From: Candidatus Omnitrophota bacterium
GTDB taxonomy: Bacteria; Omnitrophota; Gorgyraeia; Duberdicusellales; 4484-171
Reading direction: 5' to 3'
Length of the DNA: 64,000 bases
Assembly: GCA_018826075.1 (NCBI GenBank)
Contig: JAHKAJ010000024.1
Coordinates: 69,910-133,909 of the forward strand
The notes under the pieces: generated by a model
Databases searched by the model: none
What the model saw: the letters and a program-made list of their open reading frames with translations, nothing else
What the model was told of the DNA's origin: nothing
Shown here: positions 1 to 64,000 of the stretch, one piece after another
Layout of the letters: each line of letters begins with the position of its first letter
How positions within the stretch are numbered: position 1 is the stretch's first letter
Position numbers and translations under genes: made by a program

Positions 1-924
1 TTTCCTTATCTTATTGGACTATTCATATTGCTGATATTTTTAAAATCCAGCGGCCTTTCCTTCAATCCTTTCTATACTATTCAACCAGACGAATTGGGAG
101 TATTGCTTCGTTTCGGAAAATTCGTCAAAGCCACTAAATCCGGACTACATTTTAAATGGCCTTTTATCGAGAGGGCCATACCGGTTAAAGTGGAGAAAGT
201 CTTTACCGAGGAGTTCGGTTTTCGCACCCAGTCAACCGGAGTGAGAACTGTTTACAGTCAAAAATCCTACGATGATGAGTCGTTGATGCTTAGCGGCGAT
301 TTAAATGTTTTAGATCTGGAGTGGATTGTCCAATACAAGTTCAAAGATCCCTATGACGTTTTATTCAATGTTAATGATGTGGTTAAAGCCGTCCGGGATG
401 TTTCTGAATCGGTAATGCGCCGGATCGTCGGGGATCATTCCTTCAATGAAGTGCTTACCACCAAGCGTATTGAAATCAACAACCAGGTTCAGGAAGAAAT
501 GCAGCAAATTTTGGATAGTTATAAAATCGGCATTCAGGTGGTAAAGGTGAAATTACAGGACGTTAATCCGCCCGACCCGGTAAAGCCGGCTTTTAACGAA
601 GTCAACCAAGCAAAACAGGAAAGGGAAACGTTAAAAAACCAGGCTTGGGAGGTATATAACCAGAAAATACCTCAGGCCAAGGGTGAGGCTTTGAAGATAA
701 TCAAAGAAGCTGAAGGTTATGCTTTGGAAAAAATTAACCGGGCTAAAGGCGATGCCGAGCGTTTTGTTTTGCTTTATCAAGAATATATCCTTGCCAAAGA
801 GGTAACTTTAAAACGCCTCTATCTAGATAATATGAATGATATTTTAAAGGCAGCCGGCGCAAAATATATAGTTGATCCAAAAGAAAAGGGAATTCTCCCA
901 CTATTAAAGCTTCAACATGAATAA
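1..924 (+). CDS. hflK: HflK, SPFH/band-7 protease modulator. The reading frame is open to position 1, so the 5' end is probably outside the window.
   Basis: The translation has an SPFH domain, an N-terminal hydrophobic segment and a coiled-coil C-terminus. It overlaps the HflC paralog downstream, the typical hflKC arrangement. Confidence 0.75.
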   Translation, partial: FPYLIGLFILLIFLKSSGLSFNPFYTIQPDELGVLLRFGKFVKATKSGLHFKWPFIERAIPVKVEKVFTEEFGFRTQSTGVRTVYSQKSYDDESLMLSGDLNVLDLEWIVQYKFKDPYDVLFNVNDVVKAVRDVSESVMRRIVGDHSFNEVLTTKRIEINNQVQEEMQQILDSYKIGIQVVKVKLQDVNPPDPVKPAFNEVNQAKQERETLKNQAWEVYNQKIPQAKGEALKIIKEAEGYALEKINRAKGDAERFVLLYQEYILAKEVTLKRLYLDNMNDILKAAGAKYIVDPKEKGILPLLKLQHE

Positions 925-1867
925 AAAGATTGGTCTATTTTCCACATTGATTATTATTGTTCTGCTTTTAGCCGGGAATCCTTTTTTTGTGGTCGTTGAA
1001 GGTAGCCAAGCGATAATTACTCAGTTCGGTGATCCGATCGGTCGACCGATAACCGCCGCAGGTCTACATTTAAAAATTCCTTTTATCCAAAAAGTTACCT
1101 ATTTTCAGAAACGGATACTGGAATGGGATGGTTTTCCCAATGAAATACCTACTAAGGATAAACGCTATATTTGGATAGACACTACGGCCCGCTGGAAGAT
1201 AGTTGATGCCCTTGAATTTTTCAAAACCGTTTCTTCAGAGCGGGGAGGTCAAACCATACTTGACGGGATAATCGACGCTGCTGTGCGTGATGCCATAACT
1301 TCTCAAAAATCTACTGAAGTAATCCGTTCTTCAAACCAGTTATTGGAAAATTTAAAGGTGTTACAAGCCGAGGAAGGATTTATTGACGAGGGAGCCTTAG
1401 AAGAGATAAGTTTTGGCCGGGAAAAGCTGCGCCAGGAAATAGTCCAAAAAGCCCGGGAAGATTTAGGCACTCGCTATGGCATTGAACTTATTGATGTACG
1501 GATTAAACGGATAAACTACATTGAGAAAGTTCAGCGTGATGTCTATGAACGGATGAAAGCTGAACGTAAGCGTGCAGCTGAACAATATCGTTCAGAAGGA
1601 AGAGGCATCCGGGCTGATGTTGAAGGCCGGACAGGAAAAGATTTAAAATTAATTCTTTCAGAGGCGTACAAAGAGGCTCAGCGGATTAAGGGAGAAGCTG
1701 ATGCTACAGCTACCAAAATTTACGCCGATGCTTATAATAAAGATCCTGAGTTTTTTTCTTTTTTGAAAACCTTGGAAACTTACGGTAATACCGTTGATAA
1801 AAATACGACTATAATTTTAACCACCGATGGCGAATACTACAAATATCTTAATAAAATTACCCCCTAA
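917..1867 (+). CDS. hflC: HflC, SPFH/band-7 protease modulator
   Basis: N-terminal TM segment, SPFH domain and coiled coil. Start overlaps the hflK stop. Confidence 0.8.
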   Translation: MNKKIGLFSTLIIIVLLLAGNPFFVVVEGSQAIITQFGDPIGRPITAAGLHLKIPFIQKVTYFQKRILEWDGFPNEIPTKDKRYIWIDTTARWKIVDALEFFKTVSSERGGQTILDGIIDAAVRDAITSQKSTEVIRSSNQLLENLKVLQAEEGFIDEGALEEISFGREKLRQEIVQKAREDLGTRYGIELIDVRIKRINYIEKVQRDVYERMKAERKRAAEQYRSEGRGIRADVEGRTGKDLKLILSEAYKEAQRIKGEADATATKIYADAYNKDPEFFSFLKTLETYGNTVDKNTTIILTTDGEYYKYLNKITP

Positions 1868-1889
1868 AAACTTTAATTAACTTAGTCCG

Positions 1890-2741
1890 ATGGATACCGC
1901 CATTCTATTGATATCCTGCCGTGATCAAAAAGGCATTACTGCCGCAGTTACCAATTTTATTTATCAGTATCAGGGAAACATCGAGCATGCTGACCAGCAT
2001 ATAGACTCTCAATCTAATGTTTTTTTTATGCGTATCGAGTGGTCGCTGAAAGGTTTTGCTTTGGCCAAACCAAAAATCATCGCTAAGTTTGCCCCGTTGG
2101 CTAAAAAATTTAAAATGGATTATTCACTTTATTTCAGCGCCGAAACTTCCCGGATGGCGATTTTTGTCTCTGAAGTGACTCATTGCCTTTACGATTTACT
2201 GCTTAAGTTTAAAGAAAAACAACTGTTTTGCCAAATACCATTGATTATCAGTAATCATTCGCAGGCTAAGAAAATCGCCGAAGATTTTAATATTAAATTT
2301 TTCTTTTCCCAAAAAAATCCCCAAAATAAACTTTCAGCCGAGAAAAAGGAGATAGCCATACTGAGGAAAGAAAAAATTGATTTTATCGCTTTGGCCAGAT
2401 ACGGCCAGATTTTTACCCGGCAGTTTGTTAAGGCCTACCATACCCGGATTATCAATATTCACCATTCTTTTTTGCCGGCTTTTGCCGGTTCAAACCCCTA
2501 CCGTCAGGCTTATTCCCGGGGCGTAAAGATTATCGGAGCAACCAGCCACTACGTTACTGAAAAGTTGGATGCCGGGCCGATAATTGAACAGGATATTGTC
2601 CGGGTAAGCCACCGGGATTGTTTAGAAGACCTAAGGTTCAAAGGCCAGGATCTGGAACGCACGGTTTTCAGCCGGGCTGTCCGCTGGCACCTTGAACATA
2701 AAATCCTGGTTTACGGTAATAAAACCGTGGTTTTCGATTAA
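1890..2741 (+). CDS. purU: formyltetrahydrofolate deformylase
   Basis: N-terminal ACT-like region followed by a formyltransferase domain. The HHSFLPAF...SHYVTE.LDAGPII motif is typical of PurU. Confidence 0.85.
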   Translation: MDTAILLISCRDQKGITAAVTNFIYQYQGNIEHADQHIDSQSNVFFMRIEWSLKGFALAKPKIIAKFAPLAKKFKMDYSLYFSAETSRMAIFVSEVTHCLYDLLLKFKEKQLFCQIPLIISNHSQAKKIAEDFNIKFFFSQKNPQNKLSAEKKEIAILRKEKIDFIALARYGQIFTRQFVKAYHTRIINIHHSFLPAFAGSNPYRQAYSRGVKIIGATSHYVTEKLDAGPIIEQDIVRVSHRDCLEDLRFKGQDLERTVFSRAVRWHLEHKILVYGNKTVVFD

Positions 2742-2746
2742 AATAT

Positions 2747-2774
2747 TGCAATCCTTTGAATTTATGCTAAAATA
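2747..2774 (+). promoter_or_regulatory. sigma-70-like promoter (TTGCAA, 16-nt spacer, TAAAAT) ahead of the ABC-transporter operon
   Basis: -35 TTGCAA at about 2747-2752 and -10 TAAAAT at about 2769-2774. A strong GGAGGAGG ribosome-binding site precedes the ATG at 2812. Confidence 0.35.
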
Positions 2775-2811
2775 TGCGTCTTTTCGGGTTTTATCTTAAC
2801 GGAGGAGGCCA

Positions 2812-4095
2812 ATGAAAAAACTTTCGAAATTAATAGTCTTTTTTGTCTTAATCCCGCTTATCTTCGGTTGTTCAGCCAAAAAACCAAAAGACAACACTAT
2901 CATCGTCTGGCACTGGATGACTGACCGTAAAGACGCTTTTTCTGAACTAGCTACCAAATACCAAGCCGAAACCGGAGTCAACGTCGAGTTTAAACTGCTT
3001 TTTCCTCCAGAAACCTATTCGATGAAAGTGACTGCGGCGGCCCGGGCAAAAACTCTCCCTGATATTTTTGGTATTTTGGGAGAAAAAACGACCGTTGGTT
3101 CTTTTATCCGGGCCCAGCACATTGCCGATCTTACTCCTTATATGAATGAAAATTTTCAGGAGTGGAAGAACCGCTTTTATCCTCAAACTTTAGATCTGGT
3201 AGTTTTTAAAGATGGGAATTCATCACAAGTTAAGCCGGGAATATACGCTGTGCCGATTGATACTACGATTATGCAATTTGTCTATAATAAATCGCTTTTG
3301 GATAAATTGGGATTTTCAGCACCCCCGGAAACTTTTGAGGAATTCATAAAATATGCTGCCTTGGTAAAAGGAAAGAGCGACCAGTTCGGCTTTGTCTGCG
3401 GCTGGGGTGAAGGCTGGTTGTTAAATGCTTTAGCGATTGAGTGGGCAATAAACCTAATGGGTGAAGAGAAATTTTTACAGACTATCGAAAGGAAAGTTTC
3501 TTATACTGACCCGGATTGGCTTAAGGTATTTACTTTGTTTGAAACTCTGAAAAATTCCGGTATCCTTGTTCCTAATATCGCCACTATGACCAATAAGGAG
3601 TCAGAAGACGCTTTTGCAAAAGGTAAGGCCCTTTTTTCTTTTAATGGCAGCTGGTCAATAAATGTTTACCAACAGTTGAATCCTGAAATCCAATACGGAT
3701 TTTTTTCGCTTCCCAAAATCTCCATCGAGCATCCGGTAAAAATCTGGGGAGGTTCTGGTTCTTCGTTTATGGTCAATGAGCGTTCGCCTAACAAACTGGA
3801 GGCGATCAAGTTTTTAAAATGGTTTACCGCAAAACAGCAGCAGGTATTTTTGATCGAGAAAACCAATAATCTTCCGGCGATCAAAGACTGTCAGGACCAG
3901 ATGCCGGAAAAACTTAGAAAACTCACCTTGAATTTGTCAAACCTTACTCACCCTGATACTTGGCCGGATAATGAAGATTCAAGGGTTATTGAAGTAATAA
4001 ACCGGGGCCTTCAGCAGATCGTTATGGGCCTTAAAACGCCCTCGGAAGTTGCCCGGGAAGTCCAGGAAAAAAAGGATAAAATTTTTCGAAAATGA
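2812..4095 (+). CDS. ABC transporter extracellular solute-binding lipoprotein (carbohydrate family)
   Basis: Lipoprotein signal peptide (LIFGCSAKK). Length and composition fit family-1 sugar-binding proteins. Two overlapping permease genes follow. Confidence 0.75.
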   Translation: MKKLSKLIVFFVLIPLIFGCSAKKPKDNTIIVWHWMTDRKDAFSELATKYQAETGVNVEFKLLFPPETYSMKVTAAARAKTLPDIFGILGEKTTVGSFIRAQHIADLTPYMNENFQEWKNRFYPQTLDLVVFKDGNSSQVKPGIYAVPIDTTIMQFVYNKSLLDKLGFSAPPETFEEFIKYAALVKGKSDQFGFVCGWGEGWLLNALAIEWAINLMGEEKFLQTIERKVSYTDPDWLKVFTLFETLKNSGILVPNIATMTNKESEDAFAKGKALFSFNGSWSINVYQQLNPEIQYGFFSLPKISIEHPVKIWGGSGSSFMVNERSPNKLEAIKFLKWFTAKQQQVFLIEKTNNLPAIKDCQDQMPEKLRKLTLNLSNLTHPDTWPDNEDSRVIEVINRGLQQIVMGLKTPSEVAREVQEKKDKIFRK

Positions 4096-5006
4096 ATGCT
4101 TCCTTTAAAGAAAATAGCCTGAACTTTTCCTTTGTGGCTCCGGCCTTGTTTATCTTCTCGATTTTTTATATCTACCCGTTTTTTTACAGCTTTATTCTAA
4201 GCCTGACTAACTACGATTTAATCGGTGATTTCAATTTTAAAAACTACTACGTGGGTTTTAGCAATTTTAGAGATGTATTTACCGATAAAGATTGGTGGAA
4301 GTCGATGTATAACGGCGGTTATATCACTTTCTGGGCTTTGACTTTTCAAAACATCCTGGCTTTTGCTTTAGCTTTAGCCGTAGATAAGGTAGTAAGGCTT
4401 AAAAAGTTTTACCGGGTAGTTTTTTTTATTTTACCGGTGCTTTCAGAAATAATTATCGGCCTTTTGATGAAGCAGCTTTTAATCGGCGAACCTACCGGAA
4501 GGAATGTCTTCAATAACCTGCTTAACAGCGCCGGTTTAGGCTTTATGGCTCAGGATTGGATTGGCGGTGACCGGGTCAGGATGATTACCGCTTTGGTCCA
4601 TTGTTGGAAAGGTTTTGGCTGGGCCTTCGTGATTTTATTTGCCGGATTGCAGACTATTCCCGAACAACTTTATGAAGCGGCTAAAATCGACGGCGCTAAT
4701 GCCTGGCAACAATTTCGCAAGATCACCATCCCCTTAGTCATGCCGGTCATTACCCTGGTAGTTGTTCTTACTATTCTGGGGACGATGCAGGCATTTGCTA
4801 TGATTCTAGCTTTAAATGCCGGCGCCGGCGGAGAAACTACGGTTCCGGTTATGATTATTTTTTCGCATCTTGGCGGCGCCAGCAAATTAGCCGGTTTAGC
4901 CTGCGCTGAAGGTTTGATCTTAGGAGCGATATTAGTGGCCGTTTCTTTCAGTATGTTTTTTGTTTCCAAAAAAGTCAGGGAGAAATACGGTGTATTACCA
5001 AGCTAA
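4092..5006 (+). CDS. sugar ABC transporter permease (MalF/UgpA-like)
   Basis: Multi-pass membrane protein carrying the EAA-like motif AAKIDGANAWQQFRKITIP. Confidence 0.8.
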   Translation: MNASFKENSLNFSFVAPALFIFSIFYIYPFFYSFILSLTNYDLIGDFNFKNYYVGFSNFRDVFTDKDWWKSMYNGGYITFWALTFQNILAFALALAVDKVVRLKKFYRVVFFILPVLSEIIIGLLMKQLLIGEPTGRNVFNNLLNSAGLGFMAQDWIGGDRVRMITALVHCWKGFGWAFVILFAGLQTIPEQLYEAAKIDGANAWQQFRKITIPLVMPVITLVVVLTILGTMQAFAMILALNAGAGGETTVPVMIIFSHLGGASKLAGLACAEGLILGAILVAVSFSMFFVSKKVREKYGVLPS

Positions 5007-5826
5007 GAAAATTATTACGGTTATACTTTTACATACCTTTTTGATCAGCGTAGCTCTTTCCTGTATTTTTCCTTTCTTTTGGATGGTCAATGTATCGTTT
5101 AAGACTCAAAGCGAATATGATGCCGATTCAGGCCTAAAGCTTGCCCAGTCGTTAAATTGGGATAATTACCACAAGGTGATCTTTGAAGGCGGTTTTTGGC
5201 GCTATATCGTCAACAGCGTGGTTTACACCTTTGCTACGGTCATTTTTATTGTTTTTATTTCTTCCCTGGCCGCGTTTGGCTTTTCGCGTTTGAATTTTCC
5301 CGGTAAAAATATTATTTTTTTCATGTTTTTAGCGGCAATGATGATACCGCTTCCGGCTGGTTTTGTCCCGATTTACGCCTTGCTTCAGCAACTGGGGTTA
5401 TTGAACCGGGCAGGATATATCTTTGCCATGACTAATATCGGCTTATCGCTTAGCATTTACCTTTTAAAAACTTTCTTTGACCAGCTGCCGCGGGATCTTG
5501 AAGATGCCGCGCGTATCGACGGCTGCAATAAGCTTCAGATCTGGTGGCATGTAGGTTTGCCGCTGGTTGCTCCGGCTTTAGGGGTAGTAGTTATTTTCAA
5601 TGCCTTGAATGTCTGGAACGAATTTGTTTTGGCTAAGCTTATATTTACCGATGAACAGTTTATGCCGCTTCAAGCCGGGCTGATGGAATTTACCGGAAAG
5701 ATGGTGACCCAGCACACTTTGATTATGACTGCTTTGACTATTGCAGCCCTGCCAATAATTATTTTGTATATAAAAATGCAAAAACAGTTTATTAAAGGGC
5801 TGACTGCCGGGGCAGTGGTGGGATGA
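4960..5826 (+). CDS. sugar ABC transporter permease (MalG/UgpE-like). The true start is probably the GTG near 4990, after an AGGGAG ribosome-binding site.
   Basis: Multi-pass membrane protein carrying the EAA motif DAARIDGCNKLQIWWHVGLP. Confidence 0.8.
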   Translation: MFPKKSGRNTVYYQAKKIITVILLHTFLISVALSCIFPFFWMVNVSFKTQSEYDADSGLKLAQSLNWDNYHKVIFEGGFWRYIVNSVVYTFATVIFIVFISSLAAFGFSRLNFPGKNIIFFMFLAAMMIPLPAGFVPIYALLQQLGLLNRAGYIFAMTNIGLSLSIYLLKTFFDQLPRDLEDAARIDGCNKLQIWWHVGLPLVAPALGVVVIFNALNVWNEFVLAKLIFTDEQFMPLQAGLMEFTGKMVTQHTLIMTALTIAALPIIILYIKMQKQFIKGLTAGAVVG

Positions 5827-8120
5827 TGAAGAATAGCATATCGTATATCGTATGTCGTATATCGTTAATTTGTGTTTTAGTCAGCTTTGCCGCTATAAAT
5901 TGCTTTGGGCAGGAGTCTAATGACTATGTCAAAAAAGGCTGGTCATTGAGAGGGGCTAAAAAATACCAGGAAGCTTATCGGATGATCGAGGAATGCCTTG
6001 AAAAATATTCTGCTGAGGCAGATAAGTTGGCTAAAAAATTGATCGCTTTTCCTCCCGAAGGCAAGGAAACTGATTACCAGGTAATGAACGACGTAGCTGA
6101 ATCTTATTTTATTAAAGCTGAGGTTTTGCGCGATGAAGGAAAAATCGATGAAGCGGTAACTACCTTCCAAATTGTCGTGGATAAGTATCCCTTTGCCCAG
6201 GCTTTTGATCCTCGGGGTTGGTTTTGGAAAATAGCCCAGGCTGCGGCTGATGCGGTTTGCGAAATAACCGGAGTTTGTCCGGAAGAAGAAAATATTGTGG
6301 AAAAAGAAATCCCGGCTGTCCTTTATGACCAGGGTTGCGAGTTTCCGGTAGGTTACTCTAAATACGGAGAGTTTATCGATGAAGGAACTAAGGATTATAA
6401 GTTCAAGGTAAAGGATTCCATTGGTTTATCTAAGGCCGTGGGTGAAGGGATCCACCCTAATACCAGCTCAGTAAAATTTGATCCGGGATTTATTGAAACT
6501 AAAAAGGAACTTTCAACGATCGACCATTGGCAGATCCTAAACAGCCGGAATTCAAAACTTGCCTTTTATAAATGGACTATGGCTCCCGAACCTCCCGGGG
6601 TAAAGCAGTTTCATCTTGCTGAAATTTTGGAACGCAGCGGTTTGATCAAACAAGCGATCAAAGCTTATTATTCGATCTTAGTTCATTTTCCAAAAAGCTA
6701 TGGATGGACTTATTGGCATACCCCTTGGTATGTTGCCAAAGTGGCTCTTTATCGGATTAAGTACCTACTTAAACATCATCCTGAGCTGAGCCTTTCCTTG
6801 GAAGGTGCTGATATCAAGATCTTAAACGGTTACGACAATGATATCCGCAACGATGTTTTTATTGTTAATCCCGGAAGGATAGAGCCGCTTTCTTTTTGGA
6901 AAAAAACTTTATTGTCCAGTGTTTGCTCTGAACGTAAGCGTGATCTCGGTAAAATAGTTGACACCCGGGGTGGAAGCGTCAAGCTGGTTAAATACGCCTC
7001 TGGCGATTGGCAAATGTTTTTAAATGATTCGCCGTTTATGATCAAATCTATCACCTACGGTCCCACCCGGGTCGGAGAATCTCCGGATGACGGCACCATG
7101 CAGAATTGGGGCACCCAGGATTTGAACAATAACCAACTTATCGATGCTCCTTTTGAGGCTTGGGTAGATAAAAATCAGAATAACCTAAAGGATGACGATG
7201 AAAAAACAGTCGGAGATTTCGCTTTATTGAAGGGGATGGGTGCTAATTCGATCCGTCTCTACCATCAGCCTTCAGAATTAAATAAAAAAATTCTTCGACA
7301 AATGCATGGAAAATATGGTATATATATACTACTCGGCGATTTCCTGGGTAAATACACCCTGGGTAGCGGAGCTGACTGGGACCCGGGAACCGACTATGAT
7401 AACCCGGATCAAAAGCAAAAAATGCTTGCTAGTGTTGAGAAAATGGTCCGGGAACACCAGGATGAACCTTATGTGCTGATTTGGTTGTTAGGCAATGAAA
7501 ACGTCTATGGGTTAGGCTGCAACGCTGATAAGAAACCCGAGAGTTTCTTTAAGTTTGCTAATGAAGCAGCCCTCCTGATAAAGTCTTTGGATTCTAAGAA
7601 ACGGCCAGTAGCTATAGTTTCCGGGGATATCCTGTATTTAGATATCTTTGCTAAAAATTGCCCGGATATTGATATCTTTGGCACTAATGCCTACCGGGGC
7701 AAATACGGTTTTTTAGACATTTGGGATGAAGTCCGCCGGGTTTCGGGTAAAGCGGCAATGATAACTGAATATGGGACTTCTTCTTTTTCTAAAGGTTATT
7801 CTTTGAAAGAAAGTGAATTGTACCAGGCTACCTATCATAAAGCCTGTTGGAATGATATCATCTGTAATTCCGCCGGTTTTGGAGCCGGGAATGCTGTGGG
7901 CGGAATAGCCTTTGAATGGCTGGATGAATGGTGGAAGGCTTACAAACCTAACTATCATGATCGAAAGGGCCTTTTTAGCGGCCCGTTTTTAGACGGATAC
8001 ATGCATGAAGAATGGTTGGGACTTTGCGGCCAGGGTGACGGAAGCCAATCGCCTTACTTGAGACATTTGAAAGAAGCTTATTTTACCTATAAAGAGCTTT
8101 GGAATAAAAAGTACGAATAG
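5823..8120 (+). CDS. secreted glycoside hydrolase, clan GH-A TIM barrel with a GH2-like catalytic domain and a ~450-aa N-terminal region of unknown function
   Basis: Signal peptide. Acid/base motif LLGNENVYG and nucleophile motif MITEYGTS resemble LacZ/GUS-type GH2 TIM barrels. It is paralogous to the gene at 9500-10879 (shared FEW(L/S)DEWWK and EEW(L/F)G motifs). Confidence 0.55.
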   Translation: MMKNSISYIVCRISLICVLVSFAAINCFGQESNDYVKKGWSLRGAKKYQEAYRMIEECLEKYSAEADKLAKKLIAFPPEGKETDYQVMNDVAESYFIKAEVLRDEGKIDEAVTTFQIVVDKYPFAQAFDPRGWFWKIAQAAADAVCEITGVCPEEENIVEKEIPAVLYDQGCEFPVGYSKYGEFIDEGTKDYKFKVKDSIGLSKAVGEGIHPNTSSVKFDPGFIETKKELSTIDHWQILNSRNSKLAFYKWTMAPEPPGVKQFHLAEILERSGLIKQAIKAYYSILVHFPKSYGWTYWHTPWYVAKVALYRIKYLLKHHPELSLSLEGADIKILNGYDNDIRNDVFIVNPGRIEPLSFWKKTLLSSVCSERKRDLGKIVDTRGGSVKLVKYASGDWQMFLNDSPFMIKSITYGPTRVGESPDDGTMQNWGTQDLNNNQLIDAPFEAWVDKNQNNLKDDDEKTVGDFALLKGMGANSIRLYHQPSELNKKILRQMHGKYGIYILLGDFLGKYTLGSGADWDPGTDYDNPDQKQKMLASVEKMVREHQDEPYVLIWLLGNENVYGLGCNADKKPESFFKFANEAALLIKSLDSKKRPVAIVSGDILYLDIFAKNCPDIDIFGTNAYRGKYGFLDIWDEVRRVSGKAAMITEYGTSSFSKGYSLKESELYQATYHKACWNDIICNSAGFGAGNAVGGIAFEWLDEWWKAYKPNYHDRKGLFSGPFLDGYMHEEWLGLCGQGDGSQSPYLRHLKEAYFTYKELWNKKYE

Positions 8121-8238
8121 AATTAGGAAACAGGATCACAGATAGGATAATAAATAGGATGACCACGGGAAGTAAAGTCTGTGATTCGGTGTTTTAACCA
8201 GGTAGTTCCGTGGTTTAGAAAAGAGGAGGTTTTGAAAA

Positions 8239-9425
8239 TGGGTAGGAGATTATTGTTAGTTGCTCTCTGTCTCATCGGCTGTACCTATTTGGTAACAGCG
8301 AGTGCTTTAAGCGGTGAATGTAAAACGGTGGATAACTTTTTTGTCTATACCGATAAAAATTCACCTTTGAATAATTTTATCCCCAGCGGCTGGATGGGTG
8401 ATTATGGAGATCTGCGGATGAATGACCAGGCTACTGATGAATTCGTTTCCGGTGCGACTTCGATCAAACTTACTTATACCGCTAAAAAAACTCAAGGCCA
8501 AGGTTGGGCCGGGATTTATTGGCAGTCAGCACAAAACAACTGGGGAGCTAAAGACACAGGAGTCGATCTAAGTAAATATAACAAATTGGTTTTAAAGGCT
8601 AAGGGTGAAAACGGCGGCGAGGTCATTACCAAGATGAAAGTAGGCGGCATTACTAAGAATGTAGCTACCGGTGAAGCTGTTGCTTTTCCGGACAGTCTTG
8701 ACGTAGAATCCGGTCCGATCCGTCTGACTAAAGATTGGCAGGAATATTATATAAATCTTGTCGACCAGGATCTTTCCAGTGTCAACGGCGGGTTTGCGGT
8801 AATCTTTAACGTTGACCATGCCGCAGGCGAGCAAGCGATTTATTTGGATGAGGTTTATTTTACTTATGACCCAAATTTAAAGAAAGAAGAAGCCCGCACT
8901 AATTTCCCTTTTTATGTCTATGCTGATTCGAACTCTCTGGACAACCACTTTATCCCCAGCGGCTGGATGCCGGCAACCGCAGCTAAAGATTTACGCTTAA
9001 ATACCAGCTGGAAAAACTATGCTTTTTCCGGAGACAGTTCGATACGCGTTGAGTACAAAAATGAATCGGGAACCCGTTGGGCAGGTATTTACTGGCAACA
9101 GCCGGCAAATAACTGGGGGGAAGTTCCTAACGCCGGTTACAATCTGCAAGGTGCAACTAAACTTACTTTTTGGGCCCGCGGCGACAAAGGCGAAGAAATC
9201 ATTAATGAGTTTAAAGTCGGCGGTATCTCCAGCGGTGAGCATATCGATTCTGACAGCGCCAGCATCGGCCCGGTTAAACTTACTACCGAATGGACTAAAT
9301 ACGAGATCGATTTGACAGGTAAAGACCTATCCTACGTTATCGGCGGTTTTTGCTGGTCGACTAACATCGATGTTAACGATCCCGAAGGTATAGTGTTTTA
9401 CCTCGATGAGATTGCTTACGAATAA
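8239..9425 (+). CDS. secreted protein with two tandem ~190-aa carbohydrate-binding-module-like repeats
   Basis: ATG at 8239 after an AAGAGGAGG ribosome-binding site. Signal peptide present. Internal duplication: FIPSGWMGDYGDL...WAGIYWQSAQNNWG...KVGGI repeated as FIPSGWMPATAAKDL...WAGIYWQQPANNWG...KVGGI. Confidence 0.45.
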
Positions 9426-9442
9426 TTATTGACAATTAACTA

Positions 9443-9467
9443 CCTGCCGGAGATAATCTCCGGCAGG
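9443..9467 (+). terminator. intrinsic terminator hairpin after the CBM-like gene
   Basis: Perfect inverted repeat CCTGCCGGAGAT-AA-TCTCCGGCAGG followed by T-rich sequence. Confidence 0.45.
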
Positions 9468-9499
9468 TATGTCTTTATCAATCTAAAGGTTTTGCTTAT

Positions 9500-10879
9500 A
9501 TGTTCGATAAAATAATTTCTGGTTTTAAAGATCTCAAAGCTGACCGGCCGCGAATCCGGCGCTTAGGTCTGCTTTTAATTTCTTTGCTTCTAATTGGGAT
9601 TTTCGGATATCTGTTGGCTTACACCCAGTATTTAACTCTGAAAGCCGAAAGTAACAAACTCCTTTTACTTAATCAAAAGTTAAGGACCCAACTAAGACTT
9701 TGCCAGGAAAGCCTTAGCTTTTGCCAAGACCGTTTCATAAAAAAAGTCGAGATCATCCCCAGTTCTTGCGGTGGATTTTCATTTTATCTTAAGGGTAAAC
9801 CATTTTTAATCAAAGGAGTAGGCTACAGCCCCGCCCCGGTTGGGAAAGGCTACGATTATGAATTTTTCAGTGATGAAAATAAACCCTGGTTGGTTGACGG
9901 AAAATTAATGAAAGCAGCCGGGATTAACTGCATACGTATTTATTCAACCGGAAGTGACTTAGAGAAAGTTAAACAGTTTATTCAGGAGATGTATGAAAAG
10001 TTTGGCATTTACACTTTAGTCAGTGACTGGCTGGGCTTATGGGACTATCCCCGGGCTAATTACGCTGACCCTGAGTTTCGAGAAAAAACTAAGCAACGGG
10101 TCTTAAATATAGTTGAAACCTTAAAAGATCAGGACGGCCTTTTGATGTGGATCCTGGGCAACGAAAATAATTATACCTTTTCCGGGAGGATAGGATTCTG
10201 GACTTCTCCGGAGATCGAAGCCCTGCCCGAAGCCTGCGATAAACAGAATAAACGGGCTGAAATCTACTACACTTTCGTTAATGATCTGGCTAAAGAGATA
10301 AAAAAAATCGATCCGGTCCATCCGGTGGCTTTGGGAAATGGCGAGGCTAATTTTTTAGAAGTGGCTTCTCAATACGCACAAGACATCGATGTTTTAGCGA
10401 TAATTATTTATCGGGGCAAGCATTTTGGCAACCTGTTTAACAATATCCAGCGTACTTTCGACAAACCGGTTTTGCTTTCAGAGTTTGGTTGTGATTCCTA
10501 CGATGCCTATAAAAAACAGGAAGACCAAAAGGTTCAATCAGAGTTTATTATTTCTCAGTGGAAGGATATCTATGGCGCCACAACTATTAGCGGTAATTGC
10601 CAGGGCAATTCTATCGGCGGTTGCCTTTTTGAGTGGTCGGATGAATGGTGGAAACATAATGAAGGCTATAGAGACGAGTGGAGCGTCCACAATACCGAAG
10701 CTGGCTGGTCACACGGCGCCTATTTCTTCGACATCCGGGCTAAAAATAACTTAAACATGAATGAGGAATGGTTTGGTATAATTTCTCTCGGCGATGAGCA
10801 AGATGGGGTAAATAAGCGTTTACCGAAAAAAGTTTATTATGACCTGGGCGAATTTTTCGTCCGGCCGCATACCGACTAA
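9500..10879 (+). CDS. membrane-anchored glycoside hydrolase, clan GH-A TIM barrel with a GH2-like catalytic domain
   Basis: N-terminal TM anchor. LGNENNY acid/base motif and LLSEFGCDSY nucleophile motif. Paralog of 5823-8120. Confidence 0.55.
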   Translation: MFDKIISGFKDLKADRPRIRRLGLLLISLLLIGIFGYLLAYTQYLTLKAESNKLLLLNQKLRTQLRLCQESLSFCQDRFIKKVEIIPSSCGGFSFYLKGKPFLIKGVGYSPAPVGKGYDYEFFSDENKPWLVDGKLMKAAGINCIRIYSTGSDLEKVKQFIQEMYEKFGIYTLVSDWLGLWDYPRANYADPEFREKTKQRVLNIVETLKDQDGLLMWILGNENNYTFSGRIGFWTSPEIEALPEACDKQNKRAEIYYTFVNDLAKEIKKIDPVHPVALGNGEANFLEVASQYAQDIDVLAIIIYRGKHFGNLFNNIQRTFDKPVLLSEFGCDSYDAYKKQEDQKVQSEFIISQWKDIYGATTISGNCQGNSIGGCLFEWSDEWWKHNEGYRDEWSVHNTEAGWSHGAYFFDIRAKNNLNMNEEWFGIISLGDEQDGVNKRLPKKVYYDLGEFFVRPHTD

Positions 10880-10981
10880 CCTGCAGCAGATTTTTCAATT
10901 CAGTTTCAATAACTAAAGACTAATTAGTAATGTTTATAATCCGGTTTACTCTTTTGCCTATTTTGATATAATATAGAGCGG

Positions 10982-11617
10982 ATGAAGAATTATTGGAATA
11001 TTGCCATAACCTGTTCGCTGTTGTTCCACGGAGCATTTTTCCTGAAGCTTCCGGCTTTCAGCAATTTTTTTGCCCGAAAAAAAACCGTTTTGAAAAAAAC
11101 AGCTGAAAAAGAGATTGTCATGATTGCTGAAGAGATTAAAGCTGAGATTGAAAATAAATCCGGGCCGATTTCCTTGATTAAACCGTTCCCATACACTGAA
11201 AATATCATTAACACGTTGATTAAGAATCCCGGTTCAGGGCCGATCGATAAGCCAAAAGTTTTTGAAAGAAATGTCAGCGAAATAATCCTTTCGGAAATTC
11301 CGCCGCATGATAAAGAGTTGAATAAGAATCCGGCCTATATGAACTATTACCGTCTGATCCGGGAAAAGATCCGAAGCAATACCTACCGTTACTACCGCGC
11401 TCCGGATACCGGAAAGATCTTACTAAGTTTTATTGTTCTTTCTAGTGGCGGCCTGGGAGGGCTTTCTTTTGAAGAAGAATCTGAAAACAGCAATGTTTTG
11501 CGTCAAATCGCTATTGATAGCCTTGAAGCTGCAGCACCTTTTCCGCCGTTTCCTGTGGAATTGCAAAGCTATACCCGGCTTAGTTTTCGGATCCCGATTT
11601 ATTTTAGAAATAATTAG
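10982..11617 (+). CDS. TonB C-terminal-domain protein (putative energy transducer)
   Basis: N-terminal hydrophobic segment. The C-terminal ~90 aa (ILLSFIVLSSGGL...LRQIAIDSLEAAAPFPPFP) matches the TonB_C pattern. Confidence 0.4.
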   Translation: MKNYWNIAITCSLLFHGAFFLKLPAFSNFFARKKTVLKKTAEKEIVMIAEEIKAEIENKSGPISLIKPFPYTENIINTLIKNPGSGPIDKPKVFERNVSEIILSEIPPHDKELNKNPAYMNYYRLIREKIRSNTYRYYRAPDTGKILLSFIVLSSGGLGGLSFEEESENSNVLRQIAIDSLEAAAPFPPFPVELQSYTRLSFRIPIYFRNN

Positions 11618-11623
11618 ATTAAG

Positions 11624-12427
11624 ATGGTGCGGAAACCAGCAGTCAGCGGTCAGTTTTACCCCGGCGATAGTAAAACTTTAGGAGTGATGATCGATGGATT
11701 AATCCCTAAAGAGACCGCGCAAGTGTCAGCGAAAGCCGTGATCCTTCCGCATGCCGGCTATGTTTATTCCGGCAAAGTGGCAGTGGTGACTTTAAGCCGT
11801 GTTTTGCCAAGGAAACGACTGATCATGCTGGGGCCAAATCATACTGGGATAGGCCCCAGATTCAGTCTTTGGAGCAAGGGTGAATGGGAAATCCCTTTTG
11901 GAAAGGTTAAAATAGATGAGGACCTGGCCGAAAAGATTTTAAATGCCGGAAGTTCCATTGAAGCCGATGAGATGGCTCATCAAGATGAGTATTCGTTGGA
12001 AGTGCAGTTGCCGATTTTTTACCGGCTTTTTGGCGAATTTAGTTTTGTTCCGATTGCCTGTCAGGCTGCAGATCTAAAGACTTATCGGCAGGCAGCCGAG
12101 CAAATTGTTGGAGGTTTGAAAAAAATAGATCAAGAGGTTCTTTTTGTGGCTACAACCGATCTGACTCACTATGAACCAGAGCTGGTTGCCCGGGCAAAAG
12201 ACCGGATAGCCATTGCAGCGATGATAAGCCTTGATGATGAGGCTTTGATCCGGGAAGTTGAGAAAAATCAAATAACTATGTGTGGAGTAGCTCCGGTTGC
12301 AGTCTTACTGGGTTGTTTAAAAACAATTGGCGCCCGCAAAGCCGGGGTCTGCCTTTATCAGACCAGCGGCGACTCAAGCAGTGACTACGGTTCAGTAGTC
12401 GGTTACGTCGGGATAACCATTAAATGA
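11624..12427 (+). CDS. amrB: AmmeMemoRadiSam system protein B (MEMO1-family)
   Basis: The VSGQFYPG...LPHAGYVYSG...HYEPE pattern is typical of Memo/AmrB. Confidence 0.75.
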   Translation: MVRKPAVSGQFYPGDSKTLGVMIDGLIPKETAQVSAKAVILPHAGYVYSGKVAVVTLSRVLPRKRLIMLGPNHTGIGPRFSLWSKGEWEIPFGKVKIDEDLAEKILNAGSSIEADEMAHQDEYSLEVQLPIFYRLFGEFSFVPIACQAADLKTYRQAAEQIVGGLKKIDQEVLFVATTDLTHYEPELVARAKDRIAIAAMISLDDEALIREVEKNQITMCGVAPVAVLLGCLKTIGARKAGVCLYQTSGDSSSDYGSVVGYVGITIK

Positions 12428-12434
12428 AGGAGAA

Positions 12435-12785
12435 ATGATGGATCAGGAAAATCAAAAAAAAGTCGATGAAAATTGGAAAAACCAGGTTAACAAGGAAAAA
12501 AAGGAATCCGTAGATAGTAATGATGTTTATCATCAACCGACCTTTTCAATTTTTCTATCTTCCTTGGGAATGCAGGCAATGATTGCTATGGGTAAGCTGG
12601 AAAATCCTTTAACTAAAAAAAGTGAGACTAATTTTGAACAGGCCAGATTCCTGATTGACACTTTAGGAGTTATTGAACAAAAAACCAGAAATAACCTCAA
12701 CCCGGAGGAGAAAACACTTTTAGAAGAGTATCTTTACAATTTACGGATGATGTATATAGAGTTAAAGAAGTCCACTAATGATTAA
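12435..12785 (+). CDS. hypothetical protein (possibly DUF1844-like)
   Basis: Conserved-looking ORF with good coding periodicity. No confident family assignment. Confidence 0.4.
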   Translation: MMDQENQKKVDENWKNQVNKEKKESVDSNDVYHQPTFSIFLSSLGMQAMIAMGKLENPLTKKSETNFEQARFLIDTLGVIEQKTRNNLNPEEKTLLEEYLYNLRMMYIELKKSTND

Positions 12786-12796
12786 CCAGGAGGATA

Positions 12797-13264
12797 ATGC
12801 TTATGAAAACGAACCAGAGAAATAAAATTTTAGTTATTCATGGCCCGAATCTCCATCTTTTAGGAAAGCGCCAGCCGGAGGTGTATGGAAATTTTAGCTT
12901 AAAGGAGCTTAACCAGGGCTTAGCCGAAAAAGCCAGAAAAAAAGGAGTGGATTTAAAAGTTTTTCAATCAAATTCCGAAGGCGAAATCGTTGAAAAAATA
13001 ACAAAATTTAAATATGATTTTTTGATCATTAATCCGGCTGCTTATACCCATACTTCGGTGGCAATCCGCGATGCGCTTTTGGGGGTAAACAAACCGACTA
13101 TAGAAGTGCATATTTCTAATATTTACCGCCGTGAAGAATTCCGCAAAAAGTCCTTGGTCAGCGATGTGGTTTTAGGGCTGATCAGCGGATTAGGCAAAGA
13201 GAGTTATTTACTGGCTCTTGATGCGGCAATAACTTTTTTAAAAAGCCGAAATTTTAAACCGTGA
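12797..13264 (+). CDS. aroQ: 3-dehydroquinate dehydratase, type II
   Basis: The KILVIHGPNL..LG.R.P..YG and NPAAYTHTS..IRDAL motifs are typical. Confidence 0.85.
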   Translation: MLMKTNQRNKILVIHGPNLHLLGKRQPEVYGNFSLKELNQGLAEKARKKGVDLKVFQSNSEGEIVEKITKFKYDFLIINPAAYTHTSVAIRDALLGVNKPTIEVHISNIYRREEFRKKSLVSDVVLGLISGLGKESYLLALDAAITFLKSRNFKP

Positions 13265-14325
13265 ATTCGAGGATAAAAAAATGTTTGGCTTTATTGGAAA
13301 AAGCAGATTGTCCGGCTCTTTTAGTCTCTAACCCTTTAAATACCGTTTACCTTACTGGATTTTCTGATATTTCGGGGTGTCTTTTGGTGAGTTTAGCCGC
13401 CAAGCCAGTCTTTTTTACCAACTTTCTATACCAAAAAGCCGCGGCGAGAATTAAAAACTGCCGAGTAGTCGTTGCCGAAGGCTCCCAGGACCTGCTTAGC
13501 CTAATCGCTAGAACGGTTAAAGCCTTGAAAATTAAGCGATTGGGATTTGAACCTGACAATTTTACCTACGGCCAATATCAAGTTTTAAAGGCTAAAGTTG
13601 ATGGTTGTGGCCTTAAATTGGCAGCGGTTAAGGGGTTTGTGGAGAAGTTACGGATGATCAAAGAGCCGCGGGAATTAAAACTGATAAAAAAATCAGTAGA
13701 GATAACCCGGCTGGCTTTGACTTATGCCGGCCAGATCCATTCTCAGATAGCGACTGAAAAGGATTTAGTCATTGAAATAGAACGTTTTTTACGCCTTAAA
13801 GGCGATAGTGAGATTGCTTTTAATACTATTGTTGCTTCTGGCGGAAACACCGTTTTTCCGCACCATTTTTCTAACCATACGCAAATCAGCAATAAGTTTT
13901 TCCTAATTGATTTAGGCTCAAAATATTATGGATATTGCGCTGACTTGACAAGGGTATTTTTTTGGGGTAAAATGCCCATTCTTTTCAAAAGAATATACGA
14001 TACGGTGCGTAAAAGCCAGGCTGCGGCGATTAAGAAAATTAAAGATGGGGCCAGGGCTTGCGATGTTGATTTGGCGGCCCGCCGGATAATCGAAAAACAA
14101 GGCTGGGGCAAGTATTTTGGGCATGGTCTAGGCCATGGGATCGGTTTGGCGGTGCACGAAGAACCCCGCTTAAACTCAAAAAACACCGCAGTGCTCAAGG
14201 AAGGCATGGTGGTTACGGTTGAGCCGGCGGTTTATTTTAAAAATCAATTCGGTATTCGCATAGAGGATATGGTTTTAGTAAAGAAAAATCACTCTGAGGT
14301 GCTTAGTGGGGATATCCATAGGTGA
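13261..14325 (+). CDS. Xaa-Pro aminopeptidase / M24 family metallopeptidase
   Basis: Creatinase-like N-terminal domain plus an M24 domain containing HGLGHGIGLAVHEEP. Confidence 0.8.
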   Translation: MNSRIKKCLALLEKADCPALLVSNPLNTVYLTGFSDISGCLLVSLAAKPVFFTNFLYQKAAARIKNCRVVVAEGSQDLLSLIARTVKALKIKRLGFEPDNFTYGQYQVLKAKVDGCGLKLAAVKGFVEKLRMIKEPRELKLIKKSVEITRLALTYAGQIHSQIATEKDLVIEIERFLRLKGDSEIAFNTIVASGGNTVFPHHFSNHTQISNKFFLIDLGSKYYGYCADLTRVFFWGKMPILFKRIYDTVRKSQAAAIKKIKDGARACDVDLAARRIIEKQGWGKYFGHGLGHGIGLAVHEEPRLNSKNTAVLKEGMVVTVEPAVYFKNQFGIRIEDMVLVKKNHSEVLSGDIHR

Positions 14326-14866
14326 GTTAAAACCCGGGAATACTATTTTGTATAACCAGGAGCTTTATATCATATTAGCTTGCGAACATGCTAAAATCGC
14401 CAGAGGATCTGCTTTCTGCAGGGTTAAGCTGAAAAACCTAAAAACCAACCAAGTCTTTGAACGTACCTTGCGCGATTCCGATAATGTCAGCGAAGCGGTC
14501 ACTGAAAAACGTAAGCTCCAATATCTCTATCAACAAGCCGAGCAATACCATTTTATGGATTTGACGACTTACGATGATCTTTCTTTATCAAGCTCGCGGA
14601 TCGCCGATAAGGCGGTTTGGCTAAAAGAAGACTTGGGGTTGATCGGATTTTTTTATGATGATCAGCTGATTGATTTAGAACTACCGTCTTCATTGATCTA
14701 CGAAGTCGTTGAAACTGAGCCGGGTTACAAAGGCGATACGGTAAAACAGGGAACTAAACCGGCAAAACTCAAAAATGGCTTAGTAGTTAATGTGCCGATT
14801 TTTGTAAATAATGGCGAAAGAATTAAGGTCGACACGCGGACAAAAGCCTATTTAGGACGGGCCTAA
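14306..14866 (+). CDS. efp: elongation factor P
   Basis: The KPGN.I.....LY.I......KP.KG.AF...KL.NL family pattern. 186 aa. Confidence 0.85.
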   Translation: MGISIGELKPGNTILYNQELYIILACEHAKIARGSAFCRVKLKNLKTNQVFERTLRDSDNVSEAVTEKRKLQYLYQQAEQYHFMDLTTYDDLSLSSSRIADKAVWLKEDLGLIGFFYDDQLIDLELPSSLIYEVVETEPGYKGDTVKQGTKPAKLKNGLVVNVPIFVNNGERIKVDTRTKAYLGRA

Positions 14867-14871
14867 AGGGG

Positions 14872-15306
14872 GTGAAGATGGAAAACGAGATGGAAAGGCT
14901 GAAAAAATTTATTAAGTTTATGGACGATAATAACCTTGCCGAGATAGAAATCGAAGAGGAAGGTAAGCGGATTCGCCTTAAACGTAATGTTTCAGGCGTA
15001 CCGATTATGAATCCAATTCCCTCGGTTGGAACCGAAAACAAGCTAGAAAGTACGATCGAGGAAAATATCGTTGAGATAAAATCTCCGATGGTGGGAACTT
15101 TCTATCGGGCTCCTTCCCCAGGTACAAAACCTTACGTGGAGGCCGGCGAAGTCATTAAACCCGGAGATGTGGTCTGTATAGTAGAAGCAATGAAACTAAT
15201 GAATGAGATTAAAGCTGAAGTCGGTGGAAAAGTAGTAAAGATCCCGGTAGACAACGGAGAACCGGTTGAATTTGGACAAACTTTATTTATTATTGAGCCG
15301 GCTTGA
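14872..15306 (+). CDS. accB: acetyl-CoA carboxylase biotin carboxyl carrier protein
   Basis: Biotinyl-lysine motif EAMKLMNEI and a lipoyl/biotinyl domain. Followed by accC. Confidence 0.85.
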   Translation: MKMENEMERLKKFIKFMDDNNLAEIEIEEEGKRIRLKRNVSGVPIMNPIPSVGTENKLESTIEENIVEIKSPMVGTFYRAPSPGTKPYVEAGEVIKPGDVVCIVEAMKLMNEIKAEVGGKVVKIPVDNGEPVEFGQTLFIIEPA

Positions 15307-15319
15307 TGAGGGTTGACTG

Positions 15320-16672
15320 GTGTTTTCAAAAATATTGATAGCTAACCGTGGCGAAATTGCCATAAGGGTGATCCGGGCTTGTAAAGAATTGGATATCAAG
15401 ACGGTCGCCGTTTATTCGGAAGCCGATAAAAACTCCCTGCATTTGGAGTTTGCCGACGAAGCTATTTGTATCGGCAAGTCTCCTTCCTCGGAAAGCTACC
15501 TTAATATTTCAAGTTTGATCAGCGCTGCTGAGGTGACTGATAGTGATGCTATCCATCCTGGTTATGGTTTTTTGGCTGAAAATGCGCATTTTGCTGAGAT
15601 TTGCGAATCCTGTGGAATAAAATTTATTGGGCCTTCAGCCGAAAACATAAACCTTATGGGGGATAAGATAAAGGCTAAAGACACCATGCGCCGGGCCGGA
15701 TTGCCGTTAATCCCCGGAAGTAAGGCGGCGGTCAAATCAAAAGATGAGGCTTTAGAATTAGCTAAACAAACCGGTTACCCGTTAATTTTAAAAGCCAAAG
15801 CTGGCGGCGGCGGCAAAGGCATGCGAGTCTGCCATAGTGATGTCAGGTTGGTCAGCGCGCTGCTGACTGCTCAGTCAGAGGCCGAAGCGGCTTTTGGCGA
15901 TTCAGAAATCTATATTGAAAAACTGATCCAGAATCCCCGGCATATCGAAATTCAAATCGCTGCCGATAATTATGGAAATATTATCTATCTGGGTGAAAGG
16001 GATTGTAGTATTCAGCGGAGGCATCAGAAAATTATCGAAGAAACGCCTTCTCCGGTTGTCGATGGGCGTTTACGAAAAAAATTAGGTGAACTTTGTTTGA
16101 AAGGGGCCAAATTCATTAATTACCGCAGTGTGGGTACCATTGAGTTTCTTCTTGATTCCAAAGGTAACTTTTATTTTATGGAGATGAATACCCGGATTCA
16201 AGTCGAACATCCGGTTACCGAAGAGGTGACCGGGATAGACCTGCTTAAATTACAAATTTCCATAGCTGCCGGTGAACCAATGAAGATAAAACAAGATGAT
16301 GTTTCGATAAATGGAGCAGCTATTGAATGCCGGATCAATGCCGAAGACCCCGAAAAAGGATTCTTACCTTGCCCGGGAGCAATTAATTTTTGTTATATTC
16401 CCGGTGGCAAAGATGTTCGGGTCGATACTCATATCTATTCCGGATACCGCATACCGCCTTACTATGATTCCTTAATTGCCAAAGTGATCACTAAAGCTGA
16501 CACTCGCCTCCAAGCCTTAAAGAAAATGGACCGGGCTTTAGGCGAATTTCTTATTGAGCCGATAAAGACGACTATACCTTTTTGCCGCGATGTGATAAAT
16601 GACCCTGATTTTAAACGCGGCAAGTATCATACCGGGTTTTTAGATAAGTTTCTTCAACATGCAGAAGAATGA
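15320..16672 (+). CDS. accC: acetyl-CoA carboxylase biotin carboxylase subunit
   Basis: ATP-grasp biotin carboxylase (KILIANRGEIA...GGGGKGMR...). 450 aa. Confidence 0.9.
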   Translation: MFSKILIANRGEIAIRVIRACKELDIKTVAVYSEADKNSLHLEFADEAICIGKSPSSESYLNISSLISAAEVTDSDAIHPGYGFLAENAHFAEICESCGIKFIGPSAENINLMGDKIKAKDTMRRAGLPLIPGSKAAVKSKDEALELAKQTGYPLILKAKAGGGGKGMRVCHSDVRLVSALLTAQSEAEAAFGDSEIYIEKLIQNPRHIEIQIAADNYGNIIYLGERDCSIQRRHQKIIEETPSPVVDGRLRKKLGELCLKGAKFINYRSVGTIEFLLDSKGNFYFMEMNTRIQVEHPVTEEVTGIDLLKLQISIAAGEPMKIKQDDVSINGAAIECRINAEDPEKGFLPCPGAINFCYIPGGKDVRVDTHIYSGYRIPPYYDSLIAKVITKADTRLQALKKMDRALGEFLIEPIKTTIPFCRDVINDPDFKRGKYHTGFLDKFLQHAEE

Positions 16673-16685
16673 TTAATTAGAGGAG

Positions 16686-17273
16686 GTGGTTATGGGTTTT
16701 TTAACAATTTTAGTTTATTTTATCCTATCACTTTTGGTCGGAGTTTTTTTGGTTGGTGCTGCTTGGGACCCGATAGTTTTAAATATCTTGGCTAGTTATT
16801 TTGAAAATGCTTTGTTTTCAGATCACTGGCTAAGGATGATTATCGGTTCATCCGGGATTCTGGTGATTCTGGTCTGTTTCAGTTACCTGCAACGGATATT
16901 ACAGCATTCCCGGCGGGGTAAATCCCTGACTTTTGAATCTGAACAAGGCAAAGTAAGCATAACCTTGTTTGCCATAGAGGATATGTTAAAAAGGATACTT
17001 GATGCCCGTCCGGAAGTTTCCCGGGTAAAAGTCAAAGTAGCTTTAAAAAAGAAATCTATCGAGGTCATGACCCGAGGAGTACTGGCCGCTGAAGTCAACC
17101 TGATCGAATTTACCAAGGAAATACAGGAAAGCGTTAAGGCAAAGATGCATACTCTTTTGGGAGAAGACAAGGAAGTGCATGTTAACCTGGAGATACGTAA
17201 GGTAGCTATCGGGGATAAAAAAGGCTCGTCCGAGGAATACGAACCCGAAGTACCGTTTAGAAACTATGAATAA
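16686..17273 (+). CDS. membrane protein with an Asp23/AmaP-like domain (putative alkaline-shock-family anchor)
   Basis: Two N-terminal TM helices. The soluble part has the GKVSITLFAIEDMLKRIL..RPEVSRV pattern resembling the Asp23/Gls24 fold. Confidence 0.35.
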   Translation: MVMGFLTILVYFILSLLVGVFLVGAAWDPIVLNILASYFENALFSDHWLRMIIGSSGILVILVCFSYLQRILQHSRRGKSLTFESEQGKVSITLFAIEDMLKRILDARPEVSRVKVKVALKKKSIEVMTRGVLAAEVNLIEFTKEIQESVKAKMHTLLGEDKEVHVNLEIRKVAIGDKKGSSEEYEPEVPFRNYE

Positions 17274-17294
17274 ACTTTTAAGGAGGATGGGAAA

Positions 17295-18317
17295 ATGAAG
17301 ATTGGTATTCTCACCGGTGGTGGTGATTGTCCGGGTTTAAATTCGGTGATCCGCGGCGTAGTACGCAAGGCGATTCTTGACGGCCATGAGGTTTTGGGTT
17401 TGCGTTATGGCTGGAAAGGGCTGTTGGATAAAGATACAGTCAACCTGGATTTAAGGTCAGTATCCGGCATTTTACCTAAAGGCGGAACGATTTTGGGAAC
17501 TTCGCGCACTAACCCCTACAAAAAAGAAAATGGTGTAAACACCGCAAAAGAAAACTTTAAAAGTTTAGGCTTAGGTGCTTTAGTGGCTATCGGCGGCGAA
17601 GATACATTAGGTGTTGCCGCAAAATTATCTCAAGACGGCCTTAAAATCGTAGGCGTCCCTAAAACTATTGACAATGATTTGGAGGGGACTGATTTTACTT
17701 TTGGTTTCGACACCGCGGTAAATATAGTCATGGAGTGTATTGACCGCCTTCACACAACAGCTGAATCGCACAACCGGATCATGGTTGTGGAAGTTATGGG
17801 GCGGCATGCCGGTTGGATCGCGGCATATTCGGGAATAGCCGGCGGAGCCGACTATATACTTATTCCCGAGATACCTATAGATATCGAAAAAGTTTGCAGT
17901 TCCTTGCGTAAACGCCATGAACGTGGAAAGAATTTCAGCATTGTAGTCGTGGCTGAAGGAGCTTTCTTCAAGGAAGAAAACGTTTGTTTACAGGAGAAAA
18001 AACTTGATGAGTTCGGACATGTACGTTTAGGCGGCATAGGCCATACTCTCGGCCGGCTGATCGAGGAAAAAACCAGTTTTGAGACTCGAGTCACAGTCTT
18101 GGGCCATATCCAGCGTGGCGGTTCACCCACGGCTTTCGACCGAGTTTTGGGGACCAGATTTGGGGTCAAGGCTTATGACTTGATCAAAGAAGGTAAATTT
18201 GGAAGGATGGCCAGTCTGAAAGGTAAAGAGGTGATTGATGTATCCCTTGAGGAGGCAACAGCTAAATTAAAAACGCTGGACCTTGATCTTTATGAGCTCG
18301 CTTCGATATTCTTTTAA
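17295..18317 (+). CDS. pfp: 6-phosphofructokinase, probably pyrophosphate-dependent
   Basis: GILTGGGDCPGLN and PKTIDNDL motifs. GGEDT replaces the ATP-PFK GGDGS motif (the G104-to-D equivalent), and Lys in GVPKTIDND is the K124 equivalent. Both are hallmarks of PPi-PFK. Confidence 0.8.
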   Translation: MKIGILTGGGDCPGLNSVIRGVVRKAILDGHEVLGLRYGWKGLLDKDTVNLDLRSVSGILPKGGTILGTSRTNPYKKENGVNTAKENFKSLGLGALVAIGGEDTLGVAAKLSQDGLKIVGVPKTIDNDLEGTDFTFGFDTAVNIVMECIDRLHTTAESHNRIMVVEVMGRHAGWIAAYSGIAGGADYILIPEIPIDIEKVCSSLRKRHERGKNFSIVVVAEGAFFKEENVCLQEKKLDEFGHVRLGGIGHTLGRLIEEKTSFETRVTVLGHIQRGGSPTAFDRVLGTRFGVKAYDLIKEGKFGRMASLKGKEVIDVSLEEATAKLKTLDLDLYELASIFF

Positions 18318-18327
18318 TACGTCAGAT

Positions 18328-18891
18328 ATGGATAAAATAATTGCTTCTGCTTTAAACGGACATCGCCAAGCCACTGAGATTATTGAAGCCAATTCCCAGC
18401 TTATTGAAAAAATAGCCGGTATCTTTATCACTACCTTAAAGAAAAAAGGTAAGTTGGTATTTATCGGTAACGGCGGCAGCGCCGCTGATGCCCAACATCT
18501 AGCCGCTGAATTTATCGGGCGTTTTAAACTTAACCGGATTCCCCTGGCAGCTTTGGCGCTTACCACTAACACTTCAACCATCACGGCAGTGGCTAATGAT
18601 TTTTCCTTTGAAGATATTTTTTTGCGCCAGATCCAAGCTTTAGTCAACCCCGCTGATTGTCTTGTCGGCATATCGACTTCGGGGAAATCTAAAAATATTG
18701 TTTTGGCAGTAGAAAAAGCACGGCAGATCGGAGCGAAAACCGTAGGATTTTTAGGCCAGGATGGCGGAGACCTAGCGGGTAAAGTCGACTTGGCCCTTAC
18801 GATTCCAATAGCTGATACTCCCCGGATACAGGAAATGCACATCTTAGCCGGACACATTATCTGTGAGATAGTTGAAAACGAGTTTTTTTAA
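18328..18891 (+). CDS. gmhA: D-sedoheptulose-7-phosphate isomerase (SIS domain)
   Basis: FIGNGGSAADAQHLAAEF...ISTSGKS motifs. The start is chosen at the internal ATG because the upstream part of the ORF overlaps the pfp gene. Confidence 0.8.
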   Translation: MDKIIASALNGHRQATEIIEANSQLIEKIAGIFITTLKKKGKLVFIGNGGSAADAQHLAAEFIGRFKLNRIPLAALALTTNTSTITAVANDFSFEDIFLRQIQALVNPADCLVGISTSGKSKNIVLAVEKARQIGAKTVGFLGQDGGDLAGKVDLALTIPIADTPRIQEMHILAGHIICEIVENEFF

Positions 18892-19387
18892 GCCTTCATC
18901 CACACCTGCTTTTTTTGAAATTTTTATGGTCAAGATCAAAAAACTTAAAGAATTAGTGAGAATTACCCGGCGGTTAAAGAAAAATGGCTGTCGGATCGTA
19001 TTCACCAACGGTTGTTTTGACCTGATTCACCCCGGCCACATAAAGCTGTTTCAAGAAGCAAAAAATAAAGGCGATATCTTGGTGGTTGGCGTAAACAGTG
19101 ACTCTTCAATTAAACGGATAAAAGGCCCCCGAAGGCCGGTATTAAATGAAAAAGCCAGGCTTGCAATTTTGGAACATTTAGACCTGATAGACTATATTGT
19201 TGTTTTTAAAGCTTTGACTCCTTATGAAATAATCAAGTCGATCCGGCCAAATTTTTTAGTTAAAGGTGGTGATTGGCCGGAAAACAATATTGTCGGTAGA
19301 GACCTGGTGAATAAGGTCTACCGGGTAAAATTAAAAAAAGGCCACTCTACTACAGCCTTGATCAAGAAAATTAAAAAACAGTGTTAA
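18872..19387 (+). CDS. rfaE2: D-glycero-beta-D-manno-heptose-1-phosphate adenylyltransferase (RfaE domain II). Probable start is the Met near 18926.
   Basis: Cytidylyltransferase-like fold with GCFDLIHPGHIKLF...VGVNSDSS...RP motifs. Confidence 0.8.
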   Translation: MKTSFFKPSSTPAFFEIFMVKIKKLKELVRITRRLKKNGCRIVFTNGCFDLIHPGHIKLFQEAKNKGDILVVGVNSDSSIKRIKGPRRPVLNEKARLAILEHLDLIDYIVVFKALTPYEIIKSIRPNFLVKGGDWPENNIVGRDLVNKVYRVKLKKGHSTTALIKKIKKQC

Positions 19388-19788
19388 AAAAAGAAATTTT
19401 GAGGGTCGTCGATGCAAATTTTAATCGGGCCAAGGAAGGCCTGCGGGTGGTCGAGGATACCTTCAGGTTTGTTTTTGAGGAAGATTCTTTGCGTAAGACT
19501 GCCCGCACTTTACGTCACGCATTAGACTCGATAGCCCGGGAAGAGATTTTTAAAGATGCAATCTTAAGCCGTAATTCCCGAAAAGATATCGGTAAAGCTT
19601 TAGACCGGTTAGAGATGAAGCGGGAGGATTCCCGTCAAATTCTTTATATTAATTTTCAGCGGGTTAAAGAGTCTTTAAGGGTGCTTGAAGAGTTTTTTAA
19701 ACTTTTACTTCCGTTAAAGGTTTCGAAGGTCAAACAAATACGTTATCAGCTTTATCAGCTTGAACAAAAAGCAGTCAAAAAATGCTAA
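19381..19788 (+). CDS. hypothetical protein, possibly a thiamine-biosynthesis-associated domain (resembles the N-terminal extension of some ThiE proteins)
   Basis: The RVVDANFNRAKEGLRVVED motif. Sits immediately upstream of thiC and overlaps it. Confidence 0.35.
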   Translation: MLKKEILRVVDANFNRAKEGLRVVEDTFRFVFEEDSLRKTARTLRHALDSIAREEIFKDAILSRNSRKDIGKALDRLEMKREDSRQILYINFQRVKESLRVLEEFFKLLLPLKVSKVKQIRYQLYQLEQKAVKKC

Positions 19789-21035
19789 GCCAAGAGTTAA
19801 TACAACAAGTTGCCAAAAATGAGAAAGTTAAACCTCAGTTTTTAAAACAGCAGCTCAACCAGGGCAGAGCTGTCATCCTTTTTAATCGAAATCATCCTAA
19901 CTGTCAGCCGATGGCTGTTGGCGAAGGTTTGAAAGTAAAGATCAATACTAACCTCGGCCTTTCGACTAAGAAAACTGACATAAAAGCCGAATTAAAAAAA
20001 CTCCGGGTGGCTTTAGCCAGCGGGACTGATACGATCATGGATCTAAGCGTTAGCCCGAATTTAGGAGCTTTACGCCGGATGCTCTTACGGCAGTGCCCTA
20101 AGCCTTTAGGAACAGTCCCGCTTTATGAAGCGGCGGTCGAAGTCGAGCGGAGAAAAGGTGATATTAACCGGATGACCTTCGATGACCTCTGGGACGTTTT
20201 GAATTTACAAGCTAAAGAAGGCGTTGATTTCTTTACCATCCATGCCGGAATCTTGAAAAAATATGTTCAAGGATTAAAAACTAAAAAAAGAGTTTGTGGA
20301 ATTGTCAGTCGCGGCGGTTCACTTCTGGCCCAGTGGATGCTGAAAAATAAAACCGAAAATCTTTTTTATACCAACTTTGATAAAATATTAGCCTTAGCCA
20401 AGGCTTATAATATTACGGTCAGTCTGGGAGATGCTTTGCGGCCCGGAGCAATTGCCGATTCTACCGATAAACCCCAATTAGCGGAATTGCGTACTTTAGG
20501 AAGGTTAGTCAAACGTTGCCGCCAAAAGAATGTCCAGGTGATCGTGGAGGGGCCAGGACATATTCGTTTGGACGAAATAGCTACCAATATGTTTTTAGAA
20601 AAAAAACTTTGCCATAATGCCCCTTTCTATGTACTGGGGCCATTACCGATAGACATTGCTTCAGGGTATGACCATATTAGTTCAGCGATCGGTGGAGCTT
20701 TGGCGGCATTTTACGGAGCTAGTTTCTTGTGTGTAGTGACTCCGGCTGAACACTTGCGGCACCCTTCAGCCGAGGACATTAAAGATGGCGTTATCGCCTC
20801 GAAGATCGCTGCTCATTCGGTAGATGTTTTGCGTTTCAAGGATGAGTGGAAGCGCGACCTGACTTTGTCTTTGCATCGTTCGAAAAGGCAATGGCAAAAA
20901 GTTTTTCCTTTGACTATCGATGAAAAAAAAGCCCGTTTATACAGGAAAGACCTGCGGGTTTCCGAAGATATCTGCTCGATGTGCGGAAGTTTTTGTTCGA
21001 TGAAAATTTCTGAGAAATGTAATCTGCTTAAATAG
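19782..21035 (+). CDS. thiC: phosphomethylpyrimidine synthase
   Basis: ThiC radical-SAM family with the C-terminal CSMCGSFCSMK cluster motif. 417 aa. Confidence 0.9.
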   Translation: MLSQELIQQVAKNEKVKPQFLKQQLNQGRAVILFNRNHPNCQPMAVGEGLKVKINTNLGLSTKKTDIKAELKKLRVALASGTDTIMDLSVSPNLGALRRMLLRQCPKPLGTVPLYEAAVEVERRKGDINRMTFDDLWDVLNLQAKEGVDFFTIHAGILKKYVQGLKTKKRVCGIVSRGGSLLAQWMLKNKTENLFYTNFDKILALAKAYNITVSLGDALRPGAIADSTDKPQLAELRTLGRLVKRCRQKNVQVIVEGPGHIRLDEIATNMFLEKKLCHNAPFYVLGPLPIDIASGYDHISSAIGGALAAFYGASFLCVVTPAEHLRHPSAEDIKDGVIASKIAAHSVDVLRFKDEWKRDLTLSLHRSKRQWQKVFPLTIDEKKARLYRKDLRVSEDICSMCGSFCSMKISEKCNLLK

Positions 21036-21110
21036 TATATTAAGGCACTTCGCCGCTGTCGGCTCAGTGCCGCAAAAAAATAAAGAATAACCCTGGGATA
21101 TACTTTTTTT

Positions 21111-21181
21111 GCGGGCGTGGTTCAATGGCAGAATATGACCTTCCCAAGGTTGAGACGGCGGTTCGATTCCGCTCGCCCGCT
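21111..21181 (+). tRNA. tRNA-Gly (anticodon CCC)
   Basis: 71-nt cloverleaf folded by hand. 7-bp acceptor stem GCGGGCG/CGCCCGC, D-loop with GG, anticodon loop TTCCCAA (U33, CCC, A37), T-loop TTCGATT. Confidence 0.85.
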
Positions 21182-21351
21182 TTCTTCTTCGCCCTTGGTA
21201 TTTGAGTTAGGCAATTTGACGGGTTTCGAAGGAATTAAGGGTGGGTTAAAAAAATATTGTCTTTTTTTAAATTTAAGATAAGATAGTACAGTTTTCCCGA
21301 TAAGGATGTTCTGCCAGCTGATATTCTTATTAAAATATAATACCGCTTTTC

Positions 21352-21987
21352 ATGATTGATAAATTGTTTTTATTGCTTATAGCTGTCAGTTTTGCTTCCT
21401 GCGCGCCGGCGCAGTCCCGTTATCAACAACCACGCCTTCAAGTAAGTTCTTCCCAAAAATTAGAATATACCGTTAAATCCGGAGATTCTTTATGGCGAAT
21501 CGCTCAGCGTTACGGAACCTCCCTTCAAACCTTAATGAAAATCAACAGCCTGGGATCAGCAAGTAAATTAAAAGTCGGCCAGAAAATAAAAGTTCCGAGT
21601 TTGGCTCAAAAAGGCGGAAAGATCTTTAGCTGGCCGCTTAAAGGCCAAGTTTTAAATTTTTTCGGCGATAATGTCGATAACTCGATTAACCGCGGGTTAA
21701 ATATCCAGGCTTTGGATTCTTCGAAAGAAGTGCGGGCGTCTGCCAAAGGTAAGGTAATTTTTTCTGACCAGCTCAAAGGCTGGGGTCAGACGATTATTTT
21801 GCGTCATACTAATGATCTTTACACTATTTATGCAAATCTAGATACTTGCTTAATCAAGGAAGGTGTAATTGTCGAAAAGGAGCAAGCTATCGGCCAGGTT
21901 GCTTCCGGGAAAAATGGAAACTACTTGCTGCATTTTGAGATTCGAAAGCGTTATACTCCCCAAGATCCATTGCAATACATTAATTAG
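21352..21987 (+). CDS. LysM-domain M23 family peptidoglycan endopeptidase (lipoprotein)
   Basis: Lipobox FASC. LysM motif (YTVKSGDSLWRIAQRYG). C-terminal M23 domain (LHFEIR). Confidence 0.8.
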   Translation: MIDKLFLLLIAVSFASCAPAQSRYQQPRLQVSSSQKLEYTVKSGDSLWRIAQRYGTSLQTLMKINSLGSASKLKVGQKIKVPSLAQKGGKIFSWPLKGQVLNFFGDNVDNSINRGLNIQALDSSKEVRASAKGKVIFSDQLKGWGQTIILRHTNDLYTIYANLDTCLIKEGVIVEKEQAIGQVASGKNGNYLLHFEIRKRYTPQDPLQYIN

Positions 21988-21992
21988 TTATT

Positions 21993-23555
21993 ATGGCTAA
22001 CGATCTACGAGCAATCAAACTTTCAGTATTCGATAAAAGATTAAAAGCCTTTGCTGACGGTTACCGGCAAAATATCGCCTTGTTGGGAAATGATTCCGAC
22101 GAAACATCTTATCTTCTGCAAAAGTATATACAGGAAGCCAGCAAAAAAGATTTTATTTATATTCATCTGTTTACCGCCTATGTAGGGAAAAAGGAATTTC
22201 TTAAAGCCGTAGCCTTTTCTTTGCTGAGCGGCTATACCCAGCAAACCGACAGTTTGGATAATTTGATCTATTTTTTAAGCCCGCTGCTTCCGGCTACTAC
22301 CGAAAACATCAAACGCTGCCTTAAAAATAGCTCGATCAGTTTTTTGGAAATACTGGAAGTGATCAACGCTTTTATCAATGAGAGCAACCGGCAATGTATA
22401 TTTTTAATCGAAGAATTTCTGGAAGCAGCCAATCTGTTTGATGGTTTTTATGACGATTTTTCAAAATTTATAATTTTACAGAAAAATTGCATGGTCGTTT
22501 TAACCGCTTCGGCAGAAAAAGAGGCCTTAAAAGTATTTTCCGATGAACTAAACCTTTTATTTGGTAATTTTGAAGTAGTCTCCCTAAATGAAAACTTGTT
22601 TTTAAACAGTATTCTTCATCTAAAAAATAATTTATTGCCGTTAAAACCATCGCCGTTTTTTTTATCCTTTTTTGTCAATCTTCTGGGTTCGAATTCTCTT
22701 TATTGCGATTTTTTTGCCAAGTGTATTAAAGACCGGTACCGTCAGGATGATGAAGAGAACTCTATAGTTTCGGTGCTGGCCGATTGCCTTTACGTTCCCC
22801 AAACTTATTGTTTTCAACGGTTTATCAAGAAAATCGAGCAGTTAAAATTCAGCTTCAAGGATTTTAATTCGATTTTAGAGATTTTACTGCATCTTAATCA
22901 AGGCTATCTACGTAAAAAAGACCTTTTGGCGTTAGACCTTTGCGATTCCCGGGAGCTTTCCAGCAAATTACAAAAGCTTACTGATTTGAATTACCTGGTA
23001 AATTTCGGCGATATTTATCGGATTTCTGACCCTTTGTTTTCTTTTTGGCTTTCCCATGTTTTTATTTTTTACTCTTCGGCGCTTTTGCTTGATCCGAAAA
23101 AACGCAGCCAGCTCTACCGGGAAAACCTGGAAAAAGAAATAACCCTTTTTAAGGAAGAGTTTTTCACTGGTTCTTTGGAAAAAGTTTTACAGCTTTTCAC
23201 TTGTTTTAAAAACGATACTCTCCGTTTAGGTAAAATTCGTTATAGCCTGCCTTCAATTGAACGGACTAAAACAATATCTGATTCGGAAAAAGATTTTCAT
23301 TTGATCATCGGTGAAGGTAAAGAGATTATTTTTGCCGGGATTAAAGGATCCGATGCAGACGACAATGATATTTTTGAGTTTATCGAGAAAGGCATCAATG
23401 TCAGAGGTAAGGGGGTAAAAAAAATATTCATCTCTTTGGGTGAATTGCCGACCACTACCCGTCTGATCGCTAAAAATAACAAAATTACGGTTTGGGATCT
23501 AGCTGAGCTCAACCGCCTTTTCCAGATATACAATAAACCGGTATTTGTTAAATAG
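21993..23555 (+). CDS. hypothetical 520-aa protein. Possibly a degenerate AAA/'archaeal ATPase'-like N-terminus with a C-terminal DUF234 / restriction-endonuclease-like fold.
   Basis: No canonical Walker A motif. The C-terminal segment HLIIGEGKEIIFAGIKGSDADD...EFIEKG resembles a PD-(D/E)xK core. Assignment is tentative. Confidence 0.35.
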   Translation: MANDLRAIKLSVFDKRLKAFADGYRQNIALLGNDSDETSYLLQKYIQEASKKDFIYIHLFTAYVGKKEFLKAVAFSLLSGYTQQTDSLDNLIYFLSPLLPATTENIKRCLKNSSISFLEILEVINAFINESNRQCIFLIEEFLEAANLFDGFYDDFSKFIILQKNCMVVLTASAEKEALKVFSDELNLLFGNFEVVSLNENLFLNSILHLKNNLLPLKPSPFFLSFFVNLLGSNSLYCDFFAKCIKDRYRQDDEENSIVSVLADCLYVPQTYCFQRFIKKIEQLKFSFKDFNSILEILLHLNQGYLRKKDLLALDLCDSRELSSKLQKLTDLNYLVNFGDIYRISDPLFSFWLSHVFIFYSSALLLDPKKRSQLYRENLEKEITLFKEEFFTGSLEKVLQLFTCFKNDTLRLGKIRYSLPSIERTKTISDSEKDFHLIIGEGKEIIFAGIKGSDADDNDIFEFIEKGINVRGKGVKKIFISLGELPTTTRLIAKNNKITVWDLAELNRLFQIYNKPVFVK

Positions 23556-23564
23556 TTTGTTTTA

Positions 23565-24062
23565 ATGAGAATTTTAGTGATTTCCGATACTCATATACCA
23601 GTAGCTGCTTTGAGCTTACCGCCAATAGTGCTCCAAGAAGCCAAAAAAGCTGATTGTTGTTTTCACGCCGGTGATTTTATTGAGTACTCGCTTTTTCAAA
23701 CCCTTTGCAGTTTGACTAAGACCTATGCGGTTTGTGGCAATATGGATTGCCAACAGCTAAGGAATGAACTTCCCGAGGAGATGGTCGTACAATTAGAAGG
23801 TGTCAAGATCGCTTTGACCCACGGAGCCGGCCATCCGGCTAATTTATTGAATTATATCCAAAATAAGTTTGCTTCCCGGATGGAGGAAATAGATATTTTT
23901 GTTTTTGGCCATTCGCATTGCGCTACCGATAAAGAATCCGGCGGAAAGATCTACTTTAATCCCGGATCGGCAACTGACAAGGTGTTCACCGCTTGCCGTT
24001 CTTATGGTATTTTGGATATAAGTGGCCGTTCAATCACAAGGAGTATTTTAAAAATTGAATAA
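23565..24062 (+). CDS. metallophosphoesterase, YfcE/MJ0936 family
   Basis: MRILVISDTHIP...GD.....GN.D...GHSH motifs of calcineurin-like phosphoesterases. Confidence 0.75.
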   Translation: MRILVISDTHIPVAALSLPPIVLQEAKKADCCFHAGDFIEYSLFQTLCSLTKTYAVCGNMDCQQLRNELPEEMVVQLEGVKIALTHGAGHPANLLNYIQNKFASRMEEIDIFVFGHSHCATDKESGGKIYFNPGSATDKVFTACRSYGILDISGRSITRSILKIE

Positions 24063-24525
24063 GCTCTGGGCTCCCTGGAGGATACATTATATCCAGGCTA
24101 AAAAAGTTAAAGAGTGCGTTTTTTGTAAAATCGCCAGTCAAAAAACTGACCAGGCTAATTTTATTCTTTACCGGAGCCAATACTGTTTTGCGGTTTTGAA
24201 TATTTTTCCTTACAATAACGGCCACAGTATGATAGTGACTAACCGGCATGTAAAATCTTTGGAGAAGTTAGAAGATTCGGAACTCCTGGATATAATGAAA
24301 ACTTTAGTTAAAACAAAGGCAAAGATTAAAAAAATCCTAAAGCCAGAGGGTTTTAATGTCGGAATTAATTTGGGAAAAGAATCCGGAGCCGGTATAGCCG
24401 GGCATCTTCATATTCACCTTGTGCCGCGTTGGAGGGGAGATACTAACTTTATGCCGGTGATTGCCAAGACAAAAATAATTTCACAAAGCTTAAAAGAGTT
24501 ATGTCGACAATTTAAAAAGAAATAG
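24055..24525 (+). CDS. HIT family (histidine triad) protein
   Basis: Histidine triad HLHIHLVPR. The CVFCKI motif is also present. Confidence 0.8.
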   Translation: MNKLWAPWRIHYIQAKKVKECVFCKIASQKTDQANFILYRSQYCFAVLNIFPYNNGHSMIVTNRHVKSLEKLEDSELLDIMKTLVKTKAKIKKILKPEGFNVGINLGKESGAGIAGHLHIHLVPRWRGDTNFMPVIAKTKIISQSLKELCRQFKKK

Positions 24526-24538
24526 TACAATATAAAAC

Positions 24539-25579
24539 ATGCAGCGCTACCGAGAAGTTTTTCCAGCATTTCATACTTTATATCGTTTGACCACCACCCT
24601 TGACGATTTATCCAGTTTTGCCATGGGTGTTTGTCGTCTTTATCGCAATGCTTTTTCCGCCGACAAAGTGGTAATTGTCTGTAAAGGCAATGCTTCTCAA
24701 GGGTTTATAAAGATTTGTCTTGAAAATAAACGCTCACAGGTAAAAAAAGGCGGCATTTCCATACTTACCCGCGTTGAGCGCGAATTGCTGAAGCAGGAAA
24801 AGGAACTGGTTTTACCTAATCGGTTGATTTATCCCTTTGTCTTTACCCATGTTTTGGGAGGTATTTACATAAAGCGCGGTTCGCACGCCAACGGTTTTAG
24901 CGAAACTGAAAAGCGCTGGTTTCTGTCTCTTTGCGAGGAAGTCAGCCTGGGCTTAAAAATATTTGAACTTTATCAAGAGCAGAAAAAAATAATGCTTAAT
25001 TACATAAAGTCTCTATCCCAATTTTTAAACCAGTACGTACCTACTTCCTATTTGCACACCAAGATCATATTCCGCCTGATCAAGGCTATGACCAAGGCTT
25101 TAAAATTATCCACTGTAGAAGCACAATCCTTAGAATATGCATCGTTACTCCATGATGCCGGAAAAATGCAGGTCCCTTCACAGCTGCTTAAAAAACAACA
25201 ACCGCTTACCGAAGAAGAATTTAAATTAATCGCTAAACACCCTCGCAAAGGTGTCCAATTGTTTAAAAACCTGGAAATTCTAAAGCCGGCTATACCGATA
25301 ATCTTACACCATCATGAGCGTTATGATGGCAAAGGATACCCTTCGAAGTTAAAGAAAGAACAGATACCCCTGGCTTCAAGAATACTAGCGGTTTTAGATA
25401 CTTTTGATGCGATGTATTTTGGCCGGCCTTATCGGCGTAAACGCCGCCTTAAAGAGATTGAAAAAGAATTTCGTGCCCAGCGCGGAAAACAATTTGACCC
25501 GCGGATTGTCGATGTTTTTCTTTCAATACTCAAACGGAAAAATATACAAAAATACTTCAAATTGTCTTCAAAAAAATAG
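24539..25579 (+). CDS. HD-GYP domain c-di-GMP phosphodiesterase with an N-terminal GAF-like sensory domain
   Basis: HD motif (LLHDAGK) and HHERYDGKGYP, the HD-GYP signature. Confidence 0.8.
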   Translation: MQRYREVFPAFHTLYRLTTTLDDLSSFAMGVCRLYRNAFSADKVVIVCKGNASQGFIKICLENKRSQVKKGGISILTRVERELLKQEKELVLPNRLIYPFVFTHVLGGIYIKRGSHANGFSETEKRWFLSLCEEVSLGLKIFELYQEQKKIMLNYIKSLSQFLNQYVPTSYLHTKIIFRLIKAMTKALKLSTVEAQSLEYASLLHDAGKMQVPSQLLKKQQPLTEEEFKLIAKHPRKGVQLFKNLEILKPAIPIILHHHERYDGKGYPSKLKKEQIPLASRILAVLDTFDAMYFGRPYRRKRRLKEIEKEFRAQRGKQFDPRIVDVFLSILKRKNIQKYFKLSSKK

Positions 25580-25663
25580 ATTGCGCCTAATTGGGCTTGC
25601 GATTAAGAAAATCCCTGTCAGGTTAAGGAAACCCTTGATTTTTCCAGGGTTTAGTTTATAATA

Positions 25664-26200
25664 ATGGCTATGGAAGATAGACAGCTTTACCTTTTCGGTC
25701 TTAAAACTAACCCCGGCGAAACCTCTAAAAAACAAAGGGTTGGTCTTCCCTTGGATATTTTGATTATTGTCGGTGTGGTTTTTAGCCTTTCTTTGATCGT
25801 AGCCTTTTCCTTAGGGGTAGAAAAAGGAAAAAAAATAGCCTTAAGAAAGCTTAACCCCGATACGGTTGTAGCCGAACAAAGCTCCGAAGAGGTCAAAATC
25901 GACTTTGAAAAAAAGCCAGAAGTAACCAGTCCTAAACTGCCGGTAAAAGCTTCCGACACTCCAGTTGAAACTGTAAGTGATAAACAAAAATACAATATTC
26001 AAGTTGCCAGTTTCCAGCAGGAAACCGCAGCCCGTAGAGAAGTCGAGCAGCTTAAAGAAAAGGGTTACCCTACCTCGACAAGCAAGAAAGGTAAGTATAT
26101 CGTAATTTACGTAGGTGAATTTGACGATAAAGAAAAGGCCAAATCTAATCTCGAACATTTAAAAAAACGTTATAAAGATTGCTTTCTGCGGCAATTGTAA
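25664..26200 (+). CDS. SPOR-domain protein (septal peptidoglycan binding)
   Basis: TM anchor. C-terminal SPOR-like segment YNIQVASFQQETAARREVEQLKEKGYPT...YIVIYVGEFDDKEKA. Confidence 0.65.
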   Translation: MAMEDRQLYLFGLKTNPGETSKKQRVGLPLDILIIVGVVFSLSLIVAFSLGVEKGKKIALRKLNPDTVVAEQSSEEVKIDFEKKPEVTSPKLPVKASDTPVETVSDKQKYNIQVASFQQETAARREVEQLKEKGYPTSTSKKGKYIVIYVGEFDDKEKAKSNLEHLKKRYKDCFLRQL

Positions 26201-26211
26201 GGAGGAAAATC

Positions 26212-26454
26212 ATGGGTTTACATCCGTCATTAAAACGTGCCAATGCTTTGGGCGGCAGCCGTTCAGTAATGAATCGTACTGAACGGATAAAGTGGCTTAT
26301 CGAAAAAGGTAAATGGAACCAAGGCGATCCAGTTTTAGGATTACCTAAGATAAAAATCGTCAAACTGAAAGCTCTTAAAAAAGAAAAGCAAAAACCTGAA
26401 GAAGAAGGCCAGCCGGCTGACGCCTCAAAGACATCTCAAAACAAGCCAGAATGA
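26212..26454 (+). CDS. small basic hypothetical protein (80 aa)
   Basis: ATG at 26212 follows an AGGAGGAAAATC ribosome-binding site. Lys-rich C-terminus. Confidence 0.4.
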   Translation: MGLHPSLKRANALGGSRSVMNRTERIKWLIEKGKWNQGDPVLGLPKIKIVKLKALKKEKQKPEEEGQPADASKTSQNKPE

Positions 26455-27317
26455 GGATAGGGTTTATTCTCCTGGTATCAGTTTTCTTCTCTGGGCTCTT
26501 GATCTGTGCCCCGGTTACTTATGAAGTAGCCAAGGATCAAATCAATGCTCGGGTCGATTCTACAGTCCTTTCTGAATCTATGGGCTTGTTAAGTGAGGGG
26601 CAAGAAGTCAAAGTCCTTGATGAAAAGTTTGATTGGTATAAAGTCATCCTACCCGAGACTTTTAGCGGTTATATTTCCAAAAACTTTGTTAAGGAAACCG
26701 GAAATAACCAGTTAGTGGTTACCGGCGATAGTGTCAATTTACGCTTCCGGCCAGACTTAACCTCTCCAGTCATCGGAAAAGTTAACCAAGGCGATATTCT
26801 TGATTTTATAGAATCTTCCGGGGATTGGATCAAGGTCGCTGGCTACCCGCACATCACCGGTTGGGTGCATAAAACAGCTTTAAGCCAAAATAATTTTTCA
26901 CCGGAACTAACTGTTTTGCTTGATCAGATTTTCCCTCAGCTTTCCCAGCAGGACATTAAAAACAAAGTTTCTTTGCATAAACAGCTCATTGATCAGGGAG
27001 GAGTAATCATTCCTTTGCTGGAAGCTAAACTTGCCGATCCGGATATCAATGGTGTTTATAGCTTGATTGATATTTTAAGCCAAATAGCTATAAAACAAAC
27101 TGAAAGCGGGGATTGGGGGCTGGCCCGCCATTTTTTAGAAAAGGCAAAAAAATCGACACCTCAGGCGGCAAGCGCTTACTTGGATGTTTTACAAAATGTC
27201 TTAAAACCAGAAGGTAAAAAGACAGCCTATCTCTATTTGAACCAGAAAGGAATGCTTTCGGCTGAAAATATTAAAGTCGCCCTGGACCAATTTAAAACCA
27301 GGCTGGATAGTATTTAA
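26451..27317 (+). CDS. secreted protein with two bacterial SH3 (SH3b) domains
   Basis: Signal peptide. Two repeats of the GYISKNFV / GWVHKTAL type, typical of SH3_3. Confidence 0.55.
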   Translation: MRIGFILLVSVFFSGLLICAPVTYEVAKDQINARVDSTVLSESMGLLSEGQEVKVLDEKFDWYKVILPETFSGYISKNFVKETGNNQLVVTGDSVNLRFRPDLTSPVIGKVNQGDILDFIESSGDWIKVAGYPHITGWVHKTALSQNNFSPELTVLLDQIFPQLSQQDIKNKVSLHKQLIDQGGVIIPLLEAKLADPDINGVYSLIDILSQIAIKQTESGDWGLARHFLEKAKKSTPQAASAYLDVLQNVLKPEGKKTAYLYLNQKGMLSAENIKVALDQFKTRLDSI

Positions 27318-27329
27318 AACCAGTAATCA

Positions 27330-27941
27330 ATGTCTATTCTTTATTTAGCAGCAGTGGTCATTATTCTTTTATTGTCGGTTACTATCCATGAATACGCTCA
27401 TGCTATAGTTGCCGACAAACTGGGGGATTTAACCCCGCGCAGCCAGGGCCGCTTGACCCTGAATCCTTTTTCCCATTTAAGTATCCTTACTACAATAGTC
27501 GTGCCTTTGCTAATTGTTTTTGCCAGTCGGGGTTTGATCCCGCCTTTGGCCAGGGCCAAACCGGTAAGGATCAACCCCTATCATTTTAAAAATCCCCGTC
27601 AAGATATGATTTTAGTCGGGGCAGCCGGTCCTCTGGCCAACATTTGTCTAGCGGCGATCTGTATTCTTCTGGCTAAGATCGCGATCCCCATACTTTCCGG
27701 TATTCTCAGTTTCGCCGCATTTTTGAATTTTATTCTGGCAGTTTTCAATCTCATCCCCATACCGCCTCTGGATGGTTCCCGGATAGTTGCCGGGTTTCTG
27801 CCGATAAGGCAATATCAGATTTACCGCAAAATTGAGAAATTTGGCTTTTACCTTTTAGCTCTGTTGATGTTTTTTTTGATCGCCAGCGGCAGCCTATTAA
27901 AAATTATTGCTTTTTCACAAAACCTGATTTTTTCCATATGA
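27330..27941 (+). CDS. site-2 protease family (peptidase M50) zinc metalloprotease
   Basis: HEYAH (HExxH) in TM1 and the NLIPIPPLDG motif. Polytopic membrane protein. Confidence 0.7.
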   Translation: MSILYLAAVVIILLLSVTIHEYAHAIVADKLGDLTPRSQGRLTLNPFSHLSILTTIVVPLLIVFASRGLIPPLARAKPVRINPYHFKNPRQDMILVGAAGPLANICLAAICILLAKIAIPILSGILSFAAFLNFILAVFNLIPIPPLDGSRIVAGFLPIRQYQIYRKIEKFGFYLLALLMFFLIASGSLLKIIAFSQNLIFSI

Positions 27942-29059
27942 ACGCCAAACTTACAACCAAAACCATACCGGTGAAGTTAAAAGAAAATTCTCACTATATA
28001 CATATCGGCAAAGGCCTATTTAAAACAATTGCTTCTCATATTGCTAAACTTAACCCGGGTAATTTTGGAATTGTGATCACTTCGCCTAACATCTATGCTC
28101 CTTACCGCAAGTTGATTTTAAAGAATTTTAAGCCGGGAAAATATAAGATTATCCAGGTGGTTGATGGTGAAGCCGCCAAATCGAAAAAATGGTTGTTCGA
28201 GGTGGTGGAAGAGCTGATCCGGGCCAATAGCTGGAAGCGGCGGCCGTTCATAGTCTGTTTGGGCGGCGGGACTATCGGCGATCTGGGTGGTTTTGTTGCC
28301 GGCATCTATAAACGCGGCATACCCTATATCCAGATTCCTACCACTTTTTTAGCTCAAATTGACTCAAGCATCGGCGGCAAGACTGCTATCGACAGCCCCC
28401 GGGTAAAAAATATTCTCGGGGTGATCTATCAGCCAAAAGCAGTTTTTATTGACCCGGATTTTTTAAAAACTCTTCCCTTGAGCCATTTTAAAGAAGGCCT
28501 AGCCGAAGCTGTCAAATACGGAGTGATCAAAGACCCTCAGCTGTTTAATTTTTTAAAGACCCACCATAAGAAAATTCTTCAAGGCGATCCGAGCTGCATT
28601 TTACGAGTAATAACTGCCTGTGTTGCGATAAAGGCAAAAATAGTGGAGCAGGACGAAAAAGAAACTAAATCCCTGCGGACAATTCTTAATTTCGGCCATA
28701 CTTTTGCCCATGCTTTGGAAGGTTCACTGAAATATCGAAAAATATCGCATGGCCAAGCTGTAGCTTTGGGCATGGTTTATGCCGCAAACTTATCGTTTAA
28801 CCTGGGATTTTGCAGTCAGCAGCCAGTTTCTCAAATCAAGGAGATCCTGGAACTTTTTGGCCTGCCGACCACCATAAGGTTTAACCAGCTAAAAGCCTAC
28901 CAATCATTGGTTTATGATAAAAAATTCCTTACTGGTAGGCTGCGGATGGTGATTTTGGAAAAAATCGGTAAAGTCCGGGTATCAGAGGCTATAAGCCCCT
29001 CGGAGATAAAAAAAACGTTTAAAGTTTTAAACCGACCGTTCATTGACAAATACCGGTAA
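27938..29059 (+). CDS. aroB: 3-dehydroquinate synthase
   Basis: GGGTIGDLGGF...IQIPTTFLAQIDSSIGGKTAI motifs. Confidence 0.85.
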   Translation: MNAKLTTKTIPVKLKENSHYIHIGKGLFKTIASHIAKLNPGNFGIVITSPNIYAPYRKLILKNFKPGKYKIIQVVDGEAAKSKKWLFEVVEELIRANSWKRRPFIVCLGGGTIGDLGGFVAGIYKRGIPYIQIPTTFLAQIDSSIGGKTAIDSPRVKNILGVIYQPKAVFIDPDFLKTLPLSHFKEGLAEAVKYGVIKDPQLFNFLKTHHKKILQGDPSCILRVITACVAIKAKIVEQDEKETKSLRTILNFGHTFAHALEGSLKYRKISHGQAVALGMVYAANLSFNLGFCSQQPVSQIKEILELFGLPTTIRFNQLKAYQSLVYDKKFLTGRLRMVILEKIGKVRVSEAISPSEIKKTFKVLNRPFIDKYR

Positions 29060-29123
29060 ATATGGTATATTTTATACGGTTTCTACCAATTATTTAATAC
29101 GGTTTGAATATTACGCTGAAAAT

Positions 29124-29453
29124 ATGGATGAACGGCGAAAATACCCAAGAATAAACATATCTTTTCCGGTAGAATGTAAAATGCTGCAGTCACGAGATTA
29201 TTTCTATACTGTCAGTAAAGACCTCAGCCTAGTAGGAGCTAAGATCGTCTGTAACGAATTTCTGCCTAAAAATGATTTTATGAAGTTAAGCCTCAATTTT
29301 ATTAACAAGATACTGGACGTTAAAGCCAGGGTAGTTTGGTCGAGTCAGGAACGCGCTTCTGAGCGCTTTTCAACCGGCGTTGAATTTGTCGAATTAGCCC
29401 CTCAAGCCCGTGATGAACTCACCCGTTTTATCGCCGTAACTCAAGGAAGTTAA
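29124..29453 (+). CDS. PilZ-domain protein (single-domain c-di-GMP receptor)
   Basis: RRKYPRI (the RxxxR motif) and a downstream D.S..G-like motif. Start chosen at the internal Met of the ORF-track ORF. Confidence 0.65.
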   Translation: MDERRKYPRINISFPVECKMLQSRDYFYTVSKDLSLVGAKIVCNEFLPKNDFMKLSLNFINKILDVKARVVWSSQERASERFSTGVEFVELAPQARDELTRFIAVTQGS

Positions 29454-29455
29454 AA

Positions 29456-29605
29456 ATGTCTAAAGCTGAAGATAAGAGAAAAAACTGCTTAAGTTGTAAC
29501 AAGTCGTTAAAGCGTTTTCAATGGTATTACCGTAATAACGGTTATTTTTGTAACAAAACCTGTTTTAGCGCCCACCTTAAGAAGCAACAAGAAGCTTCTA
29601 AATAA
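29456..29605 (+). CDS. small zinc-ribbon protein (49 aa), not in the ORF track
   Basis: ATG 3 nt after the PilZ stop. The CLSC...FCNKTC motif is a CxxC...CxxxC pattern. Sits between two PilZ genes. Coordinates are approximate. Confidence 0.4.
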   Translation: MSKAEDKRKNCLSCNKSLKRFQWYYRNNGYFCNKTCFSAHLKKQQEASK

Positions 29606-29611
29606 TCCTAA

Positions 29612-29962
29612 ATGAACGAGCGACGCAAAGAACCGCGAATCGACAAAATTATTTCCGTTAAATTGTCAGACTCGGAGTTTGACATCTTGACTGAAACAAA
29701 GAACATTTCTGCTAGCGGCGCCTATTGTCCAGTTTCTAAACCGATTCAGCCGATGACTAAATTACGCCTGGTACTTTTGCTGCCGGTTAAGAAAAACCGT
29801 TCTACCCAGATAAAAAAAATATCCTGCGAAGGTGTAGTGGTGCGGCTTGAAAATATTAACGATAACGCTAAATACCCTTACCGGGCCGGAATATTTTTTA
29901 GCACTCTCAGTGATGCCGACAAAAAGTCCCTGCGTTGCTACATACAGTCTTCATTAAAATAG
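29612..29962 (+). CDS. PilZ-domain protein
   Basis: RRKEPRI motif and PilZ-like length and composition. Confidence 0.65.
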   Translation: MNERRKEPRIDKIISVKLSDSEFDILTETKNISASGAYCPVSKPIQPMTKLRLVLLLPVKKNRSTQIKKISCEGVVVRLENINDNAKYPYRAGIFFSTLSDADKKSLRCYIQSSLK

Positions 29963-29974
29963 GCTATCTAGCCG

Positions 29975-30511
29975 ATGCTTGAACTTCAATTTCCCAAACC
30001 AGTAAAATTTATCTGCGGTTTTATCTATTCCGACCAAATGTCCTATCAACAAGTCAAAAAAACTCTGGAACGAAAGTTCGCTAAGGTTGATTCTGAGAGC
30101 CAGGAAATCCCATTCAATTATACTGATTATTACCAAAAAGAAATGGGGAGTGGTTTGATCCGCCGGTTTATCTCTTTTAGCCGCCTGCGGCAGTCGCAAG
30201 ACCTGGTAAAGTTTAAATTATTGTGCCTGAAATTAGAAAGGCGGTTTGCTCCTGATCGTAAACGGATAGTGAATATCGATCCAGGATATCTTAATGAGGC
30301 TAAACTGGTCTTAGCCACCACTAAAGACTTTTCTCACCGCCTGTATCTTGATAAAGGGGTCTATGCTGAAGTGACCTTACAATTTAAAGCAGGTGCTTAT
30401 TCTGATTTAGCTACGACCTTCCCGGATTATCGGACTAAAGAATACAAAAATATATTTATGTCTATCCGATCAATATACCGCCAGGATCTAAAAAAGAACC
30501 GTGGAAAATAA
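29975..30511 (+). CDS. hypothetical protein (DUF4416-like)
   Basis: 178-aa conserved-looking ORF. Overlaps the start of the downstream radical-SAM gene. Confidence 0.35.
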   Translation: MLELQFPKPVKFICGFIYSDQMSYQQVKKTLERKFAKVDSESQEIPFNYTDYYQKEMGSGLIRRFISFSRLRQSQDLVKFKLLCLKLERRFAPDRKRIVNIDPGYLNEAKLVLATTKDFSHRLYLDKGVYAEVTLQFKAGAYSDLATTFPDYRTKEYKNIFMSIRSIYRQDLKKNRGK

Positions 30512-31436
30512 ACCAGCTAAGATAAAATCGATCATCAACCTTCTCAGCCAACGCCTTGAATGTTGTGATATCTGTCCGCGTAATTGCCGTCTCAACCGCT
30601 TAAAAGGTGAAATTGGCTATTGTGGAGGAGGTAAAGACCTAATGGTTTTTACTGCCTTTTTACACTGTGGGGAGGAGCCGGCGATCAGCGGCCCAGGCGG
30701 TTCAGGCACAATATTCTTTTCAGGCTGTAATCTAAAGTGCCTTTATTGCCAAAATTATGAGTTTTCCCAGTTAAAAAAAGGCAAACCAACCAGCCCTGAA
30801 GGGTTGGCTAAAATAATGCTTGGTTTGCAGAAAGATGGCGCCGACAATATAAACCTGGTTACGCCAACTCATTTTCTTCCCCAGATACTGGGGGCCTTAA
30901 GCTTAGCCATAAAAGGCGGTTTGACAATCCCGATCGTCTATAATACTTCGGGTTACGAAAAAAAGAAGGTCATCGAACAATTAGCAGGAATCATCGATAT
31001 ATATTTAACAGATTTACGTTATCTAAATCCGGCTTTAGCCAAAAAATATTCCTCAGCCCAAGACTATCCTCAGGTAGCTTGCGAAAGCATTAAAGAGATG
31101 TATCGTCAATGCCCTGATCCGGAATGGGATGCTGATATGCTTAAAAAAGGCCTGATCATCCGTCATCTGGCCCTTCCGGGGTATCTTCAGGAATCGAAGA
31201 ACATCTTAACCTGGATTAAAGAAAATACCCCTAAGGCTTTGCCCAGCGTCCTATCTCAATACCAGCCTTATTTTAAAGCCAATGATTTTCCGGAAATAAA
31301 CCGCCGGCTTAGCAAAGCCGAATACACTGAAATTAAAAAGCTAGTAGAGGAGTTAGAGATCGATGGGGGTTGGATGCAGGAATATAACTCCCGCGAAGAC
31401 CTGGCCGGTGTACATTTTAAGCCCGACTCTAAATAA
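30501..31436 (+). CDS. amrS: AmmeMemoRadiSam system radical SAM enzyme
   Basis: CNLKCLYC is a CX3CX2C motif. An N-terminal Cys-rich stretch (CDICPRNC...GYCG) is typical of this family. Confidence 0.7.
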   Translation: MENKPAKIKSIINLLSQRLECCDICPRNCRLNRLKGEIGYCGGGKDLMVFTAFLHCGEEPAISGPGGSGTIFFSGCNLKCLYCQNYEFSQLKKGKPTSPEGLAKIMLGLQKDGADNINLVTPTHFLPQILGALSLAIKGGLTIPIVYNTSGYEKKKVIEQLAGIIDIYLTDLRYLNPALAKKYSSAQDYPQVACESIKEMYRQCPDPEWDADMLKKGLIIRHLALPGYLQESKNILTWIKENTPKALPSVLSQYQPYFKANDFPEINRRLSKAEYTEIKKLVEELEIDGGWMQEYNSREDLAGVHFKPDSK

Positions 31437-31523
31437 TTTCTGTGTTTTTTAGTGGTTTTTTGTATACTTGAAAATATTTTAGTTTCTGGTATAATGTTTT
31501 TGAGGTTAAAAAGGAGCTAAAAT

Positions 31524-31739
31524 ATGGCAAAAAAAATCAGTAAAAAAGGGAGGCCCAAAAAGGCCGTAAAATACACCAAAACCATCAATGTCCGCCTGAC
31601 CCATGACCAATGGGTTCAGATCCTTAATTGGGCCCAGCGGGCTAACCTGGAACCTTCAGTATATATCCGCAAGATAGTCCTGGACTTCCTTAATATCGAG
31701 CACGAGATCAATACCGGAAAATCTCTGGCTAAAAAGTAA
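31524..31739 (+). CDS. ribbon-helix-helix (CopG-like) DNA-binding protein with an N-terminal AT-hook-like KKGRPKK motif
   Basis: 71 aa. Basic N-terminus with a GRP core. A beta-strand (TINVRLT) followed by helices, consistent with an RHH fold. Stand-alone gene with its own promoter-like upstream region and a terminator. Confidence 0.45.
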   Translation: MAKKISKKGRPKKAVKYTKTINVRLTHDQWVQILNWAQRANLEPSVYIRKIVLDFLNIEHEINTGKSLAKK

Positions 31740-31756
31740 ACCAAAAGTTTGAACTG

Positions 31757-31790
31757 AGAAGGGCTTAAATACCTATTCTAAGCCCTTTGG
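31757..31790 (+). terminator. terminator-like hairpin after the RHH gene
   Basis: AAGGGCTTA-(11 nt)-TAAGCCCTT followed by TTGG. Confidence 0.3.
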
Positions 31791-31966
31791 TTCACTGCAT
31801 ACCTTACTTCCGATAATATATCTTATGTTAACTTTTATAAATGAGTGATTCTGCCCCTTTGTTTAATAACGCCAAGGGTTTTTAGGGTTTTAACAAAAAG
31901 CTGTGAATTGGCCTGTAGGTACTTACTTCTTCGGGGGTTTTGTATAGTATTCTTACTTTGAACAGC

Positions 31967-32050
31967 GGTTTACTTCAACCGTACTTCATCACCTACGAGG
32001 AGTCCGCTGACTCCTATCTTACGGCGGCCACCTCGTAGGTGTTACATTTT
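31967..32050. repeat. palindromic repeat element, copy 1 (novel ~75-85-bp family)
   Basis: TTTACTTCAACC-(9 nt)-CACCTACGAGG-AGTCCGCTG...ACGGCGG-CCACCTCGTAGGTG-TTACATTTTA. An 11-bp perfect inverted repeat flanks a ~30-nt sub-palindromic interior. Homologous to copies at 39265, 60546 and 59226. Confidence 0.6.
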
Positions 32051-32189
32051 AGGGGGTTATTTGACCCATATAGGCCATTTCTAGGCTTAAGAAGGCTTGG
32101 GGCTTAAGAATTAGGGCAAGAATGGCAATGATAGCGATGATTATAATCAGTTCAATCAGAGTGAATGTCCGGCAGCGTGTTTTCTTCAT
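32049..32189 (-). CDS. 46-aa prepilin-type N-terminal mini-ORF (MKKTRCRTFTLIELIIIIAIIAILALILKP...). Possible truncated pilin or pseudogene. Not in the ORF track.
   Basis: Hand translation of the minus strand. Classic type IV prepilin leader plus F(+1)TLIEL hydrophobic helix. ATG directly abuts the stop of the upstream pilin gene (TAG-ATG). Its stop codon lies at the edge of repeat copy 1. Confidence 0.4.
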   Translation of the reverse strand: MKKTRCRTFTLIELIIIIAIIAILALILKPQAFLSLEMAYMGQITP

Positions 32190-32828
32190 CTATTGTACGC
32201 AATCGATAATTTGTAATAGGGCATCTGGTTTCAAAGGGTCGCCTGAAAAATCATACGGCCCCCAGATATTACCGCTAGATAGGTTACCGTCATCTAACGC
32301 AAAGTCAATTTTTTTCAGGGATTCATAGGGAATTTGACCGGCATTATTCATTAAAGCAGTCATAGCGCCTGGCCAGCAAAAACTTCCATCAGGAAGAATC
32401 CAAGTAGTATACCCCCAATTATAGCCTTTAGTTGGGTACCAAGACACATAATTATTGTCCCAAGGGTTTTTAGCTGGCCATGTCTCTAAATAAGGGCCAT
32501 CCCATGTCGGGCCGTCAATACAGTTTGCACAGGTTTGGGTTCCACCATTTAAATTCCAGAGTTCATCCGGCCAACAGGTAGTTGCGGTTATCGGGGCCAC
32601 AAAACCAGGATCTTTACCCCAGCCACCGACTTTATTACAGGGAAATCTTCGGTTGTCGGCATAATAAGTTAAAGCAGCAGTTTTAATCGCTTTCATATCC
32701 CCTATTGCTTTAGTGATTTTTGCTTTCTCGATAGCTCTGAAAGCATTAGGTGCGATGATGGCGGCAAGGATAGCGATGATAGCGATGACAACGATTAGCT
32801 CGATTAAAGTGAATGATTTTTTCATCAC
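32190..32828 (-). CDS. type IV pilin-like / pseudopilin protein (prepilin-type N-terminal cleavage/methylation domain)
   Basis: MMKKSFTLIELIVVIAIIAILAAI, a prepilin leader with Glu at +5. Cys-containing C-terminal domain. Confidence 0.75.
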   Translation of the reverse strand: MMKKSFTLIELIVVIAIIAILAAIIAPNAFRAIEKAKITKAIGDMKAIKTAALTYYADNRRFPCNKVGGWGKDPGFVAPITATTCWPDELWNLNGGTQTCANCIDGPTWDGPYLETWPAKNPWDNNYVSWYPTKGYNWGYTTWILPDGSFCWPGAMTALMNNAGQIPYESLKKIDFALDDGNLSSGNIWGPYDFSGDPLKPDALLQIIDCVQ

Positions 32829-32834
32829 AATGTA

Positions 32835-33539
32835 TTATAGCAGATTTTTAAGATAATGCTTGCGTTTTTTTTCCGGGAAGCGTTCGATGGCGTATCGAAG
32901 CATGGTCCGGGGCATGGTTGAGGAGTATTTTTTCAAAAATCGCTCCTCTACCGCTAAATTTCGCTTACCGACCTCCCTAAGCATCCAGCCGCAGGCTTTA
33001 TGGATTAGGTCCTCCTCGTCATTAATCAAAATAGCGGCAAGCTTTAGAGTGTCTCTAAAATCATTATTCCTTATAAAGCAAAAGGTTGAAACAATGGCGA
33101 TTCTCCTCTGCCATAAGTTTTTGGATTTGGCCAATTGGTATAGTATTGACCGATTTCTGTTATTAAGGTAAGCTCCAATAATTTTAGGGGCAGTTAAATC
33201 AACCAGATCCCAGTTATTCACCCGATCAATATGCGTTAAATAAAAATCAAAGATTTGGTTTTGGCCTTTTTTGTCTACTTTAGCGTATTTTAAAGTCAGG
33301 ATTATCAGCGCCAAAAGGCGTTCTTCATGAATTTGAGATTTGAGCAGTTTTTTAACTTGGTTAAGCGGTAGTTTCTGGTATTGAACGGCTATTCTGCGGA
33401 TCTGCGGAACCGCCACCCCGATAAAAATATCGCCTTCAGCATATTGACCGGGCCCGGCTTTAAAAAAGCTTGATAAAACTTTGGCTTTCAGTTGGTTTTT
33501 ATGTCGATGAAGCGATTGTTTGGCCTGAAATAAATCCAT
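32835..33539 (-). CDS. DNA alkylation repair enzyme (AlkD-like HEAT-repeat family)
   Basis: Length, helical repeat character and the C-terminal KACGWMLREVGK motif fit the DNA alkylation repair family. Confidence 0.65.
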   Translation of the reverse strand: MDLFQAKQSLHRHKNQLKAKVLSSFFKAGPGQYAEGDIFIGVAVPQIRRIAVQYQKLPLNQVKKLLKSQIHEERLLALIILTLKYAKVDKKGQNQIFDFYLTHIDRVNNWDLVDLTAPKIIGAYLNNRNRSILYQLAKSKNLWQRRIAIVSTFCFIRNNDFRDTLKLAAILINDEEDLIHKACGWMLREVGKRNLAVEERFLKKYSSTMPRTMLRYAIERFPEKKRKHYLKNLL

Positions 33540-33587
33540 GCGGAAAGTCAGCCCCTGGGGCCTTTTTTAGGCACAAGGGGCTATGAT

Positions 33588-33788
33588 TTATATTCTTTTT
33601 TTAATCAGGTTGCGGATATCTCTTGGTGTTTTGGCAATAGTTATTCCAGTCCGGCGTAAAGCTTTTAACATCCGTTCGTAAACCTGGAATAAAGTCTTGC
33701 CTTCAGTAAGGTGATTAAGACACAAGGCTGCGTAACCTTTGCGGTTTTTGATCTTAAAAATCCTTATTTTCTGGGCACCAATTTTCAT
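33588..33788 (-). CDS. hypothetical small basic protein
   Basis: 66-aa ORF with no family assignment. Confidence 0.3.
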   Translation of the reverse strand: MKIGAQKIRIFKIKNRKGYAALCLNHLTEGKTLFQVYERMLKALRRTGITIAKTPRDIRNLIKKRI

Positions 33789-33805
33789 TACTTACCCCCC
33801 ACTGC

Positions 33806-34096
33806 CTATTTGTCTTGAGGTGGCATCATCGGCCTTTGGCCTTGCTGCTGTGGCATCATCATTCGTTTTTGCGACTGTTTTTTAAACCGGCAAGATTTAC
33901 CGGTAGTGGTTCTGTAAGCAGTGAGTGCGATTATGGCTACAACGGCTACCCACATCAACATAGCTAAAATCCTACCGAATTTTTTTAGCCCTTCGCTATC
34001 AGCCTTAGAAGCACCCAACAGTACAAAGAAACTTAAAACCAAAAGCATCAAAATTTTCTTAAGGATCATAAAAATCCCCATGCTCATTCCACCCAT
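33806..34096 (-). CDS. hypothetical small membrane protein with a Met/Pro/Gln-rich C-terminus
   Basis: Two predicted TM helices. Tail MMMPQQQGQRPMMPPQDK. Confidence 0.35.
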   Translation of the reverse strand: MGGMSMGIFMILKKILMLLVLSFFVLLGASKADSEGLKKFGRILAMLMWVAVVAIIALTAYRTTTGKSCRFKKQSQKRMMMPQQQGQRPMMPPQDK

Positions 34097-34164
34097 AGCC
34101 TCCCTCCTTTTTTAAACTCCGCCGTTTGGCGAACAATTTAATTTTAACGCTATAAACAGCCCTG

Positions 34165-35346
34165 TCAAGCCTCAAAACCGTTAAATTTTGAGCCGGCCCG
34201 GTAGATAGCGGTTTCTCCAAACTTATCTTTTATCCAATCGGTAGTTTTATCCACCCTTTGTTTTCGTTTATCTTTTTCTTCAGAAAAAAAGCTGTCCTTA
34301 AAATCAGCGTCTAAGCAATTGGAACCTTTGATTCCCAAAAGCCGTATCGGCTGTCGGCCAGGGTTAAAATCCAAATAGAGTTTTTTTACGGTTTGATAGA
34401 TAATACTGGTAGAATTGCTTGCAGCGATCAGGCTTTGAGAACGGCTGTAAGTCTTAAAATCAGCCAGGCGTATTTTTAAAGCGATGGTTTTTACCTTTAG
34501 ATTTTCCTGGCGTAATCTACGGGATACTTTTTCTGAAAGGCCGAGTAAAGTCCCTAAAAGAAGTTCTCTATCTTTGGTATCCTCCTGAAAGGTAACTTCG
34601 TTACTGACTGATTTTATTTTTTGGTTTTCAACAACTGGCCGTTGGTCACAGCCGTTAGCCAATTCCCACCAGTTTAGGCCGATTTTTCCGAATTTTCGAA
34701 CCAGATCCTCGGGATTTTTTACGGCCAAATCACCAATTGTTTTTATGCCCTCGGCTTTAAGCAAGCTTGCACTTTTTTGACCTAGCCCTGAGATTCTCTC
34801 AATCTCCAGGGGATAGATAAAATCTAACAACTGATTTTTACTGACAATGACTAAACCATCGGGTTTTTTAAGCTCAGAAGCGATCTTGGCTGCCATTTTA
34901 TTAGGGGCGCAGCCTATTGAAGCTGTCAGCCGCAGTTCTTTTTTTATTTGTTCTTTGAGGCGTAAGCAGGTTTTTTCGACTCCGCCAAAAAGATGCAAAC
35001 TAGCACTGATATCTAAAAAAGCTTCGTCGATGCCGACTGGTTCGACTTGAGGTGTAAAGTTATCCAGAATTTCATACATTTTATCGGAAACCGCCTGGTA
35101 TTTTTCCATATCAACTGGCAGAAAAACTCCTTGAGGGCACTTCTTATAGGCTGCAGAGATTGCCAAGCCGGAACGAATGCCGAACTTTCTGGCTTCATAA
35201 GAGCAAGTTGAGACTACCCCCCGGCCCCTTCCCTTTTTTGGGTCAGCCCCGACAATTACCGGCCGGTTAACCAATCCAGGGTTATCTCTCTGCTCCACAG
35301 CCGCAAAAAAGGCATCCATATCCAAGTGAATGATCCAGGATTCCAT
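34165..35346 (-). CDS. dinB: DNA polymerase IV (Y-family)
   Basis: IHLDMDAFFAAVEQRDNP...RPVIVGGD-like N-terminus. HhH-containing thumb and little-finger domains. Confidence 0.85.
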   Translation of the reverse strand: MESWIIHLDMDAFFAAVEQRDNPGLVNRPVIVGADPKKGRGRGVVSTCSYEARKFGIRSGLAISAAYKKCPQGVFLPVDMEKYQAVSDKMYEILDNFTPQVEPVGIDEAFLDISASLHLFGGVEKTCLRLKEQIKKELRLTASIGCAPNKMAAKIASELKKPDGLVIVSKNQLLDFIYPLEIERISGLGQKSASLLKAEGIKTIGDLAVKNPEDLVRKFGKIGLNWWELANGCDQRPVVENQKIKSVSNEVTFQEDTKDRELLLGTLLGLSEKVSRRLRQENLKVKTIALKIRLADFKTYSRSQSLIAASNSTSIIYQTVKKLYLDFNPGRQPIRLLGIKGSNCLDADFKDSFFSEEKDKRKQRVDKTTDWIKDKFGETAIYRAGSKFNGFEA

Positions 35347-35457
35347 AATTTGAGGTTTTTTGGCCTATTTTAGCCATTATACTATAGAATCTATAATATA
35401 TAGTAACCGGGAGCTTCGACGCAAAATAGGCCTATTTTTATGCCAAATATAGCCATT

Positions 35458-36708
35458 TTAAGGGCTTTTTTCGGGATTAAACCGGGAAATCTGCCTGATT
35501 CGTTCTAAAACCGGTGGATGGCTATAATCCAGGAATACTTTTAAGTGGTGAGGGGTTAAATTAGAAAGATTGTTTACAGTCAGTTTTTTTAAAGCCAGGA
35601 TAAAAGCCTCAGGCTGATCATAGGTAGTTACTGAAAACCGGTCAGCTTCATATTCGTGCCGCCGGGAAAACAGGTTGCCGACTATGGAAAAAATAAAGCC
35701 TATCGGGGTATAAAGAAAACTGAAAAAAATAAGGCTGGCATAAACCGAAATTTGCTCCATCCTAAAAGCTTCAAACAGCCCCGGATTGTTAATAAAAAAA
35801 GAAAGCAGGTAAAACATCAGACCTTTAGTTAGGATCGAGTAGATAAAATTTTTCAGGATATGATTTTTTTTATAGTGGCCGACTTCATGAGCTAACACTG
35901 AGACTATTTCGCTGACACTGTGTTTTTGGATCAAAGTATCGTAAAGGGCGATCCGGCGGGACTTACCAAAGCCGCAAAAGAAAGCGTTAGCTTTGGTTGA
36001 ACGCCGTGATCCATCGATTTTATAAATCCCTTTTAAAGCAAACTTTTGCGAATCAGCATAACGGTTAACCGCATTTTTCAGTTCCCCGTCTTCCAAAGGC
36101 CTAAACTTGTTAAAAAGTGGCAAGATCAACAACGGATAGATAAAGGTGATCAGCCAGCTGAAAATAACCACTCCTAGCCAGCACCAGATCCAAGCTCCGG
36201 GCCCAAAACTGGCAAAAAGAACAATAATCGCATAAAAAGGAAGGCCGCCGATAATCACTAAAAGCAGCCAACTTTTAAGCTTATCGGCAATAAAAGTTTT
36301 AACCCGGGTTTGGTTAAACCCATATCTTTCTTCGATAACAAAAGTGCGGTACCAGGAAAAAGGTAACTCCAGAATTTGAGCGACAAAAATAATGATTCCG
36401 GCAAAAATCAATCCGGTTAACGCGAAATTTAAATTCAGGCTACGGGCGATCCGGTCAGCCAGGTTAAAACCTCCGATCAGAATAAAACCGACAACCGCTA
36501 AAGTAAAGACTGTTTCCTGAACCAGGTTGAATTTGGTATTTGTGGTAAGGTATCTTTGGGATTTACGGTAGCTTTCCGGTTGATAATAGCCTTTAAATTC
36601 TTCTGGCAGGTCAGGATCAAGCGCCCTAAGGTTAAGGATTTCAGCTAAAAACCTAAACAGGTAGTTAACGGCTAAAATAGTTAAAATCGCGATTAGATAT
36701 AGATTCAT
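35458..36708 (-). CDS. Ste24-type (CAAX prenyl protease-like) M48 family zinc metalloprotease, polytopic membrane protein
   Basis: About seven TM helices. HEVGHYKKNH (HExxH) and downstream E...NLSN motifs of M48A. Confidence 0.75.
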   Translation of the reverse strand: MNLYLIAILTILAVNYLFRFLAEILNLRALDPDLPEEFKGYYQPESYRKSQRYLTTNTKFNLVQETVFTLAVVGFILIGGFNLADRIARSLNLNFALTGLIFAGIIIFVAQILELPFSWYRTFVIEERYGFNQTRVKTFIADKLKSWLLLVIIGGLPFYAIIVLFASFGPGAWIWCWLGVVIFSWLITFIYPLLILPLFNKFRPLEDGELKNAVNRYADSQKFALKGIYKIDGSRRSTKANAFFCGFGKSRRIALYDTLIQKHSVSEIVSVLAHEVGHYKKNHILKNFIYSILTKGLMFYLLSFFINNPGLFEAFRMEQISVYASLIFFSFLYTPIGFIFSIVGNLFSRRHEYEADRFSVTTYDQPEAFILALKKLTVNNLSNLTPHHLKVFLDYSHPPVLERIRQISRFNPEKSP

Positions 36709-36740
36709 CAGTGGGATAGGCTTAAGTTAAAATTGGCAGG

Positions 36741-36766
36741 TAATAAAAAGGGCCGACAAGGGCCCA
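36741..36766 (-). terminator. intrinsic terminator forming the expression platform of the c-di-GMP riboswitch
   Basis: Minus strand GGGCC-CUUGUC-GGCCC followed by UUUUUAUU. It ends about 33 nt upstream of the ATG of the M48 gene. Confidence 0.5.
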
Positions 36767-36849
36767 CGGTATGTCAACCGGCAACTCAGCCGCCCTAATA
36801 GCCCTTAAGGGTTTTAATCCGTAAGTTGGGGGAGCCTGTTTTTCGAAAG

Positions 36850-36945
36850 ATTTTGGACTTTTAACCCCCGGAACTATCTTAGGCCTGTTACAGCTTTGCG
36901 TCCCCGCCTTTCGACGGGTTTGCCCTTATCGGCAATTAAAGTATA
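36850..36945 (-). promoter_or_regulatory. c-di-GMP-I (GEMM) riboswitch aptamer
   Basis: Minus-strand RNA AAGGGCAAACC-CGUC-GAAA-GGCGG-GGACGCAAAGC-UGUAACAGG-CCUAAG... matches the GEMM-I consensus (AGGGCAAACC, P1b hairpin with GNRA tetraloop, GGACGCAAAGC, GGCCUAA) nearly base-for-base. Compare the Vibrio Vc2 aptamer. Confidence 0.7.
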
Positions 36946-36984
36946 CCTTATTCAGGCTGCCAATTTCAAGTCTAAGTAACCAGT

Positions 36985-38031
36985 TTATTTAGCCAAGTGC
37001 ACAGTTTGAGTCGGAAAGGCAAATTCAATACCGCGTTTTTCAAGTTCAGCCTTTATCGAAAAGTTGATTTCCTGCTGAATATCCATATACTTGTTGTAAT
37101 CCGAACTTAACACATAGTAAACCACTTCAAAAACCAGGTTAAAATCGCCGTAAGCGGAAAAATGAGCCCGGTCAAAAAGCGCATCTTTGACTTTTTTTAT
37201 GATCTCGGCAATCGCCCCCGGCATTTCTTTGAGTTTGGAGAGCGGAGTGTCGTAGGTGACTCCTAGATGAAAGACAACCCTTCTTTTCTGCATTCGTTTA
37301 TAGTTACGCAGGCGGGAATCAGTTAAATCAGAGTTAGAAAAAACCAGTTCTTCTCCGCCAAGGCTACGAATGCGAGTAGTCTTGATGCCGACGTGTTCGA
37401 CAGTGCCCAGAAGGTCTCCGACTATGATAAAATCGCCTATTTCAAAGGGACGGTCAATAACAATTGCAAAGTAACTGAATAAATCTTTTAAAACTGCCTG
37501 AGCCGCTAAAGCTATGGCTACACCACCGATACCCAGGCCGGCAATAACCGTTGTAATTTTAAACCCCAAGTTATCCAGATAAAAAATAAGGGCTAAAACC
37601 CAGATCGAAAATTTAACTACCTTCAATACTCCACTCAAGCTGTGTTTTAATGACTGGCCTTTGTCGGATTTATGCCAGTATACTTCAAAACCATAGTTGA
37701 CCAAACGGATGATCAGGCGAACCGAAAACACAGTCAGAACCGCAATGGCTAAGGTATTAATAATCCGCACCAGATAATCGTTTAAAGTTAGGGACTTGAT
37801 CCCTAGGTATAACCCAAAAAGGTAAAGAAAAGGTACGGCTATCTTTTCAATGATCTCCACTAAAAAATCGTCAAGGGTATTGCTGGTTTTTTCTGCCCAA
37901 CTTTTAAGACGTTTTAAAAAGATTATTTTAAATACTTTGGCCGCAAAACTGATGCCTAAAAAAATAGCCGCACAAATCAAATAACTCAACAATGAATTAC
38001 CAAAAAATATGAGATTTAGAGACTCTGGCAT
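36985..38031 (-). CDS. mechanosensitive ion channel, MscS family
   Basis: Multiple N-terminal TM helices followed by an MscS beta-domain (IGDFIIVGDLLGTVEHVGIKTTRIRSLGGEE). Confidence 0.8.
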   Translation of the reverse strand: MPESLNLIFFGNSLLSYLICAAIFLGISFAAKVFKIIFLKRLKSWAEKTSNTLDDFLVEIIEKIAVPFLYLFGLYLGIKSLTLNDYLVRIINTLAIAVLTVFSVRLIIRLVNYGFEVYWHKSDKGQSLKHSLSGVLKVVKFSIWVLALIFYLDNLGFKITTVIAGLGIGGVAIALAAQAVLKDLFSYFAIVIDRPFEIGDFIIVGDLLGTVEHVGIKTTRIRSLGGEELVFSNSDLTDSRLRNYKRMQKRRVVFHLGVTYDTPLSKLKEMPGAIAEIIKKVKDALFDRAHFSAYGDFNLVFEVVYYVLSSDYNKYMDIQQEINFSIKAELEKRGIEFAFPTQTVHLAK

Positions 38032-38045
38032 AATTCCTCCTGAAC

Positions 38046-39239
38046 TTAGTTTTCCGATATTAAATAGGGAGATTTGGCCTTTTGTATATTTAGAGCGATA
38101 GAAAGCTCTTGTTCTGATAAAAAGCCGGATTCCTTTAGGATCTCACCAAGAGCCACGCCTTTTTTCCAATGAGTCAAAAGGGCTTCGTTAAGTTGTTCGG
38201 CAGAGATTGATTGCCGTTCGACTAAAATCTGGCCCAAAGGTTTATAGAAGCTTTCGGATTTACGTTGGGAAATCTCCGGCTTAGCATCTTTGTTTATTTT
38301 AGTATCCCGGCGGTCAACCATAAACTTACTTCCCGGGATAGCTTTCAGATAACGTTTTATCTCAGCGACCTTCTCATTGAGCTGGATCATGTTTTCAATT
38401 CCAAAAGTATACTCTTTATTTACTACCGCCACCGAAACTGTCATTAAAGGCGTATTAGTAAGTTTACGCGACCGGTCCCGGCTTACCACAAAACCCTGCT
38501 GACGGTCAGTTTCAGAATAATGAAAAGGCATCAGCTGGTCAAAATTCTTAATGAAGTTACGGCAAATCTTTTGATATTTGTCCAAGCTGGAAATAAAAAC
38601 GAAATCATCGCCTCCAATATGGCCGACGAAATCGTCGGGATTGCCGAAATTTCTTACTGCCGCGATCAATAAATAGGCAGTCTGAAGTATCGCCCCGTCT
38701 CCTCTACGGTAACCATAAACATCATTAAAAGATTTAAAATTATCGATATCCAAGTAAGCAAAAGAAAAAGGATTGCCTTTTTTAAATTTTTCATTCAGAA
38801 CATCCTCAAATATCTTGCTTCCGGGAAGGCCGGTTAAAGAGCTGGCATAGATGCTATGTTGAGAACGCCTGACCGCCATCTCGATTCTTATCCGTAAATC
38901 TAATGGGTCCGGTGGTTTTATTAAATAGTCATCCACGCCTTGTTTTAAGTTTAACAACTGGGCTCTTAATTGGCGTTTATTGATTAGGGTTATAACCGGT
39001 ATAAAAGCAGTGGTGAAATTTTCTTTTAACTGCCGGCAGATAGCCAGTTGTTCCTTACGGGCAGATTGGATATCGATGACAATCACATCGGGTGAAATTT
39101 TTTTGATTTTTTCGATATCCTGAGGTTCAGAGAATTGGCGCAAAATAACTTCATAGCCCCAGCCGTCAAAGCAAAAACGCAAAACTTCCTTTAGCTGGTT
39201 GTCAGAAGAAATAATCAGGATTTTCTTAATGGTATCCAT
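38046..39239 (-). CDS. response-regulator receiver, GGDEF diguanylate cyclase and C-terminal MshEN-like c-di-GMP-binding domain
   Basis: REC domain (DIVIIDIQ, Asp pocket). GGDEF domain with GGDDF active-site motif and RGDG. The C-terminus carries two LG(Q/E)IL...(S/L)..(E/Q)L..AL repeats typical of MshEN/T2SSE_N. Confidence 0.75.
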   Translation of the reverse strand: MDTIKKILIISSDNQLKEVLRFCFDGWGYEVILRQFSEPQDIEKIKKISPDVIVIDIQSARKEQLAICRQLKENFTTAFIPVITLINKRQLRAQLLNLKQGVDDYLIKPPDPLDLRIRIEMAVRRSQHSIYASSLTGLPGSKIFEDVLNEKFKKGNPFSFAYLDIDNFKSFNDVYGYRRGDGAILQTAYLLIAAVRNFGNPDDFVGHIGGDDFVFISSLDKYQKICRNFIKNFDQLMPFHYSETDRQQGFVVSRDRSRKLTNTPLMTVSVAVVNKEYTFGIENMIQLNEKVAEIKRYLKAIPGSKFMVDRRDTKINKDAKPEISQRKSESFYKPLGQILVERQSISAEQLNEALLTHWKKGVALGEILKESGFLSEQELSIALNIQKAKSPYLISEN

Positions 39240-39264
39240 CGCGAATATTATAACATCCTACAGG

Positions 39265-39348
39265 TTTTACTTCAACCATGCTGCGCCACCTTCGAGGAGT
39301 CCGCTGGCCTCTATCCTACGGCGGACACCTCGAAGGTGTAGAGTTTTA
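39265..39348. repeat. palindromic repeat element, copy 2
   Basis: TTTTACTTCAACC...CACCTTCGAGG-AGTCCGCTGGCCTCTATCCTACGGCGGA-CACCTCGAAGGTG-TAGAGTTTTA. Both stem arms carry the compensatory A-to-T / T-to-A change relative to copies 1 and 3. Confidence 0.6.
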
Positions 39349-39352
39349 GAAT

Positions 39353-42300
39353 TTATTCTTTTTTTGGTTTCTTTTGTTCCTCGGATATTTTTTGGGCGAT
39401 TTCCTTAGGCACCGGAATATACTTTTTAAAGTGCATTGAACAACTGGCCCGGCCGCTGGAAAGTGACCGTAGATTAGTGACATGGCCGAACATCTCAGCC
39501 AAAGGAGCTTCAGCCAGGATCTGTTTCTGGCCGCCTTTAGTCTCCATGCCCAAAATTTTACCTCTTCGGGAACAGATATAACCGACAATGCTGCTGGTGT
39601 ATTCTTCGGGAGTGAGGATCTCTAAATCCATGCAAGGTTCAATAAGGGTTGGCTCGCACTTTAAAAAAGCTTCACGAAAACAGCCCAAAGCCGCAAGCTT
39701 AAAGGCAATCTCTGAAGAATCGACCTCATGATAGGAACCATCGATAAGGTTTATTTTAATATCCACTACTGGATAACCGGCATAAGCGCCTTTCTTCATG
39801 GCCTCAATAAGGCCCTTTTGAACTGCCGGAATAAAATTTTTAGGTATAGCCCCACCTTTAATGCTGTCAGTAAATTCAAATCCGGCTGCCGGCTGGTTAG
39901 GAGAAAGCTCAAAAACTACGTGGCCGTACTGACCTCGTCCTCCGCTTTGTTTAACATGCTTATATTCCTGAGTTGCTGAGCCGGAAATTGTCTCTTTATA
40001 GGCTACTTTGGGCTGACCCACCGTAGCCGAAACCTTAAATTCTTCTTTGAGACGCTCAACAATTATTTCCAAATGCAGTTCGCCCATTCCCGAAAGAATT
40101 GTCTCAAGAGTCTCTTCATCAGTGTGAGCGGTAAAGGTCGGGTCTTCTTCGGTAAGTTTAGCGATTCCTTTAGCCAACCGGTCCTGATCAGTGCGGCTTT
40201 CCGGTTTGATGCTTATCGAAACTACTGGATCGGAAAAAACTATTGATTCAAGCAGTATGGGGTTTTCTGAATTGCAAAGAGTATCTCCAGTTAAAGTAAA
40301 GTTCAACCCGACTATTGCTCCGATATCACCGGCAAACATAACGTCAACGTTTTCCCTCTGGTTGGCATGCATGCGGACAATCCTACCCACGCGTTCTTTT
40401 TTATTTTTAGTCGCGTTTAGAATATAACTACCGGCCTTTAAAAACCCCGAATAAACCCGTGCGTAAACCAACTTGCCTACGTGTTGATCAGCCTGAACCT
40501 TAAAAGCTAAGGCCGAAAAAGTTTCCTCATCCTGAGGCTTACGTTCTAATTTTTTTTCCGGGTCATCAGGGTCATTGCCGATCACTGCCGGTACTTGGGC
40601 CGGCGACGGCAAATAAACAGTAATCGCATCAAGCAAATCCTGGATACCTTTGTTTTTTAAAGCTGCTCCGCATAAAACCGGTATGATCTTATTTTCAACT
40701 GTCGCCTGATGCAGAGCTTTCTTAATCTCCTCGTTAGTAATTGTATCTTCTGACTGAAGATATTTTTCCATCAGTTGGTTGTCAAAAGAAGCAACTTTTT
40801 CTATTAAGCTGTGGCGGTATTGTTTAGCCAACTCCTTGTCGTTTTCGGGTATTTCTTCCAGCTTGATATCTTTGCCGAAGGAATTCTCATCATAAAATTT
40901 AGCCTTCATCTCAATAAGGTCGATCACACCCTTAAACTCAGTTTCTTTGCCGACCGGTATTTGTAAAGCTACGGCATTAGCCCCGAGAGTAGTGACTATT
41001 TCCTGAAAAACTTTAAAAAAATCAGCACCCAGTCTGTCCATTTTGTTAATAAAGGCTATTTTGGGGACTTTATATTTAATCGATTGGCGCCAGACAGTCT
41101 CGGTTTGTGATTCAACTCCGCCTACCGCACAAAATACTGCGACTGCTCCGTCAAGAACCCTCAAAGATCGTTCTACCTCAGCGGTAAAATCAACGTGGCC
41201 AGGAGTATCAATGATCGTGATCTGGCAATCAGCCCAATTACAGGTAGTTGCTGCTGAAGTTATGGTAATGCCTCTTTCCTGTTCTTGTTTCATCCAATCC
41301 ATCTGGGCAGCTCCGTCATGGACTTCGCCGATTTTATGAGAACGGCCGGTATAAAAAAGAATCCTTTCAGTGAGCGTAGTCTTTCCAGCGTCAATATGGG
41401 CCATAATGCCGATATTGCGGATTTTATCCAAAGTTATTTTTCTTTCCGGAGGCGGTTCTTCTTTTTTCTTAACCATCTCCGTCTTGACTTCCGGTTCGGG
41501 TTTAGCTATCTCTTCCTCTGCCGGTAGCTGGATCGGGGCCGGATTTTCAGCTAATGGTTCTTCAGCTGGAACTTCCAAAGGCGGACTTTCTTCAGGCAAC
41601 TCGGGAATTGCCGGTTTTTCTTCCGGGTTTTGCGGTTCAGGCGTTAAAGTAACGGTACGCTCAAGACCCCGCAACTGGTTAAGAATACGGATCCTTTCCT
41701 CATCAATTTTTTTTGTTTCTTCCTCTTTGAGCGTCAACTCCTTTTTTTTGATTTCCAGTTCGTCTCGCAAATTTTCACATTGATTTTCCAACAAAGAATA
41801 ATCTTCTTTGGAAATCCAGCCGCTTTGACGCTCTTGTTCCTTAAGTTTGGTCAAATCGGCCAGATATTGGTTTTTTTCTTTAGCTAGATCCTGCATCTTT
41901 TGGCCCTGCTCTTTGGCTTTAGTCTCTAATAAGATTATTTTCTCATTTAGCTGGCTGAGGTTTTCCTCTTTTATCCCGATCACTTCTTCGGTTTGCTTAA
42001 GGTCCTTCTTAAGCTGGACATTATTGGAAAATTCTTTTTCCAACTGTTTTTCGGTTTCAATGAATTTAAACTTTAAAGTTTCATAAGGGCCTTTGCCTTT
42101 TTTCAAAATATCCTGTTGGCTATTCAGCCATTTTTTATTTCGTTGCAGTTCATCAGTCAACTCTTTGACCTTTTGGCTGCTGGCCTGATATTTTTGCTGT
42201 AAAGCCAAGTTATCAGTCTTAGCCTTTTCCAAAGAAATGTTTTCATTTCTAACTTCTAACATTTCCCGTTTTAAAATTTTAACATTTTCATGAAGGGTGA

Positions 42301-42439
42301 GGATTTTTTGAGCCTCGGGGCTGGACTTGGAAAGGAATCCCCGGCTAAGCAATTTTTTCGGGTCTAAAGAATCGTCGGTATTTACCGCGTAAAGAACCAG
42401 GGCTACCGCTACTCCGATAAAAAGAAAAATTACCACCAT
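39353..42439 (-). CDS. elongation factor G homolog fused in-frame to an N-terminal TM anchor, ~250-aa coiled coil and Pro/Glu-rich linker
   Basis: Residues ~340-1028 are a full EF-G ([14 protein letters not shown], domain [11 protein letters not shown]). Residues 1-330 are a hydrophobic N-terminus, Lys/Glu/Gln-rich heptad sequence and a PEPE linker, with no stop codon in the frame. An internal Met ~20 aa before the G-domain could be an alternative start. Confidence 0.7.
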
Positions 42440-42510
42440 GCTAAAATTATATCATATCTTTACAATAAACAAAGTCTTGAGGGAAAATTTATCTGTGTTA
42501 TAATGCATCT

Positions 42511-42960
42511 ATGCTTGCCGATAAGATTTATCAGGATTATGTCACCGCATTGAAAGCTAAGAATAAGGAAAAAACTTCATTCTTAAGCTTTATCCGGGCA
42601 GATCTACAAAATAAAGCTATTGAGCTAAAAAAAGATAAACTGGCTGACGAAGAAGTGCTGACAGCGCTCAAAAAACTTCAAAAACGCCTGTTGGACACTA
42701 AAGAAAGCTTAGCCCAATCTCAACGGACTGACCTCATTGAAAGCGCTGATAAAGAGCTTGCGCTTTTAGAAGAATACCTGCCTAAGCCTTTAACTGACGC
42801 GGAATTATTGAAAATCATCGATGAGGCAATCTCTCAAGCCGGCGCTTCTTCTATGAAGGATATGGGTAAGGTTATGAAAGAAGTCAATGCTAAAGTCGGC
42901 GTCCGGGCTGACGCTAAAAAAATCAGCCAGCTGGTTAAACAGAAACTCACCCCGAAATAG
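42511..42960 (+). CDS. GatB/YqeY domain protein
   Basis: 149 aa with YqeY-family composition. Confidence 0.75.
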   Translation: MLADKIYQDYVTALKAKNKEKTSFLSFIRADLQNKAIELKKDKLADEEVLTALKKLQKRLLDTKESLAQSQRTDLIESADKELALLEEYLPKPLTDAELLKIIDEAISQAGASSMKDMGKVMKEVNAKVGVRADAKKISQLVKQKLTPK

Positions 42961-43083
42961 CTACCTTTTTCCTTTTTTCTGAAACCGCTTCTAAAAACCA
43001 CCCCAAATCGCCTTTAAAAAATATGTATGTCATGTTACCCTTAAAAGGTAGACATACTATCGCGTGGAGAGGCGAAAATAAAA

Positions 43084-43845
43084 ATGCATAGACAGAAAAC
43101 AATTTGGGTGGTTATTTTATTGGTTCTGGGTTCTCTTAGCTTTGTGCAAGAAAGCCATGCCCAAATATCAAAAATGGCTGTAACGCCGCCGGGAGAAATT
43201 TCATCACAGAATTTACCGTCGTTTTCTTCAGGAAACAAAAAATTTATTACTCTTCCCAAAGGATACGAAAAAACAGTAAAAAGCCTTGAAGTAAGGCTGC
43301 AGGAAAAAAGGCAAGACTTAAAAGTTGTTGAGCCAAGACTATCAAAAAACACTAAACGAATAAAAAACCTTCACCAACAACTAGGGTTAGTAAAAAGGGA
43401 ATCAGGCGTAAAACTTATTGATTTTGAAAAAAATCCAGAACTGTGGCAAGCAACAAAGGAAGAAGTAGCGGTGTTAGCAAAGGCGATACGACGAGACAAA
43501 GCTCCGGTAGTAAGTTTGAAATCGAACATAAAAGTACTAGAGACAGAATTAGAAACCTATAATAAAGCTGCTTCCGGCAACGACATACTCGCTGTGCTCT
43601 CGATCCGCGTCAAGCTGCTAGGTCCTGCCCGTGTAGATACCGGAAAATATTTTAAAATGTTGGCATCTGATGTGCCTATACCGACTGCAATATACCTATC
43701 CGAACATTTTCAAAACGCACAGAAGATATATTCAGAGTTAACTCCTAAACAGATCGAATATGTTCTTAAAAACTACGATCAATATTTCCGTCATCTTACC
43801 CTAGGAGAAGCTGTTTTTCGCGCACTTCCCCAAATAGTAAACTAA
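43084..43845 (+). CDS. hypothetical secreted coiled-coil protein
   Basis: Signal peptide. No family assignment. Confidence 0.4.
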   Translation: MHRQKTIWVVILLVLGSLSFVQESHAQISKMAVTPPGEISSQNLPSFSSGNKKFITLPKGYEKTVKSLEVRLQEKRQDLKVVEPRLSKNTKRIKNLHQQLGLVKRESGVKLIDFEKNPELWQATKEEVAVLAKAIRRDKAPVVSLKSNIKVLETELETYNKAASGNDILAVLSIRVKLLGPARVDTGKYFKMLASDVPIPTAIYLSEHFQNAQKIYSELTPKQIEYVLKNYDQYFRHLTLGEAVFRALPQIVN

Positions 43846-44169
43846 TCACCATTCTCCCGACCACTCGACATCGCCATTTTGGCCCAAATCCTGGAATAAT
43901 TCCTGAAGAAATTCAACTACCGGATGGGTATTTTTTTGGAAAGCTTTTTTGATTAAGTTTTCCAAACGCTGGGGTTTTAAAAGTTCCTGGCGGATTTTGG
44001 CAAGGTTGAAATCGACCTGACCGTCAAAATAAACCAATAGATCGTTCATAAAAACATCGAGGTTGTAATTTTTATGATAATCACTTAAATTTGATATTTT
44101 TTTTACCTGGTTGCGGCGCAAAAGTTGATAATCAAAATCCGACTTACTATGTTGATCGGGGTTGTCCAT
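43846..44169 (-). CDS. hypothetical protein
   Basis: 107-aa ORF with a good ribosome-binding-site context. No family assignment. Confidence 0.35.
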   Translation of the reverse strand: MDNPDQHSKSDFDYQLLRRNQVKKISNLSDYHKNYNLDVFMNDLLVYFDGQVDFNLAKIRQELLKPQRLENLIKKAFQKNTHPVVEFLQELFQDLGQNGDVEWSGEW

Positions 44170-44178
44170 TGAGGTTAT

Positions 44179-44787
44179 TTACGGTTTAGGGTTATCGCGA
44201 TTCCAAGAATTCCAACTGCGAAGTTCTGACTCGACCTTCCAGGAGCTATCTTTTTGGCGAGAAAACATAATGTAGATGCCGGAACCGGTAGCCCGGTCCC
44301 ATTGACTACCTACATGCAATAAAGCCTGATCTCTGGTTTGGTTAAAACCAACCCGGGAAAAAGTAATTATTCCTTCGGAACGCGGGTTGCGCCGGTAATA
44401 TCTGTCCCAATAAGGATTGTGGTCGAAAATCGCGTTAAGCTCTGCCTGGCTGACGATGGTGCAATTGGCTCGCTGGTTTAAAAATGGTTCCAGGGAATAA
44501 GCTTTTATGTTTTTAGCTTTAAAATCGTTGATAATCTGATCGCCAAGGGTCGGCATCTTTTCGCGAAGATAGTTTAGCTCGGTTTCAACTGGCTGGCCGG
44601 ATTGATAAATCGCTGTGTGATCGCGAATAAAAATTTCAGCAAGTTTATCGTCTCCGCACCAGGAGTCAATTGCCGTGGAATAGATCAGGTACTCCTCCGG
44701 TTCAAAAACATATTCGTTTAAACCCCAGGCAATGCCCGAAATAGACAAAACCAAGTAAGCTAGAACCGCTAAAGTAAATAATTTCAT
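44179..44787 (-). CDS. hypothetical secreted protein
   Basis: Signal peptide. Trp-rich C-terminus. Confidence 0.4.
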   Translation of the reverse strand: MKLFTLAVLAYLVLSISGIAWGLNEYVFEPEEYLIYSTAIDSWCGDDKLAEIFIRDHTAIYQSGQPVETELNYLREKMPTLGDQIINDFKAKNIKAYSLEPFLNQRANCTIVSQAELNAIFDHNPYWDRYYRRNPRSEGIITFSRVGFNQTRDQALLHVGSQWDRATGSGIYIMFSRQKDSSWKVESELRSWNSWNRDNPKP

Positions 44788-44801
44788 TTTGGCGGGAAGG
44801 C

Positions 44802-45035
44802 CTACATTAAAGCAGCGGCTTCTTGAATTACAGGTAGAATCGCTTCGACTTCATCCTTGGACATCCTTCCTAAGCGGGTAAAGCGAAAATCACCGTTAGA
44901 GTCCCGGTTTTCCCGGGTAACCTGCATTTTTTTAGCGCCTTTGTTGTAGGAAAATACCCCTACGGTAATCTTAGTAGTGTCAGATTCCCAGGATTTAGAA
45001 AAAATTTTTTCATCCAAATTGCTGTCATACGGCAT
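44802..45035 (-). CDS. hypothetical small protein
   Basis: 77-aa ORF. Confidence 0.3.
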   Translation of the reverse strand: MPYDSNLDEKIFSKSWESDTTKITVGVFSYNKGAKKMQVTRENRDSNGDFRFTRLGRMSKDEVEAILPVIQEAAALM

Positions 45036-45123
45036 AAATATCCTCCTTGATTTACTCTGGTTATTTTAACCAAAGTAATTACTATTACTTTATTATAACA
45101 CAATTTTTCAATCTGGCTACTGT

Positions 45124-45837
45124 TTAAGCTGAATGAGTAATATGGCGTTCAACGAACAATACGATTTTTTCTTGAGTTTTTGCATCGAGATCGTAAAACT
45201 CAAGGCCCATTCCCGGAAAATCATCAGGCTGGATCTCCTGGTCAGTGATCCAGACCACTTTAGTGTCTACCTCAATGACCCCTGGTTCCGGCAAAAGGTG
45301 CACCCGGCTGGTAAGCGAATCACCTATCGAAAAAAGTTTTTGAGCCGCCACAAAGACTCCATCAGCGCTTAAATTGATGATTTTACCGCTGTAGAATTCG
45401 GCTTGGTCAGAAAATTTTTGCCGGTATTCGATGACTGTATTGAGGGGTATGCGCGTGAAGCGGCGCCGAAAGGGTTTTTCTGAAGGCGATCCAGAGTGGG
45501 TTTCTTCCTTGATTTTTTTAAAAGCGTGGTCTTCAGTAACGTGGTATTCAAACACCCGGTCTAGGCCGACGATGGAAAATAATTTCATTACGTGAGACGG
45601 GACATTGCAGAGTTTTATTATTCCGTTATGGTTAAGTACATTTTTATAGATCACCGCTATTAACGAAATACCTACATAATCAATCAGATTGACCGATTCA
45701 AAATTGCAAATGATCTGTTTAGATTTATTAGTCAAGACCCAGCCTACAGTCTCAACAAAGTTGGATGCATTTATATCGATATTGCCTTCCAGGTCTAAAA
45801 TTGCTACGTCGTCTTTCTCGCGAATATTAATATTCAT
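45124..45837 (-). CDS. STAS (anti-sigma-factor antagonist-like) domain fused to a C-terminal PilZ domain
   Basis: N-terminal region (DVAILDLEGNIDINAS...NFESVNLIDYVGISLIAVI...LCNVPSHVMKLFSIVGLDRVF) matches the SpoIIAA/STAS pattern. The C-terminus has RRRFTRIP (RxxxR) and a D.S.DGVFV-like PilZ signature. Confidence 0.6.
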   Translation of the reverse strand: MNINIREKDDVAILDLEGNIDINASNFVETVGWVLTNKSKQIICNFESVNLIDYVGISLIAVIYKNVLNHNGIIKLCNVPSHVMKLFSIVGLDRVFEYHVTEDHAFKKIKEETHSGSPSEKPFRRRFTRIPLNTVIEYRQKFSDQAEFYSGKIINLSADGVFVAAQKLFSIGDSLTSRVHLLPEPGVIEVDTKVVWITDQEIQPDDFPGMGLEFYDLDAKTQEKIVLFVERHITHSA

Positions 45838-45844
45838 TTTGAGT

Positions 45845-46579
45845 TTATATTAATAAGCTTACTAAAGAAATTAGAATACAATAGTAACCAAAAAAACTGA
45901 ATTTTTGATTTTTTAAAGTTTTGTTGACGATAAATAAAGCTAAAAGCCCCGACAGGAAAGCAGCGAAAAAACTGCCTAACAAATTAATCGGGACTATTTT
46001 TAATTCAGTCAATTCCCGGGCTTTAAGGAAAAAAGCGCCTAAAATAGCCGGGATAGCCATTAAAAAAGAAAAGGTGAAAGCTTCCTGAGGGGCGAAGCCT
46101 TTTCTAAGTAAGCTGGAAATAGTTATCCCTGAGCGAGATATTCCCGGGAGCACAGATAAGCCTTGCAGCAAACCCAAAGATAAAGCATCTTTAAACTTAA
46201 TCTCATGATGGTGTTTCTTGCCAGAAGTTTTCTTTAAACTCAACAGAATCGCAGCATTGATTAAGAGAAAAAAAGATATGAAAAAACGGCTTTCAAAAAA
46301 ATTGACTAAAAAACGGTCGATAACCAAACCAATTATAGCAGTAGTAGCAGTAATGATAGTCAGATTAAAAAAGGTTTTTTTTCGAAAAAGGAGCTTAACT
46401 ATTTGACGGCGTAAAAATATAACTATTGCTAGTAAAGTCGCCAGATGTAACAAGACAAAAAAAGGAATTAAATTATCTGAAAGGTGGGTGAGACGTTTGA
46501 TAATAAATAAATGGCCGGAACTGCTTACCGGCAGGAATTCAGTCAATCCTTGGGCAATACCCAAAGCTATTGTTTTCAC
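45845..46579 (-). CDS. uppP: undecaprenyl-diphosphatase
   Basis: The GI.QGLTEFLPVSSSGH and GISRSG motifs of BacA/UppP. Confidence 0.85.
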   Translation of the reverse strand: MKTIALGIAQGLTEFLPVSSSGHLFIIKRLTHLSDNLIPFFVLLHLATLLAIVIFLRRQIVKLLFRKKTFFNLTIITATTAIIGLVIDRFLVNFFESRFFISFFLLINAAILLSLKKTSGKKHHHEIKFKDALSLGLLQGLSVLPGISRSGITISSLLRKGFAPQEAFTFSFLMAIPAILGAFFLKARELTELKIVPINLLGSFFAAFLSGLLALFIVNKTLKNQKFSFFGYYCILISLVSLLI

Positions 46580-47229
46580 GCACTTCGTCCTTTCACAAAA
46601 AGATAAACAAAAATTAAAAAAATAACAATGCCGACGACTAAGATGACATATTCAAATATATCCGATTTTTCTTTTTCCAACGGTAGCTTATCTAAAGAGT
46701 ATGATTCCTTTCTTTCACTTGTTTCATCAGGCAAAGGTTCAGAGAGTTTCGGCTCGAGATTCTCCGGTTCAGGCTCGTTTAAGCTTTCCACCACCGCCGG
46801 TTCAGTATTTTCGACGACTTTATCTTCGGCCGGTAAAGGCGGAACTGAACTTCTCTCATTTTTATCTGCAGGGATATCCGGCAGAATTTCATTATCTTGC
46901 TGGTTTGCCGGCTGACTGGCGGCTACTGGTTCTGGTTCGTTGCTGGCTGCTTCTTGAGGAGTTTCGGTTACAATTGGTGCAGCTTCCTGGGAGGATTCAG
47001 GTAGTTCGATATCTATCCCTTCCCCGGGGACATATTCTATGTCGGCATTTTGTGATGTTTGCTCAGGCTTACTTTCCTCAGGAATTGCTAATTTATCCAT
47101 CAGCTCACCTAAGGTGCTACGGCAGTCATGACAAACACAAAGATGTTCTTCAACCAACTTGATCTCTTCGTCGGTCGCAGTATGGTTAAAGTATTTCGGT
47201 ATTACCCCTTTGATCTCTTGACAATCCAT
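46576..47229 (-). CDS. putative zinc-finger (zf-HC2) anti-sigma factor with an acidic Pro/Glu-rich periplasmic region and C-terminal TM helix
   Basis: HLCVCHDCRS zf-HC2 motif near the N-terminus and a single C-terminal TM segment. AGGGAGGG ribosome-binding site. Confidence 0.5.
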   Translation of the reverse strand: MDCQEIKGVIPKYFNHTATDEEIKLVEEHLCVCHDCRSTLGELMDKLAIPEESKPEQTSQNADIEYVPGEGIDIELPESSQEAAPIVTETPQEAASNEPEPVAASQPANQQDNEILPDIPADKNERSSVPPLPAEDKVVENTEPAVVESLNEPEPENLEPKLSEPLPDETSERKESYSLDKLPLEKEKSDIFEYVILVVGIVIFLIFVYLFVKGRSA

Positions 47230-47299
47230 ACAGCCCTCCCTTTAAATTATAGATACTGATATAATTATAGCATAGGGAGTTTGAGGAGCAAGAAAATTA

Positions 47300-49294
47300 T
47301 TAAAATTCGTAGTTAACTTTAACGATGAAATTTCTGGTCGGATTAGGGTATAAATTATAAGCTCCGGTAGTAGCATTCCTCACTCCGTATTCGCTGTATT
47401 CACGGGAAGCTAAATTGTTAACGCCGGCCAAAAACTTCCAATTATCTCGGGAGTAAGATAAAGATAGATTGATAGTTTGATAGGCTCCAATCCGGTCATA
47501 CCTATTAGCCTGATCATTAATATAAAATTTTTCATCGATGCAGTTAGTTGACAGGTCGATTTTTAAACTTTCCAGCGGCAGCCAACGCATGCCAATCAGA
47601 ACTTTATTGCGCGGTACCATCGGAATGGTATTTCCGGCATAGGAATCGCCCCGGAAGGTCGCCTTAAGATAAGTATAGTTACCGTAAAGCTCAAGCCAGC
47701 TAAAAAATTTAGCATCAAAGGAAAATTCGATCCCGTCACGCCGGGTCTTGTTGTAATTTTCGTTGGCGCCGAAAGCAAAAGGGCCTCCGGTGGGATTATA
47801 ATAAAGTTCGTTTTCCAAATCCATCCGGAATAACGACAAACCGGCCTGGAAATTATCATTGAACTTTTGCTCGGTTCCGATTTCGAAATTATCGGAAACT
47901 TGGGGTTTCAAATCCAGATTAAGCGAACCCCAGGTAAAATATTCGTCGGTTGCCGGGGTACGGAAGCTTCGGCTGATGTTTAAAAATACTTTTGATTGTT
48001 CGGTATGGCTATAAACCAAACCGCTGTTGTAAGCTTTCTGGTAAAAGTCGCTTTTACGGTCAATGTCGGGATAGGTCCCGGAATTATCATGATAATCAAA
48101 ATCGTAGCTTACCTTTTCTCTGCGGTAGCCTCCGATCAACTTTAACTTTTCAAAAATTGAAAATTCATTCTGAAAGTAAGCGGCGTAGGTTGTTTTATTA
48201 ATATCGTTGAAGTCCTGAAGCTGATCGGAAAGATTGTAAGTGTCGGCGCTGTAGTCGTATTGATATATATCGATACCGGCGATCAAGCTATTGTCGTGGC
48301 CGAAAAACGGCTGTTTAAAAGCATGTTTAGAGGTTAAGGAAAAGGTTTCAATATAGCTTTTAAGAATCGGATTCCAGCCGGCATTGGCTCCCAAAAAGTA
48401 ACTGTATGCATCGCGGTTACGAAATGACAGATCAACTGAGCTTTCTCCCCATTGGCCAAAATCTTTATCTAATCCCAAAGTGAAATAATAGTCTTTTTCT
48501 TTAACATAATCGTCCCCGTATTTAGAGTGGGTTCGGTCAAAAACTTCTAAATCGGTTCCGCTTAAATTACCGGGCAGGCCAAAGTCAGCTTTGTGAAAAC
48601 CGCTGTCAAAACGTAAATTCCAATCCGGACCGAAAGCATATTCAAGCTTTGATCCGAAATCATAACTTTTAAGATAGCTGTTATTGCGATAACCGTGGGT
48701 ATGAATACGACTTCCGGTCAGCTGGTAAGAAAGTTTTTCCAAAGAACCGCTCAAGGAGAGCTCTTCAGAATCAAAGTTATAGCTGCCATACTGGCTTTTG
48801 TAGCTGAGTTTGGGTTTACCCCGGCCTTTTTTGGTAATAATATTTACTACGCCGGATACGGCATTGTCGCCGTACAAAACCGCTCCCGACCCGCCACGGA
48901 TGACTTCAATGCGTTCAACCTGGCTTAAAGGTATTTGCGACCAATCGACGCCGCTTAAGTCGACTTCATTGATTCTTCTTGAATCAATAAGAACTACCGA
49001 GTTCATTGCTGCCTGTTCGCCAAATCCCCTAATGTCAATAGAAGCTTTAGCTGAATTACCATACCAATCTCTGACTACAATACCGGGGACAACCCTTAAG
49101 CTATCCAAAACTGTTACCGGATTACCGTTTTCGATATCCTCTTGGCCTATAACCGTCAATGAACCACAAGTTTGGCCGGCTGCCTGGGGGTAACGATAAG
49201 GGGTCACTACTATTTGTTCTAAATTAATCTGTTGAGCCATTAAATAAAAAGGAACCGCTAACAACCATGAAAGAACCGTTAATGTTTTTTTCAT
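47300..49294 (-). CDS. TonB-dependent outer-membrane receptor (BtuB-like, cobalamin-riboswitch controlled)
   Basis: Signal peptide, plug domain, beta-barrel with C-terminal aromatic residue (…VNYEF). Start set at the Met after the leader of the ORF-track ORF. The cobalamin riboswitch lies immediately upstream. Confidence 0.8.
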   Translation of the reverse strand: MKKTLTVLSWLLAVPFYLMAQQINLEQIVVTPYRYPQAAGQTCGSLTVIGQEDIENGNPVTVLDSLRVVPGIVVRDWYGNSAKASIDIRGFGEQAAMNSVVLIDSRRINEVDLSGVDWSQIPLSQVERIEVIRGGSGAVLYGDNAVSGVVNIITKKGRGKPKLSYKSQYGSYNFDSEELSLSGSLEKLSYQLTGSRIHTHGYRNNSYLKSYDFGSKLEYAFGPDWNLRFDSGFHKADFGLPGNLSGTDLEVFDRTHSKYGDDYVKEKDYYFTLGLDKDFGQWGESSVDLSFRNRDAYSYFLGANAGWNPILKSYIETFSLTSKHAFKQPFFGHDNSLIAGIDIYQYDYSADTYNLSDQLQDFNDINKTTYAAYFQNEFSIFEKLKLIGGYRREKVSYDFDYHDNSGTYPDIDRKSDFYQKAYNSGLVYSHTEQSKVFLNISRSFRTPATDEYFTWGSLNLDLKPQVSDNFEIGTEQKFNDNFQAGLSLFRMDLENELYYNPTGGPFAFGANENYNKTRRDGIEFSFDAKFFSWLELYGNYTYLKATFRGDSYAGNTIPMVPRNKVLIGMRWLPLESLKIDLSTNCIDEKFYINDQANRYDRIGAYQTINLSLSYSRDNWKFLAGVNNLASREYSEYGVRNATTGAYNLYPNPTRNFIVKVNYEF

Positions 49295-49321
49295 ATTTTT
49301 CTCCCGGATAAAAATACTCAA

Positions 49322-49356
49322 AAATAAAAAAACCCTATACCGCATTTGGTATAGGG
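49322..49356 (-). terminator. intrinsic terminator (expression platform of the cobalamin riboswitch)
   Basis: Minus strand CCCUAUACC-AAAUGC-GGUAUAGGG followed by UUUUUUUAUUUUU, about 30 nt before the receptor start. Confidence 0.55.
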
Positions 49357-49439
49357 TGCACCCTGATTTACTTAGCCCTAAAAAATAAATCTTTCAAGTC
49401 ATTCCGCGTAACTTAAAAAAATTCTCTAACCTTTGATCA

Positions 49440-49585
49440 GGTATTCTGACTTCCCCGCTCTCTTAGCGGCCTTCCCATCCGGCTGGACAGTGGCTAAAAG
49501 GCTAAAAGAGTTCCCCGAATTTCGGGGCAGGGTTACAGCTGCGGGACAGCTACCGATTCGCACGGTATTCCCTAAACCAAAGAAT
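49440..49585 (-). promoter_or_regulatory. cobalamin (AdoCbl) riboswitch
   Basis: Minus-strand RNA contains UUAGGGAAUACCGUGCGAAUCGGUAGCUGUCCCGCAGCUGUAA (compare consensus AGGGAA..GGUG.AAAUCC..GCUG.CCCGCAAC.GUAA). It also has the B12 box AGCCACUG and a downstream GGGAAGGC. Confidence 0.7.
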
Positions 49586-49589
49586 AGTC

Positions 49590-50096
49590 TTAATTTGACA
49601 AAAGAGCAAGTTTAGCCTTGCGGCTTGGGACCTTTTTGGATACAAATTCATAGGTACCCAAAAGTACCAGCATATAAAATACATTTGAAACTAATGACGT
49701 CCTGAAAAAAGGTATGGCTAAAGTGTAACATTGGATTAAACCGTTTATTGTCCGGGGATACCAGCCACCCAGCCAAACACCGAGATTAGTGACAATAAAA
49801 AAGATGACCGAAGAAATCGCAGCATAAGAAAGATTGGTCACCAGGCTTTGATTTCGTTTTAATCGTTTACCCAACAAAGTTATCAGAAAAACACTGCCCC
49901 AGGTAAATAAAACTACTCCGTGTAACCCGATTATCAAATCGGAGATGACATAGAGTACTATCGGCAACCAAAGCGAATATTTTTTATTCAGGTAAGCACC
50001 CGAAAACAAAGCGATGGCTATGATTGGGCTAAAATTAGCCAAATGCGGGGTTAACCGGGAAGCCAGGCCAAGAATAAACAACGCGATTATTAACAT
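49590..50096 (-). CDS. hypothetical polytopic membrane protein (168 aa)
   Basis: About five TM helices. No confident family assignment. Confidence 0.45.
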   Translation of the reverse strand: MLIIALFILGLASRLTPHLANFSPIIAIALFSGAYLNKKYSLWLPIVLYVISDLIIGLHGVVLFTWGSVFLITLLGKRLKRNQSLVTNLSYAAISSVIFFIVTNLGVWLGGWYPRTINGLIQCYTLAIPFFRTSLVSNVFYMLVLLGTYEFVSKKVPSRKAKLALLSN

Positions 50097-50152
50097 AGTA
50101 ATGTAACCATATCAAAGGTTAAAGTTTCTGTCAAGTAATTTTTAATTTTATC

Positions 50153-50225
50153 TGCCCCCATCCCGAATCGAACGGGAATTTCAGCCTTAGGAGGGCCGCG
50201 CTCTATCCGTTTGAGCTATAGGGGC
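50153..50225 (-). tRNA. tRNA-Arg (anticodon CCU)
   Basis: 73-nt cloverleaf on the minus strand. Acceptor GCCCCUA/UGGGGGC, D-stem GCUC/GAGC, anticodon loop CUCCUAA, T-arm UCCCG-UUCGAUU-CGGGA. Confidence 0.85.
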
Positions 50226-50239
50226 TAAACGATTAGGCT

Positions 50240-50755
50240 TTAATATTTGATCAGCGAATATACGGGGTATCCGGCCAACTTCTCTTTTCCTTTCAAAAAA
50301 GTCAGCTCAATAAGAAAAGCGATGGCGGTAATCTCGCCGTTAAGTTTTTTTACCAGTTCAATCATAGCACTGGCGGTTCCACCAATCGCCAGAAGATCAT
50401 CTAAAATCAGAATTTTTGCTCCGGCCGGGAAAGCATCCTGATGGATTTCCAATGAATCTTCTCCGTATTCCAAAGCATAAGTGTGACGGTAAGTTTTGGC
50501 CGGAAGCTTCCCGGGTTTTCGTACCGGAACAAATCCACAACCTAATTTGTAGGCTAAGGCCGCTCCAAAAATAAAACCCCGTGATTCGGCAGCCACAACA
50601 TAATCAATATCTTTATCAGCGATCAACCCGGCCAGTTGATCAATCGCCGAAGGAAAAGCTTTCTTATCATTTAAAATCGTAGTTATATCCTTAAATAAAA
50701 TTCCTTTCTTTGGAAAATCTGGAATATCCCGGATAAGTTTTTTAAGTTCACTCAT
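50240..50755 (-). CDS. apt: adenine phosphoribosyltransferase
   Basis: The IRDIPDFPKKGILFKDIT and PRPP-binding motif ILILDDLLAIGGTA. Confidence 0.85.
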   Translation of the reverse strand: MSELKKLIRDIPDFPKKGILFKDITTILNDKKAFPSAIDQLAGLIADKDIDYVVAAESRGFIFGAALAYKLGCGFVPVRKPGKLPAKTYRHTYALEYGEDSLEIHQDAFPAGAKILILDDLLAIGGTASAMIELVKKLNGEITAIAFLIELTFLKGKEKLAGYPVYSLIKY

Positions 50756-51570
50756 TCAATATCCCTCTTGCGTTCTTCCTGAGTGTATTTTCGTAATTTT
50801 TTCAAAGCTTCCTGTTCGATCTGCCTTACCCTTTCCCGAGAAACGTTTAGGCTGTCGGCGACTTCGGCTAAAGTATGCGGCCGGCCGTCAGTTATGCCAA
50901 AACGTAAATCAAGCACTGATTTTTCCCGTTCGCCTATAGCGCTAAGCAGTTGCTTGACTCTTTCCCGGGTAAATACCTTTTCCACGTTAGTCTCAGTATC
51001 GCTTTGTTCACTGCCTTCGATAAAATCACCGAGTTGCGACTCGCCTTCACTTCCCACCGGCGCTTCCAAAGAAGATTTTTTTTGAGACCAAAGCTCGATC
51101 TCAGCTATTTTTTCAATCGGCAATTTCAAACGTTTAGCTATTTCTTCACGCTGCGGATCACGGCTGTTTTTCTGACGAAGCTGTTCGGATATTTTTCGGT
51201 ATTTTGACATCAATTCGCTCATGTACACCGGAATGCGGATAGTCTTTCCCTGATCGATCAAAGCCCGAGTTATGGCCTGACGTATCCACCAAGCTGCATA
51301 AGTTGAAAATCGGTAGCCACGGCGAGTATCGAATTTGTCAATTGCCCGCATCAGACCGATGTTACCCTCGGCGATCAAATCCATCAAGCTTAAGTTTAGG
51401 TGGCTATAATGTTTGGCAATGTTGACTACCAGCTTAAGGTTGCAATTGATGATCTTGCGGCGGGCTTGACGGTCTCCCTGCTTTGCCTTCGTGATCAAAT
51501 CGATCTCTTCGGTTTTTTTAAGCAGCGGGAGACTTTTAATTCTTTCTAAATAGGCTTTGATTGCTTCCAT
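50752..51570 (-). CDS. RNA polymerase sigma factor, sigma-70 family (regions 2-4, non-ECF)
   Basis: Region 2 (DLIAEGNIGLMRAIDKFD...FSTYAAWWIRQAI) and region 4 helix-turn-helix (LAEVADSLNVSRERVRQIE). Confidence 0.8.
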   Translation of the reverse strand: MEAIKAYLERIKSLPLLKKTEEIDLITKAKQGDRQARRKIINCNLKLVVNIAKHYSHLNLSLMDLIAEGNIGLMRAIDKFDTRRGYRFSTYAAWWIRQAITRALIDQGKTIRIPVYMSELMSKYRKISEQLRQKNSRDPQREEIAKRLKLPIEKIAEIELWSQKKSSLEAPVGSEGESQLGDFIEGSEQSDTETNVEKVFTRERVKQLLSAIGEREKSVLDLRFGITDGRPHTLAEVADSLNVSRERVRQIEQEALKKLRKYTQEERKRDIE

Positions 51571-54396
51571 TTATCTTTTCTTAGTTTTCGGTTTTGGTTT
51601 TCCTTGCTGGTTCTGGTTCAAGGCGGCTTGAGCAGCAGCTAACCTGGCGATCGGTACCCGGTAAGGCGAGCAACTTACATAGTTCAAGCCGATCTTATGG
51701 CAAAAAGCCACTGAGTTAGGTTCGCCTCCATGCTCACCGCAAATGCCCAATTTAATATCCTTGCGGGACTTTCTTCCCAATTCAACTGCAATCTTAACCA
51801 GACGCCCTACGCCATCTATATCTAAAACCTGGAAGGGATCGTATTCATATATCCCGGCCTTAACATACTCAACTAAAAATTTACCGGCATCATCGCGGGA
51901 AAAACCGCAACCCATCTGCGTCAAGTCATTTGTTCCAAACGAGAAAAATTCTGCCACCTTAGCTATCTCGTCAGCAGTAACTGCGGCCCGGGGAACTTCG
52001 ATCATAGTCCCAATTTTAACCTCAAAAGGCAATTTTGACAACTTCCTTTCTTTTTTTATTTCCTCAATAACCTGTAAAACAACCTTTTTTTGCATCGATA
52101 ACTCTTTAACATTACCTACCAGAGGAATCATGATCTCCGGATGAACTTTTAGTTTTTTAGCTTTAACTGCTAGACCAGCTTCGATAACTGCCCTGGTTTG
52201 CATGATGGTGATCTCCGGGTAGGTTATGCCTAAACGGCAGCCCCGATGGCCGAGCATCGGGTTAAACTCATGCAAAGATTCAACGGTCTGTTTTACCTGT
52301 TCATAAGCTATACCCATTGATTGGGCCAGTTGACGTTGGCCTTTTTCATCTTGAGGTAAAAATTCGTGTAACGGCGGGTCAAGAAAGCGAATAGTACAAG
52401 GATAACCTTTAAGAGCCTTAAAGATTCCTTCAAAATCCTCTCTCTGAAGCGGAAGAAGTTCTCCCAAAGCCTCCAAATACTGGGCTAAAGGGTCTTGAAG
52501 TTCTTTTTCTAAACTATTCTTTTTATCAGGATCGCTTTCCTGAGAGATTTGTTCACGTAAAGTCTTCACTTTTTGAGCTACTAAAATCATTTTACGGAAA
52601 GAAGTGATTCTTTCTCCTTCAAAAAACATATGTTCAGTTCGGCAAAGGCCAATACCTTCAGCACCGAATTCAATAGCCACAGCTGCATCGTTAGGCGTAT
52701 CAGCATTTGTGCGTACGCCCAATTTTCTTACCTGATCGGACCAACTCATGATTATTCCAAAAGGCCCGGTCATTTTGGGGATTATAGTTTTAATCTGCCC
52801 CAGATAAACTATGCCTTTGCTTCCGTTGAGAGAGACCCAATCGCCTTCTTTTATTACCTGGCCTGCGCATTGCATTTGTTTTTTAGAAACATCCATAGCA
52901 ATATCACCGGCTCCGGCAATGCAGCATTTTCCCCAGCCGCGGGCTACTACCGCAGCGTGCGAAGTCATTCCGCCGCGGGCAGTCAAGATACCTTCGGCTG
53001 CATGCATGCCCCGGATATCTTCCGGTGAAGTCTCCAAACGGCAAAGAATAACCTTTTCACCCTTTTCTTTCCAGGCCTCGGCGTCTTTAGCCGTAAACAC
53101 TGCTCGGCCGACTGCTGCTCCCGGAGAAGCCGGAAGACCGGATTTAGAAAGGATCTTGGCTTTTTTTTCTTCGTTAAGATCAAACATCGGATGAAGCAAT
53201 TGATCGATCTGTTCAGGTTCAACCCGCATTAAAGCGGTATTTTTATCAATCAGCTTTTCGGAAACCATATCCACGGCTATCTGCACCGCTGCCTGGGCTG
53301 TGCGTTTTCCATTACGGGTCTGCAGCATAAATAACTTGCCCTTTTCGATGGTAAACTCAAAATCCTGCATTTCAGCATAGTGTTTTTCTAATTTTTTTCG
53401 GATAGTCTGAAGTTGGTTATAAATAACCGGGTTATCTTTTTTCATCTGGTCAATATGCAACGGCGTACGGATTCCGGCTACGACGTCTTCACCTTGAGCG
53501 TTCATTAAGAATTCACCGTAAAGTTTATTTTCTCCAGTAGAAGGATTGCGGGTAAAGGCGACCCCAGTTCCCGAATCATTGCCCATGTTGCCAAAAACCA
53601 TTGCCTGGACATTGACTGCCGTACCCAAAAGGCCTTTGATGTTATTGATCTGACGATAGGCAATAGCCCGGTCATTATTCCAGGAACCAAATACAGCATT
53701 GATCGAAGCCATAAGCTGTTTCATCGGATCCTGAGGAAATTCAGCCTTAGTATGCTGTTTATAGATGCGTTTGTAGCGGCTAACCAGCTCTTTTAAGTCT
53801 TCAATTCCCAAAGTCGTATCAGGAACGACTTTATTTAAAGCTTCCTGAACCAGGTCTTGGCTGTTCTTGACCCCTTTTCTCTTGGCAATCTTGCGTTTGA
53901 CTTCTTCTAATTCATGCTCAAAAGCATGATGAGGAACATCCATGGCTACATCACCGAACATTTGAATAAAACGGCGGTAGGAATCCCAGGCAAAACGCTC
54001 ATTTTTAGTAAGGTTGATAAGGCCTTCAATCGCCTCGTCGGTAAGGCCAAGATTAAGAATCGTATCCATCATCCCCGGCATTGAAGCTGCAGCACCGCTG
54101 CGCACCGAAACTAAAAGCGGATTTTTTCGATCACCGAATTTTTTAGCGGTAGCTTTCTCTAATTTCCTAAGGTTTAGCTCTATCTCTTTTAGCAACCCTT
54201 GAGGGTACTTATGGTTATTTTCATAATAAAGTCTGCATACTTCGGTAGTAATAGTCAACCCCGCCGGAACCGGAAGGCCGATGCTGGACATCTCGGCTAA
54301 ATTAGCACCCTTACCGCCAAGCAGGCTTTTCATTTTAGCGTTTCCGTCAGATTTGCCCATGCTGAAAAAATAAACATACTTTGTCTTGCCAGCCAT
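51571..54396 (-). CDS. ppdK: pyruvate, phosphate dikinase
   Basis: 941 aa. N-terminal ATP-grasp, central phospho-His domain (GGMTSHAAVVARGWG) and C-terminal PEP-utilising TIM barrel. Confidence 0.9.
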   Translation of the reverse strand: MAGKTKYVYFFSMGKSDGNAKMKSLLGGKGANLAEMSSIGLPVPAGLTITTEVCRLYYENNHKYPQGLLKEIELNLRKLEKATAKKFGDRKNPLLVSVRSGAAASMPGMMDTILNLGLTDEAIEGLINLTKNERFAWDSYRRFIQMFGDVAMDVPHHAFEHELEEVKRKIAKRKGVKNSQDLVQEALNKVVPDTTLGIEDLKELVSRYKRIYKQHTKAEFPQDPMKQLMASINAVFGSWNNDRAIAYRQINNIKGLLGTAVNVQAMVFGNMGNDSGTGVAFTRNPSTGENKLYGEFLMNAQGEDVVAGIRTPLHIDQMKKDNPVIYNQLQTIRKKLEKHYAEMQDFEFTIEKGKLFMLQTRNGKRTAQAAVQIAVDMVSEKLIDKNTALMRVEPEQIDQLLHPMFDLNEEKKAKILSKSGLPASPGAAVGRAVFTAKDAEAWKEKGEKVILCRLETSPEDIRGMHAAEGILTARGGMTSHAAVVARGWGKCCIAGAGDIAMDVSKKQMQCAGQVIKEGDWVSLNGSKGIVYLGQIKTIIPKMTGPFGIIMSWSDQVRKLGVRTNADTPNDAAVAIEFGAEGIGLCRTEHMFFEGERITSFRKMILVAQKVKTLREQISQESDPDKKNSLEKELQDPLAQYLEALGELLPLQREDFEGIFKALKGYPCTIRFLDPPLHEFLPQDEKGQRQLAQSMGIAYEQVKQTVESLHEFNPMLGHRGCRLGITYPEITIMQTRAVIEAGLAVKAKKLKVHPEIMIPLVGNVKELSMQKKVVLQVIEEIKKERKLSKLPFEVKIGTMIEVPRAAVTADEIAKVAEFFSFGTNDLTQMGCGFSRDDAGKFLVEYVKAGIYEYDPFQVLDIDGVGRLVKIAVELGRKSRKDIKLGICGEHGGEPNSVAFCHKIGLNYVSCSPYRVPIARLAAAQAALNQNQQGKPKPKTKKR

Positions 54397-54411
54397 ACTT
54401 GCTTCTCCTTC

Positions 54412-55743
54412 TTAGTTAGTCTTCTCTTGAATAAAAGCGAATAATTTATCCGTGGAAACCCTGGTCTGTTGCATGGTATCACGATCACGGACAGTAACAC
54501 ATTTATCAGTTAGACTATCGACATCGACAGTTACGCAAAACGGTGTTCCGATCTCATCCTGTCTGCGGTAAAGTTTACCGATAGCAGCGCTGTCATCGTA
54601 TACAACCGAAACCTTATTTTTTATATCATAAAATATATTTTTTGCAAGCTCAACTAAATCCGGCTTATTTTTCAGTAAAGGGAAAATCGCCAGGCGAAAG
54701 GCGGCCAAGGAAGGTTTTAGTTTTAATACGGTTCGTAATTTACCTTTGACTTCCTCTTCGTGATAGGCATTACAGATAAGAGCAAAAAATGTCCGGTCCA
54801 CTCCGGCCGAGGGCTCTATAACAAAAGGTATGAATCTTTCATTAGTCTCCGGGTCAAAATAAGAAAGGTCTTTTTTGCTCACCCGGGCATGTTCAGTCAA
54901 GTCAAAGTCTCCCCGGTTAGCTACCCCTTCCAGTTCGCTCCAACCGAAAGGAAAATTAAATTCGATGTCGGTACAGGATTTTGCATAGTGGGCCAATTCA
55001 TCCTTGGCGTGTTCGCGCAGGCGTAAATTATCTTTAGCCAGGCCGATTTTCTCCAAATAAAAATTAAAACGTTCATTGACCCAATATTGGTAGGCTTGGG
55101 CGGCTTTTTTGGGATGAACAAAATATTCGATTTCCATCTGCTCGAACTCTTTCATCCGAAAAATAAAACTCCCGGTAGTCACTTCATTACGGAAGGCCTT
55201 GCCGATCTGAGCTATGCCCAAAGGAAGCTTTTTATGAGTAGTATTTAATACATTAGCAAAGTTAACAAAGATGCCTTGAGCGGTTTCCGGACGCAGATAA
55301 GCATAGTTAGGATTGTCTTCAGTAGCGCTTAAGTTAGTCTTAAGCATCAGATTGAATTTGCGAGGTTTACTCTTCTCGATATCGATATCCTTTTTACATT
55401 CCGGGCAACGGTAGGCATGTTTGTCTTTTTTCTCCAGTTTATCCAGGCGAAAACGCTTTTTACAACCCGGACAATCAACCAAAAGGTCAGAAAACCCTTC
55501 CAGGTGGCCGGAAGCCCGAAATACATCTTCATGCATGATCAAACTGGAATCAAGTCCAACGATATCTTCACGGCCTAAAACATAGGTATCCCACCAGACA
55601 TCCTTAATCTTCTTTTTCAGGACCGCGCCTAAGGGTCCGTAATCCCAGATACTGGAAAGCCCTCCGTAGATCTCAGAGCCTCCAAAAACAAAGCCCCTTC
55701 TGCGGCAAAAAGCTACGATTTTCGATAGTTTATCCTCAGGCAT
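54412..55743 (-). CDS. glyS: glycine--tRNA ligase (alpha2 dimeric type)
   Basis: Class II aaRS motifs with the anticodon-binding domain. The 443-aa single-chain form is typical of GlyRS. Confidence 0.9.
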   Translation of the reverse strand: MPEDKLSKIVAFCRRRGFVFGGSEIYGGLSSIWDYGPLGAVLKKKIKDVWWDTYVLGREDIVGLDSSLIMHEDVFRASGHLEGFSDLLVDCPGCKKRFRLDKLEKKDKHAYRCPECKKDIDIEKSKPRKFNLMLKTNLSATEDNPNYAYLRPETAQGIFVNFANVLNTTHKKLPLGIAQIGKAFRNEVTTGSFIFRMKEFEQMEIEYFVHPKKAAQAYQYWVNERFNFYLEKIGLAKDNLRLREHAKDELAHYAKSCTDIEFNFPFGWSELEGVANRGDFDLTEHARVSKKDLSYFDPETNERFIPFVIEPSAGVDRTFFALICNAYHEEEVKGKLRTVLKLKPSLAAFRLAIFPLLKNKPDLVELAKNIFYDIKNKVSVVYDDSAAIGKLYRRQDEIGTPFCVTVDVDSLTDKCVTVRDRDTMQQTRVSTDKLFAFIQEKTN

Positions 55744-56005
55744 AGGTGTACAATTATACCTTAAAATCCGATTTTTTTAAGAATTATTTTTGGAACAAAT
55801 AGATATGGCTTTCCGAAATAATAGTTATTTAATATTTATTTCATTGACCTCTTTATGCAGTCAAGCTTTTCTTTCGTTCGAACCAACATAGCATCCCCGC
55901 TTTTTTCCATTTTTCTACTGCCTCCAGCAATAAAAAGTACCCCTCATTCTAGCCTACTAGATTGAGGCGGGGTTTACCTACCTCGAATCTAAAACAACCA
56001 CCTCA

Positions 56006-56350
56006 CTAAGATATTTTTTTGATGATTTCGGTTAAATGTTTCCGGAGTTGAGGTAATGAGGTTTCGATAATGCTCCAAACTATATCCAAATTGACCCCAA
56101 AATAGTGATGGATCAGTTTATCACGGACTTTGGCAAAATCATTCCAAGGAATTTGAGGGTATTTTTGGGAAAAGTCGCTAGAAATATTTTTGGAGGCTTC
56201 GCCGATTATTTCGAAATTACGTACTACTGCATCCTGAATTATTCGGTTTTTCATGAAGGCAGCATAGTTAATATCTTGACAATAGCTGATTATCCGCTTT
56301 GCTGCTTCAAGAATATCGGCTAGATACTCAGAATTACTCCTTTTAGACAT
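56006..56350 (-). CDS. hepT: HepT-like (DUF86) toxin of a HepT/MntA toxin-antitoxin pair
   Basis: DUF86-type composition with a conserved R..H-like C-terminal region. Overlaps the upstream nucleotidyltransferase gene. Confidence 0.65.
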   Translation of the reverse strand: MSKRSNSEYLADILEAAKRIISYCQDINYAAFMKNRIIQDAVVRNFEIIGEASKNISSDFSQKYPQIPWNDFAKVRDKLIHHYFGVNLDIVWSIIETSLPQLRKHLTEIIKKIS

Positions 56351-56645
56351 AACGTAGGTTCTTTTTAATTGTCTTGCTGACTTGGGGAAGCCTAATTCCC
56401 TGAAGGCCTCCGGGAGTTAAAATATCTACCTCTTTACCTAATTTTTTCTCTAGGTAGTCAGCAAGAGCAATGAATTTTAATCCAGGCAGTCGGCTAAATT
56501 CAATCAATAAATCAATATCGCTATTTTCTTTAGGTGTTCCTTGGGCAAAAGAACCAAAAACAGCGATTCGGCTCACCCCAAAATTATCATGCAAGTAAGG
56601 CATTACTTCCTTTAAAACAGAGAAAAGTCTTTCGCGTGTCAACAT
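56343..56645 (-). CDS. mntA: MntA-like nucleotidyltransferase antitoxin
   Basis: Minimal nucleotidyltransferase motif GS.A.G.....SDIDLLIEF. 8-bp overlap with the hepT-like gene. Confidence 0.65.
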   Translation of the reverse strand: MLTRERLFSVLKEVMPYLHDNFGVSRIAVFGSFAQGTPKENSDIDLLIEFSRLPGLKFIALADYLEKKLGKEVDILTPGGLQGIRLPQVSKTIKKNLRYV

Positions 56646-56839
56646 ATATCTCCTAAGTTAACAGTGAGAAGATTATAGCAGTAGGGATTATTTTAGGCAA
56701 GGAGTTTTTCTGAAAGCATGATTTATGAAAGCAGGACTTTTAAAAATTTCAAAACTGCCGGAATTATCCTTGATTTTAATGGAGTGATTATGGAGTGATT
56801 TACACGGGACCTGTCCCGGAATTATAAGAACTATTTTTG

Positions 56840-57592
56840 TTATCTAGACGTCTCTTCCTCAATTATTTTTAAGAGTTGATTAGCCCTATTGGGATTTATT
56901 TCTGTTAATATCTTATGCTGCTTAATAGCCTCTTCTTTATTGCCAGACTTTATATGGGCTATTCCCAGATTAAGATGCGCAGGGGCATGTCTACTAGTTA
57001 AGCTAATTGCTTTTTTAGAAAATTTTATCGACGCATTTAAATCATTTTTTCCTAAATAGGCTGTACTTAAATTGTAATATACATCTGATAATTCAGGGGT
57101 ATCGGGATATGTTTCTAAAATTTTGTTTGAAAATTCAATAGTCTTATCAAATTTGCCTTCAGTTAGATATATAGCCCCAAAAGTATATAATGCCCCAAAG
57201 TGATTCGGAAAACATTCTAGGGAAAGGTTTAATTTTTCTTTAGCTGTATTCAAATCACCTTTCATCATATAATTTAGAGCTTCTTTAGCATATAGGTCAG
57301 CCTGTTCTAAATCATACTTTTCACTAAGTATAGCTTTTATATTTTCGCTGAATTGTAAAGGTTCTCCCTCAATACTGTTGATATCGCTGAGATAATAAGT
57401 AATTGGAATATTTGCGATGTTGACTTTTATATATTTGTCAGTTTTTTCTATAATGTCGCCTTCCACTGTTTTTCCAGATTTGAGAACAATTACCTCAGCA
57501 AATACAGCAATCGAGAAGTTAAATAATACAAATATAAAAATATAAATTGAATGTTTAATCATATTTTTTCTCCCTTTTAATGTAAACATCAA
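56840..57592 (-). CDS. secreted TPR-repeat protein
   Basis: Signal/TM N-terminus, a ~45-aa module shared with the next gene, then TPR repeats. Confidence 0.6.
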   Translation of the reverse strand: MMFTLKGRKNMIKHSIYIFIFVLFNFSIAVFAEVIVLKSGKTVEGDIIEKTDKYIKVNIANIPITYYLSDINSIEGEPLQFSENIKAILSEKYDLEQADLYAKEALNYMMKGDLNTAKEKLNLSLECFPNHFGALYTFGAIYLTEGKFDKTIEFSNKILETYPDTPELSDVYYNLSTAYLGKNDLNASIKFSKKAISLTSRHAPAHLNLGIAHIKSGNKEEAIKQHKILTEINPNRANQLLKIIEEETSR

Positions 57593-57641
57593 CGGCCATT
57601 ATGATCTCGAAGGCGTGCTTATCGACGGTCAGTTTATTTCT

Positions 57642-59159
57642 TTATTGATCCCTCCCCGAAGCACGGCGCAGTTCTTGTAGGAATTCTGGATTAACTTGCC
57701 AGCCTAAATGTTCAGCTTTCTGTACATCTTCCCATGCTTGAGTATAGTCGCCTTTGTGATAATAGGCAACAGCACGATTAAAGTAAGCATGGGGTACGTT
57801 AGGATTAAGATTGATAGCACGATTATATTCGACAATAGCCTGTGTAAAATCGCCTTTGCCAGCATAGATAAAGCCAAGGTTATGGTGTGGTTCGGCTAAG
57901 TTTTGATTAATATTTAGAGCCTGGTTATAGTCAGAAATCGCCCGAGTAAATTCGCGCTTGCTACAATAAGCGTTACCGCGGTTGTTGTAGGCAAAGGTAT
58001 CATAGGGATTAATTTTTAAAACTTGGTTGTAGTCTGAAATCGCTCGGTCAAGTTGGTCTTGCCTGTGATATGCAAGGCCGCGGTTGTTGTAGGCGGCGGC
58101 TAAGTTTGGATTAATATTTAGAGCTTGGTTATAGTCGAGAATCGCCTGGGTTAAGTTACCTTTACTGTAATAGACAAAGCCAAGGTTATTATAAATGTAG
58201 GCAGTAGCAGAATAACTATCGGTTAAGGCTAGATAAGAATACTCCACGTTTAGCAGTTCTTTTTGGCTCATTTGGCCAATTGTCTTTTCTCCTGTTTCCA
58301 ATTGTTTTCTGATTTCTTTTACTCTATCAAAGTTGAGCCGGTGTTCAGGCTTTAAGGCAATATAACTTCCCCCGATATCGTAATAAAATTCAATGTTAAC
58401 TATTTCAAATATTTGGTTAGTGAAATCAATGAAAAGAATTTGGCGGCCATCAAAAGATATATAGTTAAAAATGTGACTCGGCGATAAAGCGGTCATTGCA
58501 TCAAACCCCAGCATAGTTAATAGAATACTTCCTAACTGAGTAATGGCACTACATGCAAACTTGCTTTTCTTCTCTTCCTCTTTTTCTCTGCGAGATAAAG
58601 AGCTTGATTCGATAAGATCAATAATATCTTCTTTGCATAAGCCGTTAACTAATGATACAAGTAAAGGATGGATATTAGGGTAACTGAGTTGTCTTTCTTC
58701 ATCGATAAAACTGCCTATTTCAGCAACAAAGTTTTTTAGGCTGATAAGATTAGTTTTATCTTTTTGGGCTTGAATTTTTAATTGAGGGAAATTCATCTTA
58801 GTTAAAAACGGGATGAGTCGTTTCTCTATATCAAGGCACGCATATTCAGGATAGCCTAAATTTTCTAGAAGTTTGTGGACATTTTCAGTATCTATTTCTT
58901 CAAAAGATGAATTGATGTAGCTTATTTGAGACGAGTGCGTTTCTCTTGTTTCATTTCTTTGTATAACACCATTAATACTTTCAATGTCTTCCACATAATA
59001 TCTAAGTGGAACGCCGTGGAAATCTATCTTGATATATTTATCTGTTGTTTCCATTATATCAGCATCAATGGTTTTACCATTTTTTAGCTTGATAGTTTCA
59101 GGATAACAAGGATAAAAAATTAAGGCTGTAATAATAAATTGTAAAAATATTTTTTTCAC
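57642..59159 (-). CDS. secreted TPR-repeat protein (paralog of 56840-57592)
   Basis: Signal peptide. Shared N-terminal module IKLKNGKTIDADIMETTDKYIKI...YYVEDIESING. C-terminal array of about six TPRs (AYNNRG.AY... repeats). Confidence 0.6.
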   Translation of the reverse strand: MKKIFLQFIITALIFYPCYPETIKLKNGKTIDADIMETTDKYIKIDFHGVPLRYYVEDIESINGVIQRNETRETHSSQISYINSSFEEIDTENVHKLLENLGYPEYACLDIEKRLIPFLTKMNFPQLKIQAQKDKTNLISLKNFVAEIGSFIDEERQLSYPNIHPLLVSLVNGLCKEDIIDLIESSSLSRREKEEEKKSKFACSAITQLGSILLTMLGFDAMTALSPSHIFNYISFDGRQILFIDFTNQIFEIVNIEFYYDIGGSYIALKPEHRLNFDRVKEIRKQLETGEKTIGQMSQKELLNVEYSYLALTDSYSATAYIYNNLGFVYYSKGNLTQAILDYNQALNINPNLAAAYNNRGLAYHRQDQLDRAISDYNQVLKINPYDTFAYNNRGNAYCSKREFTRAISDYNQALNINQNLAEPHHNLGFIYAGKGDFTQAIVEYNRAINLNPNVPHAYFNRAVAYYHKGDYTQAWEDVQKAEHLGWQVNPEFLQELRRASGRDQ

Positions 59160-59225
59160 AGTATTATTATGATTTTATTATTTTTACATAACAACCAATA
59201 ATCCACTTCAGATGTCATAATTCAA

Positions 59226-59300
59226 TTTTACTTCCCGGACCCCTAGAAAATGTCCTTTGTTTTATCCTGCAGCAGACGCTTCGATAGTGTAGAGTTTTAC
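59226..59300. repeat. palindromic repeat element, copy 4 (degenerate)
   Basis: The 5' end TTTTACTTCC and 3' half TATCCTGCAGCAGACGCTTCGATAGTGTAGAGTTTTA align with copies 1-3, but the 5' stem arm is lost. It overlaps the stop codon of the gene at 59297-59824. Confidence 0.4.
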
Positions 59301-59824
59301 TTCTGTTTCCATGTGCCTGGGGAGACTTCTAACCACCAGCCGCTGGAGGCGCGTTCGTAGTCGTCCTGAAAGAATACTTTTTGAGTTTCCGAAACGTCTA
59401 CTCCGTTTTTCTCGGCGGTGTATTGATAAATAATCTGACGGTCGGCATTCTCGCTGTTAACTAAACTTTCAATACCAGCCGCTGCTTTCGAACGGACCTC
59501 AAGCAATGCTTTGCGGTTTTCGCCGATATAACCCTGATTAAAATTTTCTTCTATCTGTCCGGCCCGGGCCTTTCTCCGTTCGATAGCCGCTTCTAAATCA
59601 TCTACGCTGGCAGCATAAGCCTGGCTGAAATTAAAAAGAAAGTTTATTTTTTTCTCATTATTGCCGTAGATCTGGTCATTGATTGATTCAGCGTCTTTAG
59701 CCACATGCTGATAAACATCGATCCGCATATTTATATCGACCTTGATCGGTTCTTTGGTCTCGACATTAAGCTTGGCACACCCCAAAACCGCAAACATCAA
59801 CAAAACCACTCCGAATTTTTTCAT
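59297..59824 (-). CDS. YdbL-like (DUF1318) periplasmic lipoprotein
   Basis: Lipobox LGCAK. GYIGENRKALLEV resembles the conserved G(l)iGE...G motif of YdbL. Confidence 0.4.
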   Translation of the reverse strand: MKKFGVVLLMFAVLGCAKLNVETKEPIKVDINMRIDVYQHVAKDAESINDQIYGNNEKKINFLFNFSQAYAASVDDLEAAIERRKARAGQIEENFNQGYIGENRKALLEVRSKAAAGIESLVNSENADRQIIYQYTAEKNGVDVSETQKVFFQDDYERASSGWWLEVSPGTWKQK

Positions 59825-60654
59825 TGGGTACCTCCTTGGTTTAAAACCCTTAGTTTATCTTCTATGTTTTTTATCCTGGCCTCAGGGTCAGGATGTGATG
59901 ACAAGTAAAAAGGAACCTGCCCGCGATTGTTATTTTCAGCTTCAAGCTTTTTAAAAAGAGTTAAAGCGGCTCGCGGCTGGTAGCCGGCAGAATTAACATA
60001 CTGAAAGGCTAAAGAGTCGGCTTCCAGCTCGTCTTTTCGTGAATAACCCAACGATATTAAACCGTATAACTGATCGACCATTTGTTTGGCCTGGGTTTGT
60101 TCCGGAGTCCTTAGTAAGGTAGCAGCTAAGACACTAACGCTTAAACTTGCCCCCAGCTGTTTTAAGCTGTGCCGGGCAGAAACGTGGCCGATCTCATGAG
60201 CCAGGACAAAAGCTAATTCCTGCTGGCTGACTTTATCCAGTAGGCCCCGGTAAACAAAAATATGGCCGCCGGGAATAGCTAAAGCATTGACTTCCGGTGC
60301 ATCAATAATATAAAAATGGTAAGTAAGGTTATTACGGTGGCTTACTGCAGCTACTTTATTCCCAATCGCCGCAATTACTGTATTCTTTTCAGGATCACTA
60401 TTGATCTTATTCTCATCAATGAACTGCCGAGCCATGGCATCACCCCAGGAAACCTCCCCCTTTTCATCAAAAATATACCATTCCTTTTTACCGCTTACCG
60501 GATTATAAACCGAAACACAACCCGATAATAGAACTAAAAAAACTATTACTCCAACCGCGCTGCGCCACCTACGAGGAGTCCCGCCTTCGGCGGGCCACCT
60601 CGTAGGTGTAGAATCTTTACTTGCCGTAAAATTGCATTTGCTTTTTTTACTCAT
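59821..60654 (-). CDS. M48 family zinc metallopeptidase lipoprotein. The first ~25 codons are encoded by repeat copy 3, so the annotated start is doubtful.
   Basis: HExxH motif LAHEIGHVSARH. Lipoprotein signal VIVFLVLLSGC is preceded by an unusually long basic N-extension. Confidence 0.7.
   Translation of the reverse strand: MSKKSKCNFTASKDSTPTRWPAEGGTPRRWRSAVGVIVFLVLLSGCVSVYNPVSGKKEWYIFDEKGEVSWGDAMARQFIDENKINSDPEKNTVIAAIGNKVAAVSHRNNLTYHFYIIDAPEVNALAIPGGHIFVYRGLLDKVSQQELAFVLAHEIGHVSARHSLKQLGASLSVSVLAATLLRTPEQTQAKQMVDQLYGLISLGYSRKDELEADSLAFQYVNSAGYQPRAALTLFKKLEAENNNRGQVPFYLSSHPDPEARIKNIEDKLRVLNQGGTQ
60546..60620. repeat. palindromic repeat element, copy 3
   Basis: TTACTCCAACC...CACCTACGAGG-AGTCCCGCCTTCGGCGGGC-CACCTCGTAGGTG-TAGAATCTTTAC. 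The interior is replaced by a compact GC hairpin with UUCG loop. Confidence 0.6.
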
Positions 60655-61412
60655 TGTATTATCTCTATCTCGTAAGGCGTGTTTACGATGATTTCTGGAC
60701 CATTATATTCCCGGATCCGGCCGGATACAGAAACCGTCTTATCACGATAAAAACTTACCGGATCTATCCCCTGCTGCCGAAAAGCGCCTAAGGAATTATT
60801 GAAAATAACTACCGTAAAATCAGTTTTATAATCCTGGCCAAAGTTTAGAAATACGCATTTTGCCGACTGATAAGTACTTAAAACTTTACCTTGCACTGTC
60901 CGGATCTGGCCGATAAGATTACCTGCAGCTTCCGGAGCAATAACCTGATAACTGCCCCAGAGCCCGGCTTTTTTATCCCGGGCCTGTTTTTGCAAATCAA
61001 AAAAACGGTCGGCATATTTAACATTAGGAGGGTAAGTATACAATACCGCATACCCTTGCTCAATAAGTTTTGCATTCACAAAAATATCATCGACAAAACA
61101 ATACCCCAAAAGCCGGCCGTATTTATCTTCTTTTTCTAGATCAAACTCGATCTTTACCGTCTTGCCTTCTACCAGTTTGCGGTTGTATTCCTTGGCTTCT
61201 TCAGCAAACGGCTGAGGCTGATAAATAAATTTACCGCCTTTTTTAAGGTTTGTCTCGGGAGTGTCGATTCCAATATAACGCAGTAACCTTCCATTAGCCA
61301 AACGGACAGTATCTCCGTCAATAACTTCAGAAACTAAAATTTGGGAGTGATCTTGCGGGATACTCCGGCAAGAAATCAAAAAAATAACTAAAAAAAGAAG
61401 TTTTTTCGCCAC
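60651..61412 (-). CDS. thermonuclease (SNase-like) domain lipoprotein with a C-terminal OB-like domain
   Basis: Lipobox ISCRS. GDTVRL.NG...RYIGIDTPE and KYGRLLGY motifs of the staphylococcal nuclease family. Confidence 0.65.
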   Translation of the reverse strand: MAKKLLFLVIFLISCRSIPQDHSQILVSEVIDGDTVRLANGRLLRYIGIDTPETNLKKGGKFIYQPQPFAEEAKEYNRKLVEGKTVKIEFDLEKEDKYGRLLGYCFVDDIFVNAKLIEQGYAVLYTYPPNVKYADRFFDLQKQARDKKAGLWGSYQVIAPEAAGNLIGQIRTVQGKVLSTYQSAKCVFLNFGQDYKTDFTVVIFNNSLGAFRQQGIDPVSFYRDKTVSVSGRIREYNGPEIIVNTPYEIEIIQ

Positions 61413-61780
61413 TATAAGTCTTCAACGATCTTAAGAAAGACTTTTTGCGCCATCTGCGGCTTAGGTAAGAAATTTCTTCGTGCAGAAACCTTCAAACGTT
61501 GACTATCCGAGCTAATAGTATTTATCTTAACGGTTATATTATGGTCTGAAATCCGGGCCTTGATCATCCCTTGGGATTCTCTGACTAACAATACCTCCGC
61601 CTCCATGTCTTCCAAAACATCCGAGCAGACATCCCAAAGCACCCGGTATTCGCTTTTGACATTTCCCATAGCCGAGGCATTACTTAGGCTGTATCCGGTT
61701 ACCAGCCCGGCAGCAATTAAAGCCGGAACGCAACCGCTCAATAGTAATACACCGACGATAAAAAAACTAATGTTTTTCAT
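61412..61780 (-). CDS. hypothetical lipoprotein
   Basis: Lipobox LSGCV. 122 aa. Confidence 0.4.
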   Translation of the reverse strand: MKNISFFIVGVLLLSGCVPALIAAGLVTGYSLSNASAMGNVKSEYRVLWDVCSDVLEDMEAEVLLVRESQGMIKARISDHNITVKINTISSDSQRLKVSARRNFLPKPQMAQKVFLKIVEDL

Positions 61781-61850
61781 AGTTCATTCTCTTTGAATTA
61801 AATATACCAAAAAAAAATTCTTTTGCAAGCATTAATCCAAAAAAATAAAG

Positions 61851-62468
61851 TTATTCTGTGGTGATGTTTATTTTTTTCAGGTCTAAAACTAGCTGCGGGC
61901 AATCTTTAAATAAAATACAGTTAAGTTTAAATTTTTGGGCTTGAGTTATTAAATCCTGGCGGTCATCGATATAAATCAGTTCCGGGAAGGTTACTTTGGC
62001 TCGATCAGCCAGCTTCTGGTAGATTTCTTTCTCCGGTTTGACTGATTTTATCGCATAGGAAAGGACCAGGCCGTTAAACAACGAAAAAACTTCAGGATAT
62101 TCCTGGTTTAAATATTCAAAATGCAGCTGGTTGATGTTGGAAATAAGGTACAGGGGGTATTTACCTTTAAGGTTTTTTACTAAATCAATGACTTCAAGAA
62201 TCGGAAAAAATATCTTACACCAGGCATCTACAAACTCCGAATAAGCAAAATCAATCCCAAACTCTTTCATGAATAACCGGTAAAACTCCTCTCCGGTAAC
62301 CAACCCTTTTTCGAAAGGGATAGTGAAGTTTTTATCATAAAGGGAGTAAATGACCTCAGGGATAGTGACTTTCATTCGGCCTTTGATCTTATTTAAGGCT
62401 ATAGTGTAATCAAAACCAAAAAGCACATTGCCCAGGTCAAAAGCTAAAACTTTTGGACTATTCTGCAT
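61851..62468 (-). CDS. HAD-superfamily hydrolase
   Basis: N-terminal DxG/DLGNV-type motif I (AFDLGNVLF) and a C-terminal DD motif (IYIDDRQD). Confidence 0.6.
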   Translation of the reverse strand: MQNSPKVLAFDLGNVLFGFDYTIALNKIKGRMKVTIPEVIYSLYDKNFTIPFEKGLVTGEEFYRLFMKEFGIDFAYSEFVDAWCKIFFPILEVIDLVKNLKGKYPLYLISNINQLHFEYLNQEYPEVFSLFNGLVLSYAIKSVKPEKEIYQKLADRAKVTFPELIYIDDRQDLITQAQKFKLNCILFKDCPQLVLDLKKINITTE

Positions 62469-63390
62469 GGTATAGTTTTTCAGCGCTGGTTAACAGGTTG
62501 ACTCTGGCCGGATAAGGTATTTTAAAACCTAATGATTCTATTTTGTCGGTGCTGTAAACCCGGTCCTTTAAAAAGAATTTAAACTTTTTACCGGCCCAAG
62601 GCAGGCTCAACAGCATAGTCTCGATTGATTTAGGAAGCCGAAAAGGCGGTTTAGCCTTAACCGCCCTGGCAAAAATATCAAAAATCTCACCGGTAGTTAA
62701 CACTTCTTTATCGGCAATAAAAAAAGAGCCTTTTAAACATTCGGGTTTATCCAAACAAAAAATCATTCCCGAGACTACATTTTCAATATAAACCAGATGT
62801 AATTTACTCATCCCCTGATTAACTAAGGGTAAGATCCTCCATTTTAACAATTTAAGCAAAATCGTCAGCATATGCGGTTCATCCTCACCATAGACCATCG
62901 GCGGCCGCAAAATCACCACCGGCAAACCTTTATCCCGGTATTCCCAAACCACTTTTTCAGCTTCAAGCTTTGATTCACCGTAAGGATTCGTAGCAGCCAA
63001 AGGTAAATCTTCAATTAAAGGTACTTCTTTGTTACCGCTGACCACTGCCACTGAACTTAAATAAATCAACCGGCTAACCCCCTGGTTTAGGGCTAACTCA
63101 CAGATATTACGCGTACCCTCGACATTGACGGTTTTTAGTTTCTCGGGATTAGAGTTCTCTACACAAGCAGCACAATGAAAGATTAAGTCAAAGCTATAAC
63201 CATTTAACTTTTCTAAGAATTGTTTATCGGTAATATCTCCGGAAATTATTTCTATATCTAGGCTTTCGAGTAGTTTCGCTTTTTTTAGATTCCGCAGCAG
63301 ACAAAAAATCTCATAGCGCTTATCTTTTGCCAGTTTTTTGACTAGATGCCTGCCGATAAAACCAGTAGCTCCGGTAACTAAAACCTTCAT
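62458..63390 (-). CDS. NAD-dependent epimerase/dehydratase (SDR-extended family)
   Basis: Rossmann motif VTGATGFIGRHLV and YxxxK (YGESK). Confidence 0.75.
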   Translation of the reverse strand: MKVLVTGATGFIGRHLVKKLAKDKRYEIFCLLRNLKKAKLLESLDIEIISGDITDKQFLEKLNGYSFDLIFHCAACVENSNPEKLKTVNVEGTRNICELALNQGVSRLIYLSSVAVVSGNKEVPLIEDLPLAATNPYGESKLEAEKVVWEYRDKGLPVVILRPPMVYGEDEPHMLTILLKLLKWRILPLVNQGMSKLHLVYIENVVSGMIFCLDKPECLKGSFFIADKEVLTTGEIFDIFARAVKAKPPFRLPKSIETMLLSLPWAGKKFKFFLKDRVYSTDKIESLGFKIPYPARVNLLTSAEKLYHAE

Positions 63391-64000
63391 TAATTTTTTA
63401 TTTTTTCTTCTCGCTGGGAAAGAATTTGAGCGATCTTATGCATATCTTCGGCGGAGATCAACCAGTTAAGGCTGCCGCAATTATCCTCAACCTGTTTTAA
63501 ATTACGCATTCCAACAATGGTTGAAGTGATCCCCTTTTGGCTGAAATTCCAATTGATGACCAGCTGACTAAGAGTTTTTTGATAACCCGAAGCAATAGCT
63601 TTTAATTTTGAAAGCGTATCTTTATTGATTGAGGACAACGGCTCCTGAAAGTGCTTTTTTTTCATCTTACGGTTAGTGTCTTCTGGGATCGGCAAATCAT
63701 CCAGGAAAAATTTACCGGTCAACAGTCCGCTGTAAAGCGGTGCATAGGTAATAATCGCGATTTTATTTTCGATACAGAAAGAAGTAGTCTCTCCCTCAAT
63801 ATCCCGCTTAAACATGCTGTATTCCGGCTGAAGACAGTGAAGCGGCGAATATTTCATAAACTCCTTCATCTGAACCACTGAATAGTTGCTTACGCCGACC
63901 GACTTGGTGACCCCCTTATCATAAAGTTGATGCATTACTTCGGCAGTTTCACCGATCGGGGTATTCGGATCCGGCCAATGGACCTGATAAAGGTCAAAGT
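63390..64000 (-). CDS. aldo/keto reductase. The N-terminal part extends beyond the window end.
   Basis: Frame stays open upstream of the annotated Met to position 64000 (…FDLYQVHWPDPNTPIGETAEVM…), matching the AKR catalytic region. Confidence 0.7.
   Translation of the reverse strand, partial: FDLYQVHWPDPNTPIGETAEVMHQLYDKGVTKSVGVSNYSVVQMKEFMKYSPLHCLQPEYSMFKRDIEGETTSFCIENKIAIITYAPLYSGLLTGKFFLDDLPIPEDTNRKMKKKHFQEPLSSINKDTLSKLKAIASGYQKTLSQLVINWNFSQKGITSTIVGMRNLKQVEDNCGSLNWLISAEDMHKIAQILSQREEKIKN

Follow-up and report, generated by a model that had tools for sequence, protein, structure and literature searches.

The 64-kb window analysed here (64,000 nucleotides of DNA from a Candidatus Omnitrophota bacterium) contains, on the minus strand, an MscS-type channel gene (38031..36985) followed by a gene for an M48 zinc metalloprotease (36708..35458), with a class-I c-di-GMP (GEMM-I) aptamer located between them. 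The protease consists of 416 aa and carries an HEVGH motif with an EYEAD motif downstream. Its domains, as detected by Pfam, are Peptidase_M48_N (PF16491, 7e-51, 173 bits) and Peptidase_M48 (PF01435, 3e-33, 115.8 bits), which bears out the family named in an initial annotation of this DNA, and its N-terminal five-helix domain together with a catalytic domain containing HExxH identify it as Ste24-like. An NCBI protein that bears the name of a Candidatus Omnitrophica MAG matches it at 100% identity. The M48 gene is followed after 111 nt by dinB; the interval contains no terminator-like site, and dinB may share the regulation of the M48 gene. The c-di-GMP genes that the initial annotation listed for the window are largely present: a REC-GGDEF gene immediately upstream, whose GGDEF signature reads GGDDF (Pfam and motif), a STAS-PilZ gene (45837..45124) and a gene for a protein with an HD-GYP motif (24539..25579). 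The MshEN domain of that list is undetected by Pfam and is represented only by a degenerate motif.

The Rfam covariance model RF01051 (c-di-GMP-I/GEMM-I) matches positions 36934..36777 of the minus strand and scores 61.7 bits, the gathering score being 35 (E = 1.2e-9 over the whole window and 5.6e-12 over the leader alone). The match is full length, spanning model positions 1-87 of 87; the 64-kb window contains no second GEMM-I match, and the leader matches no further Rfam family. The aptamer had initially been recognised from the motifs AAGGGCAAACC-CCGUC GAAA GGCGG-GGACGCAAAGC ... GGCCUAAG, all of which are present, and its identity and its place between mscS and the M48 gene are upheld by this significant match, which accommodates the positions equivalent to G20 and C92. 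In the alignment with RF01051, the element consists of several parts: the G20 equivalent at G36924; P1a, GC-AAA-CCCGUC-GAAA-GGCGGG-GAC-GC (36923..36898); the A47 equivalent at 36897; the 5' strand of P2 with the receptor CCUAAG (36895..36874); in the terminal loop of P2, a structured insertion of 71 nt (36872..36802); the P2 3' strand (36801..36783); and a tail, GCCGGU (36782..36777), which includes the C92 equivalent at C36781. The strand GGCCUAAG, initially taken as the end of the aptamer, forms no more than the 5' side of P2, including the tetraloop receptor. What appeared as a spacer of about 95 nt between aptamer and terminator is the 71-nt insertion plus the 3' half of the aptamer (to 36777), so the terminator hairpin starts only 12 nt after the aptamer.

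The element was sought in 160 other M48 loci, 80 from species-representative genomes and 80 from metagenomes, through Rfam searches of the nearest twenty, a motif scan and a covariance model of the aptamer 5' half (R1). Only two of the 160 carry it (L008 and L017), in line with the early remark that an M48 gene is an unusual GEMM target; the motif scan alone, which would miss cores of the L174 type, found only L008, and the R1 model added only L017. Contigs encoding the closest proteins in a large protein collection added L161, L162, L163, L167, L174 and L299 (L167 is identical to L168, L174 is near-identical to L175, and L299 is 5'-truncated by the contig end). With the window included, nine distinct M48 leaders, from related Omnitrophota MAGs, carry the element. 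Complete leaders score 57.8-67.6 bits with Rfam, the truncated L299 scores 38.7 and L017 scores 34.5, just under the threshold of 35, which seven of the eight other leaders pass, L299 among them. The gene order EF-G-like, REC-GGDEF, MscS, leader, M48, DinB is found in seven of the nine. The neighbours of L174 differ, with VanZ upstream and nitroreductases downstream, and the short contig of L299 shows only a LigD_N gene downstream; in both, the element still stands directly before the M48 gene. Three loci with the same gene order (L164-166) have an 18-nt MscS-M48 spacer without the element. Their M48 protein is 83% identical to that of L167 and the junction retains a remnant of the -35 box, and this nested position together with the remnant indicates that the leader was deleted secondarily in that lineage. 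Loci P0008, P0009, P0010, P0012 and P0013 have spacers of 6-35 nt and no leader. As judged from these sequences, GEMM-I and M48 are genuinely linked; the association is conserved and restricted to a small clade. When viral contigs were scanned for the pattern GCCGATAARGGYAAAC, more than 120 matches came up, all of them chance matches or coding sequence, and none is accompanied by the remaining parts of the GEMM core.

In the GEMM-I pocket, G20 pairs with G-alpha and C92 with G-beta of c-di-GMP, A47 intercalates and contacts the backbone, and the GEMM-Ib variant recognises c-AMP-GMP (PMC5888326). The equivalents of G20, A47 and C92 are G, A and C in every homolog of the Rfam alignments. Riboswitches for cGAMP (GEMM-Ib) have an A at the position equivalent to G20 of Vc2, and this position is a G in all eight leaders that keep their 5' end, which argues for c-di-GMP and against 3',3'-cGAMP as the ligand. 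At three positions of the P1a stem, both sides have changed with the pair kept in four of seven sequences; covariation is also seen in the P2 stem, which extends about seven pairs past the end of the Rfam model. The GAAA loop of the first hairpin is present in all leaders, as is the 5' half of the tetraloop receptor, CCUAA(G/A/C), and a first hairpin ended by GAAA with CCUAAG in the second places the element in the tetraloop/receptor type (type 1) of GEMM-I. Only L174 and L017 have UAUGG, the canonical sequence, as the 3' half of the receptor; the remaining leaders depart from it, with UUAGG in the window and in L161. A canonical P1 formed by the nucleotides directly flanking G20 and C92 was searched for by eye, and none was found. 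By every GEMM-I criterion testable in silico, the element is a class-I c-di-GMP riboswitch, and its conserved pocket suggests that the predicted aptamer would bind c-di-GMP.

Between the mscS stop (36985) and the aptamer lies a sigma-70-like promoter site (36940..36969), in which TTGAAA (36969..36964) and TATACT (36945..36940), together 10 of 12 matches, are separated by an 18-nt spacer. A single such site is not above chance in the A+T-rich spacer (3 found against 5.6 expected), and the support for the promoter comes from conservation across leaders, not from the score of one site. All eight leaders with an intact 5' end (seven complete ones plus L017, window included) have TTGNNN, a spacer of 17-18 nt and TATA(A/C)T, and the distance from the -10 box to the first G of the element (GCCGAU) is exactly 6 nt in each. 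The predicted transcript very probably starts at or adjoining G36933. Hexamers at a fixed distance in all intact leaders likewise make it very probable that the element is a separate transcription unit, a leader as initially described and more than the 3' UTR of mscS. No other terminator was found between the mscS stop and the M48 gene, so read-through from mscS would still have to cross the element.

The expression platform begins with a linker hairpin, CGGU-UGACAU-ACCG (36767..36780), predicted by folding between aptamer and terminator with its 5' strand from the C93 equivalent. In L161 an extra perfect hairpin is set inside its loop, and L174, L008 and L017 have other hairpins at this position. 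It is followed by hairpin T (36742..36765), an intrinsic-terminator-like structure of GGGCC (36765..36761), the loop CUUGUC and GGCCC (36754..36750), with the U-run UUUUUAUU (36749..36742) behind it. The U-run ends 33 nt before the ATG at 36708, where the initial annotation had indeed placed a G+C hairpin with a U-tract. The T stem has 5 bp and a predicted energy of -9.0 kcal/mol, within the range of the window's gene-end sites and at its weak end; the terminator of a cobalamin riboswitch in the same window has 9 bp and -14 kcal/mol. An intrinsic terminator is a G+C-rich hairpin with a U-rich tract of 7-9 nt immediately behind it, and the region shows no excess of sites resembling one (2 found, 3.8 expected). 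Across the homologs, T comprises 4-6 pairs with -2.5 to -9.0 kcal/mol (-5.7 in L008 and L167, -2.5 in L162). A U-run of at least four directly follows T in six of seven leaders and in L017, none is flush with T or with the competing helix in L167, and none follows T in L299.

The competing helix is formed by the 5' end of the RNA. Strand X (GCCGAUAAGGGC, 36922..36933), the first twelve nucleotides from the predicted start, includes A17, A18, G19, G20, G21 and C22 of the aptamer and is complementary to strand X' (GCCCUUGUCGGC, 36752..36763) over 12 bp, with 11 Watson-Crick pairs and one G-U pair (duplex -22.8 kcal/mol). X' covers 3 nt of the T 5' strand, the entire T loop and 3 nt of the T 3' strand. 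Hairpin T shares no nucleotide with the aptamer, and X:X' overlaps both G19-C22 and T. Two mutually exclusive states, one with the aptamer and T and the other with X:X', are well supported by the folding models. In unconstrained MFE structures, X:X' closes the leader in all seven complete leaders and in L017. In a truncation series, 6-9 nt of X' suffice to make X:X' the MFE structure, at a length where the T 3' strand is still missing, and this holds in seven of seven leaders. Across the homologs it is paired in 96% of cells, compared with 23-51% when the partner is slid.

X is invariant in seven of the eight leaders that keep the 5' end (L174 has GCCGAUAAAGGU), and apart from the few changes given below neither X nor X' varies, whereas P1a does so freely. 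This invariance fits strands with several partners: X can self-fold, X' folds into T, and the 3' tail of the aptamer, UUGCCGGU, nearly repeats the beginning of X. The changes seen in X:X' are compatible and one-sided (U-G to U-A, G-C to G-U), with no in-register double substitution, and its bottom three pairs (GCC:GGC) are invariant. In L174, the change of C22 to U is matched in P1a (GACGC to GACAC) and in X' (GCCC to ACC), the latter only with one A bulged. The flanking pairs of T, which lie outside X', change together, being GG/CC, AA/UU in L162 and CUU/AAG in L299, with a different 5' strand in L174; in these few sequences the covariation is not beyond that of shuffles (94 of 500). Covariation was discarded as a means of separating X:X' from T, given the lack of an in-register double change in the one and of changes beyond the shuffles in the other. 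The distance to the U-run varies for X:X'. Two nucleotides (CC) separate the helix from it in the window, L161 and L017, a single one does so in L008 and L163, and the helix is flush with it in L162 and L174; in six of seven leaders it ends 0-2 nt away.

A hairpin at this position might also serve as a constitutive terminator of the mscS operon, with the aptamer either a decaying relic or a receptor for another ligand, such as 3',3'-cGAMP as in GEMM-Ib. The spacer offers no other terminator, a helix abuts the U-run in both modelled states, the nested relative has lost the whole leader, and L017 scores just below the Rfam threshold. Such an origin is nevertheless very improbable, since the aptamer is full length, well above threshold and covarying across M48 proteins that are only 57-68% identical, and the promoter is conserved. 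The G at the G20 equivalent in all leaders, in place of the A of cGAMP switches, speaks against the other ligand, and the pairing of X' with pocket nucleotides is sensible only for a switch.

From these structures we infer termination and the sign of the switch. In the reading that we prefer, with a probability of about one half, c-di-GMP would cause termination and turn the M48 gene OFF. Transcribed from its own promoter, the riboswitch would act at an intrinsic terminator located 33 nt upstream of the start codon to control the Ste24-like M48 gene and possibly also the dinB gene that follows. In the bound state, G19-C22 and C92/C93 would be held within the aptamer and the downstream RNA would fold as the linker hairpin and T. 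The bottom pairs of T (GGGCC/GGCCC) would then reach the U-run, inducing RNA polymerase to terminate. In the free state, X would zip onto X' as X' emerges, pulling G20-C22 from the aptamer and sequestering the 5' strand and loop of T before its 3' strand is made. In the window, this helix ends two C's short of the U-run, and the rC-dG hybrid pairs would not be melted, allowing read-through. The initial annotation had presumed the opposite sign, read-through with c-di-GMP bound; the anatomy most simply predicts the OFF layout, and L162 fits the ON layout better.

The OFF sign is favoured because the bound aptamer is compatible with a hairpin adjacent to the U-run, while the only conserved competitor of that hairpin, the 12-bp helix, destroys the aptamer. 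It is also favoured by the geometry at the U-run, with T flush in six of seven leaders and L017 and X:X' short by one or two C's in five leaders. In L017, an independent linker hairpin ties up the two bottom G's of T in the free state. When the pocket nucleotides are blocked, the downstream RNA alone folds as linker and T in six of seven leaders, and the compensating changes in the flanking pairs of T (GG/CC, AA/UU, CUU/AAG) point the same way. The layout furthermore resembles that of Cd1 (PMC9262584), and the class-I switches of C. difficile, that of zmpI included, are nearly all OFF switches (PMC6200980).

Several observations stand against the OFF sign. T is short and weak in the window (-9.0 kcal/mol) and weaker in L008, L167 (both -5.7) and L162 (-2.5), and the U-run is flush with neither helix in L167 and absent after T in L299. 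When the whole leader is folded with the pocket blocked, a 6-bp remnant of X:X' replaces T in the MFE of five of seven leaders. The initially proposed modelling of competing terminator and antiterminator pairings gives two exclusive folds, but pocket-blocked folding does not settle ON against OFF. X:X' shows no in-register double substitution, and the covariation of T stays within that of the shuffles. The 12-bp helix, ending 0-2 nt from the U-run and flush with it in two leaders, could itself terminate. Taken leader by leader, OFF fits the window, L161, L163 and L017, ON fits L162, and the others are ambiguous.

An ON switch is a tentative second reading, in which X:X' is the real terminator stem and encloses the aptamer. 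Binding of c-di-GMP would lock A17-C22 and remove the top half of this stem along with its nucleation site, leaving only weak helices (T or the 6-bp remnant), and the polymerase would read through into the M48 gene. Among the helices beside the U-run, X:X' is by far the most stable, with -14 to -22.8 kcal/mol compared with -2.5 to -9 for T; it forms co-transcriptionally in all seven leaders of the truncation series and has an invariant GCC:GGC bottom. It is flush with the U-run in L162, where T is nearly absent, and in L174. X and the tail UUGCCGGU, both of which contact the ligand, are complementary to the strand adjoining the U-run, and a remnant of X:X' could survive ligand binding. The pilM ON switch is also laid out with a terminator and an aptamer that exclude each other (PMC9262584). 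However, the one C (L008, L163) or two C's (window, L161, L017) between X:X' and the U-run pair only in T, and a gap beside the U-tract is unfavourable for termination (PMC3993855). Nothing would stop T, or a remnant of X(1-8) with X', from forming in the bound state, so that the supposed ON state would still terminate, and the flanking pairs of T and the separate T 5' strand of L174 would have no role.

The leaders without a flush U-run bear on a third, unlikely explanation, that the output lies elsewhere than in termination, for instance in translation initiation or in mRNA decay dependent on the 5' end. The free state would bury the mRNA 5' end in the 12-bp helix, and the bound state would free an 8-nt 5' tail. 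In every leader the predicted start of transcription falls on X. L163 and L167 have 9-10 nt, and L174 has 17 nt, between X' and the AUG, and most leaders have no evident Shine-Dalgarno sequence before the M48 AUG. L167 and L299 retain X' and T without a flush U-run, and in some members the output may have shifted in this direction, to translation or 5'-end accessibility. Against this explanation, a U-run of at least four directly follows T in most leaders, the AUG of the window lies 43 nt beyond X', outside the helix, and the transcript 5' end is itself a prediction.

The architecture can be compared with that of known class-I switches. With Vc2 of Vibrio cholerae (GEMM-I type 1), the element has in common the two-hairpin core, the GAAA tetraloop with the CCUAAG...UA(U/G)GG receptor, the conserved GGCAAAC and GACGCAAAG strands and the G20/A47/C92 equivalents. 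In contrast to Vc2, a structured domain of 54-74 nt takes the place of the 3-4 nt P2 loop, no P1 directly flanks the pocket, and the 5' strand has its sole complement 25-45 nt downstream, past the linker hairpin. Vc2 is a translational switch (PMC9262584), whereas the element here has a terminator. Cd1 (Cdi-1-3 in the flgB leader of C. difficile, a transcriptional OFF switch) is likewise a GEMM-I aptamer without an adjacent P1, followed by a spacer and a terminator that coexists with the bound aptamer, with a competing structure in the free state (PMC9262584). Here too, bound aptamer and terminator coexist in the models and a third structure excludes both. The antiterminator of Cd1 is made of the 3' aptamer strand and the terminator 5' strand (PMC9262584). 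An equivalent pairing in the M48 leaders was considered and rejected, as it is not conserved. Unlike in Cd1, it is the 5'-terminal aptamer strand that pairs, with the terminator loop and part of both terminator strands. In an antiterminator of the Cd1 type the strand adjacent to the U-tract is left unpaired, whereas X:X' pairs 3 nt of the T 3' strand; a helix from the 5' end that covers the terminator and ends beside the U-run makes the sign of the switch ambiguous.

The pilM switch has an A at the position equivalent to G20. This Geobacter GEMM-Ib switch, an ON switch for cGAMP, has a homologous aptamer fold and a terminator mutually exclusive with the aptamer (PMC9262584), which is built from internal and 3' aptamer strands there and from the 5' end here. 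As to the kind of target, C. difficile Cdi-1-12 is likewise a class-I switch directly upstream of a zinc metalloprotease gene, zmpI (PPEP-1), and under c-di-GMP the zmpI transcript falls 62.6-fold and the riboswitch region 31.3-fold (PMC6200980). ZmpI is a secreted Pro-Pro endopeptidase that cleaves adhesins, whereas the target here is a polytopic membrane protease. Cd1 for the platform and Cdi-1-12 for the target are the closest functional parallels, and both are OFF switches.

A full-text literature search turned up no published c-di-GMP riboswitch upstream of an M48/Ste24 gene, nor any in Omnitrophota; a Leptospira paper that names a CAAX protease and c-di-GMP-I together has no bearing on the M48 leader. 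The element is a new instance of a known RNA class, not a new kind of element, and leaves knowledge of the mechanism of the class unchanged. It adds Candidatus Omnitrophota to the range of GEMM-I and a Ste24-like M48 membrane protease to its targets, the latter a concrete candidate for a c-di-GMP output in an uncultured phylum. The features specific to the lineage are the conserved P2 domain, the helix from the 5' end to the terminator and a narrow distribution with recent loss and retention. The small clade provides natural controls, with one nested relative in which the leader is cleanly deleted and others with extra insertions. The unusual platform, in which the RNA 5' end pairs across the terminator, offers a compact system for comparing termination and antitermination by a long-range helix.

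The P2 terminal loop, 3-4 nt long in the Rfam consensus, is replaced in the window by the 71-nt insertion, which contains the conserved motif GCUCCCCCAAC. Insertions of 54-74 nt occupy the same loop in all nine leaders, and their extension stem covaries in the homolog alignment; a scan of the leader against Rfam gave RF01051 as the only match. In L162, L163, L167 and L017, the insertion has an inner helix of nine pairs, which is never broken and shows compensatory change at three pairs. The helix closes a C-rich loop of about 25 nt that is conserved in sequence, not in pairing (...AAACGCAAC-R-CUCCCCAAC). The sequence GCUCCCC(C)AAC is kept in a different fold in the window, L161 and L008 and is absent from L174 and L299. 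A pseudoknot of the G-run before the inner helix with the C-rich loop was considered, and its topology is inconsistent between subgroups. It is conceivable, at long odds, that the grafted P2 domain is a second functional module to which a protein, a further ligand or a different segment of the leader docks, so that the response to c-di-GMP would be conditional and the element a composite riboswitch with two inputs. Beside the junction strand bearing A47, L017 carries another insertion, of about 65 nt and folded as two hairpins, which on this composite reading would be a further elaboration of the same theme.

Just past the U-run of the putative terminator lies a conserved sequence, ACCUGCCAAUUUUAAC (36740..36725, minus strand), another copy of the UGCC(A/G)(A/G)U motif common to the 5' end of the RNA and the aptamer tail. 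The same sequence is found in three relatives bearing the riboswitch at their M48 loci (L161, L008 and L017) and weakly in a fourth, L162. The riboswitch of L017 (2650..2866, plus strand), of the same lineage as the window's, has, besides the insertion in its P2 loop, another of about 65 nt between GGACG and GCAAAGCC, adjoining the strand of the ligand-contacting nucleotide A47 (Vc2 numbering). This second insertion is composed of the hairpins UUCCGC..GCGGAA and CCCCGCA..UGCGGGG. The Rfam score is lowered to 34.5, barely below threshold, so that a threshold-based scan overlooks this riboswitch. In the M48 locus L299, a variant platform (1..290, plus strand) whose aptamer has its 5' part cut off by the contig end, the core of X', the complement of the RNA's 5'-terminal strand, lies within the hairpin CUUGCC-UUAUC-GGCAAG. 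The U-run after this hairpin is absent; about 40 nt downstream of it comes another hairpin, of 10 bp and ending in a U-rich tail, and a Shine-Dalgarno-like AAGGGG stands upstream of the AUG.

In three further relatives, L164 (2960..3003, plus strand), L165 and L166, the promoter-riboswitch-terminator cassette is wholly absent, leaving an 18-nt spacer in which part of the -35 box survives. Because their M48 protein is nested within those of riboswitch-bearing relatives, the absence is a secondary deletion.

Downstream of M48, dinB (Pol IV; 35346..34165, minus strand; IMS and IMS_C domains) is separated from the M48 stop by 111 nt, an interval in which no terminator-like site was found. It follows M48 in all syntenic relatives and may therefore be co-regulated by the riboswitch. 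Upstream, the 1028-aa EF-G homologue (42439..39353, minus strand) begins its EF-G domains only at residue 339, preceded by a Lys/Glu-rich coiled-coil-like stretch and then a Pro-rich stretch, together about 330 residues; this long form (1028-1052 aa) is also first in the gene cluster of relatives.

The initial annotation placed HD-GYP, PilZ and REC-GGDEF-MshEN genes in the window, and these are confirmed apart from the MshEN domain, which has no Pfam support. Two of them add to the window's c-di-GMP signalling repertoire: an HD-GYP-motif protein (24539..25579, plus strand) carries HD...HHERYDGKGYP, and Pfam identifies a STAS-PilZ protein (45837..45124, minus strand) with both RxxxR and D/NxSxxG. 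The REC-GGDEF protein (39239..38046, minus strand) has the signature GGDDF, its GGDEF match in Pfam spanning just positions 1-90 of 161. A sequence at its C-terminus, ALGEILKESGFLSEQELSIALNIQ, is similar to the 24-mer by which MshEN domains bind c-di-GMP, with two deviating positions, despite which Pfam T2SSE_N gives no match in this protein.

A covariance model purpose-built for the 5' half of GEMM-I also matches weakly at 21424..21376 (minus strand; 20.8 bits, E 0.06), within the ORF 21352..21987, probably by chance. Elsewhere, a cobalamin riboswitch (RF00174; 49595..49419, minus strand; 79.4 bits) is followed on the same strand by a terminator at about 49355..49326, a 9-bp hairpin CCCUAUACC/GGUAUAGGG with U7 (-14 kcal/mol), and by a TonB-dependent receptor gene (ORF 49345..47300, minus strand). 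Because the listed start of this ORF, 49345, falls within the terminator, translation probably begins at a later position.

Follow-up and report, generated by a model that had tools for sequence, protein, structure and literature searches.

A predicted response regulator joining a GGDDF-type cyclase domain to an MshEN_N c-di-GMP-binding motif in Omnitrophota

The closest described counterparts of the enzyme portion of the protein analyzed here are WspR (P. aeruginosa), PleD (C. crescentus), and DgcR (Leptospira), all of which have a receiver (REC) domain at the N terminus, then a helical linker, and then a domain of the GGDEF fold. The consensus accepted for active domains of this fold is [GAS]G[DE]E[FY], and the variant GGDDF falls outside it; of two GGDDF precedents, Geobacter GSU1937 is active in vivo, whereas PA3258 (GGDDF-EAL) is inactive as a cyclase (PMC8835794). 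GSU1937, the only catalytic GGDDF precedent that we found, is a Hypr enzyme that makes cGAMP and is described as having a transmembrane N terminus and as carrying, at the specificity position, the Ser that marks Hypr enzymes (PMC8835794). [quoted passage not shown] Two further proteins carry such a module in another context. In E. coli NfrB, an MshEN-type module lies C terminal to the enzyme domain and binds c-di-GMP (Kd, ~1 µM; L490 and G491 being critical), and binding activates the attached glycosyltransferase (PMC8669469). Bdellovibrio Bd2402 (REC, MshEN_N, and an unknown region) is a response regulator with an MshEN_N-only module and was reported to bind c-di-GMP tightly (Wang 2016, Suppl. 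Table 4; PMC5013675).

REC, GGDEF-fold, and MshEN-type domains are combined in one open reading frame (ATG to stop, 38046..39239, reverse strand) of the window, by which we mean the whole 64-kb stretch of Omnitrophota DNA that was analyzed. The ORF encodes a protein of 397 amino acids composed of REC, a GGDDF-type GGDEF domain, a linker, and an MshEN_N tail. The initial annotation, made from the nucleotide sequence, had proposed the order receiver, GGDEF-fold domain, and MshEN-type c-di-GMP motif, and this order was borne out by Pfam, NCBIfam NF053729, phmmer searches of PDB sequences, and hhalign. The combination of the three in one protein is thus real and each component is of a known kind; the combination itself is unstudied so far. 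A 100%-identical protein (P0001) is recorded under the name "diguanylate cyclase [Candidatus Omnitrophica bacterium]", a label that we treat as inferred because the active-site signature is noncanonical and the GGDDF precedents divide into one active (GSU1937) and one inactive (PA3258). The AlphaFold2 (AF2) model of the protein had a mean pLDDT of 82.4, with values of 64 to 68 in the linker (residues 313-332; 38244..38303, reverse strand), both the sequence and the length of which vary in alignments of relatives.

Pfam recognized both signaling domains that had been proposed. The REC domain (residues ~5-122; 38874..39227, reverse strand) matched the full Response_reg profile (PF00072) over residues 7-119, marginally, at 32.1 bits against a cutoff of 30.2, and its (beta-alpha)5 pattern was visible in the AF2 model. 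In the alignment of 73 orthologs from which our ortholog conservation counts are taken, the pocket residues were D13 (72/73), the phosphoacceptor D56 (nucleotides 39072-39074; 73/73), T84 (64/73), and K108 (73/73, as was the pair K108-P109), while Ser12 occupies the first acidic position and D56 is followed by an atypical loop (QSARKEQ). Phosphoregulation via REC is plausible. A crude regular-expression scan over the ORFs of the 64-kb window found no histidine-kinase H-box motif. The GGDEF-fold nucleotide-cyclase domain (residues ~134-312; 38304..38840, reverse strand) matched PF00990 over residues 134-219 at 51.1 bits against 23.8, a match covering only positions 5-90 of the 161 in the profile. 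By Foldseek, isolated GGDEF domains matched with TM scores (target) of 0.76 to 0.81, and in the full-length comparison WspR, PleD, and DgcR matched at E values of 1e-17 to 1e-19. These three are the best PDB matches in both sequence and structure, and they share with our protein the metal-binding Asp and the guanine-binding Asn/Asp, yet identity to them is only ~20% and the NCBIfam equivalog scores are far below cutoffs (PleD, 73 versus 474; DgcR, 52 versus 500).

Several differences from WspR, PleD, and DgcR concern the active site itself. The GGDDF motif that had been called intact is indeed present at residues 209-213 (38601..38615, reverse strand), with G209, G210, D211, and D212 each found in 73/73 orthologs and F213 in 71/73, but it is noncanonical: where the known enzymes have GGEEF or GGDEF, here Asp stands for the Glu of the fourth position, so that the signature [GAS]G[DE]E[FY] is not satisfied. 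Two residues before GG, the conserved Arg (PleD R366) is replaced by His207, invariant in the orthologs, and the equivalent of PleD R446 appears, from a reading of the alignment by eye, to be Ser304. The RxxD I-site, which lies five residues before GG, is optional in the family, and had been left for checking in the initial annotation, proved absent; the aligned residues are N200-x-x-D203, with Asn at the first of these in 71/73 orthologs. A conserved insert of 25 residues follows helix 3, and the MshEN_N tail is an addition at the C terminus. Against these departures, D164, N172, and D181, which align with PleD D327 (metal) and with N335 and D344 (guanine), were invariant (73/73), as was D173. 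Degenerate receptor-type GGDEF domains normally lose metal- and guanine-binding residues. From the invariance of these residues, catalysis by the GGDDF domain is likely.

The domain belongs to a large and apparently uncharacterized multiphylum clade that we refer to as H-x-GGDDF. GGDDF occurred in 136 of the 158 relatives retrieved, a regular expression found GGDEF or GGEEF in none, and His preceded GG by two residues in 133 of 140 clade members scored; RxxD was present in only 3 of those scored. D164, K169, N172, D173, G180, H207, GGDDF, K299, S304, and R311 were invariant across phyla, as were Y241, R256, and P264 within a clade-specific insert (residues 241-266); D181 is Asn in a few members, the other metal- and guanine-binding residues being invariant throughout. 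The clade is spread over many phyla, with hundreds of clusters at 50% identity. Its domain is usually fused to REC, and most members are bare REC-GGDDF proteins without other output, although the domain can also precede an EAL (P0139) or HD-GYP (P0146) domain. Members of ~311 amino acids have neither an I-site nor any tail, and for that reason the tail cannot be an obligatory substitute for the I-site. No characterized member was found in the literature on the GGDDF signature, on M. xanthus ActA, or on Omnitrophota diguanylate cyclases. Members are nonetheless automatically annotated as diguanylate cyclases with a signature outside the accepted active consensus, and the activity of a single one would bear on the annotation of hundreds of protein clusters in many phyla.

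The tail (residues 333-386; 38082..38243, reverse strand) is predicted to be an MshEN_N c-di-GMP-binding module. As in MshE and PilF, it consists of two tandem 24-residue motifs of the form xLGxx(L/V/I)(L/V/I)xxG(L/V/I)(L/V/I)xxxxLxxxLxxQ, here motif I (PLGQILVERQSISAEQLNEALLTH; residues 334-357, nucleotides 38169-38240) and motif II (ALGEILKESGFLSEQELSIALNIQ; residues 363-386, nucleotides 38082-38153), separated by a 5-residue spacer (WKKGV), and it shares their Leu, Gly, and Gln positions apart from the deviations G18 to Q343 and Q32 to H357. The NCBIfam model NF053729 ("c-di-GMP_motif, MshE-related") matched residues 334-385 over positions 1-52 of 53 (E value, 4.8e-13; 48.7 bits against a cutoff of 38), phmmer against the PDB returned PilF (6.6e-11) and MshE (5HTL; 1.5e-3) in register (MshE residues 7-56), and hhalign aligned the family tail with MshE, PilF, and NfrB at a probability of 99.25% (E value, 5e-20; 55 columns). 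A word-indexed homology search with the 84-residue tail alone gave no match. Across the 73 orthologs, the motif positions were invariant or nearly so. Together these matches go well beyond what chance would give. The earlier proposal of an MshEN/T2SSE_N fold therefore stands as regards both diagnostic motifs but has to be narrowed to the 53-residue MshEN_N part: only 11 residues of the protein lie beyond motif II, and Pfam PF05157 (T2SSE_N/MshEN) gave no match to it even at an E value of ≤1. The missing match does not, in our reading, speak against the module. Relatives of ~480 amino acids carry the same motif, and PF05157 matches in them only the ~85 residues after its 53 residues; we conclude that PF05157 models the later MshEN_C subdomain and finds nothing here because that subdomain is absent. 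Its sequence places the protein among those that Wang et al. 2016 class as "MshEN_N only", without MshEN_C/T2SSE_N1.

Unlike the modules of MshE and PilF, which precede an ATPase and include T2SSE_N1/MshEN_C, the tail follows an enzyme domain. Where Gln would close motif I, the tail has His-Trp, and both motifs lack the initial Arg (MshE R9 and R38), these residues being P334 (73/73) and A363 (V, I, or A in the orthologs, with Val or Ile in most). Neither substitution is disqualifying for binding, because PilF GSPII-B, with K167 and L196 in place of the two motif Arg residues, still binds at 6 nM (PMC11731258), and the known binders NfrB and PilF GSPII-C have Pro at motif position 1 (PMC8669469, PMC11731258). 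The resemblance to NfrB extends further: the NfrB motif and the tail are 44% identical over 52 residues (E value, 1e-10), the first motifs differ little (PLGQILLENQVITEEQLDTAL versus PLGQILVERQSISAEQLNEAL), Pro at position 1 and Gln at the G18 position are shared, and the critical L490 and G491 correspond to L335 and G336. However, NfrB has a full MshEN domain and transmembrane helices, and its enzyme is a glycosyltransferase that uses c-di-GMP as an effector, whereas the enzyme attached here would make the ligand. In Bd2402, no GGDEF domain separates REC from MshEN_N, and the motif is more weakly conserved than the one described here. In the full-length AF2 model, the tail forms helices at residues 335-341, 347-360, 364-370, and 376-388; the isolated-tail model did not contain a four-helix bundle.

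Taken together, the features of the sequence point to an orphan response regulator that is a phosphoactivated diguanylate cyclase of the distinct H-x-GGDDF clade and whose MshEN_N tail binds c-di-GMP for feedback, a reading to which we assign a probability of roughly one half. Phosphorylation of Asp56 would bring about dimerization, as in WspR, PleD, and DgcR, and the paired GGDDF domains would convert two GTP molecules to c-di-GMP, as suggested by the invariance of the metal ligands and of the Asn/Asp pair that recognizes guanine. Judging from motif conservation and from characterized relatives, the tail may bind a single c-di-GMP molecule, with an affinity in the sub-micromolar to micromolar range. 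A hypothetical role in product feedback or as an effector would follow, the tail passing its occupancy to the enzyme; this most likely would be autoinhibition in place of the missing RxxD I-site, a step that is speculative. The c-di-GMP made might then act on a c-di-GMP-I riboswitch ~1.1 kb downstream that would control an M48 protease, and also on PilZ-type receptors such as those encoded near orthologs in the related genomes L003, L004, and L086. Were the tail to bind and the GGDDF domain to be active, a dedicated high-affinity receptor module would read the product of its own protein instead of an RxxD I-site, an arrangement for feedback or local signaling that would be new to c-di-GMP networks. 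Fusions of PilZ to GGDEF domains reportedly exist.

The state of the GGDDF domain separates this proposal from its main competitors. If the domain were dead or only nucleotide sensing, the protein would be a c-di-GMP effector or adaptor that integrates phosphorylation (through REC) with c-di-GMP (through MshEN_N) and acts by protein contacts, for instance with MscS. We regard this as unlikely but deserving of serious attention, given the noncanonical signature, the His for the conserved Arg, the half-profile Pfam match, the reports of PA3258 and other GGDDF proteins as inactive or of unknown activity, and the operon-like linkage to MscS, which is conserved; moreover, the placement of clade GGDDF domains upstream of EAL or HD-GYP is the arrangement of GTP-sensing pseudocyclases such as CC3396. 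A dead GGDEF domain would, however, have no I-site here with which to bind c-di-GMP, most clade members have no output other than the GGDDF domain, GSU1937 illustrates that GGDDF can be active, and the metal- and guanine-binding residues together with GGDDF are invariant across phyla, as expected of an active site under selection. An active domain might, alternatively, make another product, a cyclic or linear (di)nucleotide, with the tail providing cross talk from c-di-GMP rather than self-feedback. That possibility seems to us very improbable: the clade is sharply separate (no GGDEF or GGEEF in retrieved relatives, H for R, and the insert with its invariant Y241, R256, and P264), the sole GGDDF enzyme proven active is a Hypr cGAMP synthase, and a few members have Asn at the specificity position of PleD D344, but the guanine-specifying pair Asn172/Asp181 is invariant in the protein and all 73 orthologs, the specificity position lacks the Ser of the Hypr signature, and a c-di-GMP riboswitch and genes for PilZ and HD-GYP proteins are grouped around the gene here and in related genomes.

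Related to this is the broader proposition that the clade constitutes a functionally distinct GGDEF branch, departing from classical diguanylate cyclases in chemistry or regulation (for instance in its product, its metal dependence, or its lack of an I-site), and that its Omnitrophota members form a c-di-GMP "homeostat" or cross talk node beside a mechanosensitive channel, conserved across the phylum. We consider it quite improbable; under it, one polypeptide would both sense c-di-GMP through a high-affinity receptor module and emit a nucleotide signal. The remaining alternative concerns the tail, which might keep the MshEN_N pattern and have lost c-di-GMP binding, like XpsE or PilF GSPII-A, serving instead as a helix bundle for dimerization or docking. 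In favor of this, neither motif begins with Arg (P334 and A363 instead), motif I has His357 for its terminal Gln, as in the nonbinding PilF GSPII-A (H33), Ser occupies position I19, there is no MshEN_C subdomain, and the four-helix bundle was not reproduced by the isolated-tail model. We nevertheless judge such a loss distinctly unlikely, in that the positions cited for the loss of binding in XpsE (equivalents of G11, L29, G40, L54, L58, and Q61) are conserved here, known binders tolerate Pro at position 1 (NfrB, PilF GSPII-C) or do without either Arg (PilF GSPII-B, 6 nM), the 53-residue MshEN_N suffices as a binding site (PMC5013675), and the motif positions are under strong purifying selection in the 73 orthologs.

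The surroundings of the gene were as the initial annotation had described them, Pfam and Rfam RF01051 matches confirming mscS as its neighbor and its position upstream, on the same strand, of a GEMM-controlled protease. The gene for an MscS-family mechanosensitive channel (36985..38031, reverse strand; Pfam MS_channel_1st/2nd/3rd) lies 14 nucleotides downstream and is probably cotranscribed with the cyclase gene. Beyond it are a c-di-GMP-I (GEMM-I) riboswitch aptamer (36777-36934, reverse strand; RF01051, full model, 61.7 bits against a gathering threshold of 35) and, 69 nucleotides farther, the start of an M48 (Ste24/HtpX-type) membrane metalloprotease gene on the same strand (35458..36708; Peptidase_M48_N, 173 bits; Peptidase_M48, 115.8 bits). 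Consensus scans placed the riboswitch between a promoter-like site at 36940-36969 and a hairpin resembling a terminator (36750-36765), and they gave a further promoter-like site (TTGAAG-17-TATAAT with TG; 39247..39275, reverse strand) just upstream of the cyclase start codon; promoter-like sites in the region were no more numerous than in shuffles. The riboswitch, an HD_5/HD-GYP-type protein encoded at 24539-25579 of the window, and PilZ or HD-GYP genes beside the orthologs of relatives indicate by sequence that c-di-GMP signaling is present in the organism. The riboswitch is not a constant companion of the gene, having been found only in the window and in the close relative L004. The ortholog adjoins STAS-PilZ in L086 and PAS-GGDEF-HD-GYP and PilZ genes in L003.

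Synteny of REC-GGDDF-MshEN_N, MscS, and M48 genes recurs in Omnitrophota. In this almost entirely uncultured phylum, the conserved module of a regulator, an MscS channel, an M48 protease, and sometimes a c-di-GMP riboswitch would link second-messenger signaling to envelope or osmotic stress. The protein is not unusually conserved for a signaling protein, its identity among relatives (60 to 80%) being similar to that of the neighboring MscS and M48 genes. MscS directly follows the ortholog in L002, L004, and L085 and, after a two-gene insertion, in L087; the gap between MscS and M48 is 37 to 58 nucleotides in L002, L085, and L087.

The gene at window 38046..39239 (minus strand) was a 397-amino-acid entry in the ORF list, uninterrupted from ATG to stop, and an identical database protein (P0001) is publicly annotated as "diguanylate cyclase [Candidatus Omnitrophica bacterium]." The domain order proposed in the initial annotation, receiver then GGDEF then MshEN, was confirmed: Pfam recovered Response_reg at residues 7-119 (32.1 bits; cutoff, 30.2) and GGDEF at residues 134-219 (51.1 bits, with only profile positions 5-90 of 161 matched), and the NCBIfam model NF053729, "cyclic di-GMP-binding domain, MshE-related," matched residues 334-385 above its curated cutoff of 38 (E 4.8e-13, 48.7 bits), spanning nearly the entire 53-position profile. 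The two C-terminal motifs were present exactly as first written, in the order PLGQILVERQSISAEQLNEALLTH, the spacer WKKGV, and ALGEILKESGFLSEQELSIALNIQ. Both REC-GGDEF cyclases and MshEN receptors are already established, and this protein is a variant combining these known kinds. Ahead of the gene (window 39240-39275, minus strand), no Shine-Dalgarno sequence was obvious and a -10-like TATAAT ended just 7 nt before the ATG; judging from a consensus scan only, the transcript may have no leader or almost none.

Pfam model PF05157, the T2SSE_N entry by which the tail was to be recognized, did not match this protein even at E≤1. In relatives of 466 to 494 aa, the same 53-residue motif is followed by a PF05157 match beginning only past it (approximately residues 392-480); what PF05157 describes is thus the MshEN_C/T2SSE_N1 subdomain, and it is silent here because the protein ends 11 residues past motif II. 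This explanation of the miss is one useful addition of the analysis. By its sequence, the protein belongs among the "MshEN_N only" proteins, a class named by Wang et al. (PMC5013675 supplement). Searched with phmmer against PDB sequences, the tail matched Thermus thermophilus PilF (E 6.6e-11) and Vibrio cholerae MshE 5HTL (E 1.5e-3, in the register of MshE residues 7-56), and hhalign of a tail profile from 18 orthologues against a small profile of MshE, PilF GSPII-A/B/C, and NfrB gave a probability of 99.25% (E 5e-20) across the full 55 columns. The first motif of Escherichia coli NfrB is almost the same, and the two tails are 44% identical across 52 residues (E 1e-10). Structural confirmation was weak: the full-length AF2 model (pLDDT 82) showed the tail as four helices of the expected lengths, and the tail modelled alone gave three helices and no relevant structural match.

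The tail probably binds c-di-GMP. The c-di-GMP-contacting positions L335, G336, L339, L350, L354, L364, G365, L368, G372, L379, L383, and Q386 were invariant or nearly so in 73 orthologues. Departures from the MshE consensus, with Pro334 and Ala363 in place of the motif-initial Arg residues and His357 in place of the Gln ending motif I, are what could speak for a tail that no longer binds, which we consider unlikely: by analogy, characterized relatives show such deviations to be tolerated. in PilF GSPII-C the motif opens with Pro, and the Kd is similar to that of MshE; NfrB likewise begins with Pro and binds with a Kd of ~1 µM, its equivalents of L335 and G336 (Leu and Gly) being critical (PMC8669469); and PilF GSPII-B, with both Arg residues replaced (K167 and L196), still bound c-di-GMP at 6 nM (PMC11731258). 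The loss of binding in XpsE was ascribed to changes at Gly, Leu, and Gln positions (PMC5013675), all of which are conserved in the tail studied here.

Alignment of the enzyme domain to PleD placed the metal-binding Asp at D164 and the guanine-recognition pair at N172 and D181, and all three were invariant in the 73 orthologues. The earlier description "intact GGDDF" held insofar as the motif is present at residues 209-213 (nt 38601-38615), but the domain is not a standard GGDEF. Compared with PleD and standard GGDEF domains, the signature itself differs, the Arg before GG is His207, and the aligned I-site positions read NxxD instead of RxxD; compared with standard GGDEF domains, the second half also carries a conserved 25-residue insert and an altered C-terminal phosphate-binding region. 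An exhaustive search of 1.84 billion representatives returned 756 clusters at E<1e-30. Among 158 retrieved sequences (150 top-ranking representatives together with members of their clusters), GGDDF occurred in 136, GGDDY in 3, GGEDY in 1, and, by regex, GGDEF or GGEEF in none; His preceded GG in 133, and RxxD was found in only 3. The REC-GGDDF core was spread over Elusimicrobiota, Clostridia, Chloroflexota, Planctomycetota, Acidobacteriota, Gemmatimonadota, Nitrospirota, Anaeromyxobacteraceae, and Actinomycetota (including cultured Salinispora, Micromonospora, and Actinoplanes), among others. By these shared residues, the "H-x-GGDDF" sequences form a coherent clade across many phyla, of which we found no description in the literature searched; recognition of this large uncharacterized clade is the second useful addition.

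In the only literature that the searches yielded on GGDDF, the protein PA3258 is reported to be inactive (PMC8835794), and a catalytically silent domain here would make the protein a dual-input effector; we regard this as doubtful. Catalytic-type residues that do not vary from phylum to phylum speak for an active enzyme, and the Asn/Asp pair speaks for GTP as its substrate. The label diguanylate cyclase is plausible, but the active site is non-canonical; that the enzyme yields another nucleotide, with c-di-GMP as allosteric input, seems quite improbable.

The reading we prefer, at a rough probability of 0.5 for the chain as a whole, is that of an orphan response regulator in which phosphorylated Asp56 would drive dimerization, the GGDDF domains would make c-di-GMP, and the flexibly tethered MshEN_N module would bind this product and feed back on the enzyme. 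Feedback would most likely be inhibitory because the protein has no I-site, although clade members lacking both tail and I-site exist, which cautions against treating the tail as no more than a substitute for the I-site. The alternatives of a silent domain, another product, and a nonbinding tail are not mutually exclusive and can hold together.

The clade-specific insert (window 38442-38519, minus strand; residues 241-266) was modelled as a short helix plus β-hairpin, with Y241, R256, and P264 invariant across phyla and D245, G249, and G258 nearly so; it could form an extra nucleotide- or partner-binding surface. As read from their sequences, two H-x-GGDDF relatives have the architectures REC-GGDDF-...-EAL (P0139, 754 aa) and REC-GGDDF-REC-HD-GYP (P0146, 668 aa), in which the domain could be a regulatory nucleotide-binding one.

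The MshEN_N motif was present in approximately 20 of the 150 best representatives, and matches extending through the tail came, in named genomes, from Omnitrophota or unclassified MAGs (including the relative P0125). The 397-aa form was abundant in Omnitrophota, the 120 best matches being 367 to 416 aa long and 59 to 100% identical. Longer forms have a full MshEN domain and a precomputed Pfam annotation of Response_reg, GGDEF, and MshEN; the architecture is therefore already visible in databases. It was not found in the literature searched, nor is it in the list of Wang et al., whose MshEN architectures involve REC, HD-GYP, CheA, CheX, adenylate cyclase, kinase, and glycosyltransferase (PMC5013675).

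The neighborhood also agreed with the initial annotation, which had placed the gene beside mscS and upstream of a GEMM-controlled protease. A MscS-family channel gene starts 14 nt past it, and the following 276-nt gap contains a c-di-GMP-I riboswitch (61.7 bits; region 36750-36969, minus strand), preceded by a promoter-like site and followed by a GC-rich hairpin resembling a terminator. Genes for an M48 membrane protease and then for a polymerase of the IMS family (DinB-like) come next. On the upstream side are an EF-G paralogue, which is considerably extended at its N terminus, and a YqeY gene in divergent orientation. The order EF-G-long/REC-GGDDF-MshEN_N/MscS/M48 recurred in other Omnitrophota loci: L004, L085, L087 (with a two-gene insertion), and L002 (starting from the 3' part of an EF-G gene that the contig end cuts off), with orthologues 60 to 80% identical. 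Apart from the window, the riboswitch turned up only in L004 (8338-8493; the 80%-identical relative) and was absent from L002, L085, and L087, where MscS-M48 spacing is only 37 to 58 nt. Elsewhere, only 3 nt separate the orthologue in L086 from the STAS-PilZ gene that follows it (6230-6952), and another such gene lies ~5 kb upstream in L004 (280-999); in L003, c-di-GMP components flank the orthologue (1-955 and 4354-5997), with a PAS-GGDEF-HD-GYP gene stopping 4 nt short of it and a further three small PilZ genes upstream. The L001 orthologue has unrelated surroundings. From this gene content, c-di-GMP signaling clearly operates in these Omnitrophota.

The window riboswitch has a 71-nt insertion in its second hairpin loop. 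A 346-aa HD_5/HD protein of the HD-GYP-type c-di-GMP phosphodiesterase family (134 bits; window 24539-25579, plus strand) adjoins HIT and metallophosphoesterase genes. The EF-G paralogue (1,028 aa; window 39353-42439, minus strand) has a ~335-aa N-terminal coiled-coil and Pro/Glu-rich extension; long forms of 1,051 to 1,054 aa also occur in L085 and L087, with 36 to 53% identity among relatives in the extension versus 70 to 80% in the core. Between this gene and the cyclase-like gene lies one of three copies (window 31990-32041, 39287-39338, and 60566-60608) of a ~70-nt palindromic repeat, CACCT(T/A)CGAGG...CCTCG(A/T)AGGTG, whose arms gave 6 matches against 0.66 expected and whose T/A and A/T differences compensate in the stem; that copy forms a 17-bp hairpin (dG -41.9, z -3.7), and the repeat looks like a REP-like element or bidirectional terminator. 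A cobalamin riboswitch (79.4 bits) was located at window 49419-49595 (minus strand).

Follow-up and report, generated by a model that had tools for sequence, protein, structure and literature searches.

On its minus strand, the window analysed here, a stretch of 64,000 nucleotides from a Candidatus Omnitrophota bacterium (assembly GCA_018826075.1, contig JAHKAJ010000024.1), carries a long-form gene for elongation factor G (EF-G), which occupies positions 39353..42439 including its stop codon. The ORF listing gives it as a single, uninterrupted ORF of 1028 aa with an ATG start, encoding in this order a predicted transmembrane (TM) anchor, a coiled coil, a linker and EF-G. Since a TAA lies in frame 9 nt 5′ of the ATG, no further 5′ extension of the ORF is possible. 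The 332 codons preceding the EF-G part are all open, and the probability of such a stop-free run arising by chance is about 2e-9 at 42.7% GC. An earlier note on this DNA had described a complete EF-G with an in-frame N-terminal extension, made up of a membrane-anchoring helix, a long heptad-like coiled coil and a linker rich in Pro and Glu; the ORF, the Pfam matches and the AlphaFold models agree with that description.

The gene might be an artefact: fusA and a membrane-protein gene upstream of it could have been run together by a frameshift, by chimeric assembly or by faulty gene calling. Practically no credence can be given to this reading. Nothing in its support was found within this gene, although errors or pseudogenes do occur in MAGs, as illustrated by two long-type genes (L080 and L123) that are broken ~50 aa into the G domain. 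A contig from an independent assembly (Logan SRR10598175) encodes precisely the same 1028-aa protein, and a 3-aa variant is present in JGI/ENA data. A protein homology search returned more than 100 full-length homologues of 1000–1076 aa, covering 93–100% of the protein, and a scan with the EF-G part as query yielded 58 long loci, and 96 after enlargement. These 96 loci (~1000–1100 aa) come from many samples, mostly Candidatus Omnitrophota MAGs, and have the same uninterrupted architecture; in this phylum of ultra-small bacteria the fusion is a conserved, phylum-wide trait. We looked for a frameshift or a stop codon between the two parts, a possibility raised previously, and found none; likewise, the orthologues have the same fusion and not two separate genes. 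Stand-alone relatives of the N-terminal module, described below, do not lie beside fusA. Because the intact fusion recurs, the artefact reading stands refuted.

The EF-G part is covered from aa 339 to 1017 by the Pfam families GTP_EFTU, EF-G_D2, EFG_III, EFG_IV and EFG_C, and it matches the NCBIfam EF-G equivalog model TIGR00484 with 1039.4 bits against a cut-off of 659.4, aa 333–1023 aligning with positions 3–690 of the 691 in the model. The G domain with its G′ insert (aa 339–612; 40604..41425; PF00009, E = 6e-67) contains DTPGH and the G4 motif NKMD. It is followed on the same strand by domain II (aa 641–723; 40271..40519; PF22042 and PF03144), domain III (aa 735–808; 40016..40237; PF14492), domain IV with its invariant tip loops (aa 810–928; 39656..40012; PF03764) and domain V, which includes K972 (aa 932–1017; 39389..39646; PF00679). 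This whole part has a pLDDT above 90 in the full-length AlphaFold model. Among 120 homologues, the P-loop, the switch II DTPGH with the catalytic His, NKMD and the G5 region (G591, N596) are invariant, as are the two tip loops of domain IV, on which translocation depends (Q831, G833, G834, G836, Q837, Y838 and H840 in the first; D900, G901, S902, H904, V906, D907, S908 and S909 in the second). Canonical EFG I proteins, represented by S. aureus FusA (2xex) and the E. coli (4v7d/7n2c) and T. thermophilus (1dar/4v5f) factors, have the same five domains with G′. The long form aligns with them end to end at 824–842 bits and ~54% identity, with the G motifs and the domain IV tip loops intact. The EF-G part is complete and apparently functional.

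Models of other translational GTPases fit less well. The EF-G2/EFG II models (NF009377, 487.6 against a cut-off of 890; NF058620, 489.7 against 1000) and the tetracycline ribosomal protection model (NF012153, 399.6 against 775) stayed below their cut-offs, and the LepA and TypA models far below. The long form scored 606 bits against mitochondrial EFG1 and 484 against RRF2mt, compared with 842 against S. aureus EF-G. The spdEFG1 type of Spirochaetes, Planctomycetes and delta-proteobacteria has a three-residue KDG insertion in switch I (PMC3150367); this insertion is absent from the long form, whose switch I aligns gap-free with that of S. aureus EF-G. What distinguishes the long form from canonical EFG I is the addition of ~332 N-terminal residues, its location outside the operon and the coexistence of a short paralogue.

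Hydropathy and AlphaFold both predict a TM helix at the extreme N-terminus (aa 2–23; 42371..42436). Its hydrophobic core, aa 2–20, has a mean Kyte-Doolittle value of 3.13 over 19 aa, and the helix extends over aa 2–23 or 2–19, depending on which of two AlphaFold models is taken. Family-wide, the residues preceding the helix carry a net charge of ~0 and the 20 aa that follow it one of +2.6, and 83% of 92 long-form proteins obey the positive-inside rule. This charge distribution implies an N-out/C-in topology for the single N-terminal TM helix, a predicted membrane anchor. Alternatively, the hydrophobic N-terminus might act as a signal peptide or N-in anchor that brings EF-G out of the cytoplasm, as an exported or surface-displayed moonlighting protein. 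We regard this as highly improbable, because a positive n-region is absent: a hydrophobic run of ~19–20 aa begins at residue 2 and the positive charge comes after it. Moreover, the GTPase motifs are conserved, and these would be useless where GTP and ribosomes are lacking.

Behind the predicted anchor lies a basic juxtamembrane segment (aa 24–40; 42320..42370), disordered according to pLDDT values below 50 in both AlphaFold models. It leads into ~220 residues (aa 41–263) rich in Lys, Glu, Leu and Gln, which AlphaFold models as three helices with pLDDT 80–97. Helix 1 (aa 41–115; 42095..42319; pLDDT 86–95) contains the motif R/N-K-K-W-L/V around W104. Helix 2 (aa 118–206; 41822..42088), delineated by AlphaFold, periodicity and conservation, contains the motif KEKEL..EFSKNV.L (K129, F137, V141). 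Helix 3 (aa 211–263; 41651..41809) is defined by AlphaFold and conservation, and the break before it bears the motif S-(E/G)-W-(V/I)-x-K-x-(E/D)-(Y/F), with W208, K211 and L217. The seven residues named are near-invariant among the long forms. All three helices show a power peak at a hydrophobic period of 3.5 residues, and indels of exactly 7 aa occur within helix 2 across the family. These long heptad-periodic helices are predicted to form a coiled-coil stalk. The sharing of the extension by 96 loci, its near-invariant residues and its indels in multiples of 7 aa also bear out the earlier proposal that it is under coding selection.

A disordered, acidic linker rich in Glu and Pro (aa 264–332; 41444..41650), assigned from pLDDT and composition and ending with a conserved P331, connects the stalk to the G domain. 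Its pLDDT is 29–36 in the full-length model, and aa 264–329 comprise 18 E and 16 P per 66 aa; family-wide, the linker has a median length of 69 aa (range 43–121) and a net charge of −0.17 per residue. The structure prediction that had been suggested for the N-terminal part hence gives a TM helix, three long helices and a disordered linker. Such a linker, long and with a pLDDT of ~30, would be an accessible protease substrate, and its length and sequence vary freely, as for a spacer or a cleavage region. The long form might therefore be a stored precursor, a pool of EF-G parked at the membrane and freed to the cytoplasm by regulated proteolysis in the linker. An M48 peptidase gene, which lies two genes downstream in the clade of the window, could be brought in on the same side. 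However, this neighbour is limited to one sub-clade, the linker showed no conserved cleavage motif, and the conserved Trp motifs of the coiled coil would be needless in a simple parking device. We consider the precursor reading improbable.

The N-terminal 332 aa had no significant match in Pfam-A, PDB sequences or PDB folds. When the N-terminal 333 aa alone served as query, zero matches were returned and even the identical protein was missed, an outcome that we read as a coiled-coil/low-complexity false negative; the family was recovered by a full-length homology search and a profile search instead. The profile search gave 537 matches, among which were complete stand-alone ORFs of ~225 aa. Related TM-coiled-coil modules also occur fused to MshEN and PilZ c-di-GMP-binding domains. 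These matches show the N-terminal module to be an independent, unannotated domain, which exists also on its own as a predicted membrane protein of ~225 aa.

An EF-G of canonical length (~698 aa) coexists with the long form in seven genomes, sometimes as the adjacent gene. Both copies are present in L011 (complete chromosome CP070797.1), L021, L022, L048 and L068, and also in the closest relatives of the window, CAZVQU01 and CAYVYJ01. The short and the long copies are ~65–72% identical and together form one clade, apart from the operon-type EF-Gs of other phyla and from S. aureus EF-G. All 96 long forms fall into one clade in a larger tree calculated without bootstrap; in a neighbour-joining tree of 86 sequences, whose rooting is weakly supported, the short forms were monophyletic in 70% of the bootstraps and the long forms in 32%. 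P0061, a 696-aa "Omnitrophica EF-G" and the only short Omnitrophica match of the first search, was considered as a short orthologue and rejected; since its frame stays open until the contig ends, and a CTG stands at its "start", it represents a truncated long form.

The primary EFG I copy usually lies in the str operon (PMC3150367). Motifs of S12, S7 and EF-Tu were absent within 6–10 kb of all 96 long and 41 short loci, and the same motif patterns, as a positive control, were found beside 13–14 of 15 operon-type matches (60–62% identity), L150 showing S12 only. An S12-like motif in L061 was discounted, since it lies antisense to a transporter gene and matches by chance. The earlier note had placed the gene outside an rpsL-rpsG-fusA-tuf context and taken it for an EF-G paralogue; this placement holds, and so does the paralogy, given the canonical-length EF-G that accompanies the long form. 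As judged from these sequence comparisons, the gene is shown to be a lineage-specific paralogue of canonical (EFG I-type) EF-G in Candidatus Omnitrophota. We also sought a third, str-operon EF-G of Omnitrophota in the metagenome scan, in which the operon-type matches (L150–L164) were akin to Actinomycetota and Firmicutes sequences. A preprint describes S12-S7-EF-G-EF-Tu operons in several complete Omnitrophota chromosomes, so that a third EF-G may exist in this phylum. Extra-operon duplicates of EFG I have been surveyed before (PMC3150367); like the long form, they are additional non-str genes from lineage-specific duplication, but they are of normal length, and the survey makes no mention of an anchor or an N-terminal extension. 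The pairs spdEFG1/spdEFG2 and mitochondrial EFG1/EFG2, as well as EFG II/EF-G2, are likewise cases of a second EF-G-family gene per genome.

A scan for diagnostic positions revealed only one that is fixed differently in the long and the short copies, namely K972 in domain V, which is Q in the short form. Functional specialisation of the EF-G moiety, sought by this long/short comparison, was not apparent beyond that single position, so that nothing suggests a division of functions between the two copies. The variability of the G′ subdomain is greater among the long forms, which could alter their interplay with the ribosomal stalk.

The gene neighbourhood is variable. A REC-GGDEF gene (38046..39239) lies next to the long EF-G gene; since both genes are on the minus strand, it is downstream, not upstream, of the EF-G gene, and the order given previously, with EF-G directly downstream of REC-GGDEF, is to be reversed. 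This neighbourhood is conserved only in the sub-clade of the window. Recurrent neighbours of the long forms are genes for a cyclophilin, a RarA-like AAA ATPase, PheS/PheT, YqeY and REC-GGDEF proteins, each limited to a sub-clade; in our survey of the long loci, none of the neighbours was universal and none pointed to Sec, YidC or SRP. The downstream REC-GGDEF gene in the clade of the window, the fusion of related TM-coiled-coil modules to c-di-GMP-binding MshEN and PilZ domains, and the stand-alone ~225-aa proteins would all suit a coiled-coil module that is itself the functional core, as a membrane scaffold or cytoskeletal element (presumably also the role of the stand-alone proteins), with EF-G co-opted as a GTPase switch outside translation. 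An EF-G that no longer acts on the ribosome should, however, diverge at its ribosome-contact and tRNA-mimicry sites; the long form has 54% identity with S. aureus EF-G and can hardly be told apart from its short paralogue, which makes a non-translational switch very unlikely.

The expression signals of the two copies differ. Strong Shine-Dalgarno (SD) sequences precede 24 of 25 short-paralogue genes and are mostly lacking in the long-form genes, the expression of which may therefore be low or specialised; in this SD survey, none was found upstream of the 1028-aa ORF. By reading the sequence we noticed an extended -10-like element, TGATATAAT (42446..42454, minus strand), which ends 7 nt before the ATG; the site was not returned by the promoter scan, there being no matching -35. 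The lack of an SD combined with a -10-like element only 7 nt from the ATG hints, weakly, that the mRNA of the long EF-G gene may be leaderless. An internal Met start, also envisaged in the earlier note, is not conserved: of 57 long genes, 30 have a Pro codon where the short paralogue has its ATG, only five have an in-frame ATG near this position, and only one has an SD-like motif in front of any in-frame start codon. We therefore rejected a soluble product from an internal start, as the Met is unconserved and Pro stands at the ancestral start position.

That the long genes lack the strong SD of the housekeeping-like short copy would be in keeping with a protein whose main task is not elongation. 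EF-G could serve as a GTP-dependent handle that docks, sequesters or hibernates ribosomes at the membrane, turnover as a translocase being secondary. A tether would hamper the fast multiple-turnover cycling that elongation needs, the soluble paralogue is at hand for bulk translation, and the greater variability of G′ might be read in the same way. We nevertheless regard such a ribosome anchor as unlikely. All catalytic and translocation-specific motifs, among them the switch II His and both domain IV tip loops, are invariant in 120 sequences, a conservation that would be superfluous for mere binding, and a single fixed difference separates the long from the short copy.

The reading towards which we lean, though not by much, is that the long form is catalytically competent as an EF-G and, fixed to the membrane on its cytoplasmic side, would serve membrane-proximal ribosomes. 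An extra-operon EF-G gene would have been duplicated and one of the duplicates fused to a membrane-anchored coiled-coil module. The predicted N-out/C-in topology would place the stalk, the linker and EF-G on the cytoplasmic side, and the tether would keep this translocase and recycling factor within a shell that reaches a few tens of nanometres in from the inner membrane. Tethering would thereby enrich EF-G locally around membrane-associated ribosomes, such as those engaged in co-translational insertion or export, and the short paralogue would serve the bulk cytoplasm. Omnitrophota cells measure ~0.2 µm (PMC10066038), and in cells of this size the sub-membrane shell would make up a large share of the cytoplasm. 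A more far-reaching version is spatially partitioned elongation, with a soluble EF-G for the cytoplasm and an equivalent, tethered and possibly dimeric EF-G for the sub-membrane zone of insertion and export; this we put forward only tentatively, as a possibility with the chances against it. The zone could include the synthesis of the giant surface proteins of the phylum. These proteins range from 10,000 to over 80,000 aa, and a ribosome making one of them would have to stay at the membrane throughout a very long synthesis. If partitioning is true, Omnitrophota would provide the first example in which an integral membrane anchor assigns a core elongation factor to a compartment of its own.

Ribosome-acting GTPases that are enriched at the membrane include LepA/EF4 and FtsY, which are bound peripherally or via amphipathic helices; FtsY has an acidic, disordered N-terminal region, the A domain. 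Unlike these, the long EF-G has a predicted integral N-terminal TM helix and a ~220-aa coiled-coil stalk. An architectural parallel, an analogy only, is offered by RNase Y of Firmicutes, in which an N-terminal TM anchor and a helical, coiled-coil region precede the catalytic domain, the N-terminal helix holding this enzyme of RNA metabolism at the cytoplasmic membrane face (PMC7029143, PMC4608709). Its catalytic part is a KH-HD nuclease that has no sequence or domain kinship with the long EF-G.

To our knowledge, translational GTPases are taken to diffuse freely in the cytoplasm. This is the view of two surveys of the family (PMC4342817, PMC3150367), neither of which mentions a membrane anchor, and our literature search found no published description of a membrane-tethered translational GTPase of this kind. 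A tethered protein and its soluble twin, essentially one fixed residue apart, would constitute a natural experiment in whether it matters where an elongation factor resides. They would also provide a handle on the organisation of translation in some of the smallest known cells (~0.2 µm), and may bear on the making and export of giant envelope proteins. The N-terminal module adds a new, unannotated family of predicted membrane-anchored coiled-coil domains with stand-alone members. Annotation pipelines will call both genes "elongation factor G", masking the difference between them, and EF-G paralogy is to be reckoned with in marker-gene and copy-number analyses of Omnitrophota MAGs.

The elongation factor G (EF-G) gene of the window is a minus-strand ORF (39353..42439) that starts with ATG and encodes 1028 amino acids; its position and length, and the placing of EF-G behind an N-terminal extension, are as the earlier note had them. 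An in-frame TAA lies 9 nt 5′ of the ATG. Pfam places five EF-G domains at residues 339–1017, and the NCBIfam EF-G equivalog TIGR00484 matches residues 333–1023 with 1039 bits against a cut-off of 659; with the NCBIfam models for EF-G2, Tet(M)-type proteins, LepA, TypA and RF3, the protein stayed under every cut-off. The extension had been judged unlikely to arise by chance, and at 42.7% GC the probability of 332 open codons 5′ of the EF-G part is indeed about 2e-9. A search for a frameshift or an assembly error found none, and both a frameshift and a chimeric assembly are excluded, because an independently assembled contig (Logan SRR10598175) encodes the same protein with no differences and JGI/ENA data contain a three-substitution variant.

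With the full-length protein as query, more than 100 proteins of 1000–1076 aa were retrieved at 93–100% query coverage and 52–73% identity; the few named matches are labelled 'Candidatus Omnitrophica' or plain 'elongation factor G'. Scans of GTDB species genomes and JGI metagenomes gave 96 loci of this long form in total, titled for the most part Candidatus Omnitrophota; one record belongs to Ca. Susulua stagnicola, a member of the same phylum in NCBI taxonomy. The orthologues, checked for two separate genes, carry the same fusion. In the closest relatives of the window protein (71–73% identity), the gene order is likewise YqeY / (CBS) / long EF-G / REC-GGDEF / MscS / M48 peptidase. At loci L080 (start near 7900) and L123 (near 4900), the long-type ORF reaches only about 50 aa past the beginning of the G domain (413 and 392 aa); each may be a pseudogene or the result of a sequencing error in the MAG.

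The hydrophobic N-terminal helix, heptad-like helices and Pro/Glu linker described earlier were borne out by hydropathy, periodicity, composition and AlphaFold, which was run twice, on the N-terminus alone with 35 homologues and on the full-length protein with 120, the two models agreeing. The N-terminal helix (aa 2–19/23; Kyte-Doolittle mean 3.1 over 19 aa) is followed by a disordered basic segment (aa 20/24–40; pLDDT < 50), three long helices (aa 41–115, 118–206 and 211–263; pLDDT 80–97), a disordered linker (aa 261–325; pLDDT about 30) and, from aa ~333, the EF-G fold (pLDDT mostly >90). The long helices are rich in K, E, L and Q, their hydrophobic power peaks at a 3.5-residue period, and family-wide their indels are multiples of seven residues. 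Of the 66 linker residues in the window protein, 18 are Glu and 16 Pro; in 92 relatives the linker has a median of 69 aa (range 43–121), is 28% Glu and 14% Pro, and carries a net charge of -0.17 per residue. The hydrophobic run begins at residue 1–2, without a charged n-region, and across the family net charge is +2.6 in the 20 aa after it versus ~0 before, a pattern with which 83% of the 92 relatives comply. By the positive-inside rule this predicts an N-out/C-in anchor and not a signal peptide, and therefore stalk, linker and EF-G are predicted to lie on the cytoplasmic side. The same prediction speaks against a rival reading, that EF-G is displayed on the cell surface.

Residues 1–332 have no match in Pfam, PDB sequences or PDB folds except generic coiled coils. 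In the 120-sequence alignment, they contain near-invariant positions (W104, K129, F137, V141, W208, K211, L217 and P331) and three motifs, R-x-K-x-W-(V/L), K-E-K-E-L-x-x-E-F-S-K-N-V-x-L and S-(E/G)-W-(V/I)-x-K-x-(E/D)-(F/Y). A sequence search with the N-terminal 333 aa alone matched nothing, not even a near-identical database protein, but querying with the whole protein, like searching with a profile, recovered the family that it missed; negatives from such searches should not be trusted for coiled-coil or low-complexity queries. The profile, built from 35 N-termini, had 537 matches (E of 1e-3 or better) among 1.84 billion representative proteins. Many have lengths that probably mark them as N-terminal pieces of long EF-Gs; a few were inspected (257–749 aa), and they end in the linker or within the EF-G part. 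A further set (P0202–P0269, alignment A3) comprises stand-alone proteins of about 210–235 aa, in no Pfam family but homologous to the N-terminal module, that consist of the same TM helix and a coiled coil, then stop, and share with it the motifs W...KE, E-(Y/F)-S-x-x-L-R-L-E-R-E-L and W-V-(A/S)-K-x-E-Y. All three stand-alone genes looked up are complete ORFs (for example L082:8001-8684 and L083:2983-3660), and fusA does not adjoin the gene at either of the two loci with flanking sequence. They adjoin response-regulator and TPR genes and, at L082, a CBS-GAF-SpoIIE gene; on a 1.17-Mb contig, the gene has TPR/response-regulator genes on one side and a CBS-GAF-SpoIIE gene on the other. This N-terminal module constitutes a separate domain. 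More distant TM-coiled-coil relatives (P0201, P0209 and P0246), in which the coiled coil is repeated, end in MshEN or MshEN plus PilZ, both c-di-GMP-binding domain types (PilZ by Pfam in P0201, and alike by eye in P0246); their likeness is limited to the TM helix and first helices and may be partly compositional.

Over its entire length, the EF-G moiety can be aligned with EF-G of S. aureus, E. coli and T. thermophilus, without an insertion in switch I. In the 120-sequence alignment, no variation occurs in the P-loop, switch I RGITIT, switch II DTPGH, NKMD, the G5 region or either domain-IV tip loop, and the moiety looks fully functional. Judged by sequence and domain tests, the protein is an EFG I-type EF-G for which only the genomic-context criterion goes unmet; spdEFG1/2, EFG II/EF-G2 and ribosomal protection proteins are ruled out by the sub-cut-off scores and the uninterrupted switch I. 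Canonical-length EF-G genes without the extension (693–703 aa), found in the same scans, served for comparison. A position scan found a single differently fixed position, K972 in long forms versus Q in short forms, in domain V. Mean pairwise identity is 71% among long forms versus 73–76% among short forms, the extra variability lying mainly in the G′ subdomain, where column entropy is 1.2–1.4 versus 0.65–0.9 (alignment columns 150–300, window aa about 490–640); this hints at a relaxed or altered G′ contact with the L7/L12 stalk in long forms. Translocation-specific residues are strictly conserved, which favours genuine EF-G activity over two rival readings, the moiety as a ribosome-docking or hibernation anchor and the whole as a scaffold protein with EF-G as a switch.

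A soluble product from an internal start, for which the Met ~20 aa before the G domain had been a candidate, is ruled out. That Met is not conserved, any Met within 40 residues before R-N-I-G-I being present in only 17 of 120 proteins. At the DNA level, 30 of 57 long genes have a Pro codon at the site aligned with the short-form ATG; an in-frame ATG lies within 25 codons of the site in only five, and an in-frame ATG, GTG or TTG there follows a Shine-Dalgarno-like motif in only one. Release by a protease from a membrane store of EF-G is a rival reading of another kind. At the long-form start itself, the Shine-Dalgarno sequence is absent in 26 of 57 genes and weak in most others, and a strong AGGAG/GGAGG precedes 24 of 25 short-form genes. 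The window gene has none upstream of its ATG, and an extended -10-like element, TGATATAAT (42446-42454, minus strand), ends 7 nt before it, so its mRNA may, tentatively, be leaderless.

The REC-GGDEF gene, behind which the earlier note had placed EF-G, in fact lies 3′ of it (38046-39239, minus strand), after a 113-nt gap (39240-39352); this order is the sole correction to a description and interpretation otherwise supported. A sigma-70-like site in the gap (TTGAAG-17-TATAAT with an upstream TG, 39275-39247) suggests that REC-GGDEF may have its own promoter. The last ~70 aa of its product resemble residues 449–512 of P0201, reaching the start of the P0201 MshEN (BLASTP E = 2e-5); Pfam gives no MshEN match in it at E of 0.01 or better. 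This neighbour is kept only within the window's sub-clade. Recurrent neighbours, each at about 7–11 of 57 loci, are cyclophilin, a RarA-like ATPase, PheS plus PheT, YqeY and REC-GGDEF. A signal-peptide-bearing cyclophilin gene lies directly 3′ (gap ~4 nt) at about 10 loci and a RarA/MgsA-like AAA ATPase gene directly 5′ (~7 nt) at about 10, examples of one or the other being L064:12078-12629 and L014:7726-9063; PheS and PheT lie further upstream in 9–10. No Sec, YidC or SRP gene occurs nearby among the 57 loci, and the neighbourhoods give no decisive functional clue.

As to function, which we can only infer, the protein would be inserted in the membrane with its bulk in the cytoplasm, and EF-G would work near the membrane. 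The stalk would measure about 30 nm if the three helices form one extended rod, or about 11–13 nm if they fold back on each other, and the linker could add a flexible leash of several nanometres more, up to about 25 nm fully stretched. Since most Omnitrophota cells are about 0.2 µm across (PMC10066038), a sub-membrane shell of this depth would take up much of the cytoplasm. What the cell would probably gain is a high local concentration of a translocase and recycling factor for ribosomes at the membrane. Such a need is plausible because Omnitrophota stand out for giant proteins that are membrane-associated or exported (bioRxiv 10.1101/2023.11.21.568195; 10.64898/2026.06.07.730766); genomic linkage of long EF-G to giant-protein genes was not found. 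In architecture the closest parallel is RNase Y, an RNA-processing enzyme anchored in the membrane; this is analogy and not homology. Extra-operon EFG I duplicates are already known (PMC3150367), but we found none described with a membrane anchor; surveys of EF-G paralogues and translational GTPases (PMC3150367, PMC4342817) say nothing of membranes, of transmembrane segments or of coiled coils in EF-G, EF-G goes unmentioned in the main genomics paper on Omnitrophota (PMC10066038), and literature searches for EF-G in Omnitrophota, or for a membrane-anchored or coiled-coil EF-G, gave nothing relevant. The long form is a real, conserved, Omnitrophota-specific EF-G paralogue, predicted to be membrane-tethered, of which we found no description, and relevant to researchers on translation and on the cell biology of ultra-small bacteria.

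Its status as a paralogue, proposed earlier, is upheld by seven genomes that contain long and short forms together. The two lie on the same strand within 10 kb at L011 (complete chromosome CP070797.1; 5251-12097), L021 (6427-12091), L022 (439-7635), L048 (6577-12088) and L068 (76-12091); in the window's nearest relatives, CAZVQU01 and CAYVYJ01, they occupy separate contigs. At L021 and L048 they are immediate neighbours in opposite orders, which suggests that the pair originated by tandem duplication. Long and short forms of one genome are 65–72% identical, about the same as between genomes; therefore, gene conversion is not keeping the copies alike. A neighbour-joining tree, rooted on S. aureus EF-G, was built from 96 long, 41 short and 14 operon-type sequences; in it, short and long forms make up one clade without operon-type sequences, and a single clade holds all 96 long forms. 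Bootstraps in a smaller first data set were 70% for short-form and 32% for long-form monophyly, so the rooting is not firm. As the earlier note held for the window gene, the setting is not rpsL-rpsG-fusA-tuf: motif patterns found none of rpsL, rpsG and tuf at any long- or short-form locus. The patterns work, since they were positive beside 13–14 of 15 operon-type matches at 60–62% identity (L150 with the S12 motif only), which are akin to Actinomycetota and Firmicutes sequences, not Omnitrophota. Omnitrophota may have a third, operon-borne EF-G, because a preprint reports S12-S7-EF-G-EF-Tu-S10 in order on several complete chromosomes (10.64898/2026.06.07.730766). In the simplest history, an extra-operon EF-G gene would have been duplicated and one copy then fused to the N-terminal module. 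A short Omnitrophota-type EF-G also occurs on a 70-kb contig (L066, JAIWAR010000002.1) of a MAG binned as 'Methanosarcinales archaeon', an assignment that is probably bin contamination; some Omnitrophota are epibionts or predators of Methanosaeta, which makes this locus notable.
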